Assembly (NCBI GenBank): GCA_015520605.1
Contig: WAPT01000024.1
Span: 25,732-89,731 of the forward strand
Reading direction: 5' to 3'
Length of the DNA stretch: 64,000 bases
Source of the DNA: Nanobdellati archaeon
GTDB lineage: Archaea > EX4484-52 > WAPT01
Part shown: one piece after another, positions 1 through 64,000 of the stretch
Numbering within the stretch: position 1 is the first letter of the stretch
Layout: each line of letters opens with the position of its first letter
Position numbers and translations under genes: made by a program
The notes under the pieces: model-generated
The model's input: only the letters and a program-made list of their open reading frames with translations
What the model was told of the DNA's origin: nothing
The model's database searches: none

Positions 1-209
1 TAAACGCCGCAAGGGAAATACTTGACTTGATAAACAGCGCTGTCAAGAATGCTGAATATCAGGGGCTTGATAGTTCAAGGCTTTACATCAAGTCGTTCCT
101 CGTCATGAAAGCGCCAACGTTTTACAGACCGAGAAGATCCCCACTTAGGGGGCAGAAGAGAAAGAACGTACACATATCCGTGGTGTTGGAAGAGGGTGAA
201 GGAAAATGA
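1..209 (+). CDS. rpl22: 50S ribosomal protein L22, C-terminal part (5' truncated by window edge)
   Basis: SAVKNAEYQGLD...LYIK...HISVVLEE motif; lies directly upstream of rps3. Confidence 0.9.
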   Translation, partial: NAAREILDLINSAVKNAEYQGLDSSRLYIKSFLVMKAPTFYRPRRSPLRGQKRKNVHISVVLEEGEGK

Positions 210-979
210 TCGAGAGGAAGTTCGTCCAGGAGGGCATAGTGAACATGAAGATTGCGGAATTCCTTGACAAAGAGCTTGACAGGGCAGAGTATAGCGGGTG
301 CGAGATAAGAAGAACACCCCTTGCAACACGCATTGTGATTCGTGCCGGTAGACCGGCGATAATAATAGGTAGAGGAGGTGAAAGAATAGCAAGACTCCAG
401 CAAACCTTGAAGGAGAAATTCGGATTGGAGAACCCACAGATAGAAGTGAAGGGAGTAGATAATCCCTATCTTGATGCAAAGATAGTTGCCAAGAGGATAA
501 AGTTCGCCCTTGAGCGGGGGCTGAATTACAGAAGAGTCGTTAACATGTTTCTCTCGAGAGTCATGGAAGCCGGTGCTGTTGGCGTGGAAATAGATGTGAG
601 CGGTAAGCTCACAGGGGAAAGACACAGGACGGAAAAGTACTTTGCGGGATATGTGATGAAATGTGGCTTTCCCGCTCAAACGTATGTTGATGTTGTTCAG
701 GAACAGGCTGTACTAAAACCGGGAGTTATAGGGATAAAAGTGCACATCATGCCCTTTATGCCACCCGAGATGGAAATGGAGAAAAAGGTCGCAAAAGGAG
801 ATGTAGAAATAAAAGAAGAGGTCATAAAGAAGCTTATGCCGAAGAAAGAAGAGGAGGAAAATAAGGAGGGTGAAGGTGTAAAGTCAGAAGAAAAGGAAGC
901 AGAAACTGAAGAAAAGACTGAAAAGGAAAAGGAAGGTGATGAGAAGAAAAAAGAAGATAAGGTTAGTAAGGGTGAATGA
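206..979 (+). CDS. rps3: 30S ribosomal protein S3 with Glu/Lys-rich C-terminal tail
   Basis: KH-domain RPAIIIGRGG, SGKLTGER, KPGVIGIKVHIM motifs; operon position. Confidence 0.97.
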   Translation: MIERKFVQEGIVNMKIAEFLDKELDRAEYSGCEIRRTPLATRIVIRAGRPAIIIGRGGERIARLQQTLKEKFGLENPQIEVKGVDNPYLDAKIVAKRIKFALERGLNYRRVVNMFLSRVMEAGAVGVEIDVSGKLTGERHRTEKYFAGYVMKCGFPAQTYVDVVQEQAVLKPGVIGIKVHIMPFMPPEMEMEKKVAKGDVEIKEEVIKKLMPKKEEEENKEGEGVKSEEKEAETEEKTEKEKEGDEKKKEDKVSKGE

Positions 980-1194
980 TTATGGCTATCCTCAGAGCTA
1001 AGCAGATGAGGGAAATGAGTGATGAAGAGCTTGATAAAAAGCTTGCAGATCTTCGAATGGAGCTCATGAAAGAGAGGGCAAAGGCGAAAGTTGGCGGTGT
1101 GCCAGACAATCCCGGAAGAATGAGGGAAATAAGATTAACAATCGCCAGGATACTCACAATCAAAAAAGAACGAGAGGTGCTTAACAAGAGATGA
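976..1194 (+). CDS. rpl29: 50S ribosomal protein L29
   Basis: REMSDEEL...[17 protein letters not shown]. Confidence 0.96.
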
Positions 1195-1496
1195 CCGAGA
1201 TCTGTCCGGTCTGCGGGCTCCCAAAGGAGCTCTGTGTGTGTGAGACGATAGCCAGAGAGCAGCAGAGAATAAAAATTTATGTTGAAAAAAGGAAGTTCGG
1301 CAAGACCATGACCATAATAGAAGGTCTTGACGGGAAAAGCATCGATATAAAATCTCTCCTGAAGAAGTTCAAGAAAAAACTGGCATGTGGAGGCACATAC
1401 AAGGATGGCAGGATTGAGCTACAGGGCGATCACAGGCTGAAGGTCAAAAAGCTGCTGATCGATGAGGGCTTTCCCCCGAGCTCAATAGTTGAGTGA
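1191..1496 (+). CDS. Translation initiation factor aIF1 (SUI1 family)
   Basis: [28 protein letters not shown]. Confidence 0.95.
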
Positions 1497-1807
1497 GTCG
1501 GATGCCAACAACTCCAAAAAACTTGATAAGACACGAGCTCATAGGCCTCAGGGTTAAGATAGCGAAGAGCAGAGATCCCTCACTGATCAACGTTGAGGGA
1601 GTGGTGGTTGATGAGACCAAAAATACGCTGGTGATAAGAAAGCAGAACGGCAGGGAGATAATGGTGCAGAAAGATATCTGTGTGTTCCATTTCATGCTCG
1701 ATGATGACAATGCTGTCGAGGTCAGTGGTGAGGTACTGGTGGCGAGACCCGAGGACAGGATAAAGAAAAGAGTTCCTAAGAAGCTGTGGGGTGGACTGGA
1801 TGGCTGA
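1493..1807 (+). CDS. rnp1: Ribonuclease P protein component 1 (Rpp29)
   Basis: [24 protein letters not shown]; conserved operon slot. Confidence 0.95.
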
Positions 1808-2222
1808 AAAAATTCGCTCCAAAAAATCCTCCAACGCAGAAGTAAAAGTGGAAAAGAAAAAGACTGAAAAAAAGGTGGAAATGGTGAAAATCGGAGATAT
1901 AGGTATAGATGTTAAGAACCCGCCAACGGAAGTCTGCAACGATGATAAATGCCCCTATCATGGTCACCTCAAAATAAGAGGTAGGATATTCCAGGGCGTT
2001 GTGATTTCAGACAAGATGAATAAAACCGTTGTTGTGGGCTGGGAATACCTCCGGATGATTAAGAAACTCAATAGGTATATGCGCTGCAGAACCAAAGTGA
2101 TAGCGCACAATCCACCCTGTATAAACGCGAGGGAGGGCGATATCGTCAGGATAGCTGAGTGCAGGCCCCTTAGCAAGACCAAAAGCTTTGTGGTTATAGA
2201 GGTCGTTAAGAGAGCGCAGTAA
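1800..2222 (+). CDS. rps17: 30S ribosomal protein S17
   Basis: DDKCPYHG, IAECRPLSKTKSFVV; ATG at 1800 is the probable start. Confidence 0.96.
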   Translation: MAEKIRSKKSSNAEVKVEKKKTEKKVEMVKIGDIGIDVKNPPTEVCNDDKCPYHGHLKIRGRIFQGVVISDKMNKTVVVGWEYLRMIKKLNRYMRCRTKVIAHNPPCINAREGDIVRIAECRPLSKTKSFVVIEVVKRAQ

Positions 2223-2236
2223 GCGGTGGTGGTTTT

Positions 2237-2635
2237 ATGAAGGCCATAAGCACAAGGCCAATAAAGGCCGTGCAGATAGGAACCGTGCTTAAATGCATAG
2301 ACAACACAGGAGCAAAGTTGCTCAAGGTTATAGGTGTTAAGGGATATAAAAGCACAAGAAGAAGGCTGGCCAAAGCGGGAGTGGGTGATGTTGTCATCTG
2401 CACCGTGATAAAGGGTACCGAAAAACTGAGAAATGAAATCGTTCATGCTGTCGTTGTCAGGCAGAGGAGAAAATACAGGAGGAAGAACGGTATGTTCGTA
2501 TGTTTTGAGGACAACGCAGCTGTGTTGATAAACGAGAGGATGGAGCCGAGAGGAAGAGAGATAAAGGGTGTCGTCGCAAAGGAAGCTGTGGAAAGGTTTC
2601 CGGCAGTGGGCAAGATAGCGAGTATGGTAGTGTGA
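2237..2635 (+). CDS. rpl14: 50S ribosomal protein L14
   Basis: [14 protein letters not shown]. Confidence 0.97.
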
Positions 2636-2636
2636 G

Positions 2637-3062
2637 GTGAGAAAAGTGAAGGTAAAGTTTTCACGTAACTGGGTGAGAAGCAGAAGTCCCAGAAAGCAGA
2701 GAAAGTATATAGCAAATGCTCCACTTCATATTAGAAAAAAGTTCCTATCCGTCAACATTTCAAAGGAGCTCAGGGAAAAGTACAACACACGCAACGTTGT
2801 TGTCAGAAAAGGTGATGTTGTTAGAGTGATGCGCGGCTCCTTTAAGGGTGTTGAAGGAAAAGTGGTCAGAGTTGATATCAAGAAAATCAGGGTCTATGTT
2901 GATGCTGTGAAAAGGAAAAAAACTGACGGAAGCGAGGTGCTTGTTCCAATCCACCCGTCAAATCTGCAAATAATCGAGCTCAACCTCGAGGATGAAAAAA
3001 GAATTAAAAAACTTAGGGAGAAAAGAGCCTCCGCCAAGCCTGGAAAAGAGGTGAGTAGCTGA
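2637..3062 (+). CDS. rpl24: 50S ribosomal protein L24
   Basis: PRKQRK, KOW motif [17 protein letters not shown]. Confidence 0.96.
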
Positions 3063-3784
3063 TGCCACACTTGAAAAGATATGCAGCCCCTCCATGTTAC
3101 AGCATACCTGTGAAGGTTAAGAAGTTCGCACCCGTGATAATGGGGGGAGGACACCCGCACGATAGAGCCATACCTCTCAGGATTATCCTCAGAGATATGC
3201 TCGGCTACGCAAGAAATACGAGGGAAGTAAAGAAGATAGTCTCCGCTGGTAAGGTCATCGTGGATGGTGTGGTGAGGAAGGATGATAGGTTTGGGGTTGG
3301 GGTTATGGATGTTATATCATTGCCTGATGTTGGTGTGCACTTTAGAGTCTTGCCTAGGAAGGAGAAGCTCGTGCTGGTTGAAATTCCCGAGAAAGAGGCA
3401 AACATCAAGTTGTGCAGAATAATGAACAAGACGGTAGTGAGAGGTGGGCACATCCAGCTCAATCTTCATGATGGAAGGAACATACTCATAAGAGTTAAGG
3501 ATCCATGCAACCCTGTTGAGGATGTTTACAAAACGATGGACTCACTCCTCATAAGCCTACCCGACCAGAAGATTCTGAAGCATATAAAGATGGAGGAAGG
3601 TAAGATTGCTATGATTTACAGAGGTAAACGAGCAGGAGAAATGGGCAAGGTTGAAAAGATCGAAATAATTAGAGGTTTTGACCCCAACAGGATAACACTC
3701 CAGACAAAGAAAGGCTGTGTTACATCTCCAGCGGATTACGTATTCGTTGTTGGTGATACGACTCCGGAGATAACGATAGAGTGA
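3062..3784 (+). CDS. rps4e: 30S ribosomal protein S4e
   Basis: HLKRYAAP, QLNLHDGRN, YVFVVG. Confidence 0.96.
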   Translation: MPHLKRYAAPPCYSIPVKVKKFAPVIMGGGHPHDRAIPLRIILRDMLGYARNTREVKKIVSAGKVIVDGVVRKDDRFGVGVMDVISLPDVGVHFRVLPRKEKLVLVEIPEKEANIKLCRIMNKTVVRGGHIQLNLHDGRNILIRVKDPCNPVEDVYKTMDSLLISLPDQKILKHIKMEEGKIAMIYRGKRAGEMGKVEKIEIIRGFDPNRITLQTKKGCVTSPADYVFVVGDTTPEITIE

Positions 3785-4377
3785 TGAGCGTGATGATTAT
3801 GACCAAGAATCAGACCGTGGCGGAGGTAAAGACGAAGGGTGAGGATAAAAAGAGCAAGGATGCTAATCCAATGAGGCAGATAAGGATCGGGAAGGTTGTG
3901 ATCAACATAGGAGTGAAGGATCCTATTGCTGAGGTGGAAAAAGCGTACAGGTTGTTAGAAAAAATCACGGGTAAGAAGCCTGTAAAGACCAAGGCCACAA
4001 GAAAGGCGAGGACCTTTGGTATAAGAAGAGGTCTTCCGATCGGTGTTAAGGTCACCATCCGTGGTGGGGGGGCTGAAGAACTTGCAGAAAAGCTCCTCGA
4101 AGCTGTGGATAAAAAACTTAAGATAACAAGCTTTGATAATGAGGGTAACGTTAATTTTGGGATAAAGGAATACCTTGATATTCCTGGTGTAAAGTATGAT
4201 CCTACCATCGGTATCTTTGGAATGGATGTTGCCATACAGCTTGAAAGACCCGGCTTCAGGGTTAAGAGAAGAAGACTCGGGAGAGCAAGGATTGGTAAGC
4301 ACCACAGAATAAGGAGAGAGGAAGCCATCCGCTTCATGAAGGAGAGGTTTGGTATAGAGGTTGTTGAGGAAAGGTGA
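3781..4377 (+). CDS. rpl5: 50S ribosomal protein L5 (true start possibly ATG 3799)
   Basis: NPMRQIRIGKVVINIG, FGIKEYLDIPG, GIFGMDV. Confidence 0.96.
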   Translation: MMSVMIMTKNQTVAEVKTKGEDKKSKDANPMRQIRIGKVVINIGVKDPIAEVEKAYRLLEKITGKKPVKTKATRKARTFGIRRGLPIGVKVTIRGGGAEELAEKLLEAVDKKLKITSFDNEGNVNFGIKEYLDIPGVKYDPTIGIFGMDVAIQLERPGFRVKRRRLGRARIGKHHRIRREEAIRFMKERFGIEVVEER

Positions 4378-4383
4378 TGATGT

Positions 4384-4614
4384 ATGGGTGGTCATTACAC
4401 AAAATGTCTCAAGATTTACATGAACAAACCTGGAAAGCTTAAGAAGGTGCTCAGGCACAACTCCAGAAAGGAAAGGACCACCGGTTATGCTACAGCACGC
4501 TGCATAAGATGCGGTAGAATGGGAAGAGGTCTGATAAGAAAGTACGGCCTGAACATCTGCAGACAGTGCTTTAGAGAAGTTGCCAAAGAGATGGGATGGA
4601 AAAAGCTTGAGTGA
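4384..4614 (+). CDS. rps14: 30S ribosomal protein S14 (Zn-binding type), N-terminally extended
   Basis: CIRCG...[13 protein letters not shown]. Confidence 0.95.
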
Positions 4615-4625
4615 GGTGCGCAACC

Positions 4626-5009
4626 ATGAGACATGATTTGCTCTCTGATGTCATGTCAGCAATTAAAAATGCCGAGAAGGTTGGAAAGAAGGAGTGTGTG
4701 GTTCCAGCGTCTAACCTTGTGAAAAACGTGCTGAAGGTCATGCAGGAACACGGCTATATAGGCAACTTCGAGTATATCGATGATGGAAGGGGTGGAAAGT
4801 TCAGGATAGAGTTAAAGGGAAGAATAAATGAATGTAATGCCATAAGGCCAAGATTTTATGTTAAAAAGGACGAGTTCGACATGTGGGAAAAACAATACCT
4901 CCCAGCAGCCGGGGTGGGAATACTTATAGTCACAACTGACGAGGGCGTTGTTGCCCACACGAAGGTTAAAGGTAGAAAGGGAGGAGCATTACTGGCTTAT
5001 GTCTATTAG
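4626..5009 (+). CDS. rps8: 30S ribosomal protein S8
   Basis: IKNAEKVGK, YIDDGRGG, GGALLAYVY. Confidence 0.97.
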   Translation: MRHDLLSDVMSAIKNAEKVGKKECVVPASNLVKNVLKVMQEHGYIGNFEYIDDGRGGKFRIELKGRINECNAIRPRFYVKKDEFDMWEKQYLPAAGVGILIVTTDEGVVAHTKVKGRKGGALLAYVY

Positions 5010-5086
5010 ATGACATCGGGCATCCCTTATCATAACTTTTCATATTCATTCATCTAATCCCCTTCAATGCTGAAGCGTGATCGGTT

Positions 5087-5662
5087 ATGGCGGAGCAAAA
5101 GCAGGAAGTTATGGCAATTCGGAGGGAAATAAAGATCCCTGAAGGTGTAGAGGTAAGGCTGGAGAATGAAGAGCTTGTGGTGAAGGGTCCCAAAGGCGAG
5201 CTGAGGAGAGTGTTCTCTCACCCGAGGGTGAGGGTTGAAGTAGCTGATGGTGTTGTGAGTGTGATTAGTGATTCCACCAGAAGGAAGGACAAAGCGATAG
5301 TCGGAACCTGGGTGTCTCACATTAAAAACATGATGTATGGTGTCGTGAAGGGTTTTCAGGCAAAGCTAAAGATAGTTTACACACACTTCCCCATGAACGT
5401 AAAGCAAGAGGGTGATTACATAATCATAAGTAACTTCATGGGTGAGAAGGGGATAAGAAAGGCCAAGATCTTTGGAAACGTCACGGTCAAGATAGACAAG
5501 GAGGAAATAATGGTGGAGGGAATAAACATAGAGGAGGTGGGACAGACAGCTGCCAATATCGAGCAGGCATGCAAGTACAGAGCTAATAGAGATCCAAGGA
5601 TCTTCTTTGACGGAATATACATCTATCAAAAGCCGAAGAGGAGTGATGATCTATGGCAATGA
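5087..5662 (+). CDS. rpl6: 50S ribosomal protein L6
   Basis: KGPKGEL, YTHFP, DPRIFFDGIYI. Confidence 0.97.
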   Translation: MAEQKQEVMAIRREIKIPEGVEVRLENEELVVKGPKGELRRVFSHPRVRVEVADGVVSVISDSTRRKDKAIVGTWVSHIKNMMYGVVKGFQAKLKIVYTHFPMNVKQEGDYIIISNFMGEKGIRKAKIFGNVTVKIDKEEIMVEGINIEEVGQTAANIEQACKYRANRDPRIFFDGIYIYQKPKRSDDLWQ

Positions 5663-6369
5663 AGGAGCTTGTGAAGCTCAGGGAGGAAGTCAAGAAAAGG
5701 AAACCTGAGTTTAGGAGATATCTGGCTGATAGGATAAAGAAACTCAGTAGAAGCGGCTACAGAAGGCCTAAAGGCATACAGAATAAGATGAGAAAGAGAA
5801 TCTTTGGAAAGCCGAAAATGCCATGCGCTGGTTATGGAGGTCCGAGAGAAGCAAGGCACCTTCACCCTTCAGGTTATAGAGAGGTACTTGTATATAATCC
5901 TGCTGATCTCGATAAAATAGACAAGGAAAATGAGGCTGTGAGAATAGCTTCGTGCGTTGGCACAAAAAAGAGGCTGGAAATTTTGAAGAAAGCTGAAGAG
6001 CTTGGAATAAAGGTGCTCAACCCGAGAATAAAGAGGAGAGCTTATCTCGAGCTTAAGAGAAGGGAAGAAGAAAAGAAGAAGAAAGAGAAGGAAAAAGCTG
6101 AGGAAGCAAAGGAGGAAAAAGCAGAAAAATCTGAGGAAAAGGAAGAGAAGAAGAAAGTCTCGGAGAAAAAGGAGAAAGCAGAGGAATCCATTGCTCAGCA
6201 AAAGGAAGGTGTTGAAAAATCGAAGGATGAAATAGAAGAGGCGAAGAAGGGAAGAAAGAAAAAGAACACCACACCTCAAAAACGCGCTGAAACATCCGCC
6301 AAGAAAGGTGGAAAGAGATCCAGCAGATCTTCTCCAGCTTCCAAAACAAAAAGGGGTGAGAAGTCATGA
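5653..6369 (+). CDS. rpl32e: 50S ribosomal protein L32e with a charged C-terminal extension of about 110 aa
   Basis: KPEFRR, RRPKGIQNKMR, HLHPSG, KVLNP core followed by a low-complexity E/K tail. Confidence 0.94.
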   Translation: MAMKELVKLREEVKKRKPEFRRYLADRIKKLSRSGYRRPKGIQNKMRKRIFGKPKMPCAGYGGPREARHLHPSGYREVLVYNPADLDKIDKENEAVRIASCVGTKKRLEILKKAEELGIKVLNPRIKRRAYLELKRREEEKKKKEKEKAEEAKEEKAEKSEEKEEKKKVSEKKEKAEESIAQQKEGVEKSKDEIEEAKKGRKKKNTTPQKRAETSAKKGGKRSSRSSPASKTKRGEKS

Positions 6370-6548
6370 TCATCGAAATACCTTTCGTTCACTTTCATGA
6401 AAGAATCTGTCCTGCATGCGGAGCTCTGACAAGAGAGCTGAAAATTGAAGGTGTCACTATTTATTCATGCAAAAGGTGTGGGATTGCCTATACAAGGGAG
6501 GCTATTATCCTTACACAACAGAGAGATATAGAACCAGTGAATAATTAA
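6366..6548 (+). CDS. Small zinc-ribbon protein (CxxC-x16-CxxC), unknown function
   Basis: CPACG...CKRCG; GGGGTGA Shine-Dalgarno; ATGA overlap with the rpl32e stop. Confidence 0.7.
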   Translation: MIIEIPFVHFHERICPACGALTRELKIEGVTIYSCKRCGIAYTREAIILTQQRDIEPVNN

Positions 6549-6565
6549 TGGTCGTGGTGATCGCA

Positions 6566-7030
6566 ATGAATTTGAGAACACAGAAAAGGATGGCCGCACA
6601 GATACTTAAGTGTGGGATCCACAGAGTGTGGATTGATCCAGAGCATGTGGATGAAGTAGCAGAAGCCATCACTAAGGATGACATAAGAAGACTTATAAGG
6701 GAGGGCAAGATAGGAGTGCTGCCCAAGCAGGGTGTGAGTACAGCACGCGCTAAATACATAAAAATGCAGAAGAAGAAGGGTAGGAGAAGAGGACATGGAT
6801 CAAGAAAGGGTAAGAAAACTGCGAGAATGCCAAGAAAGCTCGCATGGATGATCAGAATCCGCGCTTTGAGGAGACTCCTGAGAGAGCTCAGGGCCAGGGG
6901 AGAGATAACCCGCTCTGAATACAGGATGCTATATGCTCATGCTAAGGGTGGTATGTTCAGATCGAAAGCTCACCTTCTTCAGAGGGTTGAGAAGCTGAAG
7001 GAGATGAGAAGCAAGGAAGCAGAGGCGTGA
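6566..7030 (+). CDS. rpl19e: 50S ribosomal protein L19e
   Basis: [34 protein letters not shown]. Confidence 0.96.
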
Positions 7031-7035
7031 TGAGT

Positions 7036-7587
7036 ATGGCGAGAGCAGGCTATGTCATGAAGTTCAGGAGAAGGAGGGAAGGTAAAACAGACTATAGAAA
7101 AAGGCTTGCTCTTGTGAAGAGTGGTAAGCCCATACTTACCGTCAGGAGAACGAACACACAGATAATTACCCACATAAGGGAGTTTAATCCTGCTGGAGAC
7201 ATAACAAGAGTTATGATAACCTCAAAGAAGCTTGCTGAATATGGGTGGGAACACTCATCATTCAAGAACACACCCGCAGCCTACCTTACTGGATATCTTA
7301 TAGGCAAAATGGCGCTGCAGCAGGGAATAAAGGAGGCCATACTCGACATTGGCAGGCATGCTGCCACAAAAGGAGCGAGGGTCTTTGCAGTGCTCAAAGG
7401 GGCTGTTGACGCTGGCCTTGAAATCCCCCATTCAGATGATAAGGTACCCGATGAGAGCAGGATTAGAGGAGAGCATATAAGCGATGATGTTGTGGAAATG
7501 TTCAAAAAGGTTAAGGAAAATATTGATAAGATGTTTTCCGAAGCAGGAAGTGCACAAAAAAAGAAGAAATCTAGTAAGAAGGAGTGA
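7036..7587 (+). CDS. rpl18: 50S ribosomal protein L18
   Basis: [34 protein letters not shown]. Confidence 0.96.
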
Positions 7588-7593
7588 TGCTCA

Positions 7594-8295
7594 ATGCCAG
7601 TGAAAATGTCTCTTGAGGATTGGGTGCCAAGGACCGAGCTTGGGAGGATGGTGAAGGAGGGAAAGATTAAGTCGATAGAGGAAATTTTCCAGAAAGGATA
7701 CGTTATAAGAGAGGCCGAAATCGTTGATTATCTCGTACCTGACCTCAAGGAGGAACTCATAAATATAGGTGGTGTTAGCGGTAAAGGTGGTGGTAAGAGA
7801 AGAGTGCCTGTAAGGTCGACGGTTAGGATGCACAAATCTGGTAGGAGAAGAACCCTTCATGCTGCTGCAGTAGTTGGCAACGAAAACGGCCTTATAGGGT
7901 TCGGTGTAGCAAGGGGAAAGAGTGCGAGAGAGGTTATAGAAAAAGCAATAAGGAATGCAAAGCTCAACATCTTCCCAGTAAGGAGGGGTTGTGGATCGTG
8001 GGAATGTGGTTGCAGAACGCCACACTCCATTCCCTTTAAAGCTGAGGGCAAGATGGGAAGCGTTAGGGTTATCCTTATGCCCGCTCCTAAAGGTGTGGGT
8101 CTTGTCATAGGGGATGAGTTGAAGAAAGTTATGAGACTCGCTGGGATCAAAGATGTATGGTCAAAATCTTTTGGAGATACGAGAACTAGACTCAACTCTG
8201 TAGGAGCGGCTATTAAAGCCTTCAAAAACCTTAACAAGATGAAGATCACAGAGGAAGATATCGAAAAGACAGGGATGGTTCAGGGTGCTGTGTGA
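7594..8295 (+). CDS. rps5: 30S ribosomal protein S5
   Basis: WVPRTELG, RRGCGSWEC, PAPKGVGL. Confidence 0.97.
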   Translation: MPVKMSLEDWVPRTELGRMVKEGKIKSIEEIFQKGYVIREAEIVDYLVPDLKEELINIGGVSGKGGGKRRVPVRSTVRMHKSGRRRTLHAAAVVGNENGLIGFGVARGKSAREVIEKAIRNAKLNIFPVRRGCGSWECGCRTPHSIPFKAEGKMGSVRVILMPAPKGVGLVIGDELKKVMRLAGIKDVWSKSFGDTRTRLNSVGAAIKAFKNLNKMKITEEDIEKTGMVQGAV

Positions 8296-8726
8296 TGTAC
8301 GCTGTGGTGAGGGTTAGAGGTACTGTCGGAGTAAGGGAAGATATAGAGAGAACATTAAAATTTCTCAACCTTAATAAGCCACACCACTGCACAGTTGTGC
8401 CCAAGACATCTTCATACGAGGGTATGATATTCAAGGTAAAGGACTACGTTACTTGGGGGGAGATTAATGAAGAAACGCTCAGACTACTAGTTGGGAAAAG
8501 AGGTGAGCTCGAGCGCGGAGGCAGAGTACCTCCTGAAAAGGTTGATGAGCTCGTTGAGAGGATAAAGGAATTTGGGCTCAAAAAAGCCGGTCTGAAGCCG
8601 GTATTCCGTCTTTCTCCTCCCAGAAGGGGGTACGAAAGGAATGGAATAAAGAAACCGTTTAAACTGGGTGGAGCTCTTGGTTACAGGGGGGAAAAGATAA
8701 ACGATCTGATAAAACGGATGGTATAA
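8292..8726 (+). CDS. rpl30: 50S ribosomal protein L30
   Basis: AVVRVRG, FRLSPPR, GALGYRG. Confidence 0.96.
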   Translation: MMYAVVRVRGTVGVREDIERTLKFLNLNKPHHCTVVPKTSSYEGMIFKVKDYVTWGEINEETLRLLVGKRGELERGGRVPPEKVDELVERIKEFGLKKAGLKPVFRLSPPRRGYERNGIKKPFKLGGALGYRGEKINDLIKRMV

Positions 8727-8735
8727 GAAAGGTGG

Positions 8736-9248
8736 GTGATGATGGTCGTCCGGAGGAAGAAAAGGAAGACCAACAAGTTCAGAGGATCAAAGACGCACGG
8801 TTGGGGGTCAAAGAAGAAACACAGGGGTAAGGGTTCGAGGGGGGGTAAGGGAAACGCAGGGATGGGTAAGAGAGGACAACAGAAGCTTACAGTGCTGTAT
8901 GCCGAGGGCAAACTCCCGCTTGGCAGAGCTGATAAAGGCTTTACAAGACACAAATCTCTGATCAGGGAGAAGAAATACATAAACGTTGGAGATTTGGAAC
9001 TCTATCTTGAAAGGTTTGAGGCTATGGGCGTAGCGGAAAAGAAGGGTGATGTTTACTCTGTTGATCTGGAAAAGGCAGGTTACGATAAGCTATTGGGGGC
9101 GGGTAAGATCACCATTTCCATAGAGGCAAGGATAGCTGAAGCCACACCTAAAGCCATTCGGAAAGTTGAAGCCGCCGGAGGTAAGGTTGTGATCTCATCT
9201 CGGGGTGAGGGTGAAGAAGCCATCGAGTCTGCACCAACCACCGAGTAG
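8736..9248 (+). CDS. rpl15: 50S ribosomal protein L15
   Basis: RGSKTHGWG, GGKGNAG, KLLGAG. Confidence 0.96.
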   Translation: MMMVVRRKKRKTNKFRGSKTHGWGSKKKHRGKGSRGGKGNAGMGKRGQQKLTVLYAEGKLPLGRADKGFTRHKSLIREKKYINVGDLELYLERFEAMGVAEKKGDVYSVDLEKAGYDKLLGAGKITISIEARIAEATPKAIRKVEAAGGKVVISSRGEGEEAIESAPTTE

Positions 9249-10666
9249 TGCCTTCAAGGTTGTTCGAAATGGACTGGGAAAGTATTTTTCAACTTCTGCC
9301 TGGAGTAGAACACCCGAAAAAAAAGCTCACGCTTAATGAGAGGCTCAAATGGACAGGTATAATTCTCATTCTTTACTTTATCCTCATAGAAATAAAGGTA
9401 TATGGTATAAGTCCTGAAATTGCGGAGCGCTTTGCTGAGTGGGAGATGCTCCTTGGGGCAAGAACAGGCAGCCTCATGACTCTCGGTATAGGTCCGATAG
9501 TAACAGCGTCCATCCTCCTGCAGATGCTGGTCGGGGCAAGAATAATTAACTGGGATCTTAACACGACACATGGCAGAATTATGTTCCAAGGTGCACAGAA
9601 GCTTCTTGCCATCATAATAACAGTAATGGAAGCGACCGCATGGGTACTCTTCGGGCCAATAAAGCCAGCTGAATACACGCTCTGGAACACCCTCATAGTG
9701 ATCCTCCAGCTCTGCATAGGCGGGTGGCTGGTTATTTTCATGGATGAGGTTGTGAGCAAGTGGGGGTTCGGTAGCGGAATTTCACTTTTCATTGTCGGAG
9801 GGATTTCACGACAGCTTTTCATAAAGCTGTTCAGTTTTGAAAGCGCCGGCGAATATTACGCAGGAAGGCTTCTCGCTTTCATTCAGATGCTGATCCAGGG
9901 TAACCCGCAATGGGTACTCCTCGTGCCGATAATAACAACATTTCTGATCTTCATAATAGCGGTCGTGGCCCAGGGCATGAGGGTCGAGATACCTCTTGCG
10001 TTTGGAACACTCAGAGGTTTCGGAAGAAAATGGCCGCTGCGATTCATTTACACCAATGTCATACCTGTTATTCTGGTAACAGCACTCCTCATCAACATAG
10101 AGATGACGGGCCAGATGATCGCTCATCCCGTTGAAGGCTCCCTCTCCCTAAGGTGCGGCCCGCTGGGATGCTTTGACGAGCATGGTCGTCCGAAAAGCGG
10201 ACTGGTATATTACATCACACCTCCATACAACTTTATGATTTCCCTTATTTATGGGAGCATTACCACCCGAGAGTTAATCAGAGCTATTATTTATCTTTTG
10301 ATAATGATTTTTGGTACCGCTCTGTTCTCATACTTCTGGGTTATGACCTCAGGTATGGATGCTAAAAGCGTCGCTGAACAGATACAGGCTGCAAGCCTGC
10401 AGATACCGGGTTTCAGAAAAGATCCGAGGGTTATTGAAAAGGTTCTTGACAGGTACATAACACCGCTAGCGATCATGGGCGGAGCTTTTGTCGGATTCCT
10501 TGCAGCCATAGCCGATCTTATGGGGGCGCTTGTCAGAGGCACGGCAATCTTGCTTGCCGTGATGATAGTGTACAACATGTATGAAATGCTGGCCGTTCAG
10601 CAGCTTGAGGAGGCTCATCCGCTTGTGAGAAAGCTCATGAGCTCAGCCAGGGGGAAAGGCGAATGA
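9248..10666 (+). CDS. secY: Preprotein translocase subunit SecY
   Basis: GSLMTLGIGPIVTA, GSGISLFI, IPGFRKDPR; multiple transmembrane segments. Confidence 0.97.
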   Translation: MPSRLFEMDWESIFQLLPGVEHPKKKLTLNERLKWTGIILILYFILIEIKVYGISPEIAERFAEWEMLLGARTGSLMTLGIGPIVTASILLQMLVGARIINWDLNTTHGRIMFQGAQKLLAIIITVMEATAWVLFGPIKPAEYTLWNTLIVILQLCIGGWLVIFMDEVVSKWGFGSGISLFIVGGISRQLFIKLFSFESAGEYYAGRLLAFIQMLIQGNPQWVLLVPIITTFLIFIIAVVAQGMRVEIPLAFGTLRGFGRKWPLRFIYTNVIPVILVTALLINIEMTGQMIAHPVEGSLSLRCGPLGCFDEHGRPKSGLVYYITPPYNFMISLIYGSITTRELIRAIIYLLIMIFGTALFSYFWVMTSGMDAKSVAEQIQAASLQIPGFRKDPRVIEKVLDRYITPLAIMGGAFVGFLAAIADLMGALVRGTAILLAVMIVYNMYEMLAVQQLEEAHPLVRKLMSSARGKGE

Positions 10667-10684
10667 TGATGGGGGTGGTAATGG

Positions 10685-11131
10685 ATGCAGATTCTTGAAT
10701 ACTTATCCTCCGTTGATCCGCTCATTGGTGTGACAGCTTTCTCCATCTTCATGGCTTTTCTGTTCCCTCTGATCTATCTCTTCATCATCGACGTTGAGAG
10801 GGCGAAAGAACTCAAAAGGAAAGCAAAGGATTACCAGAAGAGGATGAGGGAAGCGAGAAAACGTGGGGATGAAAAAGAATTAAAAGATTTGCTTGAAAAA
10901 AATATGAGTCTCCTAGGCGAGCAGATGAGTCTAACCCAGAAACAGCTTATATGTACCCTCGCGATAATTATAGTTGTTTTCCCAATCCTAAAGCGGCTGT
11001 ACGGTAATGCGACATTTAAACTTCCATTCCCACTACCCTTCGTGGGAAGCGATGTGGGGATAATAGGGCTCTACATAATCATATCAATTCCTGCATCAAT
11101 GTTTTTCAGAAAGCTGCTTCGTGTGGATTGA
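10685..11131 (+). CDS. DUF106 / EMC3-TMCO1-like membrane insertase
   Basis: TM-coiled-coil-TM-TM architecture in the conserved slot after secY. Confidence 0.85.
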   Translation: MQILEYLSSVDPLIGVTAFSIFMAFLFPLIYLFIIDVERAKELKRKAKDYQKRMREARKRGDEKELKDLLEKNMSLLGEQMSLTQKQLICTLAIIIVVFPILKRLYGNATFKLPFPLPFVGSDVGIIGLYIIISIPASMFFRKLLRVD

Positions 11132-11142
11132 GGTGAGATGAA

Positions 11143-11409
11143 ATGAGGCCATCACTCAGAGGCGGTAAATGGAAGAGAGTAAGGACCCCGGGAGGAAGAC
11201 TTGTAATTCGTAGGGTTGAGAGAAAGGTTAACTTTGTAAGATGCGGACTGTGTGGCACAATTCTTAGTGGTGTGCCCAGAGAGAGGACCCACACCTTCAA
11301 GGGTCTCGCAAAAACAAAGAAAAGACCCGAAAGGATGTACGGAGGTGTACTTTGCCCATCCTGTCTTAAGAAAAAAATAGTTGAGGCGGTCATAAAACTT
11401 AATGAATAA
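11143..11409 (+). CDS. rpl34e: 50S ribosomal protein L34e
   Basis: RTPGGR, CGLCG, RPERMYGGVLC. Confidence 0.95.
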   Translation: MRPSLRGGKWKRVRTPGGRLVIRRVERKVNFVRCGLCGTILSGVPRERTHTFKGLAKTKKRPERMYGGVLCPSCLKKKIVEAVIKLNE

Positions 11410-11427
11410 AATGGCGGGTGAGTGTGG

Positions 11428-11703
11428 ATGCTTGAGGTGGGTAGAGTCTGTGTTAAGAATGCAGGAAGAGATGCGGGAAGCTTTTGTGTTGTGATAGATG
11501 TTATAGATGATAACTTCGTCATGATCACGGGGCCAAAAAGCCTTACCGGCGCGAGAAGAAAAAGGTGCAACATAAGACATCTTGAGCCGACACCTTACAA
11601 GGTGAAAATAAATAAAAATGCGAGCGATGAGGAAGTGCTGAATGCGATAAAGGAAGCTGGCATTGAGGATCTTATGAGTAAGAGAATTAAAATAGAGGTC
11701 TAA
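11428..11703 (+). CDS. rpl14e: 50S ribosomal protein L14e
   Basis: EVGRVCVKNAGRDAG, NIRHLEPT. Confidence 0.95.
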   Translation: MLEVGRVCVKNAGRDAGSFCVVIDVIDDNFVMITGPKSLTGARRKRCNIRHLEPTPYKVKINKNASDEEVLNAIKEAGIEDLMSKRIKIEV

Positions 11704-11724
11704 CTTTCAAAAATTTATTAAAAG

Positions 11725-12720
11725 ATGCTCTCTACTTCTATCTGCATGCTGCTTGTGAGAGAAAAAGTAGAAACATCGGAAAAGTATGGATATTATCCTC
11801 ATGAAAGGCCCGTAGAACAGCTTTTGAACTATGGCGCTGTCATAATCGACAAGCCACGCGGACCCACAAGCCACCAGGTTGTTGCGTGGGTTAAAGAAAT
11901 TCTTGGCATAGCAAAAGCGGGTCAGACAGGCACTCTTGATCCAAACGCTACAGGAGTTCTTGTCATTCTTCTCAACCACAGTGTAAAGATCACACAGATA
12001 CTTGCAAGAAGTGATAAGGAATACGTTGCTCTGATGAAACTACACGCTGATGTCGAGCCCGAGAGGGTGATGGATGCTGTGAAGCGATTTGAGGGTACAA
12101 TAACGCAGATACCTCCAGTCAGAAGTGCTGTCGCCAGAAAACCAAGGAAAAGGAGAATATACTATATAAACGTTCTTGAAATGGAGGGAAGGTACGTCCT
12201 CTTGCATGTGAAGTGTGAAGCAGGCACTTACATAAGAAAGTTATGCGTTGATATAGGCAAGACCTTGGGTGTGAATGCAAACCTCCAGGAGCTGAGGAGA
12301 ATTGCGGTGGGACACATAAGCGAGGATAAATCCCACTATCTTCAGGATTTGGTTGATGCTTACGTGCTTTGGAAGGAAAAAGGTGATGACTCGCTCTTAC
12401 GAGAGGTTGTGCTGCCTGTGGAATATCTCCTGAAGGATGTTAAGAAGGTTCTAATTAAGGATAGTGCCATTTCACCCATATGTTATGGGGCTCAGCTCCA
12501 TGTGGGTGGGATCTCAATGGTGGACTCTACCATAAGGAAAGGAGACACGGTTGCGATAATGAGTCTGAAGGGCGAGCTTGTTGCGATTGGTAAAGCTGAA
12601 ATGAGCGCCGAGGAGATGGTCAATAGAAAGAAAGGCGTGGCTTGCACCATAAAAAGAGTCATAATGGAGAAGGACACCTATCCAAAACTGTGGAAGACTC
12701 AGAAAAGCGAAATAAAATAA
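11725..12720 (+). CDS. cbf5: H/ACA RNA-guided pseudouridine synthase Cbf5 (TruB family plus PUA domain)
   Basis: DKPRGPTSH, GTLDP, CEAGTYIRKL, C-terminal PUA domain. Confidence 0.95.
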   Translation: MLSTSICMLLVREKVETSEKYGYYPHERPVEQLLNYGAVIIDKPRGPTSHQVVAWVKEILGIAKAGQTGTLDPNATGVLVILLNHSVKITQILARSDKEYVALMKLHADVEPERVMDAVKRFEGTITQIPPVRSAVARKPRKRRIYYINVLEMEGRYVLLHVKCEAGTYIRKLCVDIGKTLGVNANLQELRRIAVGHISEDKSHYLQDLVDAYVLWKEKGDDSLLREVVLPVEYLLKDVKKVLIKDSAISPICYGAQLHVGGISMVDSTIRKGDTVAIMSLKGELVAIGKAEMSAEEMVNRKKGVACTIKRVIMEKDTYPKLWKTQKSEIK

Positions 12721-12759
12721 TAAAAATGATCAGAACTTAATGGTTTGGAGGTGTTGTAT

Positions 12760-12966
12760 ATGGGTGTTGATAAGAGACTGCTTGAGATTCTTGCTTGTCC
12801 GAAGTGTAAGGGAAATGTGGTTGAGAAGGGCATGTTTCTGGTGTGTGAGAAATGCAAGCTTGCTTTTCCAGTGCTTGATGGAGACGTGCCGGATATGTTA
12901 CTTGAGGACGCATGGGAACTGGAGAAAGCTGAAGAAGCGGGGTTCAAGCACAATCTCAAACTTTAA
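12760..12966 (+). CDS. trm112: Trm112-family methyltransferase activator
   Basis: LLEILACPKCKG...CEKC...FPVLDGDVPDML. Confidence 0.88.
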   Translation: MGVDKRLLEILACPKCKGNVVEKGMFLVCEKCKLAFPVLDGDVPDMLLEDAWELEKAEEAGFKHNLKL

Positions 12967-12997
12967 AGATTTTCCAATACCAACAATTACCTTAAGT

Positions 12998-13240
12998 ATG
13001 ACAGATTATATGTTTGCCTACAAAGAACTAATAAAGGCAGGATATCAAGACCCTCCTGTCGACTTCTGCCCTGCGTGTCCGTTTTTTGAAGATGACTATC
13101 TGCCGCTGTGCAACCACCCTGGGTATGGAGAAGTAAAAGAAGTAAAATGGAACGGAACTGCGATTCTTGTGAGTTGTCCACTTCAACTTGAGTACCTCGA
13201 TAAGTTGGAAAAAGAAAATTTAAAAATACAGCTTCAATAA
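12998..13240 (+). CDS. Small Cys-rich hypothetical protein
   Basis: 80-aa ORF from ATG 12998 fills the gap; CPACPF...CNHP...SCPL. Confidence 0.55.
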   Translation: MTDYMFAYKELIKAGYQDPPVDFCPACPFFEDDYLPLCNHPGYGEVKEVKWNGTAILVSCPLQLEYLDKLEKENLKIQLQ

Positions 13241-13264
13241 AGGAACTAATTAGGCTTCTTTTGT

Positions 13265-13351
13265 GCCGCGGTCGCATAGCCTGGTAGTGCGCCGGCCTTG
13301 AGAGCCGGTGCCCGCAAGGGCGCGCAGGTTCAAATCCTGCCCGCGGCGCCA
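13265..13351 (+). tRNA. tRNA-Ser(TGA)
   Basis: Cloverleaf with long variable arm; anticodon arm CCGGC-CT-TGA-GA-GCCGG; CCA encoded. Confidence 0.96.
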
Positions 13352-13526
13352 TTGATAACTTTTTAAATTTTACGTGAGTATAAATTGTCACGTTTTTAAT
13401 ACTGAAAATAGTCACCTGGACTGTGGTCCGGTGGCCTCCAGAAAGGATCACTGGGAGCATAAATCCGGGCCGGTTCTTAGGGGGAGCAGTGCTGTTAATG
13501 ATATTAAAACCGTTTGGTGTGGAGTC

Positions 13527-13985
13527 ATGGCAGCGAGAGAGGTTAAGGCTGAAGAGGTAGTACGTATAGCCGGTACGGATCTCAACGGCGACTATTACGT
13601 TTATATGGCACTCCAGGGTATAAAGGGTGTTGGTTACAATTTTGCGAGAGCTCTCGTTAGGCTTCTTGGGATAGACGAAAGCAAGAAGTTGAAAGAACTC
13701 GGTGAGGAGGAGATTAAGAAGATAGAAGACGCTCTTAAAAACCCTATGAAATACGGGATGCCTGCGTGGATGCTCAACAGGAGAAAAGATAGAGAAACTG
13801 GAAAGGACATGCACCTGATCGGTACGGATCTTGAGCTTCAGGTTAAGGAGGACATAAATAGGCTTATTCGTATAAGGTGTTATAGAGGAATAAGACACCA
13901 GATGGGTCTGCCGGTTAGGGGACAGCGTACAAGGACAGGGTTCAGGAAGGGTATGACTGTTGGTGTGCAAAGAAAGAAGAAGTGA
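13527..13985 (+). CDS. rps13: 30S ribosomal protein S13
   Basis: [28 protein letters not shown]. Confidence 0.97.
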
Positions 13986-13995
13986 CGTGGTCGAT

Positions 13996-14541
13996 ATGGG
14001 AGATCCTCGAAGGATAAGAAGGAAATGGAAACCACCACGCAAGAGGTGGGATGCTGAGAGGATTAGAGAAGAGAGAAAGTTGATGAGACAATACGGCTTA
14101 AGGAGAAAGAAGGAGATAAGGAGAGCAGAGGAAATTGTGAGGAGGCTTAGAAGGAGGGCAAGGAGCCTCATAGCAAATCCAAACGAGGAGGAGGAAAAAT
14201 CTCTCATAAAGAAAGCCTATGAGATGGGCCTTGTTGATGAAAACGCGACTCTTGATGACATCCTCAGCATAACAGTTAAGGATCTCCTTGAAAGGCGACT
14301 TCAGACGATGGTTTACAGACTGGGATTAGCAAGAACCATAAAACAGGCGAGACAGTTTATAGTTCACGGACACATCATGGTGGATGGACAAAGGGTGGTG
14401 ACTCCCAGCTATATAGTTCATAGAGATGAGGAAAACACCATAGATTTCCATCCAAACTCTCCAATAAAGGAAATGTACGAAAAGGGCTTTGGTATTTTTG
14501 CTGATTTCAAGAATAAGGGAGCAGAGGTTCAAAACCAATAA
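13996..14541 (+). CDS. rps4: 30S ribosomal protein S4
   Basis: [21 protein letters not shown]. Confidence 0.97.
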
Positions 14542-14560
14542 ATCCAAGTGGTGATATTTC

Positions 14561-14965
14561 ATGGCCACAGAAAAACAGAAGCAGGAAAGGTGGGGGATAG
14601 CACACATTTACAGCAGCTTTAACAACACCATAGTACATATAACGGATATAACCGGGGCTTATACGATCTCTAGGGTTTCCGGAGGATTCGTTACGGACAA
14701 GGGCAGACTTAAGGGTGCCCCCTATCAAGCTATGCTCGCTGCTAAAAGAGCAGCCGAGGAGGCTCTTGAAAAGGGCATTACAGCTGTACATGTTCGTGTT
14801 AGAGCGCCGGGCGGACACCTTTCGAGGATCCCAGGTCCTGGAGCGCAACCGGCCATCAGGGCGCTTATACAGGCGGGGTTGAAGATTGGAAAGATTGAGG
14901 ATGTAACGCCAATTCCTCACGACCGCACGAGAAAACCCGGAGGAAGGAGAGGTAGGAGAGTGTGA
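14561..14965 (+). CDS. rps11: 30S ribosomal protein S11
   Basis: [29 protein letters not shown]. Confidence 0.97.
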
Positions 14966-14970
14966 TGTGA

Positions 14971-15789
14971 ATGGCTGGGGCAAGAACATCTTCTTCATCT
15001 TTTGACATCAAGATTCTTGAAAGTGATAATGGGAGGATAAGATTTGAGGTTAGCGGGATAAATCCGGCGATAGCTAACGCTATAAGGAGGGCAACGTATT
15101 CGGAAGTGTACGTTATGGCTATAGAGTATGTCGATATTGTCAAGAACACATCAGCCCTTTACAACGAGTTGCTTGCCCATAGAATAGGGCTCATACCTCT
15201 GACTTTTGACCCGCTTCGCTATACCCCCAGGGAGAAGTGTGACTGCAAAGGAGAAGGATGTATGAAGTGTCAGGTCAAACTCGTGTTGAAGAAGAAGGGC
15301 CCGTGTGTTGTTTACGCTAGAGATCTTGAATCCACAAATCCGGATGTTAGGCCTGTCTATGGTGGTGAGATAATCGTCAAGCTGCTTGACGGTCAGGAAA
15401 TAGAGCTGGAAGCGGTTGCAATACTCGATAAGGCTGATAGACACGCAAGATGGCAGAGTGCGGTTGTGGGTTATCAGTATTACCCTGTCATTGAGAGCGA
15501 GGAGCTTGATGGCAATGCTAATGCATCAAAGCTCTGCCCAAAGGGGGCTCTGGAGATAAAGGATGGCAAAGCTGTAGTGAAAGATCCTTACCTCTGCGAC
15601 CTCTGCGGACTATGTGAGGAGAGATCTAATGGTAAAATAAAGGTTGTAGGTGACCCCTCAAGAATCATATTCAACATAGAAAGTGTTTGTGGTCTCACCC
15701 CTGCACAGATAGTGTTGAGTGCTATCAACGGGATAAGGGAAAGACTGCAGGAGTTTGAAAATCAATTTAAAGCTCAGCTTAAAAAGTAA
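14971..15789 (+). CDS. rpoD: RNA polymerase subunit D (Rpo3) with Cys-rich and ferredoxin-like inserts
   Basis: ANAIRRA, LAHRIGLIP, HARWQ, CDLCGLCEE. Confidence 0.96.
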   Translation: MAGARTSSSSFDIKILESDNGRIRFEVSGINPAIANAIRRATYSEVYVMAIEYVDIVKNTSALYNELLAHRIGLIPLTFDPLRYTPREKCDCKGEGCMKCQVKLVLKKKGPCVVYARDLESTNPDVRPVYGGEIIVKLLDGQEIELEAVAILDKADRHARWQSAVVGYQYYPVIESEELDGNANASKLCPKGALEIKDGKAVVKDPYLCDLCGLCEERSNGKIKVVGDPSRIIFNIESVCGLTPAQIVLSAINGIRERLQEFENQFKAQLKK

Positions 15790-15802
15790 GGCTGTGCTCT
15801 GT

Positions 15803-15943
15803 GCAGGGGTGGCCGAGAGGTCAAAGGCGCCGGACTTAAGAGGCCTGTCATCCTGCTAAGAAATCCGGTGGGCGCAGGCCCGTCGTGGGTTCGAAGCACT
15901 CCTGCACGAGGCAGGAGTGTCGAGATTCCCACCCCCTGCACCA
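15803..15943 (+). tRNA. tRNA-Leu(TAA) with two introns (about 15841-15862 at 37/38; about 15896-15926 at 59/60)
   Basis: Removing both inserts restores CCGGA-CT-TAA-GA-TCCGG and GTGGG-TTCGAAT-CCCAC; BHB-like junctions; CCA encoded. Confidence 0.9.
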
Positions 15944-15974
15944 ATCGAAATAATTCACCGAAGGTGAAAACACC

Positions 15975-16340
15975 ATGAAGCCAACAGGTCCGACAAATCC
16001 TGTACTCAGAAGCCTGATAAGAACGCTAATAAAGGCCAGCCGTGAGAATAAAGCACCCATTTGGAGGGCGGTTGCTGAGGAGCTGGAAAGACCGAGGAGA
16101 GTCAAGAAGCCCGTTAATGTGGGCAAGCTTGAGAGATACTGCCGGGAGGGAGAGGTTGTTGTTGTACCTGGTAAGCTCTTGGGAGGGGGTGTACTTACAA
16201 AAAAAATCACAGTAGCATCTTTCCAGGTATCTCCCCTTGCCATAAAGAAGCTGGAGAAAGCGGGAGGGAGGTGGATGAGTATTGAGGGGCTTATAAAGGA
16301 AAATCCCACCGGCAGCAACGTGAGGGTAATGAAAGGGTGA
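15975..16340 (+). CDS. rpl18e: 50S ribosomal protein L18e
   Basis: TNP, APIWRAVA, VVPGKLLG. Confidence 0.95.
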   Translation: MKPTGPTNPVLRSLIRTLIKASRENKAPIWRAVAEELERPRRVKKPVNVGKLERYCREGEVVVVPGKLLGGGVLTKKITVASFQVSPLAIKKLEKAGGRWMSIEGLIKENPTGSNVRVMKG

Positions 16341-16345
16341 GTCTA

Positions 16346-16762
16346 ATGATAGTTATAGATGCTACCGATACAATCCTTGGGAGGATGGCGTCATTTGCTG
16401 CTAAGAAGGCTCTGGAAGGAGAGACTATAGTCATAGTTAACGCTGAGAAGGCGGTTATTAGCGGTAATAAAAACAACATAAAGAGGAAATACAAAACGAG
16501 GAGGGAAGTTGGCGACAGGTACAAGGGTCCGTTCTTTCCCAGGATGCCTGATAGAATAGTCAGGAGAGCCATAAGGGGTATGCTTCCTCACAAGACAAGG
16601 AGAGGTAGAGAAGCTTACAGGAGGGTTAAGGTTTTCATCGGCGTGCCCAAAGAGTTTGAGAACGCTGAGAAACTCAGACTCGAGTGGACTGTTGATAAAC
16701 TGAAGCACAGAAAATATATAACAGTCGAGGAGCTCACAAGATGGCTGGGTGCAAGGTGGTGA
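16346..16762 (+). CDS. rpl13: 50S ribosomal protein L13
   Basis: ILGRMAS, VNAEKAVISG, IRGMLP. Confidence 0.96.
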   Translation: MIVIDATDTILGRMASFAAKKALEGETIVIVNAEKAVISGNKNNIKRKYKTRREVGDRYKGPFFPRMPDRIVRRAIRGMLPHKTRRGREAYRRVKVFIGVPKEFENAEKLRLEWTVDKLKHRKYITVEELTRWLGARW

Positions 16763-16766
16763 TCTC

Positions 16767-17174
16767 ATGAAGCCGTTCGTCACAGTCGGTAAGAGAAAAA
16801 CCGCGGTAGCAAGAGTATATGTTAAGGGAGGTAATGGTATAATCAGGATAAACAAGGTGCTGCTCAATATTTACAAACCGGAGCTGCTGAAGCTTAGAAT
16901 AATGGAGCCTATCATATTGGCTGGAGAGGATAAAATAAAGAACGTTGACATAGATGTCGTGGTGCAGGGAGGTGGAATAAACGCTCAGGCAGAAGCGGCA
17001 AGACAGGCTATAGCAAGAGCCATAGTCAGGTTAACGAAAAGCGAGACAATAAAGAGAAAGTTCCTCGAGTATGACAGGAGCATGTTGGTTTATGATCCAA
17101 GAAGGACAGAACCCCACAAGCCGTCAAGATCCAAGAAGGGTGCAAGGAGAATCAGACAGACGAGCTACAGGTGA
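16767..17174 (+). CDS. rps9: 30S ribosomal protein S9
   Basis: GKRKTAVAR, GGG...QAEAAR, QTSYR C-terminus. Confidence 0.96.
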   Translation: MKPFVTVGKRKTAVARVYVKGGNGIIRINKVLLNIYKPELLKLRIMEPIILAGEDKIKNVDIDVVVQGGGINAQAEAARQAIARAIVRLTKSETIKRKFLEYDRSMLVYDPRRTEPHKPSRSKKGARRIRQTSYR

Positions 17175-17218
17175 TGAATACACCCTCTTCATTCCATTTC
17201 CTTGTGAGGTGTTTCGAG

Positions 17219-17455
17219 ATGATCATTCCCATAAGGTGCTTTTCATGCGGTAAGGTGCTTGCCGATAAGTGGGAGAAGTTTCAGGAAGAGATTAAAAAGG
17301 GTAAGGAACCAGCGGAGGTTCTTGATGAACTGGGGATAACAAGATACTGCTGCAGGACAGTGATGATTACCCATAAGGATTTCATAGATGAGATAGCAAA
17401 ATACAGAAGATTTCTTTTACCTGCAGAAGAAAGGGAGGGTGCGGGGAAGAAATAA
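17219..17455 (+). CDS. rpoN: RNA polymerase subunit N (Rpo10)
   Basis: MIIPIRCFSCGK...RYCCR. Confidence 0.96.
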   Translation: MIIPIRCFSCGKVLADKWEKFQEEIKKGKEPAEVLDELGITRYCCRTVMITHKDFIDEIAKYRRFLLPAEEREGAGKK

Positions 17456-17506
17456 AGGTGAAGTCTTTAAATAATTTCTATTTATTTATTTTCTTAACAT
17501 TCTCTC

Positions 17507-17580
17507 GCCCCCGTAGTCTAGTCAGGCAAGGATATCGGCCTCTCGAGCCGATGGCCCGGGTTCAAATCCCGGCGGGGGCA
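17507..17580 (+). tRNA. tRNA-Glu(CTC)
   Basis: Anticodon arm TCGGC-CT-CTC-GA-GCCGA; GGTTCAAATCC T-arm; CCA not encoded. Confidence 0.95.
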
Positions 17581-17630
17581 TACATTTTTAGATTTAGAAA
17601 ATAAAAATATACAAAAAATAAAAAAATCCA

Positions 17631-18215
17631 TTAGAACTCTTCACACCTGAATTGGAAATAGTTATATGGATGCTCACAGGAAGGGCATTTGGCTGGGGGC
17701 TCTGCGCCCACATGAACGTAACCGCACTTTCTGCAGACCCATACGACTTCTTTACCTCTCTTGAAGAATTTACCTTCCCTCACGAGCTCCAGCAACTTTC
17801 TGTATCTTTCTTCATGATGTTCTTCAGCCTTGGCTATGGCTCTGAGTCTCTCTGCAATGTCCTTCAGGCCTTCTTCTTCTGCAACTCTGGCAAATTCGGG
17901 ATACATTTCAGCATTCTCGTAATGTTCACCTTCTATGGCTGCCTGTAAATTCTGGATAGTGTCTCCGATAACAAGCGGGGCTTCAACCTCAACCCTCATA
18001 CTGCTTACGCTCTTGTCGGATTTCTTCAACAATTCCTGGATCATGGTCATGAGCCACTTTGCATGCTCCCTCTCGTTTTCAGCCGTTATCTCAAAAATTT
18101 CTGCAATCTGTTCGTATCCCTCTCTCTTAGCGATTTTGGCATACATACTGTAACGGTTTCTTGCCTGACTCTCTCCTATGAATGCCTTAACGAGGTTCTC
18201 CAGAGTTCTTTCCAT
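17631..18215 (-). CDS. rbr: Rubrerythrin
   Basis: AFIGESQARNRY, ENEREHA, AEEHHE diiron motifs; C-terminal CRKCGY...CPSC rubredoxin domain. Confidence 0.95.
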   Translation of the reverse strand: MERTLENLVKAFIGESQARNRYSMYAKIAKREGYEQIAEIFEITAENEREHAKWLMTMIQELLKKSDKSVSSMRVEVEAPLVIGDTIQNLQAAIEGEHYENAEMYPEFARVAEEEGLKDIAERLRAIAKAEEHHEERYRKLLELVREGKFFKRGKEVVWVCRKCGYVHVGAEPPAKCPSCEHPYNYFQFRCEEF

Positions 18216-18283
18216 TTCACATCACCTTTTCGAAAATTTTGGTTTTTATTATAAACATAAAATGCAAAGATTTAAAAAATTTA

Positions 18284-18300
18284 AGTTCGATATACGAACT
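18284..18300. promoter_or_regulatory. Inverted repeat AGTTCG-N5-CGAACT, candidate Lrp operator
   Basis: Lies between a TATA-like TTTAAAAA and the Lrp ATG, in the divergent rbr/lrp spacer. Confidence 0.45.
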
Positions 18301-18732
18301 ATGCGAAAAATAAACGACAAGCTGCTGGTAAGGGTATTGATAAGGAATCCGCGTCTTCCCAACACTGCGATAGCAAAGCTATTTGGTGTTAGTGAAGCGG
18401 CGGTACGAAAAAAAATCGAAAAACTTGAGAACGATGGTACTGTCATAGGATACACAACGATCGTTGATCCAACGAAGGCGGGGCTTGCAATTTCTTATAC
18501 GGGCATAGACGTCAGGCCAGAAAAGATGATGGAAATTTACGAAAAACTTCAAGAACTCAGGGAGGCCGAGGTGATATTTTTAACTTCAGGAGATCACAAC
18601 ATTCTGGTTAAACTAGTGTGTAACAGTATGAATGAGCTTATGGAAGTGCACAAAAGGATAGAGAAGATGAACGGTGTGACGAGAGTATGCCCCGCTGTCA
18701 TCACAAGTGTCTGGAAGAGAGGCCGGAAGTGA
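18301..18732 (+). CDS. Lrp/AsnC family transcriptional regulator
   Basis: HTH IAKLFGVSEAAVRKKIEKL, GYT, TSGDH RAM domain. Confidence 0.92.
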   Translation: MRKINDKLLVRVLIRNPRLPNTAIAKLFGVSEAAVRKKIEKLENDGTVIGYTTIVDPTKAGLAISYTGIDVRPEKMMEIYEKLQELREAEVIFLTSGDHNILVKLVCNSMNELMEVHKRIEKMNGVTRVCPAVITSVWKRGRK

Positions 18733-19364
18733 TAAGAGCGATCCGCGAAAGAATCTTGAGGTTTCTGGAACTCGGAAAAAAAGGTAAAACGTGGTTCGAT
18801 TTCAAACCTTACTGTGAAATCGAGTTCGAGTCATCCACAGCATCGGAGCTTGTATTCTGTATTTCAGCTGCAAATTCGTCAGCAATTTCGGCGCTCAAAC
18901 TTCAGCAAAAGATATACGAGAAAGGTATTGATATGAAAGATGAGAAATGGATTATGGAGTTGATGAAGGAGTGTGGTGTGAGGTTTTACAGAAGAAAAAC
19001 AAAGTATGTAATAAGTGCCTTGGAAAGGCTGGAGGAAATTGAGGGGATAATCGGGACTTATGATCCCGTTTTGGCCAGAGAGTGGCTGGTGTTGAACGTA
19101 AAAGGGTTGGGTTATAAAGAGGCCAGCCACTTTTTAAGAAATACTGGTAAGTTTGATGTTGCTATAATCGACAGACACACACTTAGATGGATGGAGAAAG
19201 AGAATTACATACCTTCTTTCATAAAGCCCGTTAACCCTTCCAGACGCAGAGACTACTTTTTGCTGGAAAAATTGCTCGCGGGTATCGCACACTATCAGAA
19301 CATGTCTGTGGGGGAACTTGATCTCCTTATCTGGTGGCACGCTACAAAGAAAGTGTTGAAATAA
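18729..19364 (+). CDS. ogg: 8-oxoguanine DNA glycosylase/AP lyase (Ogg2 type)
   Basis: ELVFCI, KGLGYKEASHFLRN, AIIDRH, C-terminal KVLK. Confidence 0.92.
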   Translation: MIRAIRERILRFLELGKKGKTWFDFKPYCEIEFESSTASELVFCISAANSSAISALKLQQKIYEKGIDMKDEKWIMELMKECGVRFYRRKTKYVISALERLEEIEGIIGTYDPVLAREWLVLNVKGLGYKEASHFLRNTGKFDVAIIDRHTLRWMEKENYIPSFIKPVNPSRRRDYFLLEKLLAGIAHYQNMSVGELDLLIWWHATKKVLK

Positions 19365-19367
19365 TTC

Positions 19368-19444
19368 TGGTGGACCGGCCGGGATTTGAACCCGGGGTCT
19401 CCGCCTTGCGAAGGCGGCGTCCTTCCAGGCTAGACTACCGGCCC
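19368..19444 (-). tRNA. tRNA-Ala(CGC)
   Basis: Anticodon arm CCGCC-TT-CGC-AA-GGCGG; G3.U70 pair; CCA encoded. Confidence 0.96.
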
Positions 19445-19571
19445 ATTGCGACAGGATTATGTGGTAGACTTTATTTAAATTTTTATTTTTAGAAAATAAT
19501 CAGGAGAAATTTCCCATAAACAAAAAGAAAAATAAAAATGGAAAAATCATAGAAATTATTTTTATACTAGA

Positions 19572-19877
19572 TCAATCTTCGATGTAGTATGCGTAATAAA
19601 GAGTCTCCGCTTCATCTGGCCTTAGTGGTGCGTTCCAGTCTTTGCTATCTATGATGTGCTTAAGAACAGCCCCTATAATTTCTTCAAGGTCGATAATATC
19701 CATACACGCTTTCCCTGAGTTTATCACTCCTGCTCTTTTCCCGTACTCCAACAGTTCTTGTATTTGTTCCCTAGACAATTCTACTAGAATCCCTATCCAG
19801 TCGAACCCCGGAATTTTCTTTCTCCTACTTATCTCACCTTTTTCCATTTCCAGATCTCTTCCGCTCCCGACCATCAC
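19572..19877 (-). CDS. Hypothetical protein
   Basis: 101-aa ORF with GGAGGTGA Shine-Dalgarno; no family recognised. Confidence 0.6.
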   Translation of the reverse strand: MMVGSGRDLEMEKGEISRRKKIPGFDWIGILVELSREQIQELLEYGKRAGVINSGKACMDIIDLEEIIGAVLKHIIDSKDWNAPLRPDEAETLYYAYYIED

Positions 19878-19878
19878 C

Positions 19879-20001
19879 TCACCTCCCCAAACTCAACAAT
19901 GACTTCTCCTTCGGGTTATGGTATATTCTACACACCACATATTCGTCTGTCTCACACAACTTCATTCCGGCTTTCGGACAACAACATCTAAACGGACACA
20001 T
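19879..20001 (-). CDS. Small Cys-rich peptide (40 aa, MCPFRCCCPKAGMKLC...C)
   Basis: Strong GGAGGTGA Shine-Dalgarno just before the ATG at 20001; abuts the next ORF. Confidence 0.55.
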   Translation of the reverse strand: MCPFRCCCPKAGMKLCETDEYVVCRIYHNPKEKSLLSLGR

Positions 20002-20025
20002 TTCTTCACCTCCTTTCACAAAACC

Positions 20026-20068
20026 CGCGGCCGCCCGGACTCGAACCGGGAAAACACCTTTCGGCCGC
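20026..20068 (-). ncRNA. tRNA-like mini-element (acceptor stem plus T-arm, no D or anticodon arm)
   Basis: GCGGCCG-AAAGGTGTTTT-CCCGG-TTCGAGT-CCGGG-CGGCCGC-G on the minus strand. Confidence 0.6.
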
Positions 20069-20175
20069 ATTTGGGACAAGCAGAAAGAGAAATACCGCTA
20101 CCGATTTATCCCATAAAATCCCCACAGACATTCGCATTATCTATCCTTATTCATTCTCATATCTGTTTTACAACA

Positions 20176-20211
20176 GAGAAGTAGGTAACTATGGAGAAGT
20201 AGGTAACTATG
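20176..20211. repeat. Exact 18-bp tandem duplication GAGAAGTAGGTAACTATG x2
   Basis: Read directly from the sequence. Confidence 0.9.
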
Positions 20212-20218
20212 AAAAACT

Positions 20219-20686
20219 TTAAAGCTTTTTGATCCGCCTGGCTTTCGGTATGAGGTTTTTGATAAACCTTCCCTGCTTGAGCCCTATACCGAGAATGTGT
20301 TCCTTGTATTTTAAAATCACGTAACCATCTTCAGCATCGCACTCAATATCGTAGAGATTGAGGCCACAGAGAACATCGTGCACTTTACCCTCACTTACTT
20401 CTACAACATTTTTTGTTGCATGCATGCCGAACATCTGTGCACCGTTCGTTGTTAGCTTTATTCGTTCCTTCTTCTTCTCCCATCTTAGGAACAACATTCC
20501 CACAGCTTCTACATTCAGACCGGAGAAGTTCTTATCCACAACATCCCTGTTTGTTATCCAGATTTTCCTTCCACTCTTGACAAAAACGTAGTCCTCGAAG
20601 AGTTCTTTCTTCAAACCAAATCTCTCCTCCAGATACTTCAACATTTCTCCCTTTTCCTCCTCACTCATTATTTTAAGCTTGCTCAT
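20219..20686 (-). CDS. RsmF/Nip7-like PUA-type accessory protein of the m5C methyltransferase
   Basis: Co-transcribed with the Nop2 methyltransferase; GYVILKY...LGIG...IKNLIPK. Confidence 0.7.
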   Translation of the reverse strand: MSKLKIMSEEEKGEMLKYLEERFGLKKELFEDYVFVKSGRKIWITNRDVVDKNFSGLNVEAVGMLFLRWEKKKERIKLTTNGAQMFGMHATKNVVEVSEGKVHDVLCGLNLYDIECDAEDGYVILKYKEHILGIGLKQGRFIKNLIPKARRIKKL

Positions 20687-20692
20687 CTCCCA

Positions 20693-21628
20693 TCACTCTT
20701 TTCTCAGCCTCGCAACAAAAAACCCCTCACTGTTATTGTCCTGAGGCCAAATACGCAAGCAGTTCTTCACACTCTTATCGAATTCCTGCCCCTCCCATTC
20801 CAGTATTCCGTGCCGTGCTTTAAGACCCCTGACCTTAACTTTTTCAACCACCAGTCCATGCTTCCTTACAGCATAATCCACTACAGCTTCATTTTCCTCT
20901 GGCGCCATCGTACAGGTTGAGTATACAAGCACATCTCCTCTCTTTAAAGTTACGGCAGCAGCATCTATCAACCTCTTTTGAAGTCGTGCCATCTCCTTTA
21001 TAAAACGAATGTTCCACCTCGAAAATGCCTTCCAATCTTTCCTCATTATGCCCTCTGATGAGCACGGAGCATCAAGCAATACCTTATCAAAACGCTCCCT
21101 GAACTTTATGAACCTCCTGCCATCCATTCTCGTCACAACCGCGTTTATTACGCCAAGCTTCTCGAGGTTGAAGCGCAGAATCTTAATTCTCTGAATCTGA
21201 ATGTCGTTGGCAACTATGCACCCTTTGTTCCTCATCATCTCTGCCATCTGTGTTGTTTTTGAGCCCGGTGCAGCCGCTAAATCAAGCACGAAGTCCCCTT
21301 CCTCTGGTTGTAGTACAACAGGTGGAATCATCGATGAGGCTTCCTGAACGTAAAAGTATCCCATGAAATGCTCGAGTGTGTTGCCGAGCTGCTCCTCGTT
21401 TCTGTTCTCCACCCAGAAACCATTCTCATACCAAGGCACGGGTTTGAGCTCCCAGCCTTTTGCCTCTAACATCCTGAGACACTTCTCCCTCTCGATCTTC
21501 AGAGTGTTTATCCTGATACTTTTCCTCAGTGGCTTTAAACAATACTCTACCAGGGTTTTTACCTCATCCCCTAAAATTCGTCTGTACCTTTCCCTGAAAA
21601 GCCGCGGGACATTTATTTTGTGGGTCAT
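20693..21628 (-). CDS. RsmB/Nop2 family RNA cytosine-C5 methyltransferase
   Basis: QEASSM, LDLAAAPGSKT, LLDAPCS, YSTCT, EENE. Confidence 0.95.
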   Translation of the reverse strand: MTHKINVPRLFRERYRRILGDEVKTLVEYCLKPLRKSIRINTLKIEREKCLRMLEAKGWELKPVPWYENGFWVENRNEEQLGNTLEHFMGYFYVQEASSMIPPVVLQPEEGDFVLDLAAAPGSKTTQMAEMMRNKGCIVANDIQIQRIKILRFNLEKLGVINAVVTRMDGRRFIKFRERFDKVLLDAPCSSEGIMRKDWKAFSRWNIRFIKEMARLQKRLIDAAAVTLKRGDVLVYSTCTMAPEENEAVVDYAVRKHGLVVEKVKVRGLKARHGILEWEGQEFDKSVKNCLRIWPQDNNSEGFFVARLRKE

Positions 21629-22227
21629 AATCTGACTTCCCTCACCTCTCCTTTCTCAAGCTCCACAAGGTATATTTTTCTGGATGGTGTTGCGGCACAG
21701 TTAACAAAGATCGTATTATTCTTTATGATATATCCGTTATCCTCATGTATGTGCCCGAAAGCATGCAAAATTGGCTTTGCTCTCTGATCAAACTCAAGAT
21801 AACCTTCATAACCCACATGCTCGTTTGACCATATCCTGTCCAATATGCTTTTGGGAGGATAATGTGTAACGAAAACAAGCCTACTGCTATCTATTCCCTT
21901 CACATCACTTAGAGCCTCATCAAGTGAGAATGGATAGGTCGCGCTAACAAGCAGAAAGCGATACCCCCCTATCCTTCTCAGCCCGTAGATGACAATCTCA
22001 GCCTTCTTTCCTTCATACACGAAGCCCATATCAAGATTACCACAGACTGCAAGAGCATAAACACCGGTCTCATTTTCAACTCTGCTGAGCAGTTCTTCTG
22101 CATAGCTCTGAAACACGAAATCTCCGCAGTAAAGGAAGACATCAACATCATGCTTCTGGATGGCATCGATCGTACTGTCTATAAAGTGGTGGTTACCGTG
22201 ATAATCCGAAGCGCACAGCACTCTCAT
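21625..22227 (-). CDS. Calcineurin-like metallophosphoesterase
   Basis: SDYHG, CGD, GNLD, THYPP, GHIHE. Confidence 0.9.
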   Translation of the reverse strand: MRVLCASDYHGNHHFIDSTIDAIQKHDVDVFLYCGDFVFQSYAEELLSRVENETGVYALAVCGNLDMGFVYEGKKAEIVIYGLRRIGGYRFLLVSATYPFSLDEALSDVKGIDSSRLVFVTHYPPKSILDRIWSNEHVGYEGYLEFDQRAKPILHAFGHIHEDNGYIIKNNTIFVNCAATPSRKIYLVELEKGEVREVRL

Positions 22228-22277
22228 CTCACTCACCGTAATATTTTCTTGAAAAATCAATAGCATAGATAGATGGT

Positions 22278-22865
22278 TCAGAAAGCGCCGATATTCTCGA
22301 GTTTTTTCCTGAGCTTCTGCACGGCCCTCTTCACTTCATCAAGCGATCTTGCGCCTGTGCACACAAGTCTGCCGGAGTTGAAAATCAGGAAAACCACGCG
22401 TGGTTCTTCCATCCTGTGCACAAGCCCGGGAAACTGCTCCGGCTCGTACTCACAATCTTCGAGTTCATAAACTATTTTGTTGAGGTCAAACCTGGACTTG
22501 AGGTTTGCTGATGCTACCAGATTCTCAACCTTGAGCTCTGGCTCTCCTTTTATTTCGATTCCTATTTTCTTGAGATCTTCTATCACTTTCTTTATAGCCT
22601 CCATCGCTATGTCCTTGGACCTTGTTCCCGCACAGATTATCTTACCGGTGGTGAATATGAGCAGAGAGGCTTTAGGCTCTTTTATTCTGTAAACAAGTCC
22701 CGGAAAGCTTTCAGGCTCGTATTCTGCCCCCTCAAACTCCATCGCTATCTTTTCCAGTGGGAGCTTGGTTTTGAGATCGGCAGACACAACAACGTTCTCT
22801 ATCTTTATCTCATCTTCTCCTATAACTTCCCCTGCCTTGAAATCCTCGCTTTCTTTTTTTGTCAT
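22278..22865 (-). CDS. tbp: TATA-box binding protein
   Basis: Two repeats of YEPExFPGL and LIFxxGKxxCxG. Confidence 0.97.
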   Translation of the reverse strand: MTKKESEDFKAGEVIGEDEIKIENVVVSADLKTKLPLEKIAMEFEGAEYEPESFPGLVYRIKEPKASLLIFTTGKIICAGTRSKDIAMEAIKKVIEDLKKIGIEIKGEPELKVENLVASANLKSRFDLNKIVYELEDCEYEPEQFPGLVHRMEEPRVVFLIFNSGRLVCTGARSLDEVKRAVQKLRKKLENIGAF

Positions 22866-23009
22866 GTGAGCATCACCCAGTATCTTTAAATTTCATGTGT
22901 ATCTTTAAATGTTTATTTGTTTTAAATTGTGATCATCAAAAAGTAACAAAAAATTTAAATAGTTTAGCCGACCATTATAATAACAACAAGACTTGGGGGT
23001 GATCGTAAA

Positions 23010-23315
23010 ATGAGTTCTTTGGAGAGACCTAATGAAGTGATTAGGAAGGAAAGAAATAAAGCATATCAAGAGCTTAAGGAAATTTACACTCTCCTTAAAA
23101 TTCTTTCAAGGTCGGGAGGAGAGGACGTAGGAGATGGAGAGTCCATTATGGACCATGTGAACAAGAGACTGAGGTATGTTAGTTCAGTGTACGGATTTCC
23201 GACTCCTCAGCCAAAAACCCCACAGCAGGCTTTGGAAGTAGCAGAACTCTACATAGACATGATAAGAAAGAAGCAGGAACAGCTGTGCGCAAAATACGGC
23301 ATTGACAGAATTTAA
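23010..23315 (+). CDS. Hypothetical protein
   Basis: 101-aa ORF with GGGGTGA Shine-Dalgarno and upstream TATA; divergent from tbp. Confidence 0.6.
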   Translation: MSSLERPNEVIRKERNKAYQELKEIYTLLKILSRSGGEDVGDGESIMDHVNKRLRYVSSVYGFPTPQPKTPQQALEVAELYIDMIRKKQEQLCAKYGIDRI

Positions 23316-23365
23316 TATAGTGTGGTTGAAATTTCTTGTTTTATTATTTTCTTCGAGAAATCTAA

Positions 23366-23524
23366 TCAACCTTGCAATAACTTCAAAATCTCCCCTTTGG
23401 CAAGTTTAACGTCCCTTATGGTGAGCTCCTCCCCGCAGATGTCGCACACACCTTTCTGACGGCCCCATTTCCATTCGAACGTACCTCCACATTTAGAACA
23501 TATTACCTTAACGTATATGACCAA
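23366..23524 (-). CDS. Small zinc-ribbon protein (CSKC-x14-CDIC)
   Basis: GAGGTGA Shine-Dalgarno before TTG 23524; 52 aa; downstream of hypD. Confidence 0.6.
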   Translation of the reverse strand: MVIYVKVICSKCGGTFEWKWGRQKGVCDICGEELTIRDVKLAKGEILKLLQG

Positions 23525-23612
23525 GGATCTCACCTCTCGACTATCCGGGACGGAGCACTTTATGATATGTTGACATATTGTGAGTCTAAAAACCTTTATA
23601 TAAGTTACAGTT

Positions 23613-24719
23613 TTACCACTCTCGTTCTCGTTCAGAATGTTCTCGAAGATGCCCGCCGTCCAAAGAGTCGCACCATATTCTGCACGCGCCTTCAATACTT
23701 ACCATGCACGGACCCACGGGGTTGGACGGACTGCAAACCCTGCCGAAGAGAGGGCAGTCCTCCGGCGTTATGTTTGCTAGTAGAACGTCCCCACACCTGC
23801 AGAGTTTTTTAGCAGGATCCTCACGAAATTCGAACTTTTGAAAAATTTTCTCAAAAACCTTTTCAGCATCTCTATCCTCCCATTTCTTTTTGATCGTAGG
23901 TTTGCTGTTTTTTATTTTTCCGAGTCCTCTCCACTCACAATCACAGCTTCCGAACACCATTCTTATGAGTTTCTTTGCCTCCACATTACCGTTTTCCCTC
24001 ACAACACGTCCGTACTGGTTGATCACATCCGTTTCTCCCTCTACCAAAAGATCAAGGACTATTTTTACCGACTCCAGCACATCGAGCGCTTCAAACCCGG
24101 AGACAACCATCGGGAGGGGAAAGCGACGGAGAATGCTTCTGTAAGGTCTGATGCCAGTTATGGCTGAAACGTGTCCCGGGCATATGAGAGCATCGACTTT
24201 CCTTTTTGTTGAAGATAGAAGCGCAGGTATCGCAGGTATGAAAAATCGATGAGCATTGAAAACATAAAAGTTGGAGGGCGCTTCCAGGATTGCTATTGCG
24301 GTTGAAGGCAGGGTGGTTTCAAACCCAACGGCTATGTGAACGATATCCTTGCTCTTATTTTTTTCGGCAATTTTCACCGCATCGAAAATGCTGTAGACGA
24401 TTTTTATTTTTGAGCCTCCTGCCGTTGCAAGAGATATGCCGTGGTATTTCAGCTGCGAGACATCCCCAAAACAGGTTACTATCCCATCAAAATTCTCAAT
24501 AAAATACAGAAATCTTGCGATCTCTTCATCATTTATCACACATACAGGGCAGCCCGGACCCGGCACAAGCTTGATGCATGAAGGGACAATTTGCCTTATT
24601 CCGTATTTGGATATTGTATTTTCGTGTGTTCCGCAAAGGGAAAGGATCGTGATGTTTTTCCCAACTGTGGATGCAAGGTTCCTGATCTCTTCGAGCAGTT
24701 TTTTTGCATCATTCCTCAT
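23613..24719 (-). CDS. hypD: Hydrogenase maturation protein HypD
   Basis: CGTH, GPGCPVC, GFETT, PGHVS, CxC...CPLFG...PCMVS.EGAC. Confidence 0.95.
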   Translation of the reverse strand: MRNDAKKLLEEIRNLASTVGKNITILSLCGTHENTISKYGIRQIVPSCIKLVPGPGCPVCVINDEEIARFLYFIENFDGIVTCFGDVSQLKYHGISLATAGGSKIKIVYSIFDAVKIAEKNKSKDIVHIAVGFETTLPSTAIAILEAPSNFYVFNAHRFFIPAIPALLSSTKRKVDALICPGHVSAITGIRPYRSILRRFPLPMVVSGFEALDVLESVKIVLDLLVEGETDVINQYGRVVRENGNVEAKKLIRMVFGSCDCEWRGLGKIKNSKPTIKKKWEDRDAEKVFEKIFQKFEFREDPAKKLCRCGDVLLANITPEDCPLFGRVCSPSNPVGPCMVSIEGACRIWCDSLDGGHLREHSEREREW

Positions 24720-24888
24720 GAACGTCCCTCACCTTTTCTATGGCAAAACCGGCATGCACCACCACTTTGTCCCCCACCTTGACGTCTGGTACGAGATCTA
24801 CACGCACAAATCTTCTTGCCCCTCCAAAATTCACGAGAGCTTCCTTTTCCTTGATTTTTTCAACAATTCCCACGACACCAATACACAT
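24709..24888 (-). CDS. hypC: Hydrogenase maturation chaperone HypC (59 aa, absent from the ORF track)
   Basis: Manual translation MCIGVVGIVEKIKEKEALVNFGGARRFVRVDLVPDVKVGDKVVVHAGFAIEKVRDVHEE; Cys2 and VHAGFAI motif. Confidence 0.92.
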   Translation of the reverse strand: MCIGVVGIVEKIKEKEALVNFGGARRFVRVDLVPDVKVGDKVVVHAGFAIEKVRDVHEE

Positions 24889-24942
24889 AATCAGATATTT
24901 TTTCAGAAAATACTAATTAACTTTTTGCAAATAATCTGTTAG

Positions 24943-27294
24943 ATGGATGCATGGAGAATTATCATAAAAGGAACAGTTCAGGGTGTTGGCTTTAGACCGA
25001 CTGTTGCCAGAGTGGCACGAAAACTGAAAGCGAGAGGGTATGTCAGAAACCTTGGAGGAGGGGAGGTTGAAATAGTGACCGATTTTCACCCTGAGAAATT
25101 TATCGAGAAACTATACAATAACCTTCCGAGACTTGCGAGGATTGAGGAAGTAAGGGCGGAAAAGATCAGCACATATTCCTTGCCGGATCCTTTCGCAATT
25201 CTTAAGAGCACATCTTTTTCCTCAGAGGTCGAAGAAACGATAAGACTGCCTCCTCCCGATGCGGCGATATGTGAGATTTGCCTTGCGGAGGTATTTTCGG
25301 AGGACAACAGAAGATACCTGTATGCTTTCACTTCCTGTACTGCCTGCGGACCGAGGTTTACAGCGTTTCTTGGACTTCCCTTCGACAGGGAGAATACAAC
25401 TTTTGGCTCTTTCCCGCTCTGTGCAGATTGCACCAGAGAATACGAGGATGAAATTAACAGAAGGTACCATGCACAGACCACGTGCTGTCCTGTGTGTGGG
25501 CCAACATATTCCTTGGTATCATCCGGTGGCAAAACTATCGCAGAAGGTCTTGAAGCCATAAGGATGGCCGCCAGAATGGTGGATGATGGCGAGATTCTAG
25601 CTGTGAAGGGATGGGGAGGTTATCACCTTGTCTGCGACGCGGAAAAAGATGGTAGTGTCAGCAGATTGAGGGAGAAGTTGAAGAGGCTCCAACAACCATT
25701 CGCAATAATGGCGAGGGATATGAATGCGGTTAAGAGGATCTGCATCCTTAATGAGCGGGAAGCGGAGGAACTTTCCAGTCCAGCAAGGCCGATCGTGATC
25801 CTGAGAAAGAAGGAACCATCCATTATGAAGGAGGTGGCTCCCATGCTTCACACTCTTGGTATGATGCTCCCTTATTCGGCGCTACATCACATTTTGTTTT
25901 CACATCTCAATACAGACTTCATTGTGGTTACATCTGCAAACCTTCCCGGAGAACCAATGATGATCGACGAAAAGATAATCAAAAAAATCAAAGTGGATGC
26001 CTATCTCATCCACAATTTGAGGATAGCGAACAGGTGCGATGACTCCGTTCTCAGGGTGGTTGATGAAAGAAGGGTTTTTGTGAGGAGATCTAGAGGTTTC
26101 GTACCATTTTCCCTCGAGCTTGGAAAAAAGACTAACGCTCTCTGCCTTGGGGCGGAACTTTTCAATTCAGTATGTTTCGTCAAAAACGGCAGAGCGTATC
26201 TCAGTCAGTATCTCGGAGACACTTCAAATTACCTCACCTACAAAGAGCATTTCATCCCCACCATCCAGAAATGGAGAAAATGGCTCTCCCTCGATAAGTG
26301 TGATGCAATTGTGTGTGACCTCCATCCCTCTTACACCACAACCTTCTTTGCGGAAAACGTTGCGGAGAGTCTTGATATCCCTCTCTACAGACTTCAGCAT
26401 CACTTTGCACATGCGATGGGAGTGATGTTCGAGCATAACCTTGAGAGAGCTGTTGCTATATGCTGTGATGGCACTGGATACGGTTTGGATGGCGGTGTGT
26501 GGGGTGGGGAAGTCCTTTATATTGATTTTGAAAAACATGAGTTTGCGCGTGTCGGCCGCCTTGAAAATTTCCATCTTGTCGGAGGAGATAGTGCAACTCT
26601 AAATCCGAGAAGGATAGGAGCATCCCTGCTTTTCTTAGCAGGGATGGAAAAAGAGGCGGCAGCACTTCTTGAGGAAAAGGAAAGGGAACTCGTCATGGCA
26701 GCCATCCAGAACAAAATAAATGTGGTGGAGTGTTCCTCAGCAGGCAGAGTTTTTGATGGTGTGGCATCAATCCTTAACATTTACAATAAGAGAACTTATG
26801 AGGGCGAGGGGGCAATGAAACTTGAGACCATGGCATCTCTGGCGGAGGGGAAATGCAAGGAAGTTGAGAGCTTAAAACCAAAAATCGCAACCACACAGGA
26901 AGCTACAAGATACAGGAACCCTTACTTAATGGAAGGATGTGAAGGAAATCCGCGAGCAACACAATTTCCGATAAAGGTACTTAAAATTTCGAAATTAATA
27001 AAAGAAGCTTTTGAAAAATTGAAAGAAGGATGGGAGATGGAAAGGATAGCCTTCGAAACGTTTTCTTATGTAGGGCGGGGACTTGCCACAATAGCCGTTG
27101 AGACAGCAAAGAGACGTAACTGTAAAATAATTCTCGCTGGAGGATGTATGGTAAATCCCATCTTTGTGGAAAGCATTATGAATGTTACGAGAACTGGTGG
27201 GGTTGAAACAGCACTCCCTCAAGAAGTGCCCATTGGAGATAACGGGATAAGTATGGGACAGGCGTATTTGCTCAAATTCGTTGAGACGAGGTGA
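24943..27294 (+). CDS. hypF: Carbamoyltransferase HypF
   Basis: Acylphosphatase GTVQGVGFRP, two Zn fingers, KGWGGYHL, QHHFAH, DGTGYG, GDNGISMGQ. Confidence 0.96.
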   Translation: MDAWRIIIKGTVQGVGFRPTVARVARKLKARGYVRNLGGGEVEIVTDFHPEKFIEKLYNNLPRLARIEEVRAEKISTYSLPDPFAILKSTSFSSEVEETIRLPPPDAAICEICLAEVFSEDNRRYLYAFTSCTACGPRFTAFLGLPFDRENTTFGSFPLCADCTREYEDEINRRYHAQTTCCPVCGPTYSLVSSGGKTIAEGLEAIRMAARMVDDGEILAVKGWGGYHLVCDAEKDGSVSRLREKLKRLQQPFAIMARDMNAVKRICILNEREAEELSSPARPIVILRKKEPSIMKEVAPMLHTLGMMLPYSALHHILFSHLNTDFIVVTSANLPGEPMMIDEKIIKKIKVDAYLIHNLRIANRCDDSVLRVVDERRVFVRRSRGFVPFSLELGKKTNALCLGAELFNSVCFVKNGRAYLSQYLGDTSNYLTYKEHFIPTIQKWRKWLSLDKCDAIVCDLHPSYTTTFFAENVAESLDIPLYRLQHHFAHAMGVMFEHNLERAVAICCDGTGYGLDGGVWGGEVLYIDFEKHEFARVGRLENFHLVGGDSATLNPRRIGASLLFLAGMEKEAAALLEEKERELVMAAIQNKINVVECSSAGRVFDGVASILNIYNKRTYEGEGAMKLETMASLAEGKCKEVESLKPKIATTQEATRYRNPYLMEGCEGNPRATQFPIKVLKISKLIKEAFEKLKEGWEMERIAFETFSYVGRGLATIAVETAKRRNCKIILAGGCMVNPIFVESIMNVTRTGGVETALPQEVPIGDNGISMGQAYLLKFVETR

Positions 27295-28328
27295 GCGTGA
27301 TGAGCTGGCAGGAGAGGGTAGGTGACGTGGGAGATGGTGGGAGAAGAATGATGGAATTTCTTGAAAAGTACATTTTTCCGAAAATTAATGTAGAGAGCAG
27401 AGAGGATGCGGGAATAGTGAACGAAGATTTCATCATAACAACCGATAGTTACACTATTAAGCCCATAATTTTTCCCGGCGGCAGTATAGGGAAGCTTGCC
27501 ATCTGCGGGTCAGCAAATGATGTAGCCGTGATGGGCGCAAAACCTACATACTTTCTTCTATCTTTAATAGCAGACGAGAACCTTGAGATGAACAAGTTTT
27601 TGCATGTTGTTGAAGATATCTCGAAATATCTGAGAGAGATTGATGGCAGGATGCTTGGCGGAGATCTCAAAACACTTAAGGGAGATGGAGAGGAAATTTA
27701 TGTAAATACCACATGCATAGGAACGCGAAACAGATGGCTTGAATTAAATCTCGAAGTGGTGAGAAATTATCGCAACTATCCACACTCATGGATAAGGAAT
27801 TGTGGCGCTGGAGAGGACGAGGTGGTGATAATAACTGGAAACATCGCGGAGCACGCCACAGCAATTTTGCTTGCAAGGGAGGAGCTTGGTTTCCAGCTGG
27901 ATGTATCCTCGGATTGCAAACATCTATGGTTTCCAATAAGAAAAGCGATGGAGGAGGGTGGCATAACGGCAATGAAAGATGCTACTCGCGGTGGTATTGC
28001 GTCTGCGCTCAACGAGATAGCGGAGCAAAGCGGTGTGGGTATGGTAATTGAGGAAAACAAAATACCAATAAGGGAAGAGGTAAGGAGTTTCTGCGAGGTG
28101 CTTGGACTTGATCCCTATGCAATGGCAAACGAGGGTGTGAGTGTGATGACCGTTGTGCGGGAAATGGCTGAGGATGTGCTTGAAGCTCTTCACAAAGCGG
28201 GAGAGAAAAATGCGAGGATTGTGGGCTACACAACCGCAGAACATAGAGAGGTTATTCTGAGAACCGAGCTTGGAAGCGAGAGAATTCTTCATATGCCTTA
28301 CGGAAGCACAGTGCCCAGAATATGTTGA
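27291..28328 (+). CDS. hypE: Hydrogenase maturation protein HypE
   Basis: TTDSY, NDVAVMGA, DATRGG, ANEG, C-terminal PRIC. Confidence 0.95.
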   Translation: MSVMSWQERVGDVGDGGRRMMEFLEKYIFPKINVESREDAGIVNEDFIITTDSYTIKPIIFPGGSIGKLAICGSANDVAVMGAKPTYFLLSLIADENLEMNKFLHVVEDISKYLREIDGRMLGGDLKTLKGDGEEIYVNTTCIGTRNRWLELNLEVVRNYRNYPHSWIRNCGAGEDEVVIITGNIAEHATAILLAREELGFQLDVSSDCKHLWFPIRKAMEEGGITAMKDATRGGIASALNEIAEQSGVGMVIEENKIPIREEVRSFCEVLGLDPYAMANEGVSVMTVVREMAEDVLEALHKAGEKNARIVGYTTAEHREVILRTELGSERILHMPYGSTVPRIC

Positions 28329-28379
28329 TCAAAACTCATTAATGAAACAAATTTCCCGAAAATACAAAAAACAAAACAA

Positions 28380-28607
28380 TTAAAAATAAAAAATAATATA
28401 AAACTTATAGCCATTTTCAAGCTTAACTTTTTCAAAACCAACTACATATCGTTTCCGTTTTTTTGAGAATATGCAGATTTCTGTCACATCCTCAAAGGCT
28501 ATTGGTGTATGTTTCAGAATTTCCCTTATTCTTTTAGGTTCTTCATTCAGAGCCTTGCACGCATCCTCAAAACTCCACATCACAACCGGCTCTATCCCGT
28601 TCAACAC
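28380..28607 (-). CDS. Hypothetical protein
   Basis: 75-aa ORF with G-rich Shine-Dalgarno in an AT-rich region. Confidence 0.4.
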   Translation of the reverse strand: MLNGIEPVVMWSFEDACKALNEEPKRIREILKHTPIAFEDVTEICIFSKKRKRYVVGFEKVKLENGYKFYIIFYF

Positions 28608-28934
28608 CCCACCCCCTCTTAGAACTAATTAGGATCCCGCGTCCCAACATTTTCAAGAAAACGGGTTTTTTACACCATAAATCAAGAAAGTAAACTTTAA
28701 GAGTGCTACTTGTAGTTCTCGATTTCCACCCACGACAAATGTCGAATGTTTTACTACCAAACTTGTATAACATTTTTAAGTGTGTGTTGGATTTTAACTA
28801 TTATCAATCAAAATAATGAAAAGTTCGAAAAATGGAATTCAGAAAATTAAAGGATGTCTGACGCATTCTTAGCGATGTTCATCCTTTCTTTCTGTCCCAA
28901 CTCTCCTAGTAATTCCGCGGCCCTTGGATTTTTA

Positions 28935-29009
28935 TGGGGCCGCCCGGATTTGAACCGGGGTCACCGGCGCCCGAGGCCGGGATGATGGACCAAGCTACAC
29001 CACGGCCCC
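28935..29009 (-). tRNA. tRNA-Pro(CGG)
   Basis: Anticodon arm CCGGC-CT-CGG-GC-GCCGG; CCA not encoded. Confidence 0.95.
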
Positions 29010-29085
29010 GAGATTACCTCGTGGCGTTAATGCAATAGACTCTATCGGATGAAATTTTTTAAATGCGTGGTTTGGGGGTGAGAGT

Positions 29086-29871
29086 TTGGAGGTCCGGAAG
29101 GTATTGTGTGTTGTGGCCGTGTTTCTGCTGGTGTGTGGTGTTGTGCTCCCACCTGCTGTTGCCGGCGGTCTGTGGGAGCATGTAAAGGAAAAATGGAGCG
29201 AAGTCAAGGAGAAAGTTTCCGAGAAGTATCGTAGAACCAAGGAAAGGGTCTCGCACGGGTGGAACAGGATCAAGGAGGGAACACGGGAGAGATATGAAGA
29301 GACAAAAGAAAAGATCAAGCAGAAAGTTTCGGAGGGAAAGGAGAGACTCGAGCATAGACTCGAGCATGAGTGGAACGAAATAAAGTCCAGAGCAAAGTTC
29401 AAATCACAGAGGGTTGCAACAAGAGCCTGGGAAACATGGAAAAACATGCCGGAGGAGGACAGGAAAAAAGTGAAAATGGCTCTGATAGGTGGAGCCGTTC
29501 TTGTGGGAGTGACATATATGGCGGTGCATCACCCCGGTGCTGTGGCTACAGCTGCGAAATATGCAACAGCGATAATGATCAAAGACGGCAAGCTTGCCGT
29601 TTATGATCCAGAAACAAAGGAAATCATTGAGTCGGCAGCAATGCAGGAAATCTCAAATAAGACGCACGGGCTTGTCAAATCGAACAATTTTGAGGTTGAG
29701 AGTGTTGAAAAGATGCCCGATGGCAAGTACAGAATCAAGGTAAGCGCTGATGTCAATCTCTTCTGGTTGATTCCATGGAAACTCGAGAAGGACATCATCA
29801 TCGATCCCGCAACCGGAAAAGCCCAGGTGGATATGGCGTGGTGGGAGACCCCGCCTTTCTATACCGCTTGA
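29086..29871 (+). CDS. Secreted or membrane protein with amphipathic helical repeats
   Basis: Signal peptide, approximately 11-mer K/E/W repeats, internal hydrophobic helix, C-terminal IDPATG...WW domain. Confidence 0.75.
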   Translation: MEVRKVLCVVAVFLLVCGVVLPPAVAGGLWEHVKEKWSEVKEKVSEKYRRTKERVSHGWNRIKEGTRERYEETKEKIKQKVSEGKERLEHRLEHEWNEIKSRAKFKSQRVATRAWETWKNMPEEDRKKVKMALIGGAVLVGVTYMAVHHPGAVATAAKYATAIMIKDGKLAVYDPETKEIIESAAMQEISNKTHGLVKSNNFEVESVEKMPDGKYRIKVSADVNLFWLIPWKLEKDIIIDPATGKAQVDMAWWETPPFYTA

Positions 29872-29901
29872 TTTTCTAAAATTTTTTAGGAGGTGTGGGA
29901 A

Positions 29902-30903
29902 ATGGAGGATGTAGAGGATGTAGGGGAGATTAAGGATGAGGATGTTAAGTACCTGGAAAAAAAGTACCTGGAAAAAATGATAAAGAACAACAGTATGTTC
30001 TTCACAAAGAAAGCTTCCATCTATCCCATCGTGGGCGGGATTCAGGGAGCGCTGTTCCTAATCGTCGGAGCTGTGCCGACCTTCGTTGCTTTTCTGACGT
30101 TCCTTATCCTACGATCCGGTGCGGGGATATTTCTAAGTTTCGCCGGAGAAAGGGTGATATGGAGCGTAATGCTGCGGATAATCCTAACTTTCATGTTCGG
30201 TCTGTGGATGCTCGCGTTCCTACATTCCGCTGTACTTAGAGAGTTTATGCGTTCGTCTATCGGAGCTCTTATCGGCGGGCTTATCAGCGTTTTCATGACA
30301 CCCCAAGCTTTTCCAGAAGTGAAAACTGCAGGACTTCTTCTTATCTTCTCAAGCTTTGTGACCATGGCCTGCATCGTGATATGTAATGAAGAGGCCAAGA
30401 GGATAGCAAAGAGGAAAGTGAGGATAAAACAGGTGGATGAGGAGACTCTGAAGCTCATCAGGATCATGGAGAACATAAAGTCGTCCGCGGATTTCTATGC
30501 GAGGATCGTGAACGCACTCTACTACATCTGCACAGGACTCGGGGTGCTTTTCGTGGGCAGCATGACTGTATTTTCCCATATTCCAGTTTATTCATACGTC
30601 CATGTAACATCACACCATCCCAATTTCTGGAGCATACTGTTATTTTCACTGGCATTCACCATGCCGCTGGCATTGGTGTTCTCATTCCGAAAATACCTTT
30701 ACTGGACAGGCGTCGCATTCTTCAGTATCCTGGCCGTCGTTTTGGTAGCTAAGGCCGTATCCAGCAGACTGTACATAAACGTCTTGGGACTGATAGCTCT
30801 GGTAGCTGCTGTAGCAATGCCTGTCCTGGCACTGATGTTATCACCTATCCTGAAGCATCAGAGGCTAAGGGAGAAGGTGATGGAGATAGGAGAACTGCTT
30901 TAG
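29902..30903 (+). CDS. Polytopic membrane protein with two similar hydrophobic halves
   Basis: About 9 hydrophobic segments; GGAGGTG Shine-Dalgarno. Confidence 0.75.
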   Translation: MEDVEDVGEIKDEDVKYLEKKYLEKMIKNNSMFFTKKASIYPIVGGIQGALFLIVGAVPTFVAFLTFLILRSGAGIFLSFAGERVIWSVMLRIILTFMFGLWMLAFLHSAVLREFMRSSIGALIGGLISVFMTPQAFPEVKTAGLLLIFSSFVTMACIVICNEEAKRIAKRKVRIKQVDEETLKLIRIMENIKSSADFYARIVNALYYICTGLGVLFVGSMTVFSHIPVYSYVHVTSHHPNFWSILLFSLAFTMPLALVFSFRKYLYWTGVAFFSILAVVLVAKAVSSRLYINVLGLIALVAAVAMPVLALMLSPILKHQRLREKVMEIGELL

Positions 30904-31017
30904 CATTCTCATATTTTTATTTTATTATTTTTTCTTATGTTTTGTTGGAAAATATTCCCATAAATTCAGATTATAACATTAAAAAATTCCGGCCACTTAA
31001 TTTCCTCCACGATTCTC

Positions 31018-32781
31018 ATGCTGGTGGGTGAAGTTTTCGGCAAGACCGGTACCAAAACCTTCCAGTTTCGAGCTTACAAGGAGGTCAACAGAATGGATTT
31101 TGTTACTGTGAAGAGTGTTGATGACCACTGGCTTCTCTGCCGGATTGAGGATGTGGAGATGTATCCTGACGGTAAGATAATCGGCAAAGCAAGGATAATC
31201 GGTTACAGAGAAGATGGGATACTGAAGATCCCAAAGGTCCCCATTAAGCCCAACAGCCTTGTTTACAAAGCAGACAAGGGAATCATAACTGAAGTTCTCA
31301 ATTTGAAAATGGACGGCCTTTACATAGGCGTGCTTGAGGCTAATGAGGATGTGAAGGTATACCTTGATCCGCAGGAGCTCATATCAAAGCATGTTGCCGT
31401 GCTTGCCGCCACCGGATCGGGTAAGTCTTACACGGTCGGTGTGCTCATAGAGGAGATAGCGGAGAGGAGGATTCCGATCGTGGTGATCGATCCCCATGGC
31501 GAGTACACATCCATGAGGTTTCCGAATGATCAGAAGGATGTTAAGGCTTTCAAGAAATTTGGAGTGAATCCGAAGGGTTATGATGTGCAACACTACAGCC
31601 CCGATCCCCGCGTTAACCCCGGTGCTATGCAGCTCAGCTTTGGTTACGATGAGATAGATCCGAGAGAGATAGGCATGCTGTTTCCCTCAAAGCCCACAGC
31701 TTCTCAGCTCGCCTTGCTTTATGCGGCTTTTAAGAGAATAAAATCCACAAAAAAGAACTTCACACTCGATGATATTATAGCGGATGTGGAACAGAGTCAG
31801 AGCCAGAGCAAGTGGAACGTAATAAACATGCTCGAGATGCTGAAGGATATGAGAATTTTCAGCGGGAATCCCACCCCCGTCACAAAACTGGTGGTGCCGG
31901 GAAAGATAACCGTTATTAACCTGAGAGGGGTAACGCAAGAAGTTCAGGCCTACGTCGTGTACAAGATGGTTGAAAGGTTGTTCGAAGCAAGAAAAATAGG
32001 GATGATAAATCCATGTTTCCTTGTGATTGAGGAAGCGCACAACTTCGTGCCGCAGAGCGAGGCAAAGATAAGCTCAAAGATAATAAAAAACGTTGCTTCC
32101 GAAGGAAGGAAGTTCGGTTTGGGGCTTTGTGTAATAAGCCAGAGACCGGCAAGGATAGACAAGAACGTGCTGAGCCAGTGCAACACACAGATAATCCTAA
32201 GGATGATGAATCCAAACGATTTGAAAGCTGTGAGCTATGCTGAAGGGCTTAGCGCTGAGCTGGAGAAGGAGATAAAGAACCTCAACACAGGCACCGCTCT
32301 TATGATAGGGCAGGAATTTCCCATCATAGTTAAGATAAGGGTCAGGAGGAGCAAGCACGGCGGAACAACTCAAGACGTTACGGAGCAGAGAGAAAATACG
32401 ATCCCAATATTCCTACCTCTCAAACCAGTTCAGCACGTGCCGTCTGGAAGCAAGGTTTACTATCCCTGCTGGGTTTTCAATTCTGAGGGGAAGCGCTATG
32501 TTATGGACGCGGTACAGGGTAAGTTCCTCTTCTTTGATGGAAACGTCGTCAGAGAGCAAAACGGAAGTGGGAGTATATTAGAAATGAATATAGAGCACGG
32601 CACAGAAGAGATTGTCGGTAGAGTTATAAGGGCTGAAATAGGTCACAAACGGGCATTGAGCATCGGGAAGAAATTCTTTGGCAGAATTGATAGTGTACAA
32701 CTTGTTTACTATCCTTACATTGTAACGGAGGATGAGCTCATCGATCTTGTAACCGGAGCGATGAAAAAGTTGGGAAGATAA
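31018..32781 (+). CDS. HerA/FtsK-family ATPase (HAS-barrel plus DUF87)
   Basis: KHVAVLAATGSGKS, IDPHGEY, IEEAHNF, EGRKFG, SQRP. Confidence 0.92.
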   Translation: MLVGEVFGKTGTKTFQFRAYKEVNRMDFVTVKSVDDHWLLCRIEDVEMYPDGKIIGKARIIGYREDGILKIPKVPIKPNSLVYKADKGIITEVLNLKMDGLYIGVLEANEDVKVYLDPQELISKHVAVLAATGSGKSYTVGVLIEEIAERRIPIVVIDPHGEYTSMRFPNDQKDVKAFKKFGVNPKGYDVQHYSPDPRVNPGAMQLSFGYDEIDPREIGMLFPSKPTASQLALLYAAFKRIKSTKKNFTLDDIIADVEQSQSQSKWNVINMLEMLKDMRIFSGNPTPVTKLVVPGKITVINLRGVTQEVQAYVVYKMVERLFEARKIGMINPCFLVIEEAHNFVPQSEAKISSKIIKNVASEGRKFGLGLCVISQRPARIDKNVLSQCNTQIILRMMNPNDLKAVSYAEGLSAELEKEIKNLNTGTALMIGQEFPIIVKIRVRRSKHGGTTQDVTEQRENTIPIFLPLKPVQHVPSGSKVYYPCWVFNSEGKRYVMDAVQGKFLFFDGNVVREQNGSGSILEMNIEHGTEEIVGRVIRAEIGHKRALSIGKKFFGRIDSVQLVYYPYIVTEDELIDLVTGAMKKLGR

Positions 32782-32934
32782 TGCTCACAGGCAGACCAAA
32801 ACACACACATCTAATGGAAATGTTTCGGATCAAAATTTTTAAACCTTCATGTTTTATTACCATTTAGAGATATCAAAGCGCATTTCTTTGCTGGGACAAT
32901 AAATGTAGTGTCATTTATGCACTCTGTCTCGCCT

Positions 32935-32997
32935 GACCCGCGGCAGAAAGGCAGAGATATACTTCATTAAACGTCCGTTAAACGTCCGCGGGGATGA
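32935..32997 (+). repeat. K-turn-closed stem-loop element, copy 1 (with an internal 11-bp duplication)
   Basis: GACCCGCGG-CAGAAAGGCAGAGATATACTTCA(TTAAACGTCCG)2-CGGGGATGA. Confidence 0.8.
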
Positions 32998-33041
32998 TGG
33001 TTGTTGGTGTGGAAGAGAATTTTTAGAGGAGGTGGTGTGGT

Positions 33042-33632
33042 TTGAAGTCCAAGACCAAGATAGTTAGGGTATTTCAGCTTCTAGTTCTCGTCTTTTTTGT
33101 AGTTCAGGGAATGTACATAGCGCACTCGATAATCCAACATCACCACTATCTTCAGTCACTCCCAGATACCACACAGGAAATGTATTTAAATCAGGAAATT
33201 CTGAAGTGGGCTCGTCAGCAGAACATATCGGTCATTTTCGATGAGAACTACAAACCATTTATGAAAGTGAAGAACAGCAAAGAACTGATAACGAATTTTG
33301 AAGAAATTAAAGAAATAAAGACAGCGCTGATAATCTCAGTAATACCTAGAGAGCGGATTAATGATGCTTTCAAACCAGATCTCTTGATCAAATACTATCT
33401 AATATCTCCCGCCGGTATACGTTACTATGAGGACTATTACATAGCGCCGACAGGATACACGATAGTCAAGTACAACCAAAACGGTGTCGTTATTCTGAAA
33501 AAGGACGTCACACTAGGGTGGCTCAGGACAATCACTCATGGAAGAAATGTTCTTGTGGGGATAGTGATGCTATTCATCGATGTGACCCTTCTGAGAGTAG
33601 CATTTCCGAAGGGAGAGAACACAGATGTCTAG
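33042..33632 (+). CDS. Hypothetical membrane protein (N- and C-terminal TM helices)
   Basis: TTG start after GGAGGTGG Shine-Dalgarno; two hydrophobic segments. Confidence 0.7.
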   Translation: MKSKTKIVRVFQLLVLVFFVVQGMYIAHSIIQHHHYLQSLPDTTQEMYLNQEILKWARQQNISVIFDENYKPFMKVKNSKELITNFEEIKEIKTALIISVIPRERINDAFKPDLLIKYYLISPAGIRYYEDYYIAPTGYTIVKYNQNGVVILKKDVTLGWLRTITHGRNVLVGIVMLFIDVTLLRVAFPKGENTDV

Positions 33633-33688
33633 AGAGAACACCGAAGTGAGAGTTATTTTCCTTATTTTTTCTTTTATTTTTAGGAAAC

Positions 33689-34582
33689 TTATCCAACTTT
33701 CAAATCCACCGCAACCCGATAATGATACGGTGCAACGGCCCCGCATTTCCTGAAGAAAACGACTCTTGCATCTTTTCCCGCATTTCTGCAACGTTCTTCA
33801 ACCCTTCTTATCACATCCCTGCTCTCAATTTCCTCCTCGCTTGCAAATGTGTAAAGATGTGTCATACCTCCTTTTTTCACCTTTTCAAGCGCAAGCTCAA
33901 GGTAGTCTGGAGCGTCCTTCGGAGCGGGCATAACGATGCGGTCAAATTTTCCTTCAAGCCTCGGTACCACTTCAGCAACATCCCCTTCAATAACCCTCAC
34001 CCTGTCCTCAACTTTGTTCAACACGACATTCTTTCTAAAGTATTCAACAGCATGTGGATTAAGCTCAACTCCGATTACTTCTCTTGGTTTGGCATTCTTG
34101 GATATCACTATGGCAAACGGCCCAACTCCGGCAAACATAACGAGAACCCTCTCACCATCCTTAACCATTTCCGCGATCCTTTTCCTCTCAAACCCCAGCC
34201 TTGAGGAAAAGTAGACTTTAGCCACATCGAGCAGAAACCTGCATCCGTGCTCCGTGTGCACAGTCTCGGTTATTTTTTTTGGCCGGAATTCCTTTTTTAT
34301 GGTGGGAAAGTCTCTCTCTTCCGGCTTTGCCAAGATAACCTCAAATTCAGGTACCCTAAACTTGCCTGCAACATCCCCTGTTTTGTTGAGCACCACTTTA
34401 ACATTCCTGTTGAGTTGCATTATTGCTTTTGCTATCAACTCGGCATGCTTTCTCGCGACTTCATCCAATTCTACTATTGCAATATCCCCGATTATCTCGA
34501 AGGCCCGTGGGATGTGTTCAAGTTCATCCCTCCTTACATCCCCTTCCAGCAGTTTACGGATGTTCAGCTTATCTCCGCTCAT
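33689..34582 (-). CDS. Trm5/Tyw2-family SAM-dependent tRNA methyltransferase
   Basis: IIGDIAI, KVYFSSRL, MFAGVGPF, ELNP, DRIVMP. Confidence 0.9.
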   Translation of the reverse strand: MSGDKLNIRKLLEGDVRRDELEHIPRAFEIIGDIAIVELDEVARKHAELIAKAIMQLNRNVKVVLNKTGDVAGKFRVPEFEVILAKPEERDFPTIKKEFRPKKITETVHTEHGCRFLLDVAKVYFSSRLGFERKRIAEMVKDGERVLVMFAGVGPFAIVISKNAKPREVIGVELNPHAVEYFRKNVVLNKVEDRVRVIEGDVAEVVPRLEGKFDRIVMPAPKDAPDYLELALEKVKKGGMTHLYTFASEEEIESRDVIRRVEERCRNAGKDARVVFFRKCGAVAPYHYRVAVDLKVG

Positions 34583-34642
34583 ATTCCACCAGCTACTTCC
34601 TGTTTTCCCAACTTTTTAAATATCCTCCTTCAAAGCTTCTTT

Positions 34643-35395
34643 ATGCTCTGGCTTATTGGGTTGGGGGTTGGAGATGAAAGGGATATGAGTATAAAGGGGC
34701 TTGAAGCATGCAAAAGAGCGGATGTGATTTTTCTGGAGAGGTACACCTCTCCGGTAAAGATAAACGTCGGGAACCTAAGAAAGCTTGTGGGAAAGGACGT
34801 TATTGAGCTCAGCAGGGAGGATGTGGAGGAAAAAAACCTCGTGGTTAGGGAGGCGGAAAAGAGGAATGTGGCTTTTCTCGTTCCCGGAGACCCGCTCTTC
34901 GCAACAACCCACAAGGAAATCGTGAGAGAATGCATGCTAAGAAAAATAAGAGTAGAGGTAATCCATGCCTCTTCCATTCTAACAGCTGTCGGGGAGAGTG
35001 GTCTTTCTCTCTACAAGTTCGGAAGGGTGGTAAGCCTCCCTTTCCCGCAGGAAAACTACTTTCCTCTGAGTCCTTATGACCACATCCTGACAAATTTAAA
35101 AGCGGGTCTGCACACACTTATCCTCCTCGATATTGGGATGGATGTACACACAGCCATTGATGTGCTGCTGAGAATGGAAGAGAAAAAGAAAGGAAGAATA
35201 TTTACGCAGGATACGAAGCTCGTGGTTCTGTCAAGACTCGGCAGCCCTAACAAATCCATACTTTATAGTTCGATTTCGAAACTAAAAAGTATTGATTTCG
35301 GAGAATCACCTCACTCTCTTGTCATACCGGCTGAGCTAGAACATCATGAGAAAGAATTCCTTGAGCTCTTTGAGGTGGAAAATGAGCAGCGATAA
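34643..35395 (+). CDS. dph5: Diphthine synthase
   Basis: LIGLG, LERYTS, GDPLFATTH, YKFG, LHTLILLD. Confidence 0.94.
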   Translation: MLWLIGLGVGDERDMSIKGLEACKRADVIFLERYTSPVKINVGNLRKLVGKDVIELSREDVEEKNLVVREAEKRNVAFLVPGDPLFATTHKEIVRECMLRKIRVEVIHASSILTAVGESGLSLYKFGRVVSLPFPQENYFPLSPYDHILTNLKAGLHTLILLDIGMDVHTAIDVLLRMEEKKKGRIFTQDTKLVVLSRLGSPNKSILYSSISKLKSIDFGESPHSLVIPAELEHHEKEFLELFEVENEQR

Positions 35396-35633
35396 CCTTA
35401 AAGACGAGCTGATAAGAGAAACGGAAAAGTGGCTGGAAAGGCTGGAAAGCATAGAAATAGAACTCCTTAACAGCTCTCATAAGGACTTTGTTGAAAATAT
35501 AAAAGCATACATTGAGGATGCACGTTATTTTCTGGAAAAGCGGGACTATATAAGGGCATTCGAAGCTGTTGTGTGGGCTTGGGCTTGGCTTGAGATCGGC
35601 GAGAGGGTTGGGTTGCTGAGAAGAAAGGTTTAA
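35382..35633 (+). CDS. DUF357 protein
   Basis: AYIEDARYF...AFEAVVWAWAWLE; usual neighbour of dph5. Confidence 0.85.
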   Translation: MSSDNLKDELIRETEKWLERLESIEIELLNSSHKDFVENIKAYIEDARYFLEKRDYIRAFEAVVWAWAWLEIGERVGLLRRKV

Positions 35634-35797
35634 ACAATAATTCATGAAATCGTAAAAACACGAGTAGAAAACTTTTTAAATTTTCTTGTTTAATCACAAA
35701 TTCGTACTAAAACCAGAAATTCTCTGACTCATCGGGATCGGATACTTCCATACAGATAGTGTGGCTTCTGACTTTTTCTTGTCCCCGCTATCCCGGC

Positions 35798-35849
35798 GAC
35801 CCGCGGCAGAAAGGCAGAGATATACTTCATTAAACGTCCGCGGGGATGA
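35798..35849 (+). repeat. K-turn-closed stem-loop element, copy 2
   Basis: 52 bp, identical to copy 1 apart from the 11-bp duplication. Confidence 0.8.
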
Positions 35850-35903
35850 GGTCGTGCGGTTTTTGATGGGTGGTGTAAAGGAAAAACTGGGGAGGTGAGA
35901 AAA

Positions 35904-36338
35904 TTGGAGAAGAAAAAGGAAGCCCCACTAGGAATAAAGATACTGGCAGCACTATACTTTATTTCCCTTGCATTCTATCTTTTCGGTTTAGCGGTTCTGA
36001 TACCCAGGCTCGGCTTCCTCTTCAGCTACAACCCAATGGTGGCTCTGCTGATAGTGATAACCACCATCATAATGATTGCACTGGCGGGTATGTGGTACGG
36101 GCTCTTGAAGCTAAATCCAACAGCATGGAGAGTTGCGATGGTTTTGTATGGCGTTGGATTGATCATCAATCTCCTCTCTCTGAATGTAATTGCTGTGATA
36201 GTGGGGATCATAATACTATGGTACCTTTATTCCAAGAAGGAACTCTATCTGGGTCCTTCTGAGGTGGCTGGTGGAACCCCGGCAGCTCTTCAGACCCAAG
36301 AAGAACAGGGTTCACAGACTCCAGAAGAACAGGGGTAA
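35904..36338 (+). CDS. Hypothetical 4-TM membrane protein
   Basis: TTG start after GGAGGTGA (ORF track uses GTG 35895); PLGIKILA...GLLKL...AWR...YLY. Confidence 0.75.
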   Translation: MEKKKEAPLGIKILAALYFISLAFYLFGLAVLIPRLGFLFSYNPMVALLIVITTIIMIALAGMWYGLLKLNPTAWRVAMVLYGVGLIINLLSLNVIAVIVGIIILWYLYSKKELYLGPSEVAGGTPAALQTQEEQGSQTPEEQG

Positions 36339-36459
36339 ACCACAAAGAACAACCCTTGACCCAACTTCAATTTTTTAATTTTTTTATTTTCAAAAATGGG
36401 AAAAATTTCCTATATTACTATTCCGGTGGAGTGTTGTCCCTCAAGAACAACCCACATTT

Positions 36460-37161
36460 TTATCTCCCGAACCTTCTCTCCCTCCCGAAAAAATCTTTCA
36501 GCGCTTTTCCAAACTCATCCCTGCTGAACTCGGGCCAGAGAGCATCGCTGAAGTAAAGCTCGGAATATGCGGCCTGCCACAAAAGAAAGCCAGACAACCT
36601 TTTCTCACCGCCGGTCCTTATTATGAGGTCGGGATCCGGCATACCATTCGTATAGAGATATTTTTGGAAAAGTCCTTCATCTATGCTTCGTCTATCGATC
36701 TTCCCACCCTTCAAGTCATTCAGCAGTTTTTTGACACCATCAACTATTTCGGCTCGCCCTCCATAGGCTATCGCAAAATTGACAACATAATCATCGTAAT
36801 CTTTCGTTGATTCCACAGCCCTTTTTATGGCATCTTTAACATTAGATGGAAGCAGGTGAATCCTGCCTATCACGTTTATTCTAACACGGTTTTCATGAAT
36901 TTCCTTATCCCTTGGAATTGCGTCGAATTCCTTTTTGAATATCCTCATCAGCATTTCAAGCTCTCTTTTTGGCCTCTTTGTGAAATTTTCAAGCGATAAA
37001 GAATAGAGAGTCACATATTTGACATCAAGATCTCTGCACCACCTAAGCACTTCCCTGACCTTTTTGGCACCCCACTCGTGTCCCTTCCACGGCTTCTGCA
37101 TTAAACGTCTGGCAAATCTCCTGTTCCCGTCCATGACGAAGGCTATGTGCTGAATCTCCAT
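36460..37161 (-). CDS. uppS: cis-prenyltransferase (undecaprenyl/polyprenyl diphosphate synthase)
   Basis: HIAFVMDGNRR, SLENF, YGGR, DLIIRTGGE.RLSGFL. Confidence 0.96.
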   Translation of the reverse strand: MEIQHIAFVMDGNRRFARRLMQKPWKGHEWGAKKVREVLRWCRDLDVKYVTLYSLSLENFTKRPKRELEMLMRIFKKEFDAIPRDKEIHENRVRINVIGRIHLLPSNVKDAIKRAVESTKDYDDYVVNFAIAYGGRAEIVDGVKKLLNDLKGGKIDRRSIDEGLFQKYLYTNGMPDPDLIIRTGGEKRLSGFLLWQAAYSELYFSDALWPEFSRDEFGKALKDFFGRERRFGR

Positions 37162-37199
37162 ACTTCCCTTTTAAAGAAGGAAAAATTTATATGTGGCGT

Positions 37200-38420
37200 T
37201 TATCTCAAGATGGTGGCGAGCTTTATCAGCTTCGGTCTCCTCAGAAGGATTTTGGCAAGCTTTCTCAGGTTCTTGCCTCCGGCAAAATCAATTATATCCT
37301 GAACTGTCAGCTCATCAGCCAGGAAATTGAGGTCGTCATCGCTCATCCTTTCTATTACCTGCCTGAGTTTCTCAATCCTCCTGAGCTTTTCTCCCCTTTC
37401 CTTCCACCACAGCTCGTTAAACTTCGCTAAAGCATCATGACTGACATCCTCCCTATTCAGACACTCACAAATTACTTCAGCGGCTATCTCTCCGGCTCTC
37501 GTACCCTCATCCATGCCTCCGCCGTGTATGGGATTTACTGTATGGGCAGCATCACCAATAACAACAAATCCGTCCCTCACCATGTCCTTGAGCAACCCTC
37601 CAACAGGTATGCCGCCGGCGTTCTCCTCTATTACGCTTGCATCAGCAAAAATCTCTGGATGGTTCTCTATCCATGAGTCAAGGTACTCCTTTGCTTTTCT
37701 CTTGACTCCAGCCCCTCCCCCTATTCCTATGCCCACGTTCGCAACATGGTCTCCCTTGGGGAATATCCAGATGTAGCCTCTTGGAGCAATCTCGTTGCCG
37801 AGATAGAAGTAAAGCTTGTTTGCGTCTTTCAGCTTTAAGTTAGCCATCTCGTACTGGTAGCCGCTATCCACATTGATAAGCTTATTTGTGTTGTCTATGC
37901 CGGCTTTTCTTGCCATTTTCCCCTCTATACCCTCGGCTGAAACGACCACCCTGGCCTTTACCTCAAAGACATCTTCCCCGTACTTGATAACAACACCGCT
38001 TATTGCTCCATTATCCTTAAGCAGATCTACTACCTCTATCTTGGTGAATACCTTTGCTCCGGCTTTGGCGGCATCATAAGCTAAGAATTTATCGAAAACC
38101 TTCCTCTCAACCACACAACCTTGGGGTGAACCGTAATCCATCACGAATTCCTTGCCGTTTGGAGCGTAAAGGTAAAAGCCATCAATGTACTGTGCAACAA
38201 ACCTTTCATTACCGTTATAACCCATTCTCTGCAGAGCCTTGACACCTATGCCCTCCGCACATCTCTTGGGTGAGCCTATCTCAGCCCTCTTCTCAAACAC
38301 CGCAACGCTGAGACCTCTATCAGCTATCAGCTTAGCACACCTGCTCCCAGCTGGACCTGCACCTATGACAACAACATCGTAAGCGTTTTTTAAACCAACA
38401 GGCCTAGGGATTTCGATCAC
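37200..38420 (-). CDS. Geranylgeranyl reductase family (digeranylgeranylglycerophospholipid reductase-like)
   Basis: GAGPAG, PKRCAEG, YIWIFPKG, GDAA...GGG. Confidence 0.88.
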   Translation of the reverse strand: MIEIPRPVGLKNAYDVVVIGAGPAGSRCAKLIADRGLSVAVFEKRAEIGSPKRCAEGIGVKALQRMGYNGNERFVAQYIDGFYLYAPNGKEFVMDYGSPQGCVVERKVFDKFLAYDAAKAGAKVFTKIEVVDLLKDNGAISGVVIKYGEDVFEVKARVVVSAEGIEGKMARKAGIDNTNKLINVDSGYQYEMANLKLKDANKLYFYLGNEIAPRGYIWIFPKGDHVANVGIGIGGGAGVKRKAKEYLDSWIENHPEIFADASVIEENAGGIPVGGLLKDMVRDGFVVIGDAAHTVNPIHGGGMDEGTRAGEIAAEVICECLNREDVSHDALAKFNELWWKERGEKLRRIEKLRQVIERMSDDDLNFLADELTVQDIIDFAGGKNLRKLAKILLRRPKLIKLATILR

Positions 38421-38617
38421 CTCTCGACCTCGTTAGTGGGTTTATCCTCCAGCGTCATCGCCCCTACCGGACAGAAAATAACGCATGTTCCGCAACCATT
38501 ACATTTGCTTTCATTAATGATTATCTTCATATCCTCGAGAGATATGGCATCATGGGGACAAACTCCAACGCAGCCTCCACAACTTAAACAGATGGACGGG
38601 ATATTTTTCACTACCAT
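38417..38617 (-). CDS. 2x[4Fe-4S] ferredoxin
   Basis: CLSCGGCVGVCP and CNGCGTCVIFCP. Confidence 0.93.
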   Translation of the reverse strand: MVVKNIPSICLSCGGCVGVCPHDAISLEDMKIIINESKCNGCGTCVIFCPVGAMTLEDKPTNEVER

Positions 38618-39414
38618 TAGTGCTCCACCCTTTTGATCGATGGAGGGACGTCGATAAATACTAATTCCAAACCTTTAAATGTGTTTTTCAGCTTCCCTCC
38701 TAAGAACTGCAGTCCGTATATTTCTGTTTTGTAATGCGTCGCATAAAAAACGTTGACTCCCAGCTCCTCATGGTGAAAAGCATAACCGTGCTTGAACTCT
38801 CCACAAAGGAAGGAGTCAATATCAACAGCTCTTATCACATCTTCCAGCATGGACATGCTTGAGCCGGTGATTATGGCAAGCCTCTTTACATTCCTGCCCG
38901 CTTGCTGGAATTCAACACTCACCTTGAGCCTTTCCGCCAGAAGCCTTGCAAACTCTCCAGCATTCATCTCGCTTTCCAACTCAGTTATGAGCACATTTCC
39001 ATAAGGCCTACCATGCCTTTTTAACTCAACGAGCTCGAAGTTTTCAAAGCCCAGCGTTTTTGCAAGCGCCACATGATTTCCAACCTCCCTATGAAAATCA
39101 AGCGGGAGATGGGCAACGTAGAGAGAGATGTGATTTTCCATCAGCATCCTTACGAGCTTTCCTTTTACCCCAACAAGCCTTGCTTCATCATGCCTTGTGA
39201 AGATGCCGTGGTGGGTGATGAGCAGGCTTGCATTTCTTTCTGCTGCGCTTTCAACAACTTTCTTGTTGACATCACATGCGAGGCACACTGTCCTCACTTC
39301 ATCTTTAGCTTCACAAGCATCCACCACAAGCCCGTTCAGAACAACATCTCCGTAGTCATCATAGATGTTAAGATAGCGATCCAGAAAGTCCACCACTTCA
39401 TAAAGCTTAGGCAT
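38617..39414 (-). CDS. Nif3-like dinuclear metal-centre protein
   Basis: NGL, ITHHG, HLPLD.H, HYKTE. Confidence 0.9.
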   Translation of the reverse strand: MPKLYEVVDFLDRYLNIYDDYGDVVLNGLVVDACEAKDEVRTVCLACDVNKKVVESAAERNASLLITHHGIFTRHDEARLVGVKGKLVRMLMENHISLYVAHLPLDFHREVGNHVALAKTLGFENFELVELKRHGRPYGNVLITELESEMNAGEFARLLAERLKVSVEFQQAGRNVKRLAIITGSSMSMLEDVIRAVDIDSFLCGEFKHGYAFHHEELGVNVFYATHYKTEIYGLQFLGGKLKNTFKGLELVFIDVPPSIKRVEH

Positions 39415-39546
39415 AAGGAAAATTGAGACCTTAGACTTAAATATCATTTACCGGGATCTAAACGCTGCCCCATATAGCATGATCTGGTTTCACAAACAGA
39501 CCCGAGGCTTCTAATGTACCTCTGATTCGGGATCAACACATGCTGT

Positions 39547-40563
39547 TTAACTCATCAGCTCTTCAACCACAGCGGGCTTATTTTCCTTGAATTCCCTCGC
39601 GGTCATCACATCTTTGCCAAGCTTTTTTGCAAGCTTCCACATTTCGGCTGTATTCTCTCTGAATCTTGGCTCTCTTGGTAGATGGTGGTCCCAGATAAAA
39701 AGTTCAAAATCAATCTTCTGAATCATCCTGCAAGCATTGTTTATCGCCCTCCTTAAATTCTCACTGCTGAGCAGGTAGCCAAGCATGTATGTGTTAGGGC
39801 CGTCCACCACAAGATAGTTCGGTTTTTCCCTTATCATAACTTCGGCATATTTTTCGATTATAGGCCCGCAGAGATCTGAGCTGTAAAGGAGCTTTTTACT
39901 TCCCTCCTCCACCACGACCATGAACACCCATCCAACGCGAGAGCACTCAACGCAATGAAAAATAGGTCCGATGGTTTTCAGTTTTGTCCTGCCGAATGAA
40001 AGCTCGAGATTGTCCGCAAACCTTATTTTAAGGTTATCAAAATCCGCTTCCTCGATCTTTCTGTAACTCTTCCACTTTTTCACCCTTGCCTGAAACCACT
40101 TCACATGCTCCTCATCCATCTCGCTGAGCTTAACAACGTCCAGCACATCAGCTCGGTCAAACTCCTCACGTTTTTGATGGTTTCCGGACTTAATCTCTTG
40201 GTCTCCAAACCATCTCCAGAGGTTTTCGAAAAATCTCAGGGCTCTGCCTCTCTGCGAGTCATTTATGTATTTGTTCGGGTCTTTGGTAAGGAGGAGCTTA
40301 CCCTCATAGATGTGTATTCTGTCAGGGCTGTGATGATCGTAATGGTAATGTGTGACTACAACAACGTCAGCTCTCCTCGCGGCTTTTTCCACCTCGTGCC
40401 AGCCTTTCTCCAACCAGAACAGCTTTTTGGGCAGGCTTGCCGGAAAGCTCCTGTGCATAGTTGCCACGCCCGGATCGATGAGTATAGATACATCTTTCGT
40501 TTCTACAAGAACACACGAAGATTTTGCCCCGAAGGAATCGAACCAGACAAGTTCAAAGTCCAT
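39547..40563 (-). CDS. Metallo-beta-lactamase-fold hydrolase (UPF0282-like)
   Basis: DSFGAKS, IDPG, THYHYDH, DHHLPR. Confidence 0.85.
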   Translation of the reverse strand: MDFELVWFDSFGAKSSCVLVETKDVSILIDPGVATMHRSFPASLPKKLFWLEKGWHEVEKAARRADVVVVTHYHYDHHSPDRIHIYEGKLLLTKDPNKYINDSQRGRALRFFENLWRWFGDQEIKSGNHQKREEFDRADVLDVVKLSEMDEEHVKWFQARVKKWKSYRKIEEADFDNLKIRFADNLELSFGRTKLKTIGPIFHCVECSRVGWVFMVVVEEGSKKLLYSSDLCGPIIEKYAEVMIREKPNYLVVDGPNTYMLGYLLSSENLRRAINNACRMIQKIDFELFIWDHHLPREPRFRENTAEMWKLAKKLGKDVMTAREFKENKPAVVEELMS

Positions 40564-40707
40564 AAGTAGAAGTATCATAATGAAATTTTATATACATCTT
40601 TTCTTTGGGCAAAAATCATTGCAGCATTTTCCTTACAGTAGGTGTTGCTTTACTTGAGGGGGCTCTTGGTTGGTGATACGGGTGGTGAAAAGTGGTATAT
40701 TGCGAGC

Positions 40708-41820
40708 TCAAGCACAGAATTGGAAATTGATGCACAAAAAATAAAGCACACAACAGCAGATAATCGGAATTGTAAGGTTATCGTCAAGTAGCATATTAAG
40801 CTTGCTGTGCTCTCTGTGCGGGAGAGACTCCACCAAGCTTGCTATGATTCCGTTCAGGAAAGCCAGCATCCCCGGCAAAAATGGAAGTGAGCCGACAAAT
40901 GAAAAGAAAAGGCACGAGAGCATTCCCTCAAAACTCTTAGCTCTATTGTACGGAAGCCTCATTCTCCCCCATTTTCTACCCACAACAGTAGCCATCCCGT
41001 CTCCGAGAGATAAAGCGGCTATACCACTTGCAGCTATACTGCTCGGAAATAAATACGTAACGATGGTGGCACTCAAAAAGAAGAACACGACACCCCTTAG
41101 CGGGAAGCTCTTAATGTCCTCACCTCTCTCAGCATTCTCGATGAGCTTCATAATATCCTTGGGTAGTGTTTGCCTTTTAATGAGCACCGAAGCAATCATA
41201 GAAGCTGCTGTGATCACCGTCAGATACACCACCGCTTTGCTGGAGTATTTCCACACAACCAGCCCTATTATGTATCCCACCACTATGTGTATTCCCTTCC
41301 TCGCCTTCTCGCTCTCGATCCTCTCATTCCATATACTCCAGCAAATAAGAACAAGAGTTAAGGAGATGATCCATCCGGCGACTATATCAACAAGGTAGTG
41401 AAGGAGCAGCACCCATCTTGACATACTCACAAGCATAGCCCACAGAAAAAGCAAAATTTTCATGTTCCTTTTCATGGCTTTCCCCGCAAACATAACTAAA
41501 GTTAAAAAGATGAAAAGAGAGAGCGATGCGTGCGTTGAAGGGAATGATGAGCCTATGTGATAAGTTACGGCTTCCACCCCATACACCTCATACGGTCTTG
41601 GAACGGATGTAAGGTGCTTCACACCATAAACACACACAAGAAGGATAGCGAGCATACACAACATAAGAGAAAAAATTTCCCTTCTTTTCATGTAGAAGAA
41701 AACAATCCAGAAGATGAACACAGGATATAATGAGTAGGAAAGGATGAGCGAGAGCTTTAGTAGAATGCCATTACTATGAAGAACAAGGGCAGCTTCCTTC
41801 TCGAAGGCAAAGTGAATCAT
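40708..41820 (-). CDS. PAP2 phosphatase fused to a dolichol/phytol-kinase-type domain
   Basis: KHLTSVPRP, FPSTH, SRWVLLLHYLVD; then RKGIH, LGDGMATVVG, KSFEG, DDNLTIP. Confidence 0.85.
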   Translation of the reverse strand: MIHFAFEKEAALVLHSNGILLKLSLILSYSLYPVFIFWIVFFYMKRREIFSLMLCMLAILLVCVYGVKHLTSVPRPYEVYGVEAVTYHIGSSFPSTHASLSLFIFLTLVMFAGKAMKRNMKILLFLWAMLVSMSRWVLLLHYLVDIVAGWIISLTLVLICWSIWNERIESEKARKGIHIVVGYIIGLVVWKYSSKAVVYLTVITAASMIASVLIKRQTLPKDIMKLIENAERGEDIKSFPLRGVVFFFLSATIVTYLFPSSIAASGIAALSLGDGMATVVGRKWGRMRLPYNRAKSFEGMLSCLFFSFVGSLPFLPGMLAFLNGIIASLVESLPHREHSKLNMLLDDNLTIPIICCCVLYFLCINFQFCA

Positions 41821-41874
41821 GGTAAAAAGAAGTATAGCTAACCTTTATATTTTTGAAAAAGCAAATCTTGCATT

Positions 41875-42648
41875 ATGACAAAAATAATAGCCGTTATTTC
41901 CGGAAAGGGTGGCGTGGGTAAGACAACTTTAGTTTCAAATATGGCTGCTGCACTTTCCAAAGCGGGAAAGCATGTACTGATCATAGACGGAAACGTGAGC
42001 GGCCCGAACCTTACAGCACACCTCGGTATTCCTGAAACACACCCCATAACTCTAAACGAGGTTATAAAGAATGAGGCTTACATACTCCATGCTATCTACC
42101 AGCATCCTCTTGGTTTCAAGGTCATTCCTGCCTCCATGGCGGAATTGCAGGCTGAGCTGGGTGGGCTTGAGAAGCACCTTGCAAGGCTTATAGGAGTGTA
42201 TGATGTCATTCTTATAGACTCAGCTCCGGGTGTAAACGATGAGGTCAGGGCAGCTATTGAAGCGAGTGATGAAGTCGTTGTCGTCACAACTCCTGAAGTG
42301 CCGGCTGTACAGAATGCAAAGATGGCCGTAGACTTCGCGAGGACTCTGGGGAAAAGTATAGCCGGAGTCATAATCAACATGCAAAGGAATGAAAGACACG
42401 AACTTAAGCCGGAGGAAATAGAAAGAATGCTCGAAACGAGGGTGCTCGGCGTTGTAAAGGAACACAGTAAAGTGAGGGAAGCGATATCAAAAGCTATTCC
42501 TGTCTATGCTTTAGATCCCTACATAAGGCCATCAAGAGAAATAAGGCGAATAGCACATCTTCTGCTGGAGGAGTCTCCGCCCAAAGAAAGCCTGAGAGAA
42601 AGAATAATTTCATTGCTTAAAGCTGAGATCCACATCAACATCAGGTAA
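41875..42648 (+). CDS. minD: MinD/ParA-family ATPase
   Basis: SGKGGVGKTT, IDSAPG, VTTPE. Confidence 0.88.
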   Translation: MTKIIAVISGKGGVGKTTLVSNMAAALSKAGKHVLIIDGNVSGPNLTAHLGIPETHPITLNEVIKNEAYILHAIYQHPLGFKVIPASMAELQAELGGLEKHLARLIGVYDVILIDSAPGVNDEVRAAIEASDEVVVVTTPEVPAVQNAKMAVDFARTLGKSIAGVIINMQRNERHELKPEEIERMLETRVLGVVKEHSKVREAISKAIPVYALDPYIRPSREIRRIAHLLLEESPPKESLRERIISLLKAEIHINIR

Positions 42649-42679
42649 CTTTGCTTAAGAGAGAAACTTTGAGCCGCGC

Positions 42680-43075
42680 TTAAATGAACTTTTTCTCAAG
42701 CTCGAGCAGTTTCTTCTTGAGTTCAACACCGTAGGAGTAACCACCAATGCCTCTAACGCCCACCACTCTATGACACGGTACAACTATCGGCAGCGGGTTT
42801 CTTGCACAGAGCATACCGACTTTTCTTGGATGCATACCAAGCATTTTTCCGAGCTGCCCGTAGGTTATTGTGGAGCCATACTCTACCTTAAGAAGGGATT
42901 CAAGAAACAGTGCTAGTTCATCATCAATCTTTGAGTAGTCTAGCGTGACGTCAAATTCCTTCCTTTTACCCTGCAGGTACTCTTCAAGCTGTTTTTTCAG
43001 TTCTTCCTCGCTCTTAGGGCTAAGAAGAAAGGAGGTGTCAATAAAAACCTCATGTTCAAAGATTTTTACCTTCAT
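42680..43075 (-). CDS. ogt: Methylated-DNA-protein-cysteine methyltransferase
   Basis: [18 protein letters not shown]. Confidence 0.93.
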
Positions 43076-43476
43076 GCACCCGCCTGAGCAGGGGCCTTGA
43101 TCAGAACAGCGTTCACAACTCCGTCCTGCCCTGGTCTGCTAGTAACTTTTGCAAGCGAGCCATTCTCGAGCTTTATTATCGCACCCTTCGTTATTATTTT
43201 CTCCCTCACAAAGTGTGGATTCGCTTTGTTCTCAACAACATCAACTATCTTCATTTTCGTTGCCTTACCACTTTCGGGGTCAACAACATTAGCATACTCT
43301 GCCTTCTTTAACCTGAACTTGTAGTTTCCACCCCTAACTCTTATGATCTCAAGCCTCGTACTTCCCACCTTTGTCAGAGCAGGAAGCCTACCAAGTTCGT
43401 ACTTCTTGTGCTTTCTGTGGGGTTTGTACCTCCCTCCAGTGGGTTTTCTTTTTGAACGGCTGTGCCATATCGCCAT
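43072..43476 (-). CDS. rps8e: 30S ribosomal protein S8e
   Basis: [24 protein letters not shown]. Confidence 0.96.
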
Positions 43477-43564
43477 AGGCACCACGCGAAAAAGAATGAT
43501 AATGGTAATCTTTAAATAAGTTATCATGTATTTTATTGTGTAACCCTACGGAGTGGTGCTGAAT

Positions 43565-43798
43565 ATGGATAAGAGACCCATAGATGTGCTGGACAAGTCA
43601 AAGGGAAAGCGGGTTTTCGTACAGCTTAAAAATGGCTCAAAGCTCAACGGGATTCTTGAAGCTCTGGATATGCACCTTAATCTGTGGCTCTCAGATGCTG
43701 AACTTATAGATAACGAAAGCGTTAAAAAACTTGGGGATGTTCTTATAAGAGGCGATACTGTGGTTTTTGCATCTCCGGAGGAGGAAGTGAAAAAGTAA
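43565..43798 (+). CDS. Sm-like (LSm/SmAP) protein
   Basis: RP.DVL, DMHLNL, IRGDTV; adjacent to rpl37e. Confidence 0.92.
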   Translation: MDKRPIDVLDKSKGKRVFVQLKNGSKLNGILEALDMHLNLWLSDAELIDNESVKKLGDVLIRGDTVVFASPEEEVKK

Positions 43799-43814
43799 TG
43801 CGGTGTGATGTTTT

Positions 43815-44030
43815 ATGGCTGCCGTGAGACGTTACACTGCAGGCAGACCTTCCTTTGGAAAGAAGCAGAAGCGCACCCACAAGGTGTGCAGGAGGTGTGG
43901 TAGACACGCGTTCCACATAACCAAGAAGTACTGCGCAGCTTGCGGTTTTGGGAGGAGCAAGAGGCTCAGAAGCTACAGCTGGCAGACGAAGAAGAAGGTT
44001 GCTGTTTCTGTGGTTAGCAGGAGGAAGTGA
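43815..44030 (+). CDS. rpl37e: 50S ribosomal protein L37e
   Basis: THKVCRRCG...CAACGFG. Confidence 0.95.
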
Positions 44031-44148
44031 AAAAGACCGGCGCTTTTCTAACCCCATAATCTCGTTAGGTAATGTGTCCTTGTCTTACTCCGATCAACAT
44101 TTTTAAAAATTATCCCGCCAATTATAGTCTCATCCATTCCTGGGTTTT

Positions 44149-44222
44149 GCGCCGGTAGTCTAGTGGTATGATACCGCCCTGCCACGGCGGGGGCCCGGGT
44201 TCAATTCCCGGCCGGCGCACCA
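44149..44222 (+). tRNA. tRNA-Gly(GCC)
   Basis: Anticodon arm CCGCC-CT-GCC-AC-GGCGG; CCA encoded. Confidence 0.96.
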
Positions 44223-44258
44223 AATTCTTATTTAATATTTACAAGCAGAATTCTACCT

Positions 44259-44630
44259 ATGTCCGCAACAAGAACAAGAAAACCTTCCAGAAAGCCAAAG
44301 TGGCAGAGAGAGATAGCAAAGGAAAGAATAGAGATCTTGTTCAGGCTGGCTGAGAAGGAATTCTCCTCTGGCAGGAAGGATCTGGCCAACCGTTACGTTA
44401 ATCTTGCCAGAAAGATAGCAATGAGGTACAACGTTAGGATACCAGCACATCTTAAAAGGAGGTTCTGCAAGAAATGTCACGCTTATCTTGTGCCGGGAGT
44501 TAATGCCAGAGTGCGCATCAGATCAAAACAAAAGTATGTACTCATAACATGTCTTGAGTGTGGATACAAAATGCGCTTTCCGTATGTAAGGGAAAAGAAG
44601 GAAAGAAAAGGAGGAGAACTTCAAGCTTAG
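44259..44630 (+). CDS. rnp4: Ribonuclease P protein component 4 (Rpp21)
   Basis: IAKERIEIL, KRRFCKKC, TCLECG.KMRFP. Confidence 0.94.
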   Translation: MSATRTRKPSRKPKWQREIAKERIEILFRLAEKEFSSGRKDLANRYVNLARKIAMRYNVRIPAHLKRRFCKKCHAYLVPGVNARVRIRSKQKYVLITCLECGYKMRFPYVREKKERKGGELQA

Positions 44631-44635
44631 TTAAG

Positions 44636-44710
44636 GGGGTGCTCATTTACCCCGGAATAGATCATCCGCGTGTCAGCGCTCAGTCTCTGACGGTAAAATC
44701 ATCGTACCCC
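44636..44710 (-). ncRNA. Box C/D guide sRNA
   Basis: Terminal stem GGGGT/ACCCC; C (GATGA), guide TTTTACCGTCAGAGA, D' CTGA, GCG/CGC stem, C' GGATGA, guide TCTATTCCGGGGTAA, D ATGA. Confidence 0.75.
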
Positions 44711-44781
44711 GAAGATAATTTTAAAACGGAACGTTAAAAGGTTTTCCTCGAACAACAACTTAATTAATCATATTATTCATT

Positions 44782-45633
44782 TTAAAGGGGTTCATATACA
44801 ACCATCGTGGATTTTCCGTCAGGCTCTCCTCTAAGCTCAACTATCCATCCGAACCCATTCCCATCGCTATTCCGCTTCTTCAGAGGACTTCCATTCTGCA
44901 TAACAGCGCAGTAACTGCACCATGTCATTTTTTTCTGGTGGTAGTGTCCAAAATCAGAAAGATGAGGCGCTTCATAACCATTCCTTATACTCTTGAAGAT
45001 ATAGTAATCGGCATACTTCTCTATACATCCTCCGTTGTTTCCCTGCGGGTGTAGAAGGTCGATGATGTATTCGCCGTTCAGCTCAACTCTCGCAAAACCC
45101 ACACCGATAACCTCGATGTCAGCTCTATCTTCCAGAACTTCCCTGAACACCTCCTCGGCATCCTTCCATCCAATCTTTCCTGATTCCTTTCCGAGCAGGA
45201 TACCAGTAGCATGAGTGTCGTGGTTGCCCAGCAAGAGGTAGTACTTATTGTCCTCAACCTCTGGTAGGCATTTCTTGAACTTTTCCACCTGCTCCCTCAC
45301 TATGGCTCCCCCAAGCTCTTCAGAAACTCTGAGGTTGTAAGCACTCTCAACCACATCCCCAACAAGAAAATGGGTTCTTACACCCGTGCTGATCGCTTCC
45401 GAAAAATATTTTCTTATCCGAAGCTCATCACAGTCCGCATGCCCAATATGGTGGTCGGAGCTGAGAGAAACAAGAACCTTATCCTTAAGCTCGAGGGTGA
45501 AGGGTGAGCGGAGCTGCCTCTCAATCTGGTTGTAATGGACATCTAACCATTTTATCGTCCCGTTGTGCTTGGAGGACATCGAGCAGGCCTCCCGCGATAT
45601 CCAAACATATTGGATCTCTATAATGACCTCCAC
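44782..45633 (-). CDS. Metallophosphoesterase-family protein (start uncertain)
   Basis: SDHHIG, GDVVE, GNHD, GHYH. Confidence 0.75.
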   Translation of the reverse strand: MEVIIEIQYVWISREACSMSSKHNGTIKWLDVHYNQIERQLRSPFTLELKDKVLVSLSSDHHIGHADCDELRIRKYFSEAISTGVRTHFLVGDVVESAYNLRVSEELGGAIVREQVEKFKKCLPEVEDNKYYLLLGNHDTHATGILLGKESGKIGWKDAEEVFREVLEDRADIEVIGVGFARVELNGEYIIDLLHPQGNNGGCIEKYADYYIFKSIRNGYEAPHLSDFGHYHQKKMTWCSYCAVMQNGSPLKKRNSDGNGFGWIVELRGEPDGKSTMVVYEPL

Positions 45634-45702
45634 GTTTCAATTATATAAATTTTTGGGCAGCTTTCCGAGCTCTTTTTAAAGCTATCCTGTTTAATACAAC
45701 CT

Positions 45703-47472
45703 ATGCCTATAAGACAGCCAATAATCAGCGTTCTGGCCCATGTGGATCACGGGAAGACAACTCTACTCGATTATATCAGAGGCACGGCTGTAACTGCAAA
45801 GGAAGCGGGGGGGATAACTCAGCACATTGGAGCAAGTGAGGTGCCAGCCGAGGTGATAAACCAAAAGTGTGCATCTCTCCTCAAAAGGTGGAATATAAAA
45901 ATAAGAATTCCGGGGCTTCTTTTCATCGACACGCCCGGACATGAAGCGTTTACATTTTTGAGAAAGAGGGGTGGAGCTCTTGCAGACATAGCTATACTTC
46001 TCATTGACGTAACTGAAGGTGTGAAACCGCAAACAGTTGAGTCGATAAACATCCTGAAGCAGTACAGAACACCTTTTGTGGTTGCCGCTAACAAGATAGA
46101 CAAGATTCCGGGATGGGTTCCCGTTAAGGATGCGTGCTTCCTTGATAGCATTGAGAGACAGTCTGAGAGAGTGAAAGCACTACTTGAAACAAAGATCTAC
46201 GAGCTTATAGGACAGCTCGCGGAGCATGGGGTTTATGCTGAGAGGTTTGACAGGATAACTGACTTTACAAAGACAGTGGCCTTGATTCCCATCTCCGCCA
46301 AGACGGGAGAGGGCACGCCAGAGTTGCTCGCGATAATAACAGGACTTGTACAGAGGTATCTGGAAAAAAGGCTTGAGATTAATCCCGCTGGTATGGGCAA
46401 GGGTGTCATTCTGGAGATGAAGGAAGTCCCTGGTCTCGGTAAGGTAGCTGATGTGATACTTTATGACGGGATGATGAGAAAAGATGATGTACTTGTGATC
46501 GGCGGGCTTGAGGAAGTGGTTGTCACACACATTAAGGGACTTTTCAAGCCCGCGCCTTTGAAGGAGATGAGGGTTGAAAAGCAATTTGTGCAGGTTGAGG
46601 AAGTTTCTGCAGCGTGCGGTGTTAGGGTAGCCGCGCCGGACATAGAGAAGGCTGTTGCTGGCGCGCCGATCTTTGCCATAAGAAACGAGGAGGAGCTTGC
46701 GAAGGCCAAGCGCGAGATAAGACTCGAGATAGACAGCTTGGATATACGCGAGGAAAGTGAGGGTGTGGTGATAAAGGCAGATACACTTGGTAGTCTGGAA
46801 GCTCTGGCAAAGATGCTAAAAGAAAAGGAAATACCCATAAGAAAGTTCGGCATAGGAACGCTAAGCAAGAAGGATCTTGTGTGGCTTGAGGAGATGAAGG
46901 AGGAATACCGTGTTGTTTTCGCGTTTAACGTTAAGGTCAGCGAAGAAGCGGAGGAATATGCGAAGCAAGCTAAAATAAGGGTAATGCGGGGTAGAGTCAT
47001 CTACAAGCTGATGGAAGAGTATGAAGCATATCTGAAAGAGTTGGAGGAGAAAAGAAAGGTAGAGGTGTTCTCAAGGGTAAAACTACCCGCTAAAATAAGG
47101 TTCCTGCCAGAGTTCGTTTTCAGGCAGAGCAAGCCGGCCATCATTGGAGTGGAGGTCTTGGCGGGTACCTTACAGCAGAAAGTTGATCTGATGGACGAGG
47201 AGGGTAAAATTGTTGGGACGGTTCATGCCATCCAGAAGATGGGTGAGAACGTTGGCAAGGCCGAAATTGGGGAGAGAGTTGCAATTTCCGTTGATGGTGG
47301 GGTGGTAGATAGGAACTTGAAGAGAGGAGCTATATACTACACAGCTCTTTCAAAGGACGATCACAGACTTCTGAGGGAGAATGAGGATTTGCTGGCCGAT
47401 CATCATAAGGTCGCGCTGGAGGAAATAGCGGAAATAATGAGGAAGAAGGACAGGTTCTGGGATGTGTTCTAA
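45703..47472 (+). CDS. infB: Translation initiation factor aIF5B (IF-2)
   Basis: HVDHGKT, AGGITQHIGA, DTPGHEAF, NKID. Confidence 0.97.
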   Translation: MPIRQPIISVLAHVDHGKTTLLDYIRGTAVTAKEAGGITQHIGASEVPAEVINQKCASLLKRWNIKIRIPGLLFIDTPGHEAFTFLRKRGGALADIAILLIDVTEGVKPQTVESINILKQYRTPFVVAANKIDKIPGWVPVKDACFLDSIERQSERVKALLETKIYELIGQLAEHGVYAERFDRITDFTKTVALIPISAKTGEGTPELLAIITGLVQRYLEKRLEINPAGMGKGVILEMKEVPGLGKVADVILYDGMMRKDDVLVIGGLEEVVVTHIKGLFKPAPLKEMRVEKQFVQVEEVSAACGVRVAAPDIEKAVAGAPIFAIRNEEELAKAKREIRLEIDSLDIREESEGVVIKADTLGSLEALAKMLKEKEIPIRKFGIGTLSKKDLVWLEEMKEEYRVVFAFNVKVSEEAEEYAKQAKIRVMRGRVIYKLMEEYEAYLKELEEKRKVEVFSRVKLPAKIRFLPEFVFRQSKPAIIGVEVLAGTLQQKVDLMDEEGKIVGTVHAIQKMGENVGKAEIGERVAISVDGGVVDRNLKRGAIYYTALSKDDHRLLRENEDLLADHHKVALEEIAEIMRKKDRFWDVF

Positions 47473-47492
47473 GTCAAAAAATTGGGAGGGAT

Positions 47493-48419
47493 TTACCTTT
47501 TCTCGAACCTTCTGAACACACCGGCAATATATGATGTGTAGAACAGAAATGAAAGTGTCGCTCCGACAAGGAATATACAACCTCCAACAAAAACCGTAGC
47601 TTTGTTCTGGAGAATAGCTTTTATAATGGACATCACCAGTTCATAGGCTTTTGCCTGCGATGCGGACATTGATGCACTTTTTCCCAGTGGGACAAGAGCG
47701 GGATATATAACTTTGAGGATTATGAAACCCGCGGGTATGAGGAACGCGAAAATTATAACGAGGTTGACGATCGCTCCACATAAATATATAACAAGCAACT
47801 CCAGAGGGTTATCGAGAAACACCCTCCATGATTTCTTTATTGATTCGATGACACTCGTCCTCTTGAGCACAGCGTAAGGGATTGATAACAAGAATCCCAG
47901 TGAGAGTATTATGGAATAAGCGTCAAGAAGTAACTCCGTGGCGGAGCTTTTCCCAATACTTTTGAGCGCATCTATACCGACAACCGATAAAAGAAGGACG
48001 AAAGCTATTATTGCGATAACCACTGGAACCCTCCTTAATCCATAGGATAAAGAACTACTGAGAGTATTCACTTTCTTTTTGCGTCTCATTTCATCAAACC
48101 TCACGAGAAAAGCATTGTACAGACAAAGCTTCGCGAAATAATACAGTGTGAATGCAGCAAATATCATCCACATTCTCACTACGATGCTGGTAGTCCTTTC
48201 AGATGGTAGAGTCGCCAAATTTCCGGTTTTACTTATTGTGCTCAGGGCGGATATAATACTCGGTCCCATTTGTATCAACGCATAAAAAAGACAGGATAAG
48301 AACATAATATCCAAAAGATATGTAAGAATAAACTCCCTGTAACTCACGCTGTGCTTTAGGGATATAGATATGTTTTCAGTTATGAAATTTACTAGCGATG
48401 ACCTCCTTTTTCTTGCCAT
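47493..48419 (-). CDS. Polytopic membrane protein, unknown function
   Basis: About 6 hydrophobic segments; ESIKKSW motif. Confidence 0.7.
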   Translation of the reverse strand: MARKRRSSLVNFITENISISLKHSVSYREFILTYLLDIMFLSCLFYALIQMGPSIISALSTISKTGNLATLPSERTTSIVVRMWMIFAAFTLYYFAKLCLYNAFLVRFDEMRRKKKVNTLSSSLSYGLRRVPVVIAIIAFVLLLSVVGIDALKSIGKSSATELLLDAYSIILSLGFLLSIPYAVLKRTSVIESIKKSWRVFLDNPLELLVIYLCGAIVNLVIIFAFLIPAGFIILKVIYPALVPLGKSASMSASQAKAYELVMSIIKAILQNKATVFVGGCIFLVGATLSFLFYTSYIAGVFRRFEKR

Positions 48420-48474
48420 TAAAGTTTAAGGATAAAAACTAATATATAAAAGTTTTGATTGCTTTTGCTTCCCT

Positions 48475-48963
48475 ATGCCCCCTCAATATTTAGCTCGCAC
48501 TTTTCACAAGAAAATAATGGTCGCGGTGCTGATACTTTCCATTTTTGTTTTTGTCGTTGCTGCCTCGTCCATTTATGTACAAGAACACATCTTCACCGGT
48601 AACGTGTGTGGATGCGCCATCCCCATCTACCTTTTCATACCGTTCATGGCATCGCTGGGGCTGCTTATAGGAACCCTCACTTATTATTTGCTTTCTCCAT
48701 CTATCGGGAATGATCTAAAACAGAGAAAGCTTGTTCTTGCTTTGCTGAGAGATGACGAAGCGAGAATCATGCGAGTTCTGATGGACAGTAACGGTGAAAG
48801 TACCCAAGCACGGATAGCAAAGCAGGCAAATCTGGACAAGCTGCGAGTTCACCGCGCAGTGAGGCGTCTGGAGAAAAGAGGAATCGTGGTCAGAGAAAGG
48901 GAAGGAAGGGTTGTGGTGGTAAGGATAAACGATCCCTACAGGAAGCTATTTTTCTCAGAGTAG
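48475..48963 (+). CDS. Membrane-anchored winged-HTH protein
   Basis: Two TM helices, then DEARIM...GESTQARI...VHRAVRRLEKRG. Confidence 0.8.
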   Translation: MPPQYLARTFHKKIMVAVLILSIFVFVVAASSIYVQEHIFTGNVCGCAIPIYLFIPFMASLGLLIGTLTYYLLSPSIGNDLKQRKLVLALLRDDEARIMRVLMDSNGESTQARIAKQANLDKLRVHRAVRRLEKRGIVVREREGRVVVVRINDPYRKLFFSE

Positions 48964-49842
48964 AACACACAAAAGATCTTCAAACAGATTCCTGTAATGT
49001 TCGTCATATTTCGGTAAAGGTGTAAGATGGTTTACCGCTTCTATGACTTTTCGATCATGCGGAATTTTTGCGATTACATCCGATCCGTACTCTCTTGCAA
49101 GCTTCTCGATTTTATTACACCAGGTATTGTTCAGATTGTACTTGTTTATGATAATGCTTTTCTCTATCCCAAAATGATCGGCAAGCTCAAGCATCCTGAT
49201 GAGGTCGCTTACTCCTGTTGGGGTGGGTTCCCCAACCAGCAGGGCATGATCCATAAATGCAAGAGATGCTATAACCGGACAGCCTATTCCGGCTGAGGCA
49301 TCTACCACCATTACATCCGCACGCACTTTTCTTGCGATTTCCACAGCCTTTTTCTTCACATCAATCACGATTTTTCCGCTTGCAGATTCTCCCACATAAA
49401 GCTCGCCACAGACAAGGAACAGGTTACGATTTACCCTGCACCACCCTATCCTGCCGTTTTTCACAGCCTTTATTTTTATCGCTTCTGTTGGACACACCAG
49501 CGTGCACGCACCGCAACCCTCACAGTAAATATATTTAATCTGAGGTGCACCGCCATCACGATTCCATTTTATGGCCTTAAACACACATACGTCCATGCAT
49601 TTTCCACAACCGATGCATTTCTTCTCGTTTATGAAAGCTTTTTCTGAGGTGCTCACCTCTATCCAAGCAAACTCATCATCTTTATCCTTTCCGAGGACGA
49701 GACGGAGGTTGGGCGCATCAACATCGCAATCAGCAGCCACTACATTATGCTCAATGGACGCAATCCAGGATAGGGATGATGCTACTACTGTTTTGCCTGC
49801 TCCACCCTTTCCGGAAGCAACGACGATTTTTTTCATTGGCAC
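48955..49842 (-). CDS. MinD-superfamily ATPase with inserted 2x[4Fe-4S] domain (COG1149 type)
   Basis: SGKGGAGKT, DCDVDAPN, CIGCGKC/CEGCGAC, GIGCPV. Confidence 0.92.
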   Translation of the reverse strand: MPMKKIVVASGKGGAGKTVVASSLSWIASIEHNVVAADCDVDAPNLRLVLGKDKDDEFAWIEVSTSEKAFINEKKCIGCGKCMDVCVFKAIKWNRDGGAPQIKYIYCEGCGACTLVCPTEAIKIKAVKNGRIGWCRVNRNLFLVCGELYVGESASGKIVIDVKKKAVEIARKVRADVMVVDASAGIGCPVIASLAFMDHALLVGEPTPTGVSDLIRMLELADHFGIEKSIIINKYNLNNTWCNKIEKLAREYGSDVIAKIPHDRKVIEAVNHLTPLPKYDEHYRNLFEDLLCVLL

Positions 49843-49849
49843 ACACCAT

Positions 49850-50704
49850 CTACCTTTTCAGGAGCTCATCCAGTTTTGCAACAATGCTGTTTATTCCTTC
49901 AATCTCATTGACTCTTCCTTTTGTGTAGAGCATAACCACGTTTTCAGAATAGGGGACAACACCAATGACGGGAAACGGAAAGATTTTCCTGATTTTTTCA
50001 AGATCCTCTTTGGGACCAAGAGCACGATTGACCACAATAAAAGCGCGTTTATTCATCAACCTTATCAGCTCTGCAACCCTTCTCGCATCCTCAATTCCCA
50101 ACGGTGTGGGTTCCATAACAAGAAGAGCAGCGTCACACGTCTCGAGAGGGGCCACAACATTGCACTTCACGCCGGGAGGAGCATCCACCACCACGAAATC
50201 AAAATCATTCTCATGTTCCTCAACAACGTTCATGAGCTCTCTGACCACCGGTGTTGGCTCCTCATTCCCGACTTTCATCTCACCCGAGATAATGTGGAGA
50301 CTCTCCTTAATCTCCCCTGTTTTAATCTCCCCCACACAGACCTTCCTTCTTCTTATAGCTCCCGCAGGACATGCAATGATGCAGGATCCGCACCCGTTGC
50401 ACTGCTCCTCAATTAGAATCGGTGCTTTCCCCTCCACCCTGAAGAGGGCGTTTCTTCTACAGGCATCAACACACCTGTAGCATTTTACGCAACTGCCTTC
50501 GTTTATCTCCGGTAAGAAGGAGAAAACCTCCCTTTCCTTCGCAAGCTTTCCCGCTCCCAAAACTATGTGAAGGTTGGGGCACTCGACATCAGCATCGACA
50601 GCCATGACTTTCAATTTTTCCGCGAGGTGCACGGAAATAGCGGCGGCCACCGTTGTCTTGCCAACCCCACCCTTCCCGGAAAGTACACATAGCTTGAATG
50701 TCAT
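49850..50704 (-). CDS. MinD-superfamily ATPase with inserted 2x[4Fe-4S] domain (COG1149 type), paralog
   Basis: SGKGGVGKT, DADVECPN, CVKCYRC/CNGCGSC, DAPPG; start at MTFKL. Confidence 0.92.
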   Translation of the reverse strand: MTFKLCVLSGKGGVGKTTVAAAISVHLAEKLKVMAVDADVECPNLHIVLGAGKLAKEREVFSFLPEINEGSCVKCYRCVDACRRNALFRVEGKAPILIEEQCNGCGSCIIACPAGAIRRRKVCVGEIKTGEIKESLHIISGEMKVGNEEPTPVVRELMNVVEEHENDFDFVVVDAPPGVKCNVVAPLETCDAALLVMEPTPLGIEDARRVAELIRLMNKRAFIVVNRALGPKEDLEKIRKIFPFPVIGVVPYSENVVMLYTKGRVNEIEGINSIVAKLDELLKR

Positions 50705-50744
50705 ACGGCACCGCTCATTTGCAGGAATCCTAACACCGTAAACT

Positions 50745-51083
50745 TCAGTGATGTGAACATCCACCCTCGAATCTCTCCAGCCTGTCGAGGTTTTCCACAA
50801 CATCTTTAGCTCTTCTGTACGGTCCGGTGAGAACCACAACTCCGGCTTCCTCCAGCATACACCTTGCCCTGTACCCCATACCAAGAACGTACACAGCATC
50901 CACGCCCAGCTCCACAAGCACAACGGCAGGAGCGCATACACCCTCTTCCCTCTTCACAAAATCGATTATTCTGTGGGCTTTGCTCTCCGTGTCATAGATA
51001 AGGAAGAACCTTACCCTGCCAAAGTGCTCAGCTACATCGGATTCAAGATCCCTGTTCTCTTCCAGCGGAATAGCAACAAGCAC
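50745..51083 (-). CDS. NifB/NifX-family (FeMo-cofactor-binding-like) protein
   Basis: VAIP, EHFGR, GVDAV...GMG.RA. Confidence 0.88.
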   Translation of the reverse strand: MLVAIPLEENRDLESDVAEHFGRVRFFLIYDTESKAHRIIDFVKREEGVCAPAVVLVELGVDAVYVLGMGYRARCMLEEAGVVVLTGPYRRAKDVVENLDRLERFEGGCSHH

Positions 51084-51095
51084 CTTATCACCTCC

Positions 51096-52352
51096 TCATA
51101 CCTTCTCTTTTGTGGGTTTTTCCATTCTTTCCACTTTCCCTTCGAGGAAAAGCCTTACAGCATCTTCAACGATCTCACCGCTCACCCTGTAGACGTCCTT
51201 ACCCTCGGTTCTGAGAGTGTAATATGCAATTTCGCCAATTTCTTTTGTGAGCACAACATCAAACACCACCGACTTTAAAAGCTGCTTTGCAACTGCAACC
51301 CCCGCTCTAATCTTTTTTTGTTTTTGCAAGTTTTCTAAGAAATCACGTAATTTCATACTGCTGCTCTTTTTATCCACCTCCACCACAACAAACCCCTCCG
51401 CTCTGCTGAACTTTTTCGCGAGTCTCGATTTCATCCCAGCGTTCTCTTCCACAGGCACAACGATTTTCAGCTCATTTTTCTCTTGCGGTTCCACATGTAC
51501 CACAAAGTGCTCGATCTGCGGCACATTCTCTCTAACCTTCTTCTCAACAGTATCCGCAACCTCGTGAGCCTTCTCAATATCCAATTTAGGATGTGTGGTT
51601 ATGGTAACCTCACCAAGTATGAATGGTCCCGCTCTTCTCAATCGGAGATCTCTGTAATCCACAACTCCAGACACGGACTCTATAGTCTCCCTAACTCTTT
51701 TCTCCATTTCCTTGCTGGGGCTTACATCCATCAGGGCAAGTATGCTCATGTATACGTTTTCCAATCCGATCTTTATGACAAGCAGGCTGATTATGACCGT
51801 GACGATACCTTCCACAAATCCAAAACTGGTTCCTGACAGAAGGACGGAAATCAGCACAAGTATGGAGGAAAAAACATCAAGTAGGGATTCCTTTGAACTG
51901 GCGCGTATCGCATCGGAATTCGTTAAATCCGCAATTCTTTCCTCATACCTTGCTATGGCATAGGATATGGCTGCCGATACGAGAGCCATGAGAGCGGCTA
52001 TGGGCACGAATAGTATGTGTGTTCCCGATCCCCATTTTCTTATCGTGTTGAGAACAAGTTCGTAGGCTCCGTAAAGAATGATGAGCGATACGAAAAGCGC
52101 CGCAAGGGACTCGGCCTTGTAGTATCCGTAAGGAAACCTTTCGGAGGGAGGTTTTGTGGCAAGTTTCATACCCACAAGCACGGCAAGGATAGCAGAGAAG
52201 TCCACTAGAGAGTGGAGAGCATCGGCAACAAGAACATGGGCATGTGTAATAACACCTGTCACAAATTTTAACAGGAAGAGCAGAAATAAGGCTATGCATA
52301 CATTTCGCATCGCTCTCATTCCTTCAAGCAGACTGGATTTTCCTACCACCAT
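51096..52352 (-). CDS. Cation diffusion facilitator transporter fused to a C-terminal NifX-like domain
   Basis: ADALHSLVD, FPYGYYKAE, HVEP; then VVPV...FSRA...IGEIA. Confidence 0.9.
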   Translation of the reverse strand: MVVGKSSLLEGMRAMRNVCIALFLLFLLKFVTGVITHAHVLVADALHSLVDFSAILAVLVGMKLATKPPSERFPYGYYKAESLAALFVSLIILYGAYELVLNTIRKWGSGTHILFVPIAALMALVSAAISYAIARYEERIADLTNSDAIRASSKESLLDVFSSILVLISVLLSGTSFGFVEGIVTVIISLLVIKIGLENVYMSILALMDVSPSKEMEKRVRETIESVSGVVDYRDLRLRRAGPFILGEVTITTHPKLDIEKAHEVADTVEKKVRENVPQIEHFVVHVEPQEKNELKIVVPVEENAGMKSRLAKKFSRAEGFVVVEVDKKSSSMKLRDFLENLQKQKKIRAGVAVAKQLLKSVVFDVVLTKEIGEIAYYTLRTEGKDVYRVSGEIVEDAVRLFLEGKVERMEKPTKEKV

Positions 52353-52747
52353 CCACCCCTCCTTCCGAAACCTCTGCCACCCCGCCCGAACCTTCCGGGC
52401 ACGGGCTGTATGAACTCCTCAAGCTCATTCCTGATCATCTTCTCCACATTTTCTCGAATGGAAGCTTCAAACCCTCTGTAAATTTTTATGCCGGCAGCTC
52501 TCAGAAGATCATAGGCTTTAGGCCCGATGGAAATGGCTATCACAGCTTTGCAGCCCGCATCCACAACTTTCTGAGCAGCCATTATGCCCGCTCCGCCCCT
52601 CGCATATTCAGCAGGGTTTTTCTCGCTGTTCCAGCTCGAGATGTTCCCTTCATTTACATCCACAAAAACAAAATACGGAGCCCTGCCAAAAATCGGGCAA
52701 ATCTTACTTTCCATATCGCTTCCTACTGCAGGGATGCAAACTCTCAT
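52343..52747 (-). CDS. NifB/NifX-family protein with RGG tail
   Basis: FGRAPYF, GGAGIMAAQ, IGPKA. Confidence 0.9.
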   Translation of the reverse strand: MRVCIPAVGSDMESKICPIFGRAPYFVFVDVNEGNISSWNSEKNPAEYARGGAGIMAAQKVVDAGCKAVIAISIGPKAYDLLRAAGIKIYRGFEASIRENVEKMIRNELEEFIQPVPGRFGRGGRGFGRRGGWW

Positions 52748-52762
52748 TACATACCACCTCTT

Positions 52763-52996
52763 TTACTTCCACTTTCCAACCATACGCGTGCCGCACTTGG
52801 GGCAGATTTCTGCTGAGCAGGGTCTTCCTCTCACATGCGGTATTTCGTACCCGCAGTTAGGGCAGACGCACTTTGTTGGGCCACCTGCCCTTATTCCCCT
52901 ACCTCGGCCTCTTCCAAAACCTGCTCCCCACAACCCACCTAACCTTCTGAAACACCTCCAGCCGCGCATTCTTCCAAACCCGCCAAACCGCGGCAT
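52763..52996 (-). CDS. Gly/Arg-rich small protein with Zn ribbon
   Basis: GFGRGRGRG...CVCPNCG...PC...CPKCG. Confidence 0.75.
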   Translation of the reverse strand: MPRFGGFGRMRGWRCFRRLGGLWGAGFGRGRGRGIRAGGPTKCVCPNCGYEIPHVRGRPCSAEICPKCGTRMVGKWK

Positions 52997-53001
52997 GTTT
53001 C

Positions 53002-53424
53002 TCACCTCCACACCACTCTGTACATACACTCAAAATCATCGCTTCCGCATGAAGGACACACGTAATTAATGATCCTTTCTCCGTAAGGTATGGTGAACTC
53101 GTGCATGCAGTTCCTGCACCTGAATCTGCGGGCATCGATAATCTTTACACTTTCATCCAGCTTGATGGCCTTACCATTTATCAGCGCGTCGGCAATTTTT
53201 CTTCTGGCCTCCTTAAGTATGCGGTGGAATGTTGGCCTGGATATACTCATTTTTCTTGCACATTCTTCCTGGCTTAATCCCACCAGATCCTTTAGCTTGA
53301 TTGCCTCAAGCTCATCCATGCTAAGCTCCACGATCTCAAGATCTCTCGTAGGAATTCCTCTGGGCTTGAAGAAGAGCACTTCTGGCATTTCTCCTATCAT
53401 CCTGCACTTTTTTGGCCTTGGCAT
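53002..53424 (-). CDS. DUF134 HTH regulator with C-terminal Zn ribbon
   Basis: MPRPKKCR, FKPRGIP, ELEAIKLKD...SRPTF...ARRKIADAL. Confidence 0.92.
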   Translation of the reverse strand: MPRPKKCRMIGEMPEVLFFKPRGIPTRDLEIVELSMDELEAIKLKDLVGLSQEECARKMSISRPTFHRILKEARRKIADALINGKAIKLDESVKIIDARRFRCRNCMHEFTIPYGERIINYVCPSCGSDDFECMYRVVWR

Positions 53425-53448
53425 AATTATGAACATATGTTCATAATT
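53425..53448. promoter_or_regulatory. Perfect 24-bp palindrome AATTATGAACATATGTTCATAATT, candidate operator
   Basis: Abuts the DUF134 start codon, between it and a TTTTAAAA TATA box. Confidence 0.75.
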
Positions 53449-53605
53449 TTAAAAAGGTATTGTGGGATGTTGATGCAGACTGTAGGGGTGTCAAAGGGGT
53501 TTCAATCGAGTTACAGTTCGATCGGGTAAAAACTAGGGAGTCGAAAAACAGACTTCATGTAGAAGATCCCCTAAATAGCGAGATAAAACATCAGGCCCTA
53601 AAAAC

Positions 53606-55477
53606 TCAACTGAAAAACCTTTTTATCAGTTCAGCAGGTGCTCTTGAAACAACGAACTTTGTTTCTGAGGGAAAGCACTTTCGGTAGTTGGCCCAAAGGT
53701 AGCGTTTGTCCATGTAAATTATCACCGCCCTATCTCTCTCACTCCTTATGGCCCTTCCCGCAGCTTGCTGAGCCTTGACGATTGCAGGGTAAATATAAGC
53801 GTAATCCCATCCCCTCCCGAACTTCGCCTCATAGTAGTTTATCATCGCCTCTGTAAGCAGATCCGGCTTTTCCAGAGGCAGGCCGACTATCACCACACAC
53901 TTGACTATATTGTTGGGGAAGTCCACTCCCTGATCAAAGCTACCTCCGATGACACCAAGCAGACATGCACCTTTATGCTCCACTGCCCTCACAAATCTGT
54001 CGAAGAGCTCAGCTTTCTTGCTCTTGCTCATCCCTTGCGCTTCCATCAACACCTCTTTCTGCACGGATATTGTTATCATTTCAGCTATGATGTCACGGAG
54101 CTCGTAGCTGGGAAAGAAAACGCAGACGTTGTCCGGAGACACGTTTATTATGCTCACCAAATACCTTGCCATCCTTTCAAAATTCTTCTCGTCCCTCTTG
54201 CTGTACTGTGTGGTGACATCGTCCACCACAATTTCCAGCTTGTTATTCCTCGGAAAGTACGACTTAAGCTTCAGCTTTCTTGCACCGAGTTCGGAGGCAC
54301 CAAGCACATCAGCATACATATCAAGCGGGAGCAAAGTTCCCGACATTAAAATGGTTGCATGAGCTTCTTTGAACACTTCTGAAGCAAGGGGTGAGGGATC
54401 TATACAGTAAAGGAGAAGCCTGTAATTTACATTTCCCTTTCTGGTCTTAGTCTTCTCCGCAATTCTGCAGTATATTGTTTTTTCTTCCATCCACCTCCTG
54501 AGAAATGACGCAAATCCACCAATATAGGAGCGCTTTTTCTCCTCCCTCACTTCATCGGCAACCTCCTCCATGTAATCGAGCATCTCCTCTATACTGATGC
54601 CCGGTCCCTCCACAGCATCAATAAGTATGCTCCTCCCAATGTAAGCTTGGGAGACACCGTCATCTTTGAACTTATCTTTCAACCTTTCTGCGACCTTTTT
54701 TCTAATGAGTCCTAACATCTCAGCTAAATCGTCATATCCAAAAGCTTCAGCTTCGCGCTCCGCTTTTTTTATGGCGAGGATGGATGTTGATGTGCTCATA
54801 AGCTCCCTTATCCGTGATGGTAGGTTGTGGGCTTCATCAACCACCACTATCGTGTCTTCTAGCTTTCTGTTGGCCCTACCAAGAAAGCTCTTTCTTACTC
54901 TCTCATGGAAAATGTGGTAGTAGTCTCCTATGAGCAGATTGGCATCTTTGGCAGCTTGCATTATTATTTCGTAGGGGCAGAGGTCATCACAGATAGCATG
55001 GACATCCTCAGCATATAACACGTCCCTCTTCACGCTCTTCAAAATACTTTCTGCCTTTTTGCTTAGTCCGCCCTTTCCATCCCAGGTGTTGTTGTAGTAC
55101 GGACAAGATTCGTTCTTTTTCAGAGCTCTGCAGTATTCATTGAACTCTGAAGAGCTTAGCATGTCTATTCCTTCCATTTTACAGAGCCATTTCTTTCCAA
55201 TTATATCCACAACCCTAAGATGCACCCCGGCCCTCTTATTTATCCTTCTAACGGTATCGATTGCTACTTTGTGCTGTGTATGTCTGGGTGTTAGAAACAC
55301 CACAACTTTGTCATGTTCCACAGCATATTCCAAAGCGGGTGCAAGGGCTCCAGCGGTTTTACCTATTCCTGTAGGCGCATGGACCAGCAGGACGCCTCCA
55401 GCCTTGCAGGTTTCTTCAACAGCTTCAACCATCTCTTTTTGTCCGGGGCGAACTGTGGAAAAGGGAAAGAAGCGCAT
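53606..55477 (-). CDS. xpd: XPD/Rad3-family Fe-S DNA helicase
   Basis: RPGQ, APTGIGKT, Fe-S Cys residues, DEAHNL, SGTL, QAAGRAIR. Confidence 0.92.
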   Translation of the reverse strand: MRFFPFSTVRPGQKEMVEAVEETCKAGGVLLVHAPTGIGKTAGALAPALEYAVEHDKVVVFLTPRHTQHKVAIDTVRRINKRAGVHLRVVDIIGKKWLCKMEGIDMLSSSEFNEYCRALKKNESCPYYNNTWDGKGGLSKKAESILKSVKRDVLYAEDVHAICDDLCPYEIIMQAAKDANLLIGDYYHIFHERVRKSFLGRANRKLEDTIVVVDEAHNLPSRIRELMSTSTSILAIKKAEREAEAFGYDDLAEMLGLIRKKVAERLKDKFKDDGVSQAYIGRSILIDAVEGPGISIEEMLDYMEEVADEVREEKKRSYIGGFASFLRRWMEEKTIYCRIAEKTKTRKGNVNYRLLLYCIDPSPLASEVFKEAHATILMSGTLLPLDMYADVLGASELGARKLKLKSYFPRNNKLEIVVDDVTTQYSKRDEKNFERMARYLVSIINVSPDNVCVFFPSYELRDIIAEMITISVQKEVLMEAQGMSKSKKAELFDRFVRAVEHKGACLLGVIGGSFDQGVDFPNNIVKCVVIVGLPLEKPDLLTEAMINYYEAKFGRGWDYAYIYPAIVKAQQAAGRAIRSERDRAVIIYMDKRYLWANYRKCFPSETKFVVSRAPAELIKRFFS

Positions 55478-55628
55478 GTTACAAAGCTAAGCGAGAAGCT
55501 TTTTAAGGTTAGCAGAACACGGTTGCCGAGGTAAAACGCCTTTAAAATTCCCGTGATAATTGTTATATATTTTTAAATTTCTCTTTTTCTACCTAAGAAT
55601 CATAATAAAAACTGAACGGGGTGGTGGT

Positions 55629-55937
55629 ATGAACAACGCGATCAAGATGGTTATAGGAATTCTGCTGATGGCTGCCGGAATTTACTGGTATATTGGCAAC
55701 ATTCCGTACTTTGGAAGTGAGCTGTGGAGAAGTTTAAAGATAGTATTCGAGGGTGTATTTGGCTTGTTCATCTTCTTTCTGGGGCTGCTCATCGCGTGGA
55801 TAGCGTGGGACGACCACAAGATGAACAAACTGCTGGAAGAGGAGGAGTCTGAAGGGAAGGAAAAGACGCCTAAGGAAAAGAAAACAACAAAGAGCAGCAC
55901 CACAAGTTCGAGGAAAAAGGCCTCAAGCAAAAAATGA
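55629..55937 (+). CDS. Small 2-TM membrane protein with charged tail
   Basis: GGGGTGG Shine-Dalgarno; two hydrophobic helices. Confidence 0.7.
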   Translation: MNNAIKMVIGILLMAAGIYWYIGNIPYFGSELWRSLKIVFEGVFGLFIFFLGLLIAWIAWDDHKMNKLLEEEESEGKEKTPKEKKTTKSSTTSSRKKASSKK

Positions 55938-56085
55938 CACGTAAGCTTGAATATAACGATTTGGATTTTGTGTTTTGATTCTTCCCGATTCTTTTCATTT
56001 CCGGTGAAATGTGTGTCCGTAAAAACATTTATATATAGGTTAGACTACAATAACAACCAACTTAATGCTCTACGGAGGTGTTGAT

Positions 56086-56559
56086 ATGAAAACCGCTATG
56101 CGAAAAGGTCAGGCAGCAACCGAATATCTGATGACCTACGGCTGGGCACTGCTCGCTATAGCGATAGTCGGAGCGATACTTTACTACCAGGTGTTTTCCA
56201 ACAGGGCCTGCGGGGCCGGAGGTGCAACGGGATTCGACATGGTAAACACCGTTGTGCCGACAGGGACATTTACGTTGACGTCAGATACAAACGGCAATGT
56301 AAACTTCCAGATACAGCTGGAGAACAGAATGGAAATTCCTGTTAATGTGACAGAGATCACATTCAACGGAATTGCTACGACACTGACGGGGGCACCGATA
56401 ACTCTGCAGCCTGGAGAGCAGAAGGTTGTCTCGGGAAGCGTAACAATAAGTGGGGCCAAGCCGGGTAAGTGTTACAATCTTCAGACAGAGATCTATTTCA
56501 TACCGCAGGGATTCACCCAGCCGAAGAAGAACGCTGGGACACTCAGCGGCAAATACTGA
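56086..56559 (+). CDS. Type IV pilin-like protein (class III signal peptide)
   Basis: RKG/QAATEYLMTYGWALLAIAIVGAIL. Confidence 0.85.
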   Translation: MKTAMRKGQAATEYLMTYGWALLAIAIVGAILYYQVFSNRACGAGGATGFDMVNTVVPTGTFTLTSDTNGNVNFQIQLENRMEIPVNVTEITFNGIATTLTGAPITLQPGEQKVVSGSVTISGAKPGKCYNLQTEIYFIPQGFTQPKKNAGTLSGKY

Positions 56560-56681
56560 ATCTAAGATAACACAATAATGGCTTGAAATTACTCCTTTGT
56601 TTTCTTTTTCTCTTTGTTCTTTTTCTCAAATTGGAAATTAAGATGGAATAATGAGAAATAAAAAGAGCAAAGGTTTAGGAG

Positions 56682-57647
56682 TCACCTCACTATTTTGTTC
56701 CTCAGCGCTGCAACCTGTGCAAGGAATGCCTCTATCTGCAGATCCTCGCTTCCACCCTCCACAATCCTGAACTCGCACTCACCCAGCTTGTCAATCAAGT
56801 ATGCTTTTTCCCTCTCCTCAACCGGAAGGTGGAGTATCTCCCTGTGGATCGCCTTTATCACATCAACTCCGGACATCCCCCTCTCGACCATGAGCTCTAT
56901 GAGTCTATCCCTTGCCTGTGTGAAATTCCCCTTCAGGGACAGCTCCAGAATATCCTTAACTTCCTCCGGCTTGAGCGAGGCGGCCACCTCGTAAACGCTC
57001 TCTACTGTCAACTTCCTGGTTGTTATGGACACAGCCTGCAGGACATTTATCGCCTGCCTCATGTCACCCTCAGAAACCCTGACAACGGCATCAAGACTCT
57101 CTTCTGTGATCTCAATACGCTCATTCTGACAGATTCTTCGGAGGCATTCTTTCATCTTCTCCGGAGGTATGGCCTTAAACCTGAAAACCGCGCACCTCGA
57201 CTGTATTGGAGGAATTATCTTGGAGGAATAGTTACAGGATAGAATAAACCTTGTTGTGTTTGCGTATTTTTCCATGGTTCTTCTCAAGGCCTGTTGCGCC
57301 TCTTGAGTTAGAGCGTCAGCCTCATCCAGAAATATGATCTTGAAACCAATATCGCCTATTGGCTTTGTTCTTGCAAATTCCTTTATTTTCCCCCTTATGA
57401 TATTGATTCCTCTCTCATCTGAAGCGTTTGTTTCCAGAAAATTCTGTCTCCAGTACCCATCTCCGTAGAGCTCTCTTGCGAGGGCTATAGCACAGGTCGT
57501 TTTTCCAACCCCTGCAGGCCCGGCGAAAAGCATGTTGGGGATGTTTTTGTTCTGCACAAATGCCTTCAGTCTGGAGACAACATGTTCCTGATCCACAACC
57601 TCATCAAGCCTTTTGGGTCTGTATTTCTCGGTCCAGATTTCAAACAT
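56682..57647 (-). CDS. rfcS: Replication factor C small subunit
   Basis: WTEKYRP, GPAGVGKT, NASDERG, DEAD, IQSRC. Confidence 0.97.
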   Translation of the reverse strand: MFEIWTEKYRPKRLDEVVDQEHVVSRLKAFVQNKNIPNMLFAGPAGVGKTTCAIALARELYGDGYWRQNFLETNASDERGINIIRGKIKEFARTKPIGDIGFKIIFLDEADALTQEAQQALRRTMEKYANTTRFILSCNYSSKIIPPIQSRCAVFRFKAIPPEKMKECLRRICQNERIEITEESLDAVVRVSEGDMRQAINVLQAVSITTRKLTVESVYEVAASLKPEEVKDILELSLKGNFTQARDRLIELMVERGMSGVDVIKAIHREILHLPVEEREKAYLIDKLGECEFRIVEGGSEDLQIEAFLAQVAALRNKIVR

Positions 57648-57678
57648 TTATTAATCACCCCTATCATAATTTTCCCTT

Positions 57679-59880
57679 ATGATGAAAATAATGAATGAAC
57701 TAACCTTTAAATCTGTTAAGCGCAGCGCGTCTAAAAAGAGAAGTGTTGTGATGAGCTGTCTTTTTCTGATGTTGATTCTCTGCTTTTTAGGGAAGATAAT
57801 CTATGCTATTGAGCTGAGCCCCGAGGAAGCGAGGTATGTTTCATTTATGGAGGCACGGGTGATCATGGAAGGTGTTGTTAGCTTCAACGGGAAGGCTGAT
57901 GAACTGGTGATCAACATCTCCGTGCCATCCTTCAGCCCGTGGCAGCAGGTTTTAGAATACCCTAAGGACTGCCACCTTGTGAGGGATGAGGAGAACAATA
58001 CGATATGCCAGCTCAGAGTTGCTGATCCCACAAGCCCCTACCATTATCACTTGGAATTCAGGGTCAGGACAGAAGCGTTCTATCTCACGAATGATTATGA
58101 AATGAATAACTTATCCTCCCCACCGCTCAGCATCTGGAAATATCTCGCCCCAACCGAGAACATACAGAGCGACGCGCCCGAGATAAGGGAGCTCGCAAGA
58201 AAAATAGTGAGCGGCACAAGTGATGACTTCAAGAAAGTTGCAAAGCTTGCCATCTGGGTCAACAGAAACGTGAAGTACGATGAGAGGTATGCCACAGAAA
58301 ATAAGGACGCACTCTGGGTTCTCAAGCACAGAAGAGGTGTTTGCGCGGAGTTCACAACACTGTTCATAGCTCTTGCGAGAGCCGTGGGGATCCCCGCGAA
58401 GTACTCTTATGTTTATGCGCTGGGTAAGAACGGGTGGGAAAGCCACGCAATAGCGGAGGTGTATATTTACGGAAGGTGGATTCCCGTGGATGTTCTCTGG
58501 CTTGAGATAGGGAATCTCGATGCCACGCACGTGTACTTCAGCTCTTATCGTGACAACAAGATAAGCAACGATATCATGATTAAAGGTGTGGGGGTAGCAG
58601 ATGTTAAATGGGATGCGAAAGACCCCATTTTCGATGTTATTTCCGCTGAAAAAAAGCTACCTAGAGATAAAATTGTTCTGGAAACCGCATCATCTAAGAT
58701 GAGTTTTGGGAGAGAGAATGTGATTTTTGCAAAAATTTTGCCGTCAACCACAAAGGTTGACAGGCTTATTCTACTTCCTTGCAAGGGAGCAAGCATAATG
58801 GAGGTAAAGGATAAAGAGAGGTATGTGATCGAGAAGGCCGGAGAGGAACATTATGTTTACTGGCGCGTCTTTTCAAGCAAGAACCTTGATCCGCGTTATG
58901 AGTATCTGTGTCCTCTCACCCTTAACAGTTATTACGGCAGGGAGAAGGTAAAGGTTCTGAACATGACGGTAACGCCAGAGGCACATCCAGCGCCACGATG
59001 CTGGAGCGCTGTTCTGACGAGGAGAGAGGTACCGAGGGATGGCGAGATTAAAGTGCTGCTTAATACCGGAGGATGTGATGAGGGCACAAAGATTTATGTC
59101 GGGAATGATGTAAAGCTTTACAGAGTTAATGTGGAGAGTGGAGTGAAGAGCCAGATTCTTTTTCTCCCCGTGGGAAGCGAGAGAACAGTGCACATATTTG
59201 ATACTGCGGGCAATTATCTTGCTTTAAACTTCACGGTGGCAGGAGCCACCAGAGCTTTTATCAAGAAGATTGTTTACCCCAGAACGGTCAGAGTTAATTC
59301 AACCTTCAACATCACCTTTGAAATCTCTAATCCTCCGGGAGAGAATCTCTCTTTGAAAATAAACGGAAAAGAAGTTGCTCTGGGTAGTAGAAAAGAAATC
59401 CTAACCACCGTTCCTATGCGGGTGGAGAAAGCTGGAGAGTATTACATCAAAGTTGAGCTGATGGAAGGGGGAAAAAGCGTAGAAAGAACCATGCTCACAG
59501 TTCATGCCATCGTACCTCCAAAAATCGAAGTCAGGAGCGCGTACATTTATGATAATGAAACCCATCTTTACGTTCTTTCCAGCGGAGTATGCAAAAACAT
59601 CACCATATTGTCCTCGGGAAAAGTGTGGAGGCCCACACCCTCCGAGCTTGAAAAAGGCACGAATCATATAGTAATTGAAGGTGTGCTTGATACGAACTCT
59701 CCGATTACGCTGCGCTGTTTTGACGAGTCCTCCGGCATAGTTGAATGGAAAGGAACCCTCAAGTCTTCTCCACTGGATGTACTCTACTTCTATTTTCAGC
59801 AGTTGCTTGAGCGCGCAAAATCTATTATGAGTGGTTTGCTCGCTCAGCTTAAAATCCTCATGGTAAGCGGTAGCTGGTAG
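57679..59880 (+). CDS. Secreted transglutaminase-like (Cys protease fold) protein with Ig-like C-terminal domains
   Basis: Signal peptide; triad motifs GVCAEF, SHAIAEV, WIPVD. Confidence 0.85.
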   Translation: MMKIMNELTFKSVKRSASKKRSVVMSCLFLMLILCFLGKIIYAIELSPEEARYVSFMEARVIMEGVVSFNGKADELVINISVPSFSPWQQVLEYPKDCHLVRDEENNTICQLRVADPTSPYHYHLEFRVRTEAFYLTNDYEMNNLSSPPLSIWKYLAPTENIQSDAPEIRELARKIVSGTSDDFKKVAKLAIWVNRNVKYDERYATENKDALWVLKHRRGVCAEFTTLFIALARAVGIPAKYSYVYALGKNGWESHAIAEVYIYGRWIPVDVLWLEIGNLDATHVYFSSYRDNKISNDIMIKGVGVADVKWDAKDPIFDVISAEKKLPRDKIVLETASSKMSFGRENVIFAKILPSTTKVDRLILLPCKGASIMEVKDKERYVIEKAGEEHYVYWRVFSSKNLDPRYEYLCPLTLNSYYGREKVKVLNMTVTPEAHPAPRCWSAVLTRREVPRDGEIKVLLNTGGCDEGTKIYVGNDVKLYRVNVESGVKSQILFLPVGSERTVHIFDTAGNYLALNFTVAGATRAFIKKIVYPRTVRVNSTFNITFEISNPPGENLSLKINGKEVALGSRKEILTTVPMRVEKAGEYYIKVELMEGGKSVERTMLTVHAIVPPKIEVRSAYIYDNETHLYVLSSGVCKNITILSSGKVWRPTPSELEKGTNHIVIEGVLDTNSPITLRCFDESSGIVEWKGTLKSSPLDVLYFYFQQLLERAKSIMSGLLAQLKILMVSGSW

Positions 59881-59888
59881 GTGTTGGG

Positions 59889-60494
59889 ATGGATGTGGAG
59901 AGTGAAAGAGTAAGGATTATTGGAATAGCCGGAACTCCCGGTACGGGTAAGAGCAGCGTGGCCGAAGCATTGGCTCGAAAGCTTGGCTGGAAGGTTGTAA
60001 GTGTTAACGATCTTGCTGAAGAAGCAGGAGCCATAATTGGCTATGACGAAGAGAGAGGGTGTCACGTTGTTGATGTCGAAAAGTTAAGGAGACATGGTAA
60101 GGAGAAAAAACTTGAAAATGTGATCGTTGAAGGACACCTTGCTCACTACCTCGATGTGGATGTTCTGGTCGTGCTGAGGTGTAAACCCACTGTACTCGAG
60201 GAGAGACTGAAAAAGAAGAGATGGAGCCCTGAAAAAATAAGAGAGAATGTGGAAGCGGAAATACTGGATATAATAACGCAGGAGGCTTACAATCTTCGTG
60301 GGTGGAAGAGAGCATATGAGATCGACACAACGAATAAGAATCCAGAAGAGGTAGCTGAGATTGTTTTTAGGCTAATTGAAGGGAAGAGGGAAGAAGGAGA
60401 TTACGAACTTGGCAGCGTAAGCTGGGAGGAGGAATTCGAGGCACTCACTTTGGCTCAATCACACAGGGTGGACGAAGTGGGTAATAAGAAATAA
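59889..60494 (+). CDS. Adenylate kinase AK6/Fap7 family
   Basis: GTPGTGKS, EGHLAH, KIRENVEAE, IDTT. Confidence 0.92.
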   Translation: MDVESERVRIIGIAGTPGTGKSSVAEALARKLGWKVVSVNDLAEEAGAIIGYDEERGCHVVDVEKLRRHGKEKKLENVIVEGHLAHYLDVDVLVVLRCKPTVLEERLKKKRWSPEKIRENVEAEILDIITQEAYNLRGWKRAYEIDTTNKNPEEVAEIVFRLIEGKREEGDYELGSVSWEEEFEALTLAQSHRVDEVGNKK

Positions 60495-60604
60495 AGAAAA
60501 GAACAGCACTGAAAATTAATACTAAGAAAGTTTCCCACCGTCGCGACAACATTTATAAAAATTATCCAGAAATATAGAGTATCTCTTACGGGAAGGTGAA
60601 GAGT

Positions 60605-60781
60605 ATGGCCAGTCCAAGACCCGAAGTCGTTGATGAGAGGCTTTTCAAGAATGTTTATATTTGCATGAGATGTAATGCAAGAATAAGGACTAAAAATCCT
60701 GCAAGGGCGAAGTGCAGAAGGTGTGGCTCTAAAAGGCTCAGACCCAAAAAGAAGATGCTTAGAGGAGCTTCTAAAAAGTAA
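60605..60781 (+). CDS. rpl40e: 50S ribosomal protein L40e
   Basis: ICMRCNAR...CRRCG...LRPK. Confidence 0.92.
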   Translation: MASPRPEVVDERLFKNVYICMRCNARIRTKNPARAKCRRCGSKRLRPKKKMLRGASKK

Positions 60782-60834
60782 TTCCTTGCTATTCAATTTT
60801 CTTTTTTATACACTTAAGTTTTTGGTGGAATTTA

Positions 60835-61749
60835 ATGGAGGAAAACGCGGATCCTCCTCGTAAAGAAGGGGGAAACGTCACAAAATACGGGATCATGGAG
60901 AAATTCCTCCTTGTTTTCGGTCTGTATTTTCTTGGAGCGGTGATGGGAAGAGCCTCAACAAAATTCTTAAATCAAGCTTTTCTTTTCATTGTTGTTTTCT
61001 GCGGTGTTGCAGCTTTGGGGGTTCTTTTTCTTCTTGATTTTCTCCTGACATATAAAATAAAAAACTCCCAAAATAGATTTACCAATAGAAGCAATGAAAA
61101 TGAAAAGTATTCCGGAATCAACCAAAAGAACGGAAATGTTTGTGATAATCTTGAACATACGGGGTCTAATGCCTTTCTCGGGTGGCTGGTTCTGTTAGCC
61201 ATTATTTGCGTGGTCACTGTTCTGATGTGGATGGAATTAATTTCCGGACTTCTGTACTCCCTTATACTTTCCTTATATATGGTGTCTTTTTTAAAAAAGG
61301 AAAGGTGGTATTACGTTCTTCTTCACTCGATTATTGCGGCACTTATCTTCCTTTTTGGAGCCTCTTTTTTTGGGTTAACACTCAACATAACTCTTCTGGG
61401 TGTGATGGTGTTTCTCGTGTTTTTCGGAATGGAAATTGTATGGGAGCTCTCACTAGGTAATCTAAAGTACAGAAGAGACAGCATAGTTGCGACTTACGGA
61501 GAGGATGTGGCCGGCATACTTGCAGGAGTGGCATTCTTCTTATGCGGGGTGCTTTTACTTTTACTCCCGCTACGGTTTTATGGACTGATACATGTCAAGG
61601 TTGGCGCGGTATTCGTTGCAGCGCTTTTTTTCGGTGCTTACAGACTGCTCCTCGATCCTGAAAAGTACGCTAGGGAAGTTTACCTCATATGCGCATTCTT
61701 TTCGACCATCATGATCTTCGTGATGATCGTGGAGGGCATTTTTATTTAA
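60835..61749 (+). CDS. Polytopic membrane protein, possibly a degenerate UbiA-superfamily member
   Basis: About 9 TM helices with UbiA-like loop spacing but no Asp-rich motifs. Confidence 0.55.
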   Translation: MEENADPPRKEGGNVTKYGIMEKFLLVFGLYFLGAVMGRASTKFLNQAFLFIVVFCGVAALGVLFLLDFLLTYKIKNSQNRFTNRSNENEKYSGINQKNGNVCDNLEHTGSNAFLGWLVLLAIICVVTVLMWMELISGLLYSLILSLYMVSFLKKERWYYVLLHSIIAALIFLFGASFFGLTLNITLLGVMVFLVFFGMEIVWELSLGNLKYRRDSIVATYGEDVAGILAGVAFFLCGVLLLLLPLRFYGLIHVKVGAVFVAALFFGAYRLLLDPEKYAREVYLICAFFSTIMIFVMIVEGIFI

Positions 61750-61816
61750 ACTTTTGGCCAACCATCAAAAACATTAAACAAAGGAGCAACGGGTGTTTTG
61801 ACTTCCATCTTTCCGA

Positions 61817-61890
61817 GCCCCGGTAGCTCAGCCTGGTGGAGCGCTTCCCTGGTAAGGAAGAGGTCCCGGGTTCGAATCCCGGCCGGGGCT
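61817..61890 (+). tRNA. tRNA-Thr(GGT)
   Basis: Anticodon arm CTTCC-CT-GGT-AA-GGAAG; CCA not encoded. Confidence 0.95.
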
Positions 61891-62104
61891 CTCATGACAT
61901 AATTTTCAAAACTGACCAAGAATGGCTCTGATGCGCGAGTGACGAGGATTTTCGCGCAAAAAAGGTTGGATTGTTTTTCATAAAATATAAAGGTTTTTCT
62001 TCCCAACAATCTTAAAAAAGGAGAAAGGAGTATGCTAGATGAGGTCGAGGCGTGTGTTGTATTTTATTCCAAAAAACGTAAATTTAAACTCGCATCCTCA
62101 TTCC

Positions 62105-63535
62105 ATGCCGATGCGATACGCTCTGTTCTGTGTTTCAATTCTCACGGTTTTATTATTGTTACCTTTCCTGTCGTTTGCAGACGGGGGTTCATCACAACTA
62201 TTAGTTAAAATTATTTCAAAAGAAAAAGTGGTTAAGCCACCTGCGACACTGAACTATACTATTTTGATAACAAATCGAGGCGACACCTCTAGGGAAATTG
62301 AGATTCTCATAAGCTCGTCCCAAATAACTTGGTATTATGTGTATCCATCATACCTGCGGCTTTCTCCAGGAGAAACGGGCAGAGTCATACTGAGAATATC
62401 TCCGCCAAGCGGCACATCTTCGGGTCTTTATGAGTTCTTCGTGATAGTTAGGGATAAGAATAATCCCTCCAATGAGGTCAGGGTGGAAGATACGGTTTAT
62501 GTTGAGAAATCGATAAAATTATCACTTGTTAAGGTCGAAACCTCCAAGACGACATACGAAATGGGAGAACCAATAATTATCAAAGCAGGTGTCAGAAATG
62601 ACGGTTCGGAGGACACGTCAGGTTATCATATTTATGTTATTGCAGAAGTTAATGGTATTACTGGCAAGAAAATTTTGAAGGCAAAAGTCCCAGACCTCAA
62701 GGTTAATGAAAGCAGACTTATCACTCTTAACCTCACACTAGATCCACACAGAGCGAGAGGAAAATATTTAGTTACGGTTAAGCTTGAGGATGGAGCCGGA
62801 GATGTTCTTGACGAAAAAAAGACGGAATTTACAATTTTAGGGAAGGTGTTGATGAACAAAACAAAAAAAGTTGAGAAAAAACTGCTGGAAAAGATAATAA
62901 TCATAACTGTGACAAATCTCGGTAATGAGAAGGGAGTCGTAACGATAAGCGAACTGAAAAAATATCCAGATTTTGCTTATATTATTTTCAACGAGACTCC
63001 GCCCGAGATTATAAAGATTGATGGGAAGGAATATTTTCGTTGGAGTTGTGAGCTCGGGCCGCTTGATAGCTGTAGTGTGAAATACGGGATCAATTATTGG
63101 CTTTTCCTCTTCATATTGATCGCTGTATTTTTCATTTTTCTGGTAATTTTTGAAATATTACAATATCCTCGCATAAAGAAAACCCACAGAAAGACCAGTA
63201 GCGAGGAGCACAGGGTTTATATAACAATAAAAAACAGAGGTAAAAGAACTCTCCACAACGTGGAGGTTATAGACAAAGTGCCCGGAATGTTCCAGGTAAT
63301 AAGGGATTTTGAAGTCGGAAAACCCGCGGAAATTAAGAAAGTAGGGGGTGCAACAAGAATGATCTGGAAGTTTTCCACACTAAAGCCTGGAGAAGAGAGG
63401 GTAATATCTTACAAAATAAAACCACTCCTCCATATTGAGGGAAGGATAAAACTACCCTCAGTCGAGGTCAGGGCATTTCTTGGGAGGAGAAAGATAAGAG
63501 TAAGGAGCGGAGAGATAACGACAACATCATCATAA
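62105..63535 (+). CDS. Surface protein with CARDB/Ig-like domains and one TM anchor
   Basis: Signal peptide; repeated (I/V)xNxG beta motifs, LxPGE; TM helix near the C-terminus followed by another Ig-like domain. Confidence 0.75.
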   Translation: MPMRYALFCVSILTVLLLLPFLSFADGGSSQLLVKIISKEKVVKPPATLNYTILITNRGDTSREIEILISSSQITWYYVYPSYLRLSPGETGRVILRISPPSGTSSGLYEFFVIVRDKNNPSNEVRVEDTVYVEKSIKLSLVKVETSKTTYEMGEPIIIKAGVRNDGSEDTSGYHIYVIAEVNGITGKKILKAKVPDLKVNESRLITLNLTLDPHRARGKYLVTVKLEDGAGDVLDEKKTEFTILGKVLMNKTKKVEKKLLEKIIIITVTNLGNEKGVVTISELKKYPDFAYIIFNETPPEIIKIDGKEYFRWSCELGPLDSCSVKYGINYWLFLFILIAVFFIFLVIFEILQYPRIKKTHRKTSSEEHRVYITIKNRGKRTLHNVEVIDKVPGMFQVIRDFEVGKPAEIKKVGGATRMIWKFSTLKPGEERVISYKIKPLLHIEGRIKLPSVEVRAFLGRRKIRVRSGEITTTSS

Positions 63536-63607
63536 AAATCAACTATACTCCCACAAGCGTCCTAATTTAAAATAGTTCTTCAAATATTGATTCATTTCTG
63601 AGTTGGT

Positions 63608-63726
63608 TGGTCCCGCCGCCCGGATTCGAACCGGGGACCGCTCGGTTTCTGAGCACATGGCTACGCGACTGTGCGCACAGGCACAGACCTACAGCCGAGC
63701 GCTCTACCAGACTGAGCTACGGCGGG
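63608..63726 (-). tRNA. tRNA-Tyr(GTA) with a 42-nt intron at 37/38 (about 63647-63688)
   Basis: C1-G72 acceptor pair; CTCGG-CT-GTA-G[intron]A-CCGAG; CCA encoded. Confidence 0.93.
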
Positions 63727-64000
63727 ACTGAAATAGAACCTGACAGGGATATTTTATTATATGTAATGTATTTAAAATTTTTTTTCAGTAATCGAAAGAT
63801 CCCGCCCACCATCAATGGTGTGATAAACCCGGGGCGGGGCAAGCCTCCCCAAAATAAATGCACAGGACTGATTATAAATCTGGTTAAACCCGACAAAAAA
63901 CGGAAAAATTTTTGCATCATCACGGGCAGCATTATTATTTTTTCCAATACAGGAAATCAGTAGGCAAGACGATCACCATACACAAAAAATCAAGCAAACG

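Follow-up and report, generated by a model that had tools for sequence, protein, structure and literature searches.

We found that the minus strand of the window (the whole stretch of DNA analysed, 64,000 nucleotides long) carries a 43-nt tRNA-like minihelix at 20068..20026, here termed G000_A, which is one of nine such elements (eight distinct sequences) in three genomes of the genus (G000, G001 and G002). We consider the chances about even that this family is a genus-specific, t-element-like signal by which RNase P and tRNase Z would trim mRNA leaders. On inspection, G000_A reads GCGGCCG/11-nt linker/CCCGG-TTCGAGT-CCGGG/CGGCCGC/G, and the features first described from the letters, a 7-bp acceptor stem and a 5-bp T arm with a TTCGA loop and no D or anticodon arm, are indeed there, with only 11 unpaired nucleotides between the stems; the Shine-Dalgarno site placed about 12 nt after the minihelix was likewise found (Table 1). 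The fold mimics the acceptor stem and T arm of a tRNA, as that of a t-element does, and the host carries the enzymes of t-element processing, namely tRNase Z, the CCA-adding enzyme, Rpp29 and Rpp21.

Table 1. Features at and around minihelix G000_A (positions are those of the window)
Feature	Position	Strand	Basis or remark
tRNA-like minihelix G000_A	20026..20068	-	sequence, MFE fold, orthologues in G002 and G001
Acceptor-like stem, 5' strand GCGGCCG	20068-20062	-	G1 at 20068
Linker, 11 nt, AAAGGTGTTTT	20061-20051	-	sequence
T-arm-like hairpin	CCCGG 20050-20046, loop TTCGAGT 20045-20039, CCGGG 20038-20034	-	sequence
Acceptor-like stem, 3' strand CGGCCGC	20033-20027	-	sequence
Discriminator G	20026	-	sequence
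Shine-Dalgarno site GGAGGTGA	20013-20006	-	12 nt past the discriminator, 4 nt before ATG 20001
Pyrimidine-rich 5' leader with TTCTCTTTCTG	20069..20099	-	31 nt identical in G002 (alignment)
40-aa Cys-rich ORF	20001..19879	-	ATG at 20001; no Pfam family
Orphan gene (ORF101)	19572..19877	-	101 aa from GTG 19877 or 100 aa from ATG 19874
tRNA-Ala(CGC), downstream neighbour	19368..19444	-	64.4 bits
155-aa protein with PUA-like domain of RsmF, upstream neighbour	20219..20686	-	Pfam scan
311-aa RsmB/F-type RNA methyltransferase	20693-21628		precedes the 155-aa protein

When the isolated 43-mer was folded, the minihelix was the MFE structure (-22.8 kcal/mol, 88% of the ensemble, z -1.98), and the element scored 51.3 bits with model R1 and 49.7 bits with model R2. 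Folded with its flanks, it had an unremarkable energy (z -0.96; 29 of 200 shuffles fold as well). ARAGORN, which called six tRNAs in the window and 29 in the genome, did not call G000_A, and the Rfam tRNA model RF00005, with 34 matches genome-wide, did not match it at E<=10. With no cloverleaf and no model match, G000_A is therefore not identified as a tRNA gene.

The geometry was also scanned for across both strands of the 863-kb genome, using a descriptor of 7 bp plus 5 bp (at most one G:U in each), a 7-nt loop with T1 and A5, and a linker of 3-18 nt. With a filter of at least nine G:C pairs, the descriptor found two places in the real genome, none in the reversed genome and none in 100 dinucleotide shuffles; without that filter the result was not significant (four in the real genome, where 20 shuffles averaged 2.3). 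The octamer GGAGGTGA occurs only 70 times on both genome strands and is followed by a start codon in 28 cases. Among these 28 sites in G000, the most stable upstream 80 nt are those of the two minihelix sites (-29.2 and -26.9 kcal/mol; next best -22.7), and a minihelix is visible by eye at only two of the 28.

The genome search for further stem-plus-T-arm elements that the sequence-only reading had suggested yielded the nine members across the three congeneric genomes. The model search covered 42 genomes, the order, class and phylum sets being identical, and it found no element in any of the phylum's remaining 39 genomes; no Rfam family matches the elements, and a degenerate A-type DNA pattern had no match in metagenome contigs and none in viral contigs. 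In all nine elements the pairing is exactly 7 + 5 bp, with the 3' strands of T stem and acceptor stem directly adjoining, and the linker on the 5' side is between 3 and 18 nt long. For several members the folding advantage over shuffles is modest (z -0.29 to -2.0 for five of the eight sequences), and G001_A has a C.A mismatch and an MFE structure other than the minihelix. A Shine-Dalgarno GGAGG lies on the same strand, 5-19 nt past the discriminator, in seven of the nine, the chance of GGAGG being 0.039 per 25-nt window; in G002_A the Shine-Dalgarno site is about 100 nt distant, and G001_D has no convincing downstream ORF. G001_E begins (at G1) only 26 nt after the stop codon of the preceding ORF and is therefore intercistronic. 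CCA is encoded in none of the nine elements, compared with 22 of 28 tRNA genes, and the elements therefore resemble the class dependent on tRNase Z and the CCA-adding enzyme.

Pairing across the family was counted in a model-guided alignment (A3), which was used instead of the MAFFT alignment (A2) because the latter split the 5' strand of G001_E. It can be seen that 97.9% of the 96 stem cells are paired and that eight of the 12 pairs change on both sides, counts that are inflated since G000_B, G001_C, G001_D and G001_E were found by structure-aware searches, and that come from an alignment favouring structure and from a small sample of three genomes and about five independent lineages. The covariation score was 0.717 against 0.168 when shuffled, none of 500 shuffles reaching 0.717, and with slid partners it was at most 0.176. 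The element before the G001 homologue of ORF101 has T-stem pair 3 flipped from C-G to G-C, its G002 counterpart has G:U at acceptor pair 4, and the element before the orthologous membrane-protein gene in G001 has acceptor pair 2 changed from G-C to A-U. Conservation in relatives, on which the first interpretation had been made to depend, is thus borne out by orthologues in both congeners that carry compensatory changes. At the second locus, about 100 nt of leader together with the minihelix differ by one substitution between G000 and G002, the flanking coding sequence being about 90% identical (a rough reading of the alignment, not a computed value); leader and minihelix appear to be under purifying selection and at least as conserved as the coding sequence. 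The palindrome GCGGCCGC of G000_A was considered as a DNA operator and rejected, because the stems of other members differ, are not palindromic and still pair.

The T loop is conserved in a particular pattern. All eight distinct sequences keep T1 (U54), a purine at loop position 4 (R57), A5 (A58), T7 and the G53:C61 pair; loop positions 2 and 3 (55 and 56) vary, and conservation within the elements is lowest in the linkers and loops. In tRNA, positions 55 and 56 contact the D loop, which the minihelices lack. A point against cutting by an archaeal RNase P or tRNase Z is that, with no D loop, the tRNA elbow is missing, and three loop types have G at position 55. The tRNA-like features could also be an ancestral inheritance rather than the product of selection for enzyme recognition. 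The G001 counterpart of the first locus comprises three tRNA genes and extra cassettes, and includes a full tRNA (55.5 bits) with an identical acceptor stem, after which come a Shine-Dalgarno site and a small ORF; one family member retains an extra 8-bp arm within its linker. The full tRNA and the retained arm point to tRNA ancestry, and the elements probably arose from tRNA genes through loss of the D and anticodon arms.

The element had been placed in the leader of a small operon comprising the 40-aa Cys-rich ORF and the 101-aa orphan gene, and this setting did not hold up. The region of the 40-aa ORF is missing from G001 and is replaced in G002 by an unrelated 104-nt GC-rich stretch. Because it is not conserved in the congeners, we regard the 40-aa ORF as doubtful or as a lineage-specific micro-ORF, and the conserved unit is therefore the minihelix plus the 100/101-aa orphan gene. 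The stop codon of the 40-aa ORF falls within a second GGAGGTGA (19886-19879) that belongs to the next ORF, and the ATG at 19874, 4 nt past this site, is more likely to be the start of ORF101 than the GTG at 19877. Thus, of the original proposal of a tRNA mimic acting on an mRNA, the tRNA geometry, the conservation and the recurrence before Shine-Dalgarno sites stand, and the two-gene operon falls away. A conserved, covarying structure that recurs before Shine-Dalgarno sites fits a cis-acting tRNA mimic and not a plain att remnant.

Homologues of ORF101 are confined to the three genomes of the genus, with two representatives among 1.84 billion proteins. ORF101 has no Pfam family, every match in the atlas comparison was below 0.9, and a profile search of metagenome and viral contigs gave pattern matches and no confirmed relative. 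The AlphaFold model is helical (pLDDT 70.1) and had no match in the PDB with Foldseek at E<=0.001. The acceptor stem and T arm of the neighbouring tRNA-Ala(CGC) are unlike those of G000_A. The 11-mer TTCTCTTTCTG has five exact copies in the genome, two of them upstream of the two minihelices (51 nt upstream in the case of the second G000 element), a link that is suggestive and involves too short a motif to weigh. The 3' motif TTTATGGGAAATTT, found after both G000 cassettes, was rejected as a part of the element: variants follow many genes (27 matches with at most two mismatches) and it is therefore a general intergenic motif.

The enzymes in G000 were identified with scores of 352 bits for tRNase Z, 431 bits for the CCA-adding enzyme and, in agreement with the earlier statement that this genome encodes them, 95.9 bits for Rpp29 and 79.3 bits for Rpp21. 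The tRNase Z gene lies at G000:C26:16861-17769 and that of the CCA-adding enzyme at G000:C26:8318-9520. The RNase P RNA was not found in the G000 assembly, which is 90.7% complete, and is present in both congeners (133.6 bits in G001, 124.5 bits in G002), the G002 copy lying at G002:C29:9226-9543. Acceptor/T-arm minihelices serve as substrates of all three of RNase P, tRNase Z and the CCA-adding enzyme (PMC3714273; PMC4033280).

For the t-element reading we propose the following series of events. The elements would be transcribed within the 5' leader or the intercistronic spacer of small genes, and the precursor RNA would fold into a 12-bp coaxial stack of acceptor stem and T arm. RNase P would cut 5' of G1 (20068), removing the pyrimidine-rich leader, and tRNase Z would cut directly past the discriminator (20026). 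The predicted new 5' ends would thus be at 20068 and 20025, with the corresponding positions of the second G000 element at G000:C14:19588 and 19548. This would free a 43-nt minihelix able to receive CCA, and would leave an mRNA with an unstructured leader of 12-20 nt and a strong Shine-Dalgarno site. Processing of this kind would set the 5' end of the mRNA and make the gene independent of transcription from upstream.

The nearest parallels are t-elements. In plant mitochondria these direct cleavage by RNase P and RNase Z at mRNA ends and, like the minihelices, are tRNA-like and have a conserved T arm; they lie within mRNA precursors, just before or after the mature ends, a setting that the genomic position of the minihelices would fit. 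The cleavage is proposed and partly shown, and released elements bear non-templated C/A (Forner et al. 2007, PMC1920247). The plant elements are organellar, non-canonical cloverleaves of about 70 nt, described as processed by a protein-only RNase P (PMC4919922), whereas those described here are armless minihelices of 35-50 nt on an archaeal chromosome. Unlike the plant elements, they lie 5-19 nt before Shine-Dalgarno sites. The t-element upstream of 5S rRNA in Haloferax volcanii, described alongside other tRNA-like elements (Hoelzle 2008, 2012), is a tRNA-like processing signal of an archaeon. As described in papers that cite this work, it is cut by both RNase P and tRNase Z (PMC4326828, PMC4946936, PMC3296008), the RNA that follows it owes its 5' end to tRNase Z, and the in vivo cuts are those of engineered constructs. 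It differs from the minihelices in preceding an rRNA rather than an mRNA with a Shine-Dalgarno site and in its lineage, and the two showed no relation in sequence or in Rfam.

In the mascRNA/menRNA family (RF01684), RNase P and RNase Z cut a tRNA-like module out of a longer transcript, and a small tRNA-like RNA results (PMC4919922). These RNAs differ in being eukaryotic, in their location, which is 3'-terminal in a long non-coding RNA, and in being cloverleaf-like with extra arms. Membership of this family fails, as RF01684 matched neither G000_A (E<=10) nor any other member (E<=1); its sole match was the neighbouring tRNA-Ala, at 23.7 bits. Synthetic acceptor/T-arm minihelices form the same 12-bp coaxial stack and are also accepted by several aminoacyl-tRNA synthetases (PMC3714273; PMC4033280). 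They are linker-free laboratory constructs, whereas the natural family has a single-stranded bulge of 3-18 nt that replaces nucleotides 8-48. A full-text literature search, thin on subscription journals, returned no title or abstract on armless minihelices in archaeal mRNA leaders.

A potential explanation that would not need to invoke 3' processing is that the minihelix is a cis-acting structure of the mRNA leader which the tRNA enzymes leave uncut on its 3' side or altogether. The position just before the Shine-Dalgarno site and the covarying conservation suit any cis-acting RNA, and the fully conserved 31-nt leader is not obviously needed if it is simply discarded. Such a structure could stabilise the 5' terminus against 5'-to-3' decay, perhaps once RNase P has trimmed it, and the stable GC-rich stack (-19 to -23 kcal/mol in six of the eight sequences) would stop an exonuclease; or it could be bound by a protein, regulatory or recognising the T loop, that governs translation of the adjacent gene with its strong Shine-Dalgarno site, and the invariant U54, A58 and G53:C61 could suit a T-loop-binding protein rather than a nuclease. 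However, a generic stabiliser needs no exact 7 + 5 bp geometry with a one-sided linker, as kept by all nine elements, and with CCA encoded in none of them nothing known keeps tRNase Z off. In addition, the duplex energy between leader and Shine-Dalgarno site was no better than that of 300 shuffled leaders for any of the nine members (z -1.04 to +0.99), a result that also leaves unsupported the idea that the pyrimidine-rich leader masks the Shine-Dalgarno site (as an anti-SD) until RNase P cuts. We consider a leader structure left uncut at least on its 3' side unlikely.

We think it quite improbable that the element is an mRNA 5' module in which RNase P trims the leader, the 5'-terminal minihelix acts like a cap and tRNase Z serves as an off-switch. 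The minihelix would then guard against 5'-to-3' decay, draw a tRNA-binding translation factor to the Shine-Dalgarno site, or both, and a regulated tRNase Z cut would silence the message and free a CCA-tagged minihelix.

Equally improbable, in our view, is that the elements are neutral relics, either decayed tRNA genes or att copies from mobile elements that brought in the small orphan genes. The first locus adjoins tRNA-Ala, and its G001 version has the three tRNA genes, the extra cassettes and the full tRNA with the same acceptor stem; the second locus, however, is not adjacent to any tRNA gene. All ORFs downstream of the elements are orphans without Pfam families and the distribution is limited to one genus, but searches of the viral and metagenome collections brought up no relative, and the six neighbouring ORFs scanned belong to housekeeping Pfam families with no integrase among them. 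The same 18-nt T-arm core stands in both G001_A and G001_B, the two copies being separated by about 590 bp in the manner of direct repeats. Against this, the stems show compensatory changes instead of decay, and leader and minihelix are conserved at least as well as coding sequence. An att copy of the 3' part of a tRNA would lack the 5' acceptor strand, which is kept in all nine elements. The proposed look for a full tRNA sharing the 3' end found none in the assembly with the 3' 24 nt of G000_A, the best three resident tRNAs having three mismatches each. We conclude that an att site or duplicated tRNA fragment fails as an explanation of G000_A (5' strand present, three mismatches, no integrase in six neighbours), and the earlier argument that this is not a simple att remnant is upheld by the retained 5' acceptor strand, the compensatory changes and the lack of a tRNA with the same 3' 24 nt.

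It is very unlikely that the elements are independent small-RNA genes, each giving a CCA-tagged top-half tRNA of about 43 nt that acts in trans, with promoters or spacers shared with the ORFs. A TAAAT-like motif is seen by eye 30-40 nt upstream of three members, G001_D lacks a clear downstream ORF, and mascRNA offers an earlier example of a tRNA-like by-product that is stable (PMC4919922). However, with linkers and loops the least conserved parts there is no common sequence to act in trans, and the discriminator is G, C or T among orthologues, which argues against a conserved aminoacylation identity. The tight, repeated association with Shine-Dalgarno sites (seven of nine) would be left unexplained, and in G001_E just 26 nt separate the upstream stop from G1.

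The 11-nt linker equals tRNA positions 38-48 in length, from which came the idea of a split tRNA 3' half of the Nanoarchaeum type. This was rejected, the 5' acceptor strand being present in cis; the heptamer GCGGCCG occurs 11 times on both strands of the 90.7% complete assembly, in no case followed by a D arm.

To our knowledge, the formation of archaeal mRNA 5' ends and the separation of polycistronic transcripts are poorly understood. Known t-elements are those of organelle mRNAs and of one archaeal rRNA. Even as inert relics, the elements would still document a stepwise reduction of tRNA genes. If the cap-like module is real, it would amount to a prokaryotic system of mRNA ends that relies on mimicry of tRNA, and the acceptor/T-arm minihelix would be a living, autonomous functional unit. 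If the t-element reading is correct, mRNAs too would be shaped by tRNA-processing enzymes in an archaeon with a small genome, giving a chromosomal counterpart to the tRNA punctuation of mitochondria. The family would then be a natural set of minimal substrates for archaeal RNase P, tRNase Z and the CCA-adding enzyme, and its loops suggest that, without a D loop, U54, R57, A58 and G53:C61 persist while positions 55 and 56 are free.

The minihelix in the window (G000_A, G000 being the genome containing the window) consists of the acceptor stem and T arm of a tRNA without the D and anticodon arms. It was found on the minus strand exactly as the sequence-only reading had described it, with a perfect 7-bp stem directly stacked on a 5-bp stem that carries a canonical TTCGAGT loop, and the Shine-Dalgarno (SD) site expected some 12 nt further on, the 40-aa Cys-rich ORF and the orphan gene ORF101 are likewise present in the sequence. 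The proposed two-ORF cassette holds only in part: ORF101 recurs together with a minihelix in the congeners G001 and G002, but the Cys-rich ORF is not conserved when the locus is compared in these genomes. G000_A was not called as a tRNA by ARAGORN or by the Rfam tRNA model, an Rfam search gave no family at E<=10, and the mascRNA model matched only the adjoining tRNA-Ala.

Features at the G000_A locus and example sites of a recurrent intergenic motif (window coordinates unless a contig is named)
Feature	Position	Strand	Basis
5' acceptor-like strand GCGGCCG	20068-20062	minus	sequence reading
11-nt linker AAAGGTGTTTT	between 5' acceptor strand and T-arm hairpin	minus	sequence reading
T-arm-like hairpin CCCGG-TTCGAGT-CCGGG	20050-20034	minus	sequence reading
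3' acceptor-like strand CGGCCGC	20033-20027	minus	sequence reading
Unpaired G (discriminator)	20026	minus	sequence reading
SD site GGAGGTGA, 12 nt past G000_A	20013-20006	minus	sequence reading
40-aa Cys-rich ORF, TGA inside second GGAGGTGA	ATG 20001	minus	
Second GGAGGTGA, SD site for ORF101	19886-19879	minus	
ORF101	ATG 19874 (100 aa); GTG 19877 (101 aa as listed)	minus	
tRNA-Ala(CGC), next downstream	19444-19368	minus	
TTTNNGGGAAATTTNTCC motif, example sites	19506-19519; G000:C14:19127-19140; G000:C24:54080-54093		

Counting both strands, the 863-kb assembly contains the GCGGCCG heptamer 11 times, and three of these copies lie within G000_A. A scan of G000 for tRNA-type T arms returned 34 places, comprising 28 in tRNA genes, five weak AT- or GU-rich ones and G000_A. 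A full descriptor (two perfect stems, a 7-nt loop with T1 and A5, a linker of 3-18 nt and at least nine G:C pairs) matched two places in the G000 genome, whereas neither the reversed sequence nor any of 100 dinucleotide shuffles gave a match; without the G:C filter the result was not significant (four real matches against a shuffle mean of 2.3). Folding energy taken alone is weak evidence for G000_A, with z-scores of -1.98 for the 43-mer and -0.96 with flanks.

The second descriptor match, G000_B, is a further stem-plus-T-arm element of the kind that the sequence-only reading had proposed looking for. It reads GGGCCGG / AGAATAAC / GAGGG-TGAAAAT-CCCTC / CCGGCCC / C (G000:C14:19588-19549), with GGAGGTGA 5 nt downstream and then the ATG of a 123-aa membrane-protein ORF. 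Across the G000_A locus the genomes G000 and G002 are 87% identical, and G002 keeps the minihelix (G002_A) with the same 5' strand, an identical T arm, a linker longer by 2 nt and a C as discriminator. Its acceptor pair 4 has become G:U through a C-to-T change, and its 31 nt of upstream sequence match those of G000_A without a difference. The G001 homologue of ORF101 shows 40% identity over the alignment, and 17 nt before its SD site lies GCGGCCG / 14 nt / CCGGG-TGCAATT-CCCGG / CGGCCGC / T, in which the acceptor is that of G000_A but loop and linker are different and T-stem pair 3 has flipped from C-G to G-C.

Run against all of the order's 42 genomes, a covariance model made from five elements reached at least 42 bits at six places, every one in this genus. 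We inspected 21 weaker matches; the 15 outside the genus (26.9-35 bits) were all 3' parts of ordinary tRNA genes, and those within it added three G001 elements (33.8, 33 and 25.8 bits) and the G002 copy of G000_B. With a second model, built from all nine elements and run on the same 42 genomes, which are also those of the class and of the phylum, the nine members scored 43-53 bits and all further matches, which are tRNA-Arg, no more than 36.8 bits. The family is sampled from three genomes of one genus; the models gave no minihelix in the remaining 39 genomes, many of them incomplete, and no Rfam family matches any of the nine members.

When the nine members (eight distinct rows) were aligned, 97.9% of the 96 cells paired, two-sided changes were seen in 8 of the 12 pairs, and the covariation score was 0.717, compared with 0.168 with shuffled partners (reached by 0 of 500) and at most 0.176 with partners slid by 1-3 columns. 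This alignment was fitted to the model, and four members came from structure-aware searches, so that members identified by the gene they precede are the less circular evidence. Among the three elements preceding ORF101 homologues there is one compensatory flip, and one pair is G:U. At the second locus, where the downstream membrane-protein orthologues of G000/G002 and G001 both end ...LRSS, acceptor pair 2 shows a double change from G-C to A-U, the loop has two changes and the linker measures 8 versus 3 nt. Between G000 and G002 the leader and minihelix of this locus (~100 nt) differ by one substitution, and the flanking coding sequence is about 90% identical on a rough, uncomputed reading of the alignment. 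The minimum-energy fold is the minihelix in six of the eight distinct sequences; G001_A has a C.A mismatch and another minimum-energy fold, and G001_D folds with an additional 8-bp arm inside the linker. From the comparative sequence evidence we conclude that the minihelix structure is under selection. Such conservation also agrees with an element that stays on the mRNA and acts in cis as a stabiliser or as a binding site for a protein, a reading that we consider unlikely and that leaves the exact tRNA geometry unexplained.

This geometry is strict. All nine elements have exactly 7 + 5 bp with 0 nt between the two 3' strands, as at the tRNA 65/66 junction, and 5' linkers of between 3 and 18 nt. 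In all eight sequences the T loop has T at positions 1 and 7, a purine at position 4 and A at position 5, and the last two G:C pairs of the T stem are kept; position 2 varies between T and G, and seven of the eight have C at position 3. In tRNA numbering U54, R57, A58 and G53:C61 are kept and 55 and 56 vary, a pattern suggesting that the T-loop fold itself is selected and contacts to the absent D loop are not. CCA follows the discriminator in none of the nine minihelices, versus 22 of 28 tRNA genes of G000, and the variation of the discriminator between orthologues (G, C, T) speaks against a conserved identity for aminoacylation.

An origin of the minihelices from tRNA is plausible judging by their sequences. 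The same intergenic region of G001 (G001:C3:58039-58305, including the downstream ORF) holds a complete tRNA (55.5 bits; 1040-1112 of the G001 locus extract L016) whose acceptor stem is identical to that of the minihelix; its anticodon loop (TATCCAG, with A at position 33) is odd and CCA is not encoded, with an SD site 14 nt further on and then a 59-aa zinc-ribbon ORF (L016 1127-1306). This tRNA is absent from G000 and G002, and may be a full-size t-element, that is, a tRNA-like processing signal within a longer transcript, or the parent of the minihelices. That the elements are inert relics of tRNA genes or att sites we regard as distinctly improbable: orphan genes lie downstream, the first locus is rich in tRNA genes and two G001 copies have an identical 18-nt T-arm core, but the compensatory changes, the conserved leader and the lack of any resident G000 tRNA matching the 3' part of the minihelix speak against it, as does the retained 5' acceptor strand, which an att remnant had been argued to be unlikely to keep.

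Only 29 tRNA genes were detected in G000; none of them is for His or Asp, and several isoacceptors are lacking. The tRNA-Tyr(GTA) gene (window 63608-63726, minus strand) has a 42-nt intron and was missed by default ARAGORN and found by an intron-aware run, and several G000 tRNA genes carry long introns with GATGA...CTGA, resembling C/D boxes by eye; further disrupted genes are probably still undetected or missing from the assembly. The G001 tRNA-Ala(CGC) (L016 2595-2720) contains a ~50-nt insertion inside the T loop, absent from its G000 and G002 orthologues, that is probably a non-canonical intron.

GGAGG lies 5-19 nt past the discriminator on the same strand in seven of the nine elements (chance per random 25-nt window 0.039), and the G000 genome contains only 70 copies of the full octamer GGAGGTGA. 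The exceptions are G002_A, in which an unrelated 104-nt GC-rich insert with two 7-8-bp hairpins (2238-2341 of the G002 locus extract L006) separates minihelix and SD site and takes the place of the 40-aa ORF region, and G001_D, which has no convincing ORF. G001_E starts 26 nt past the stop codon of the preceding ORF and so occupies an intercistronic spacer; G000_B lies ~100 nt downstream of a TTTTTAAATA box, read by eye as a promoter. The downstream genes comprise the ORF101 family, two membrane proteins and a 245-aa ORF; each is small or hypothetical, and no Pfam family matches any of them. ORF101 homologues are confined to the genus, with just two representatives among 1.84 billion proteins, and its predicted structure, a small helical protein (pLDDT 70), has no match in the PDB. 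A test of the pyrimidine-rich leader for an anti-SD role gave no support for it.

Housekeeping genes flank the G000_A locus in the window, and no integrase was seen among those scanned. Upstream (20219-21628, minus strand) lie an RsmB/F-type RNA m5C methyltransferase (311 aa) and its PUA-like-domain protein (155 aa), encoded side by side as separate ORFs in each of the genus's three genomes; downstream are an 8-oxoguanine glycosylase, an Lrp regulator and rubrerythrin. Right after the stop of the 155-aa ORF is a perfect 18-bp tandem duplication (catagttacctacttctc twice; 20176-20211, minus strand), present as a single copy in G002. A T-rich run followed by TTTNNGGGAAATTTNTCC recurs downstream of G000 genes (27 matches at no more than two mismatches) and may be a terminator- or promoter-associated signal. 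Five G000 contig ends carry near-identical sequence with ...agagggcatcacctcc... (C3:~106, C22:~106, C7:~22916, C21:~14705 and C27:~10150), a repeat that seems to break the assembly and is possibly rRNA-related.

Action in trans as a small RNA is very improbable, as the elements have no conserved single-stranded sequence for it. G000 encodes tRNase Z (352 bits), an archaeal CCA-adding enzyme (431 bits) and, in keeping with the sequence-only reading, both Rpp29 and Rpp21; RNase P RNA was not found in its 90.7%-complete assembly and is present in both congeners. Passages in the literature describe acceptor/T-arm minihelices as accepted by RNase P, tRNase Z and the CCA-adding enzyme (PMC3714273; PMC4033280), and plant mitochondrial t-elements as signals that guide RNase Z and RNase P to cut at mRNA ends and that bear non-templated C/A once released (PMC1920247). 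In passages on Haloferax volcanii, tRNase Z cuts a t-element upstream of 5S rRNA, and both RNase P and tRNase Z process t-elements in vivo (PMC4326828, PMC4946936, PMC3296008, citing Hoelzle 2008, 2012). Given the encoded enzymes and this literature on tRNA-like signals, we favour the reading of the minihelices as t-elements, and put its chances at about even.

The principle of tRNA mimicry as a processing signal is already known, and a full-text literature search found no title or abstract describing such minihelices in archaeal mRNA leaders. The novelty lies in the armless architecture, in the placement directly ahead of SD sites and in the existence of a small covarying family on an archaeal chromosome. 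As t-elements, the minihelices would allow RNase P to remove the leader at G1 and tRNase Z to cleave after the discriminator, and the resulting mRNA would begin 12-20 nt before the start codon with its strong SD site free.

Follow-up and report, generated by a model that had tools for sequence, protein, structure and literature searches.

A duplicated, genus-restricted element with a kink-turn-like sequence signature precedes orphan membrane-protein genes in a DPANN archaeon

The window analyzed here, a stretch of 64,000 nucleotides from a Nanobdellati archaeon (contig WAPT01000024.1, positions 25,732 to 89,731), harbors two copies of a 52-nt element, each positioned shortly upstream of a gene for a predicted membrane protein. 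The element is, tentatively, best explained as a cis-acting structured 5' leader RNA with an L7Ae-type kink-turn that was copied between genes by recombination. It would be a structured part of the 5' UTR of one of the two mRNAs, that of ORF2, from which recombination would have transferred it to the leaders of further genes for membrane proteins. Once transcribed, its invariant arms would pair as a 7-bp G+C helix, and the 5' GA and the 3' GAU-GA would form the tandem sheared G:A pairs and the 3-nt bulge of the kink-turn. With G:C at -1b:-1n, the kink-turn would need a protein to fold. Archaeal L7Ae may bind it, possibly along with a second factor that reads the tandem GGCAGA of the loop, and this binding would set the translation or stability of the mRNAs. 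The features of the two loci are as follows.

32832..32844, + strand: promoter-like box AAAATTTTTAAAC, about 90 nt upstream of copy 1, predicted function
32935..32997, + strand: element copy 1, 63 nt, consisting of the 52 nt of copy 2 and an 11-nt tandem duplication (TTAAACGTCCG twice at 32967-32988); arms at 32937-43 and 32986-92, GAUGA at 32993-97
33042..33632, + strand: ORF1, 196-aa orphan membrane protein, TTG start, Shine-Dalgarno sequence GGAGGTG at 33028-34
35668..35681, + strand: promoter-like box AAAACTTTTTAAAT of the canonical archaeal kind, about 117 nt upstream of copy 2, predicted function
35700..35797, + strand: 5' portion of the presumed ORF2 leader, moderately conserved (59% identical in G001; 72% in G002, where 53 nt could be compared)
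35798..35849, + strand: element copy 2, 52 nt, syntenic and probably ancestral; GA at 35798-99, 5' arm CCCGCGG at 35800-06, 31-nt loop at 35807-37, 3' arm CCGCGGG at 35838-44, GAUGA at 35845-49
35805..35818, + strand: tandem GGCAGA-NN-GGCAGA on the 5' side of the loop, from the alignment of four distinct sequences
35904..36338, + strand: ORF2, 144-aa membrane protein, TTG start, Shine-Dalgarno sequence GGAGGTGA at 35891-98

The repeat is exact, as the initial annotation had reported. GACCCGCGGCAGAAAGGCAGAGATATACTTCATTAAACGTCCG matches perfectly at 32935-32977 and 35798-35840, and TTAAACGTCCGCGGGGATGA at 32978-32997 and 35830-35849. Therefore, copy 1 corresponds to copy 2 plus an 11-nt tandem duplication, apart from which there are no mismatches between the two. 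This extra 11 bp, also noted at the outset, is present in the window but not fixed: it is polymorphic between samples, being absent from a contig of DNA run X1 (depth 41.7) and present in a contig of run X2. The similarity between the copies is confined to the 52-nt core and does not extend into the upstream leader. No further copy occurs in the 863 kb (27 contigs) of this genome, neither at up to three mismatches nor by covariance model, whose next-best match reaches 19 bits and lies inside a coding region. As the covariance model finds no other family member, the element does not belong to the same family as other sites in the genome.

Both downstream genes agree with their original description as unrelated, TTG-started membrane-protein genes with strong Shine-Dalgarno sequences about 45-55 nt after the element. 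Copy 1 ends 44 nt before the start codon at 33042 and copy 2 ends 54 nt before that at 35904. Both proteins contain hydrophobic N-terminal segments. A search with ORF1 returned only ORF1 itself from the protein database and no homologue from the two related genomes G001 and G002; a diverged relative is present in run X3, on a contig that skips 32780-33025. ORF2 has no Pfam match, carries the conserved motif WYGLLKLNPTAW and belongs to a family limited to this genus (4 proteins in 5.8 billion), with a protein identity between species of only 49-63%. It is interrupted in G001, yet the element is kept there. A distant ORF2 homologue in the genome G014 (35% identity) is preceded by a short A/T leader that lacks the element. 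The genes led by the element are predicted orphan membrane proteins, and their control as accessory surface genes, proposed in the initial annotation, is hypothetical.

Search of 61 relatives by BLAST located the element in three genomes only, all from one DPANN genus of tiny vent archaea. They contain five copies with four distinct sequences: two in the genome studied here (G000), two in G002 and one in G001. The genome-wide and comparative search proposed in the initial annotation accordingly added three copies in two genomes to the pair in the window, with no covariation in the stem. A covariance model, applied to the own genome and to 42 genomes from the order, produced further matches of at most 24 bits, all in coding regions, which were rejected. 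Pattern scans demanded both arms unchanged, placing copies with compensatory changes in the arms outside their reach. They yielded no match in viral contigs, the known G001 and G002 copies plus three bacterial chance matches in GTDB species genomes, and five matches in JGI metagenome contigs. The latter were all in contigs of 59-73% G+C with unrelated loops and are therefore due to chance. None of 4227 Rfam families matched at the element at E values up to 10, nor at gathering thresholds over the window. The element is thus a modest candidate, genus-restricted and apparently undescribed, resting on three genomes.

The copy in front of ORF2 is syntenic in all three genomes, in a neighborhood of housekeeping genes, and looks to be the ancestral one. 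Second copies originated independently in two genomes, ahead of other membrane-protein genes. Whole 5' modules were moved between genes, in one case including the first ten codons. Copy 1 is located in a stretch of 911 nt that is 73 nt long in G002; this spacer between HerA and Trm5 varies among the three genomes (911, about 850 and 73 nt). Its presence ahead of an orphan gene in such a variable spacer, the short terminal inverted repeats and the fact that copies are identical within a genome (apart from the 11-nt duplication) and different between species would also fit a mobile or recombination element, either a miniature transposable element or an attC-like hairpin site of an integron-like system. 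However, the genomes hold only two, two and one copies, no target-site duplication or other duplicated flanking bases surround the window copies, viral contigs have none, and no recombinase gene was seen among the listed neighbors. The fixation of the ORF2 copy in a syntenic housekeeping neighborhood of all three species also argues against mobility, which is very improbable as an explanation. The suggestion of a small mobile or guide-like RNA family in the initial annotation is not borne out either: copies number at most two per genome, C, D and ACA boxes are missing where they would be expected, and the loop has no convincing complement. In the search for that complement which the annotation had proposed, run here on the own genome, the longest match was 12 nt (none of at least 13 nt exists), and 12-mers occur at chance level; a guide RNA was rejected on this basis.

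Within the presumed leader the element forms an island of conservation. It shares 86-92% identity between species, compared with 49-72% upstream and 35-40% downstream of it. GA and GAUGA are the exact limits of the conserved block; immediately beyond them, every sequence has different bases. In all five copies the element has the orientation of the downstream gene and ends 44-54 nt before its start. It is argued from this pattern that purifying selection acts on the element as a discrete unit. Two indels, one of 2 nt that distinguishes the loops of different species and the one of 11 nt in copy 1, rule out a leader peptide across the element.

The position of the promoters bears on whether the element acts as RNA. 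The box AAAACTTTTTAAAT upstream of copy 2 is of the TTTAAA type, like those upstream of most of the 22 tRNA genes; the promoters of this genome are of this type, strong and with A-rich sequence on their upstream side. G001 has a counterpart (AAAGCTTTTTAAGT) at the same position. From the element to the start codon, no promoter-like sequence is conserved, and no separate ORF2 promoter is visible. The canonical promoter that G000 and G001 share about 120 nt upstream would place the element inside a long, transcribed 5' UTR. A search of sequencing runs for the 3.7-kb stretch listed no RNA run that contains it.

Alternatively, the element may function as DNA. Each arm contains the palindrome CCGCGG, so that the inverted repeat is at the same time a direct repeat of a palindrome and could be read as DNA. 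Two such palindromes 38 bp apart around a weak TATA-like ATTAAA could constitute an operator or promoter module that is bound by a transcription factor and was copied with the 5' ends of the genes. The invariance of the stem and the movement of whole 5' modules between genes would be compatible with this, and CATTAAAC, a sequence also found at promoter distance upstream of tRNA-Thr, is part of the loop in G000 and G002. However, conservation is lowest in the A/T part, where G001 reads TTTGCAC with both arms kept. An archaeal core promoter (BRE/TATA) would have a conserved A/T-rich TATA box about 25 nt before the transcription start, and the loop does not qualify, as ATTAAA is changed to TTGCAC in G001 and the G+C arms are invariant. 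The promoters of this genome are strong TTTAAA boxes, and one of these is conserved about 120 nt upstream. Furthermore, palindromy stops at 6 bp per arm, CCGCGG has an ordinary frequency (96 occurrences versus about 102 expected), and spacings of 8 bp between the direct repeats and 38 bp between the arms would be unusual for one dimeric factor. A DNA module is considered quite unlikely. The same count of CCGCGG led to rejection of restriction-site avoidance.

It was also considered that transcription from the conserved upstream promoter ends near a T-run after the element. The product would be a separate small RNA, about 150-160 nt long, and ORF2 would depend on read-through. In favor of this, a T5 run is found after each window copy (35860-64 and 33020-24), G000 and G001 share 59% identity from the promoter to the element, and G001 retains the element despite its interrupted ORF2. 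On the other hand, the copy in G001 and the one on contig 3 of G002 are followed by no T-run of four or more, and copy 1 shares the 52-nt core alone, not the upstream part. The lack of an Rfam match and of C/D or H/ACA boxes, as well as of a visible separate ORF2 promoter, is also counted against a small RNA, which is improbable.

The letters of the proposed structure are the same in all copies. All five copies (four distinct sequences) have the 7-bp CCCGCGG/CCGCGGG stem between GA and GAU-GA, so that 28 of 28 stem cells are paired as a C helix. The elements of tandem G:A pairs, a bulged NNN-GA with GA opposite, are present at the sequence level. None of the seven pairs varies among the four distinct sequences. 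As the stem never varies there is no covariation, and this says nothing for or against pairing. The stem closed by GA...GAU-GA of the initial annotation was thus confirmed in its letters, but both window copies, when folded without constraints, reach their minimum energy with other pairings. It appears in the minimum-energy or centroid fold of G001, G002 and copy 2 (centroid), and not in that of copy 1. The z-scores of folding for four short sequences were -0.13, 0.64, 1.07 and -1.95, i.e. three of the four fold no better than shuffles.

The flanks had been described as differing between the copies yet still pairing, and this could not be upheld. With the stem fixed, 791, 191, 507 and 503 of 1000 shuffled flanks paired at least as well. 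Compared with 3000 random genomic flank pairs the fractions were 0.33, 0.01, 0.08 and 0.46, notable only for copy 2 (0.01). In the register of a kink-turn, half of the flank cells are paired (8 of 16), and copy 1 alone keeps the register throughout: it has a D-box-like CUGA and a C-box-like AUGAUGG with an in-register continuation of U:U, G-C, G-C and U:G. Thus, of the postulated kink-turn geometry, the GA/GAUGA signature stands, as it bounds the conserved block, whereas covariation is absent and flank pairing is not above chance. The kink-turn stays a resemblance in sequence. Hairpins flanked by GA and NNUGA are not enriched genome-wide (63, versus 18-84 for control flank pairs), and a genome-wide L7Ae regulon of such hairpins was rejected. 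The genome encodes L7Ae (contig 11, start near 12261), whose own leader has four GAUGA motifs at the ribosome-binding site.

The poor support for the outer helix of the kink-turn leaves room for a cis-acting leader RNA of a different kind. The hairpin might present GGCAGA-NN-GGCAGA to some other protein or RNA, or might be a processing or stabilizing site, and the GA and GAUGA flanks would then be conserved for that other partner. Both GGCAGA hexamers are invariant in the four distinct sequences while the 2-nt spacers vary (AA, GG, AG), and the Shine-Dalgarno sequence is not occluded, both in favor of this reading. However, there is no candidate partner: the own genome contains neither a second exact GGCAGA-NN-GGCAGA nor a loop complement of at least 13 nt, and the element is unlike the SRP RNA of the genome. 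Mimicry of SRP RNA by the GGCAGA loop was likewise rejected, as that RNA has no such motif. A different partner would also explain less economically than a kink-turn why conservation stops at GA and GAUGA. This alternative is unlikely, although its probability is not negligible.

A leader of the favored L7Ae type would have its ribosome-binding site beside or within the stem-loop of the kink-turn, to be occluded on folding. Here the Shine-Dalgarno sequence begins 30-45 nt after the element, and its pairing with the upstream leader or the element was not above that of shuffled sequences (p = 0.40, 0.21, 0.75, 0.45 and 0.08). Among the readings of the initial annotation, an undescribed cis-regulatory leader remains the best one, being conserved before an orthologous gene in three of three genomes and without an Rfam match, but occlusion of the Shine-Dalgarno sequence was not detected. 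A bolder version, which is speculative and rather unlikely, would see a portable 5' mRNA module in the element. By means of its protein-dependent kink-turn and tandem GGCAGA loop, it would bring L7Ae and a second factor specific to the lineage to the mRNA and so control how rapidly evolving membrane or surface proteins of a host-dependent DPANN archaeon are translated, and its spread from gene to gene by recombination would plug new membrane proteins into one circuit.

Several known systems share features with the element. Like the ribosomal-protein leader mimics of Rfam and other structured archaeal leaders it is a conserved island in a presumed 5' UTR that is presumably read by a protein, but it matches none of the 4227 Rfam families and the downstream genes are not ribosomal. 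The hairpin of H/ACA guide RNAs has an apical C helix, with the non-canonical side of its kink-turn toward the hairpin base, and the predicted kink-turn of the element would share this architecture. In H/ACA sRNAs an ACA box is located about 14-16 nt 3' of the pseudouridylation pocket. The element has no such pocket or lower stem, and within 30 nt after it no ACA was found in the two window and two G002 copies; G001 has one GACAGG.

Archaeal box C/D sRNAs have terminal C and D boxes, 10-12-nt guides beside the D and D' boxes, and usually a few nucleotides between the D' and C' boxes. With CUGA and AUGAUGG around a helix and a U:U pair, copy 1 resembles the D'/C' kink-turn or K-loop of these RNAs; the boxes are defined as RUGAUGA (C) and CUGA (D) in PMC5539422. 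The other three sequences, however, have GCGA, ACGA or GUGA in place of CUGA, and 45 nt separate the boxes of the element. No terminal C and D boxes are present at guide distance on either side of it, nor does any Rfam C/D family match it, even at E up to 10. Identity with a known Rfam family or the D'-C' segment of an ordinary C/D sRNA, which the initial annotation had kept in view, thus finds no support.

The closest known systems are the L7Ae-responsive kink-turns of archaeal mRNAs (the l7ae 5' UTR, nop5, saci_1468 and saci_2027; PMC5539422 and PMC6298567). According to Daume et al. 2017 (PMC5539422), L7Ae also bound to kink-turns in other mRNAs, 5' UTRs included. A literature search for kink-turn leaders of DPANN archaea gave no relevant report among the matches listed. 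The sequence signature of the element matches the published L7Ae kink-turn class (Huang, Ashraf and Lilley 2019, PMC6298567). As in L7Ae leaders, -1b:-1n is G:C, the protein-requiring type, and the element lies upstream of a gene led by a Shine-Dalgarno sequence. The C helix is the one that bears the terminal loop, an arrangement shared by half of the l7ae leaders published (PMC6298567 and PMC5539422). Unlike these leaders, it has a long C helix of seven G-C-rich pairs, a 31-nt loop with the tandem GGCAGA and a weak outer (NC) helix, and binding is putative. The Shine-Dalgarno sequence is 30-45 nt away with no detectable occlusion, and the genes encode orphan membrane proteins rather than L7Ae or RNP components. 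If the kink-turn is real, riboregulation of the L7Ae type would reach beyond the genes of RNP biogenesis for which it was shown (l7ae, nop5) and include membrane proteins that are specific to the lineage of a reduced archaeon, which probably depends on a host. The element would then also exemplify how recombination can carry a regulatory leader from one gene to another.

Two exact direct repeats were identified in the window: one of 43 nt at 32935-32977 and 35798-35840, and one of 20 nt at 32978-32997 and 35830-35849. They bear out the initial annotation, which had described a 52-bp repeat with an 11-bp duplication in one copy. The element and its surroundings comprise the following features:

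32832-32844: promoter-like box, ~90 nt upstream of copy 1
32935-32997: element copy 1, the copy-2 unit with tandem-duplicated TTAAACGTCCG
33042-33632: ORF1, 196 aa, TTG start, strong Shine-Dalgarno sequence, beginning 44 nt past the end of copy 1
35668-35681: promoter-like box AAAACTTTTTAAAT, ~117 nt upstream of copy 2; genome G001 of the same genus has AAAGCTTTTTAAGT at the equivalent place
35798-35849: element copy 2, 52 nt, GA + CCCGCGG + 31-nt loop + CCGCGGG + GAUGA
35904 (TTG start): ORF2, 144 aa, strong Shine-Dalgarno sequence, beginning 54 nt past the end of copy 2

The measured distances agree with the 45-55 nt proposed earlier, and the ORF1 and ORF2 proteins proved mutually unrelated, as had also been claimed. 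A GTG at 35895 was rejected as the start of ORF2, since it falls within the Shine-Dalgarno sequence. Neither protein matched Pfam. No ORF1 homologue was found in the other two genomes of the genus (G001, G002), and a database of 5.8 billion proteins returned only the self-match. ORF2 proteins share just 49-63% identity between species. Their C-terminal tail, QTQEEQGSQTPEEQG in the window and encoded there by a near-perfect 24-nt tandem repeat (36291-36334), varies in length and sequence between homologues. The G001 homologue (L034, 4043-4404, minus strand) is broken: a 91-aa frame ends in TAA and the remainder matches in a different frame. The element upstream of it is intact.

The own genome (863 kb, 27 contigs, completeness 90.7%), which belongs to a DPANN archaeon and comes from hydrothermal-vent metagenomes, contains only the two copies in the window. 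When 60 relatives and the own genome were searched by BLAST (61 genomes), only the three from the genus had the element. The further copies are one in G001 and two at contig ends in G002. A covariance model trained on the four distinct sequences retrieved the same five copies from 42 genomes of the order, and these five make up the known family; weaker matches (≤24 bits) lay within coding sequence, such as the S28e gene or a frame resembling GMP synthase, and were rejected. Pattern scans demanding both arms gave nothing related in JGI metagenome contigs (five chance matches in high-G+C DNA), no match in viral contigs, and only G001 and G002 among GTDB species genomes, besides three bacterial chance matches. 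Rfam contained no match, in keeping with the earlier suggestion of an undescribed leader.

Interspecies identity is 86-92% for the element, compared with 49-72% for the leader upstream of it and 35-40% for the sequence between it and the start codon. GA and GAUGA are the precise boundaries of the invariant block, and the bases next to them are different in each sequence. The loop has two GGCAGA hexamers that never change, with 2-nt spacers that do; the A/T-rich 3' half is the most variable portion and carries a 2-nt indel. This indel and the 11-nt duplication rule out a conserved reading frame across the element. The element is a real, sharply bounded and selectively conserved unit of 52 nt; it lies in the leader of a membrane-protein gene specific to the genus and has been copied onto other membrane-protein genes.

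The ORF2-associated copy appears to be ancestral to the genus, because it is syntenic in G000 (the own genome) and G001 (diphthine synthase, DUF357, element, ORF2, then undecaprenyl-diphosphate synthase on the opposite strand) and also precedes the ORF2 homologue of G002. A distant homologue (35% identity) in G014, a relative from another family, has a short A/T leader without the element. ORF1, an orphan membrane-protein gene, occupies the spacer between HerA and Trm5 (Trm5/Taw22; 32782-33695), a variable slot of 911 nt in G000, ~850 nt in G001 (L034, ~7420-8300) and 73 nt in G002 (L074, ~2058-2132). In G001 it harbors an orphan gene unrelated to ORF1, which codes for a soluble protein of ~185 aa and has a Shine-Dalgarno sequence of its own. 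The second G002 copy precedes the orthologue (L033, contig 3, 2013-3084, minus strand) of the window ORF 29893-30903, a 336-aa membrane protein. This copy and its surroundings, from at least 62 nt before it to 20 nt after it, are 100% identical to the G002 ORF2 leader, and the first codons are also ORF2-like (EKKEAPLGIK). The 5' end of this orthologue is swapped for the ORF2 leader and about ten ORF2-like codons; its G000 counterpart starts 21 nt past ORF 29086-29871, without a leader of its own. Copies are identical within a genome, whereas 4-7 of the 50 aligned positions differ between species. The ORF2 5' module was thus copied onto neighbouring membrane-protein genes independently in two species.

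Contigs from four DNA sequencing runs were compared over 32700-36400. The contig of X1, the possible source run (depth 41.7), lacks the 11-nt duplication of copy 1 (32967-32988), whereas the contig of X2, another run from that study (depth 4.8), contains it. The duplication therefore either varies between strains or reflects a difference in assembly, and the exact length of the loop evidently matters little. X4 shows the G002-type arrangement, with the 73-nt spacer and a G002-type element. In X3, ORF1 is diverged (68 differences in 561 nt) and lies on a contig that jumps from 32779 to 33026; it may there be without the element-bearing leader. Over 34064-34311, where the Trm5-like methyltransferase gene is conserved for a short distance, depth rises to 346-809 in X1 and X2; as these contigs are short with loose ends on both sides, this probably reflects homologues of other organisms, not a copy-number change.

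Promoters of the own genome are clearly marked by TTTAAA boxes preceded by A-rich sequence. In most of its 22 tRNA genes the box is ~45-60 nt upstream of the mature tRNA 5' end. This spacing implies unusually long tRNA leaders (~20-30 nt); tRNA-Thr has CATTAAAC in place of such a box. The promoter-like boxes upstream of both copies suggest 5' UTRs of about 175-200 nt, which would include the element. A DNA operator or promoter module is unlikely: each arm contains the palindrome CCGCGG, but this is ordinary in the own genome (96 observed, ~102 expected), and the loop ATTAAA, a weak candidate for a TATA box, gives way to TTGCAC in G001, where both arms are kept. Therefore a promoter fails to account for what is conserved. 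An sRNA, independent or including the element as a part, is quite improbable, as T-runs past the element are not conserved. The initial annotation's mobile or guide-like family fared no better. A mobile or attC-like recombination site is highly improbable given at most two copies per genome, no target duplication, absence from the viral contigs scanned and a neighbourhood of housekeeping genes. A box C/D or H/ACA guide was rejected, as no terminal boxes, no ACA in four of the five copies and no target for the loop in the own genome were found. Likewise, an SRP-RNA mimic was rejected for lack of likeness to the genome's SRP RNA.

The best explanation, though a tentative one, is a cis-acting leader RNA with a candidate L7Ae-type kink-turn. 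Of the geometry claimed earlier, the GA / 7-bp helix / GAU-GA signature is complete in all five copies. It was the duplication, not this signature, that drew attention to the element; for an element so found, simple base frequencies suggest the flanks would occur by chance in about 1/256 cases. Other points weigh against a kink-turn. The seven stem pairs never vary, giving no covariation support, and the outer helix is paired in only 8 of 16 in-register cells. The differing flanks had been said to pair still, but with the stem fixed 791, 191, 507 and 503 of 1000 shuffles paired equally or better, and against random genomic flanks only copy 2 was unusual (0.01; others 0.08, 0.33 and 0.46). Unconstrained folds did not exceed the stability of shuffles in three of four short sequences, and GA-stem-NNUGA hairpins are not enriched in the own genome. 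That the element is a different RNA-protein site is somewhat unlikely.

For the candidate kink-turn, an L7Ae gene is present in the own genome. Its leader (contig 11, L075, ~12195-12263) reads ...GGATGAGCTGATGAGATGAGGTGATGAGTATG; in it, four GATGA motifs follow a CTTTATAAAA box and overlap the Shine-Dalgarno sequence. It resembles the autoregulatory kink-turn leader known for L7Ae. Copy 1 also resembles box C/D RNAs in its D'-like CUGA and C'-like AUGAUGG, including the U:U pair, but an ordinary C/D sRNA segment is contradicted by the missing terminal boxes and Rfam match. According to PMC6298567, kink-turns of l7ae leaders have a GAU bulge and tandem G:A, half have the loop on the C helix (the canonical stem beside the bulge), and two have G:C at -1b:-1n, which fold only with protein. 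The element fits this description. L7Ae also binds kink-turns of other mRNAs, as stated in PMC5539422. The Shine-Dalgarno sequence is distant from the element and no sequestration was detected. The element is kept out of the l7ae-type operator class because no occlusion of the ribosome-binding site was detected and L7Ae binding is only predicted; its core signature resembles that of the class.
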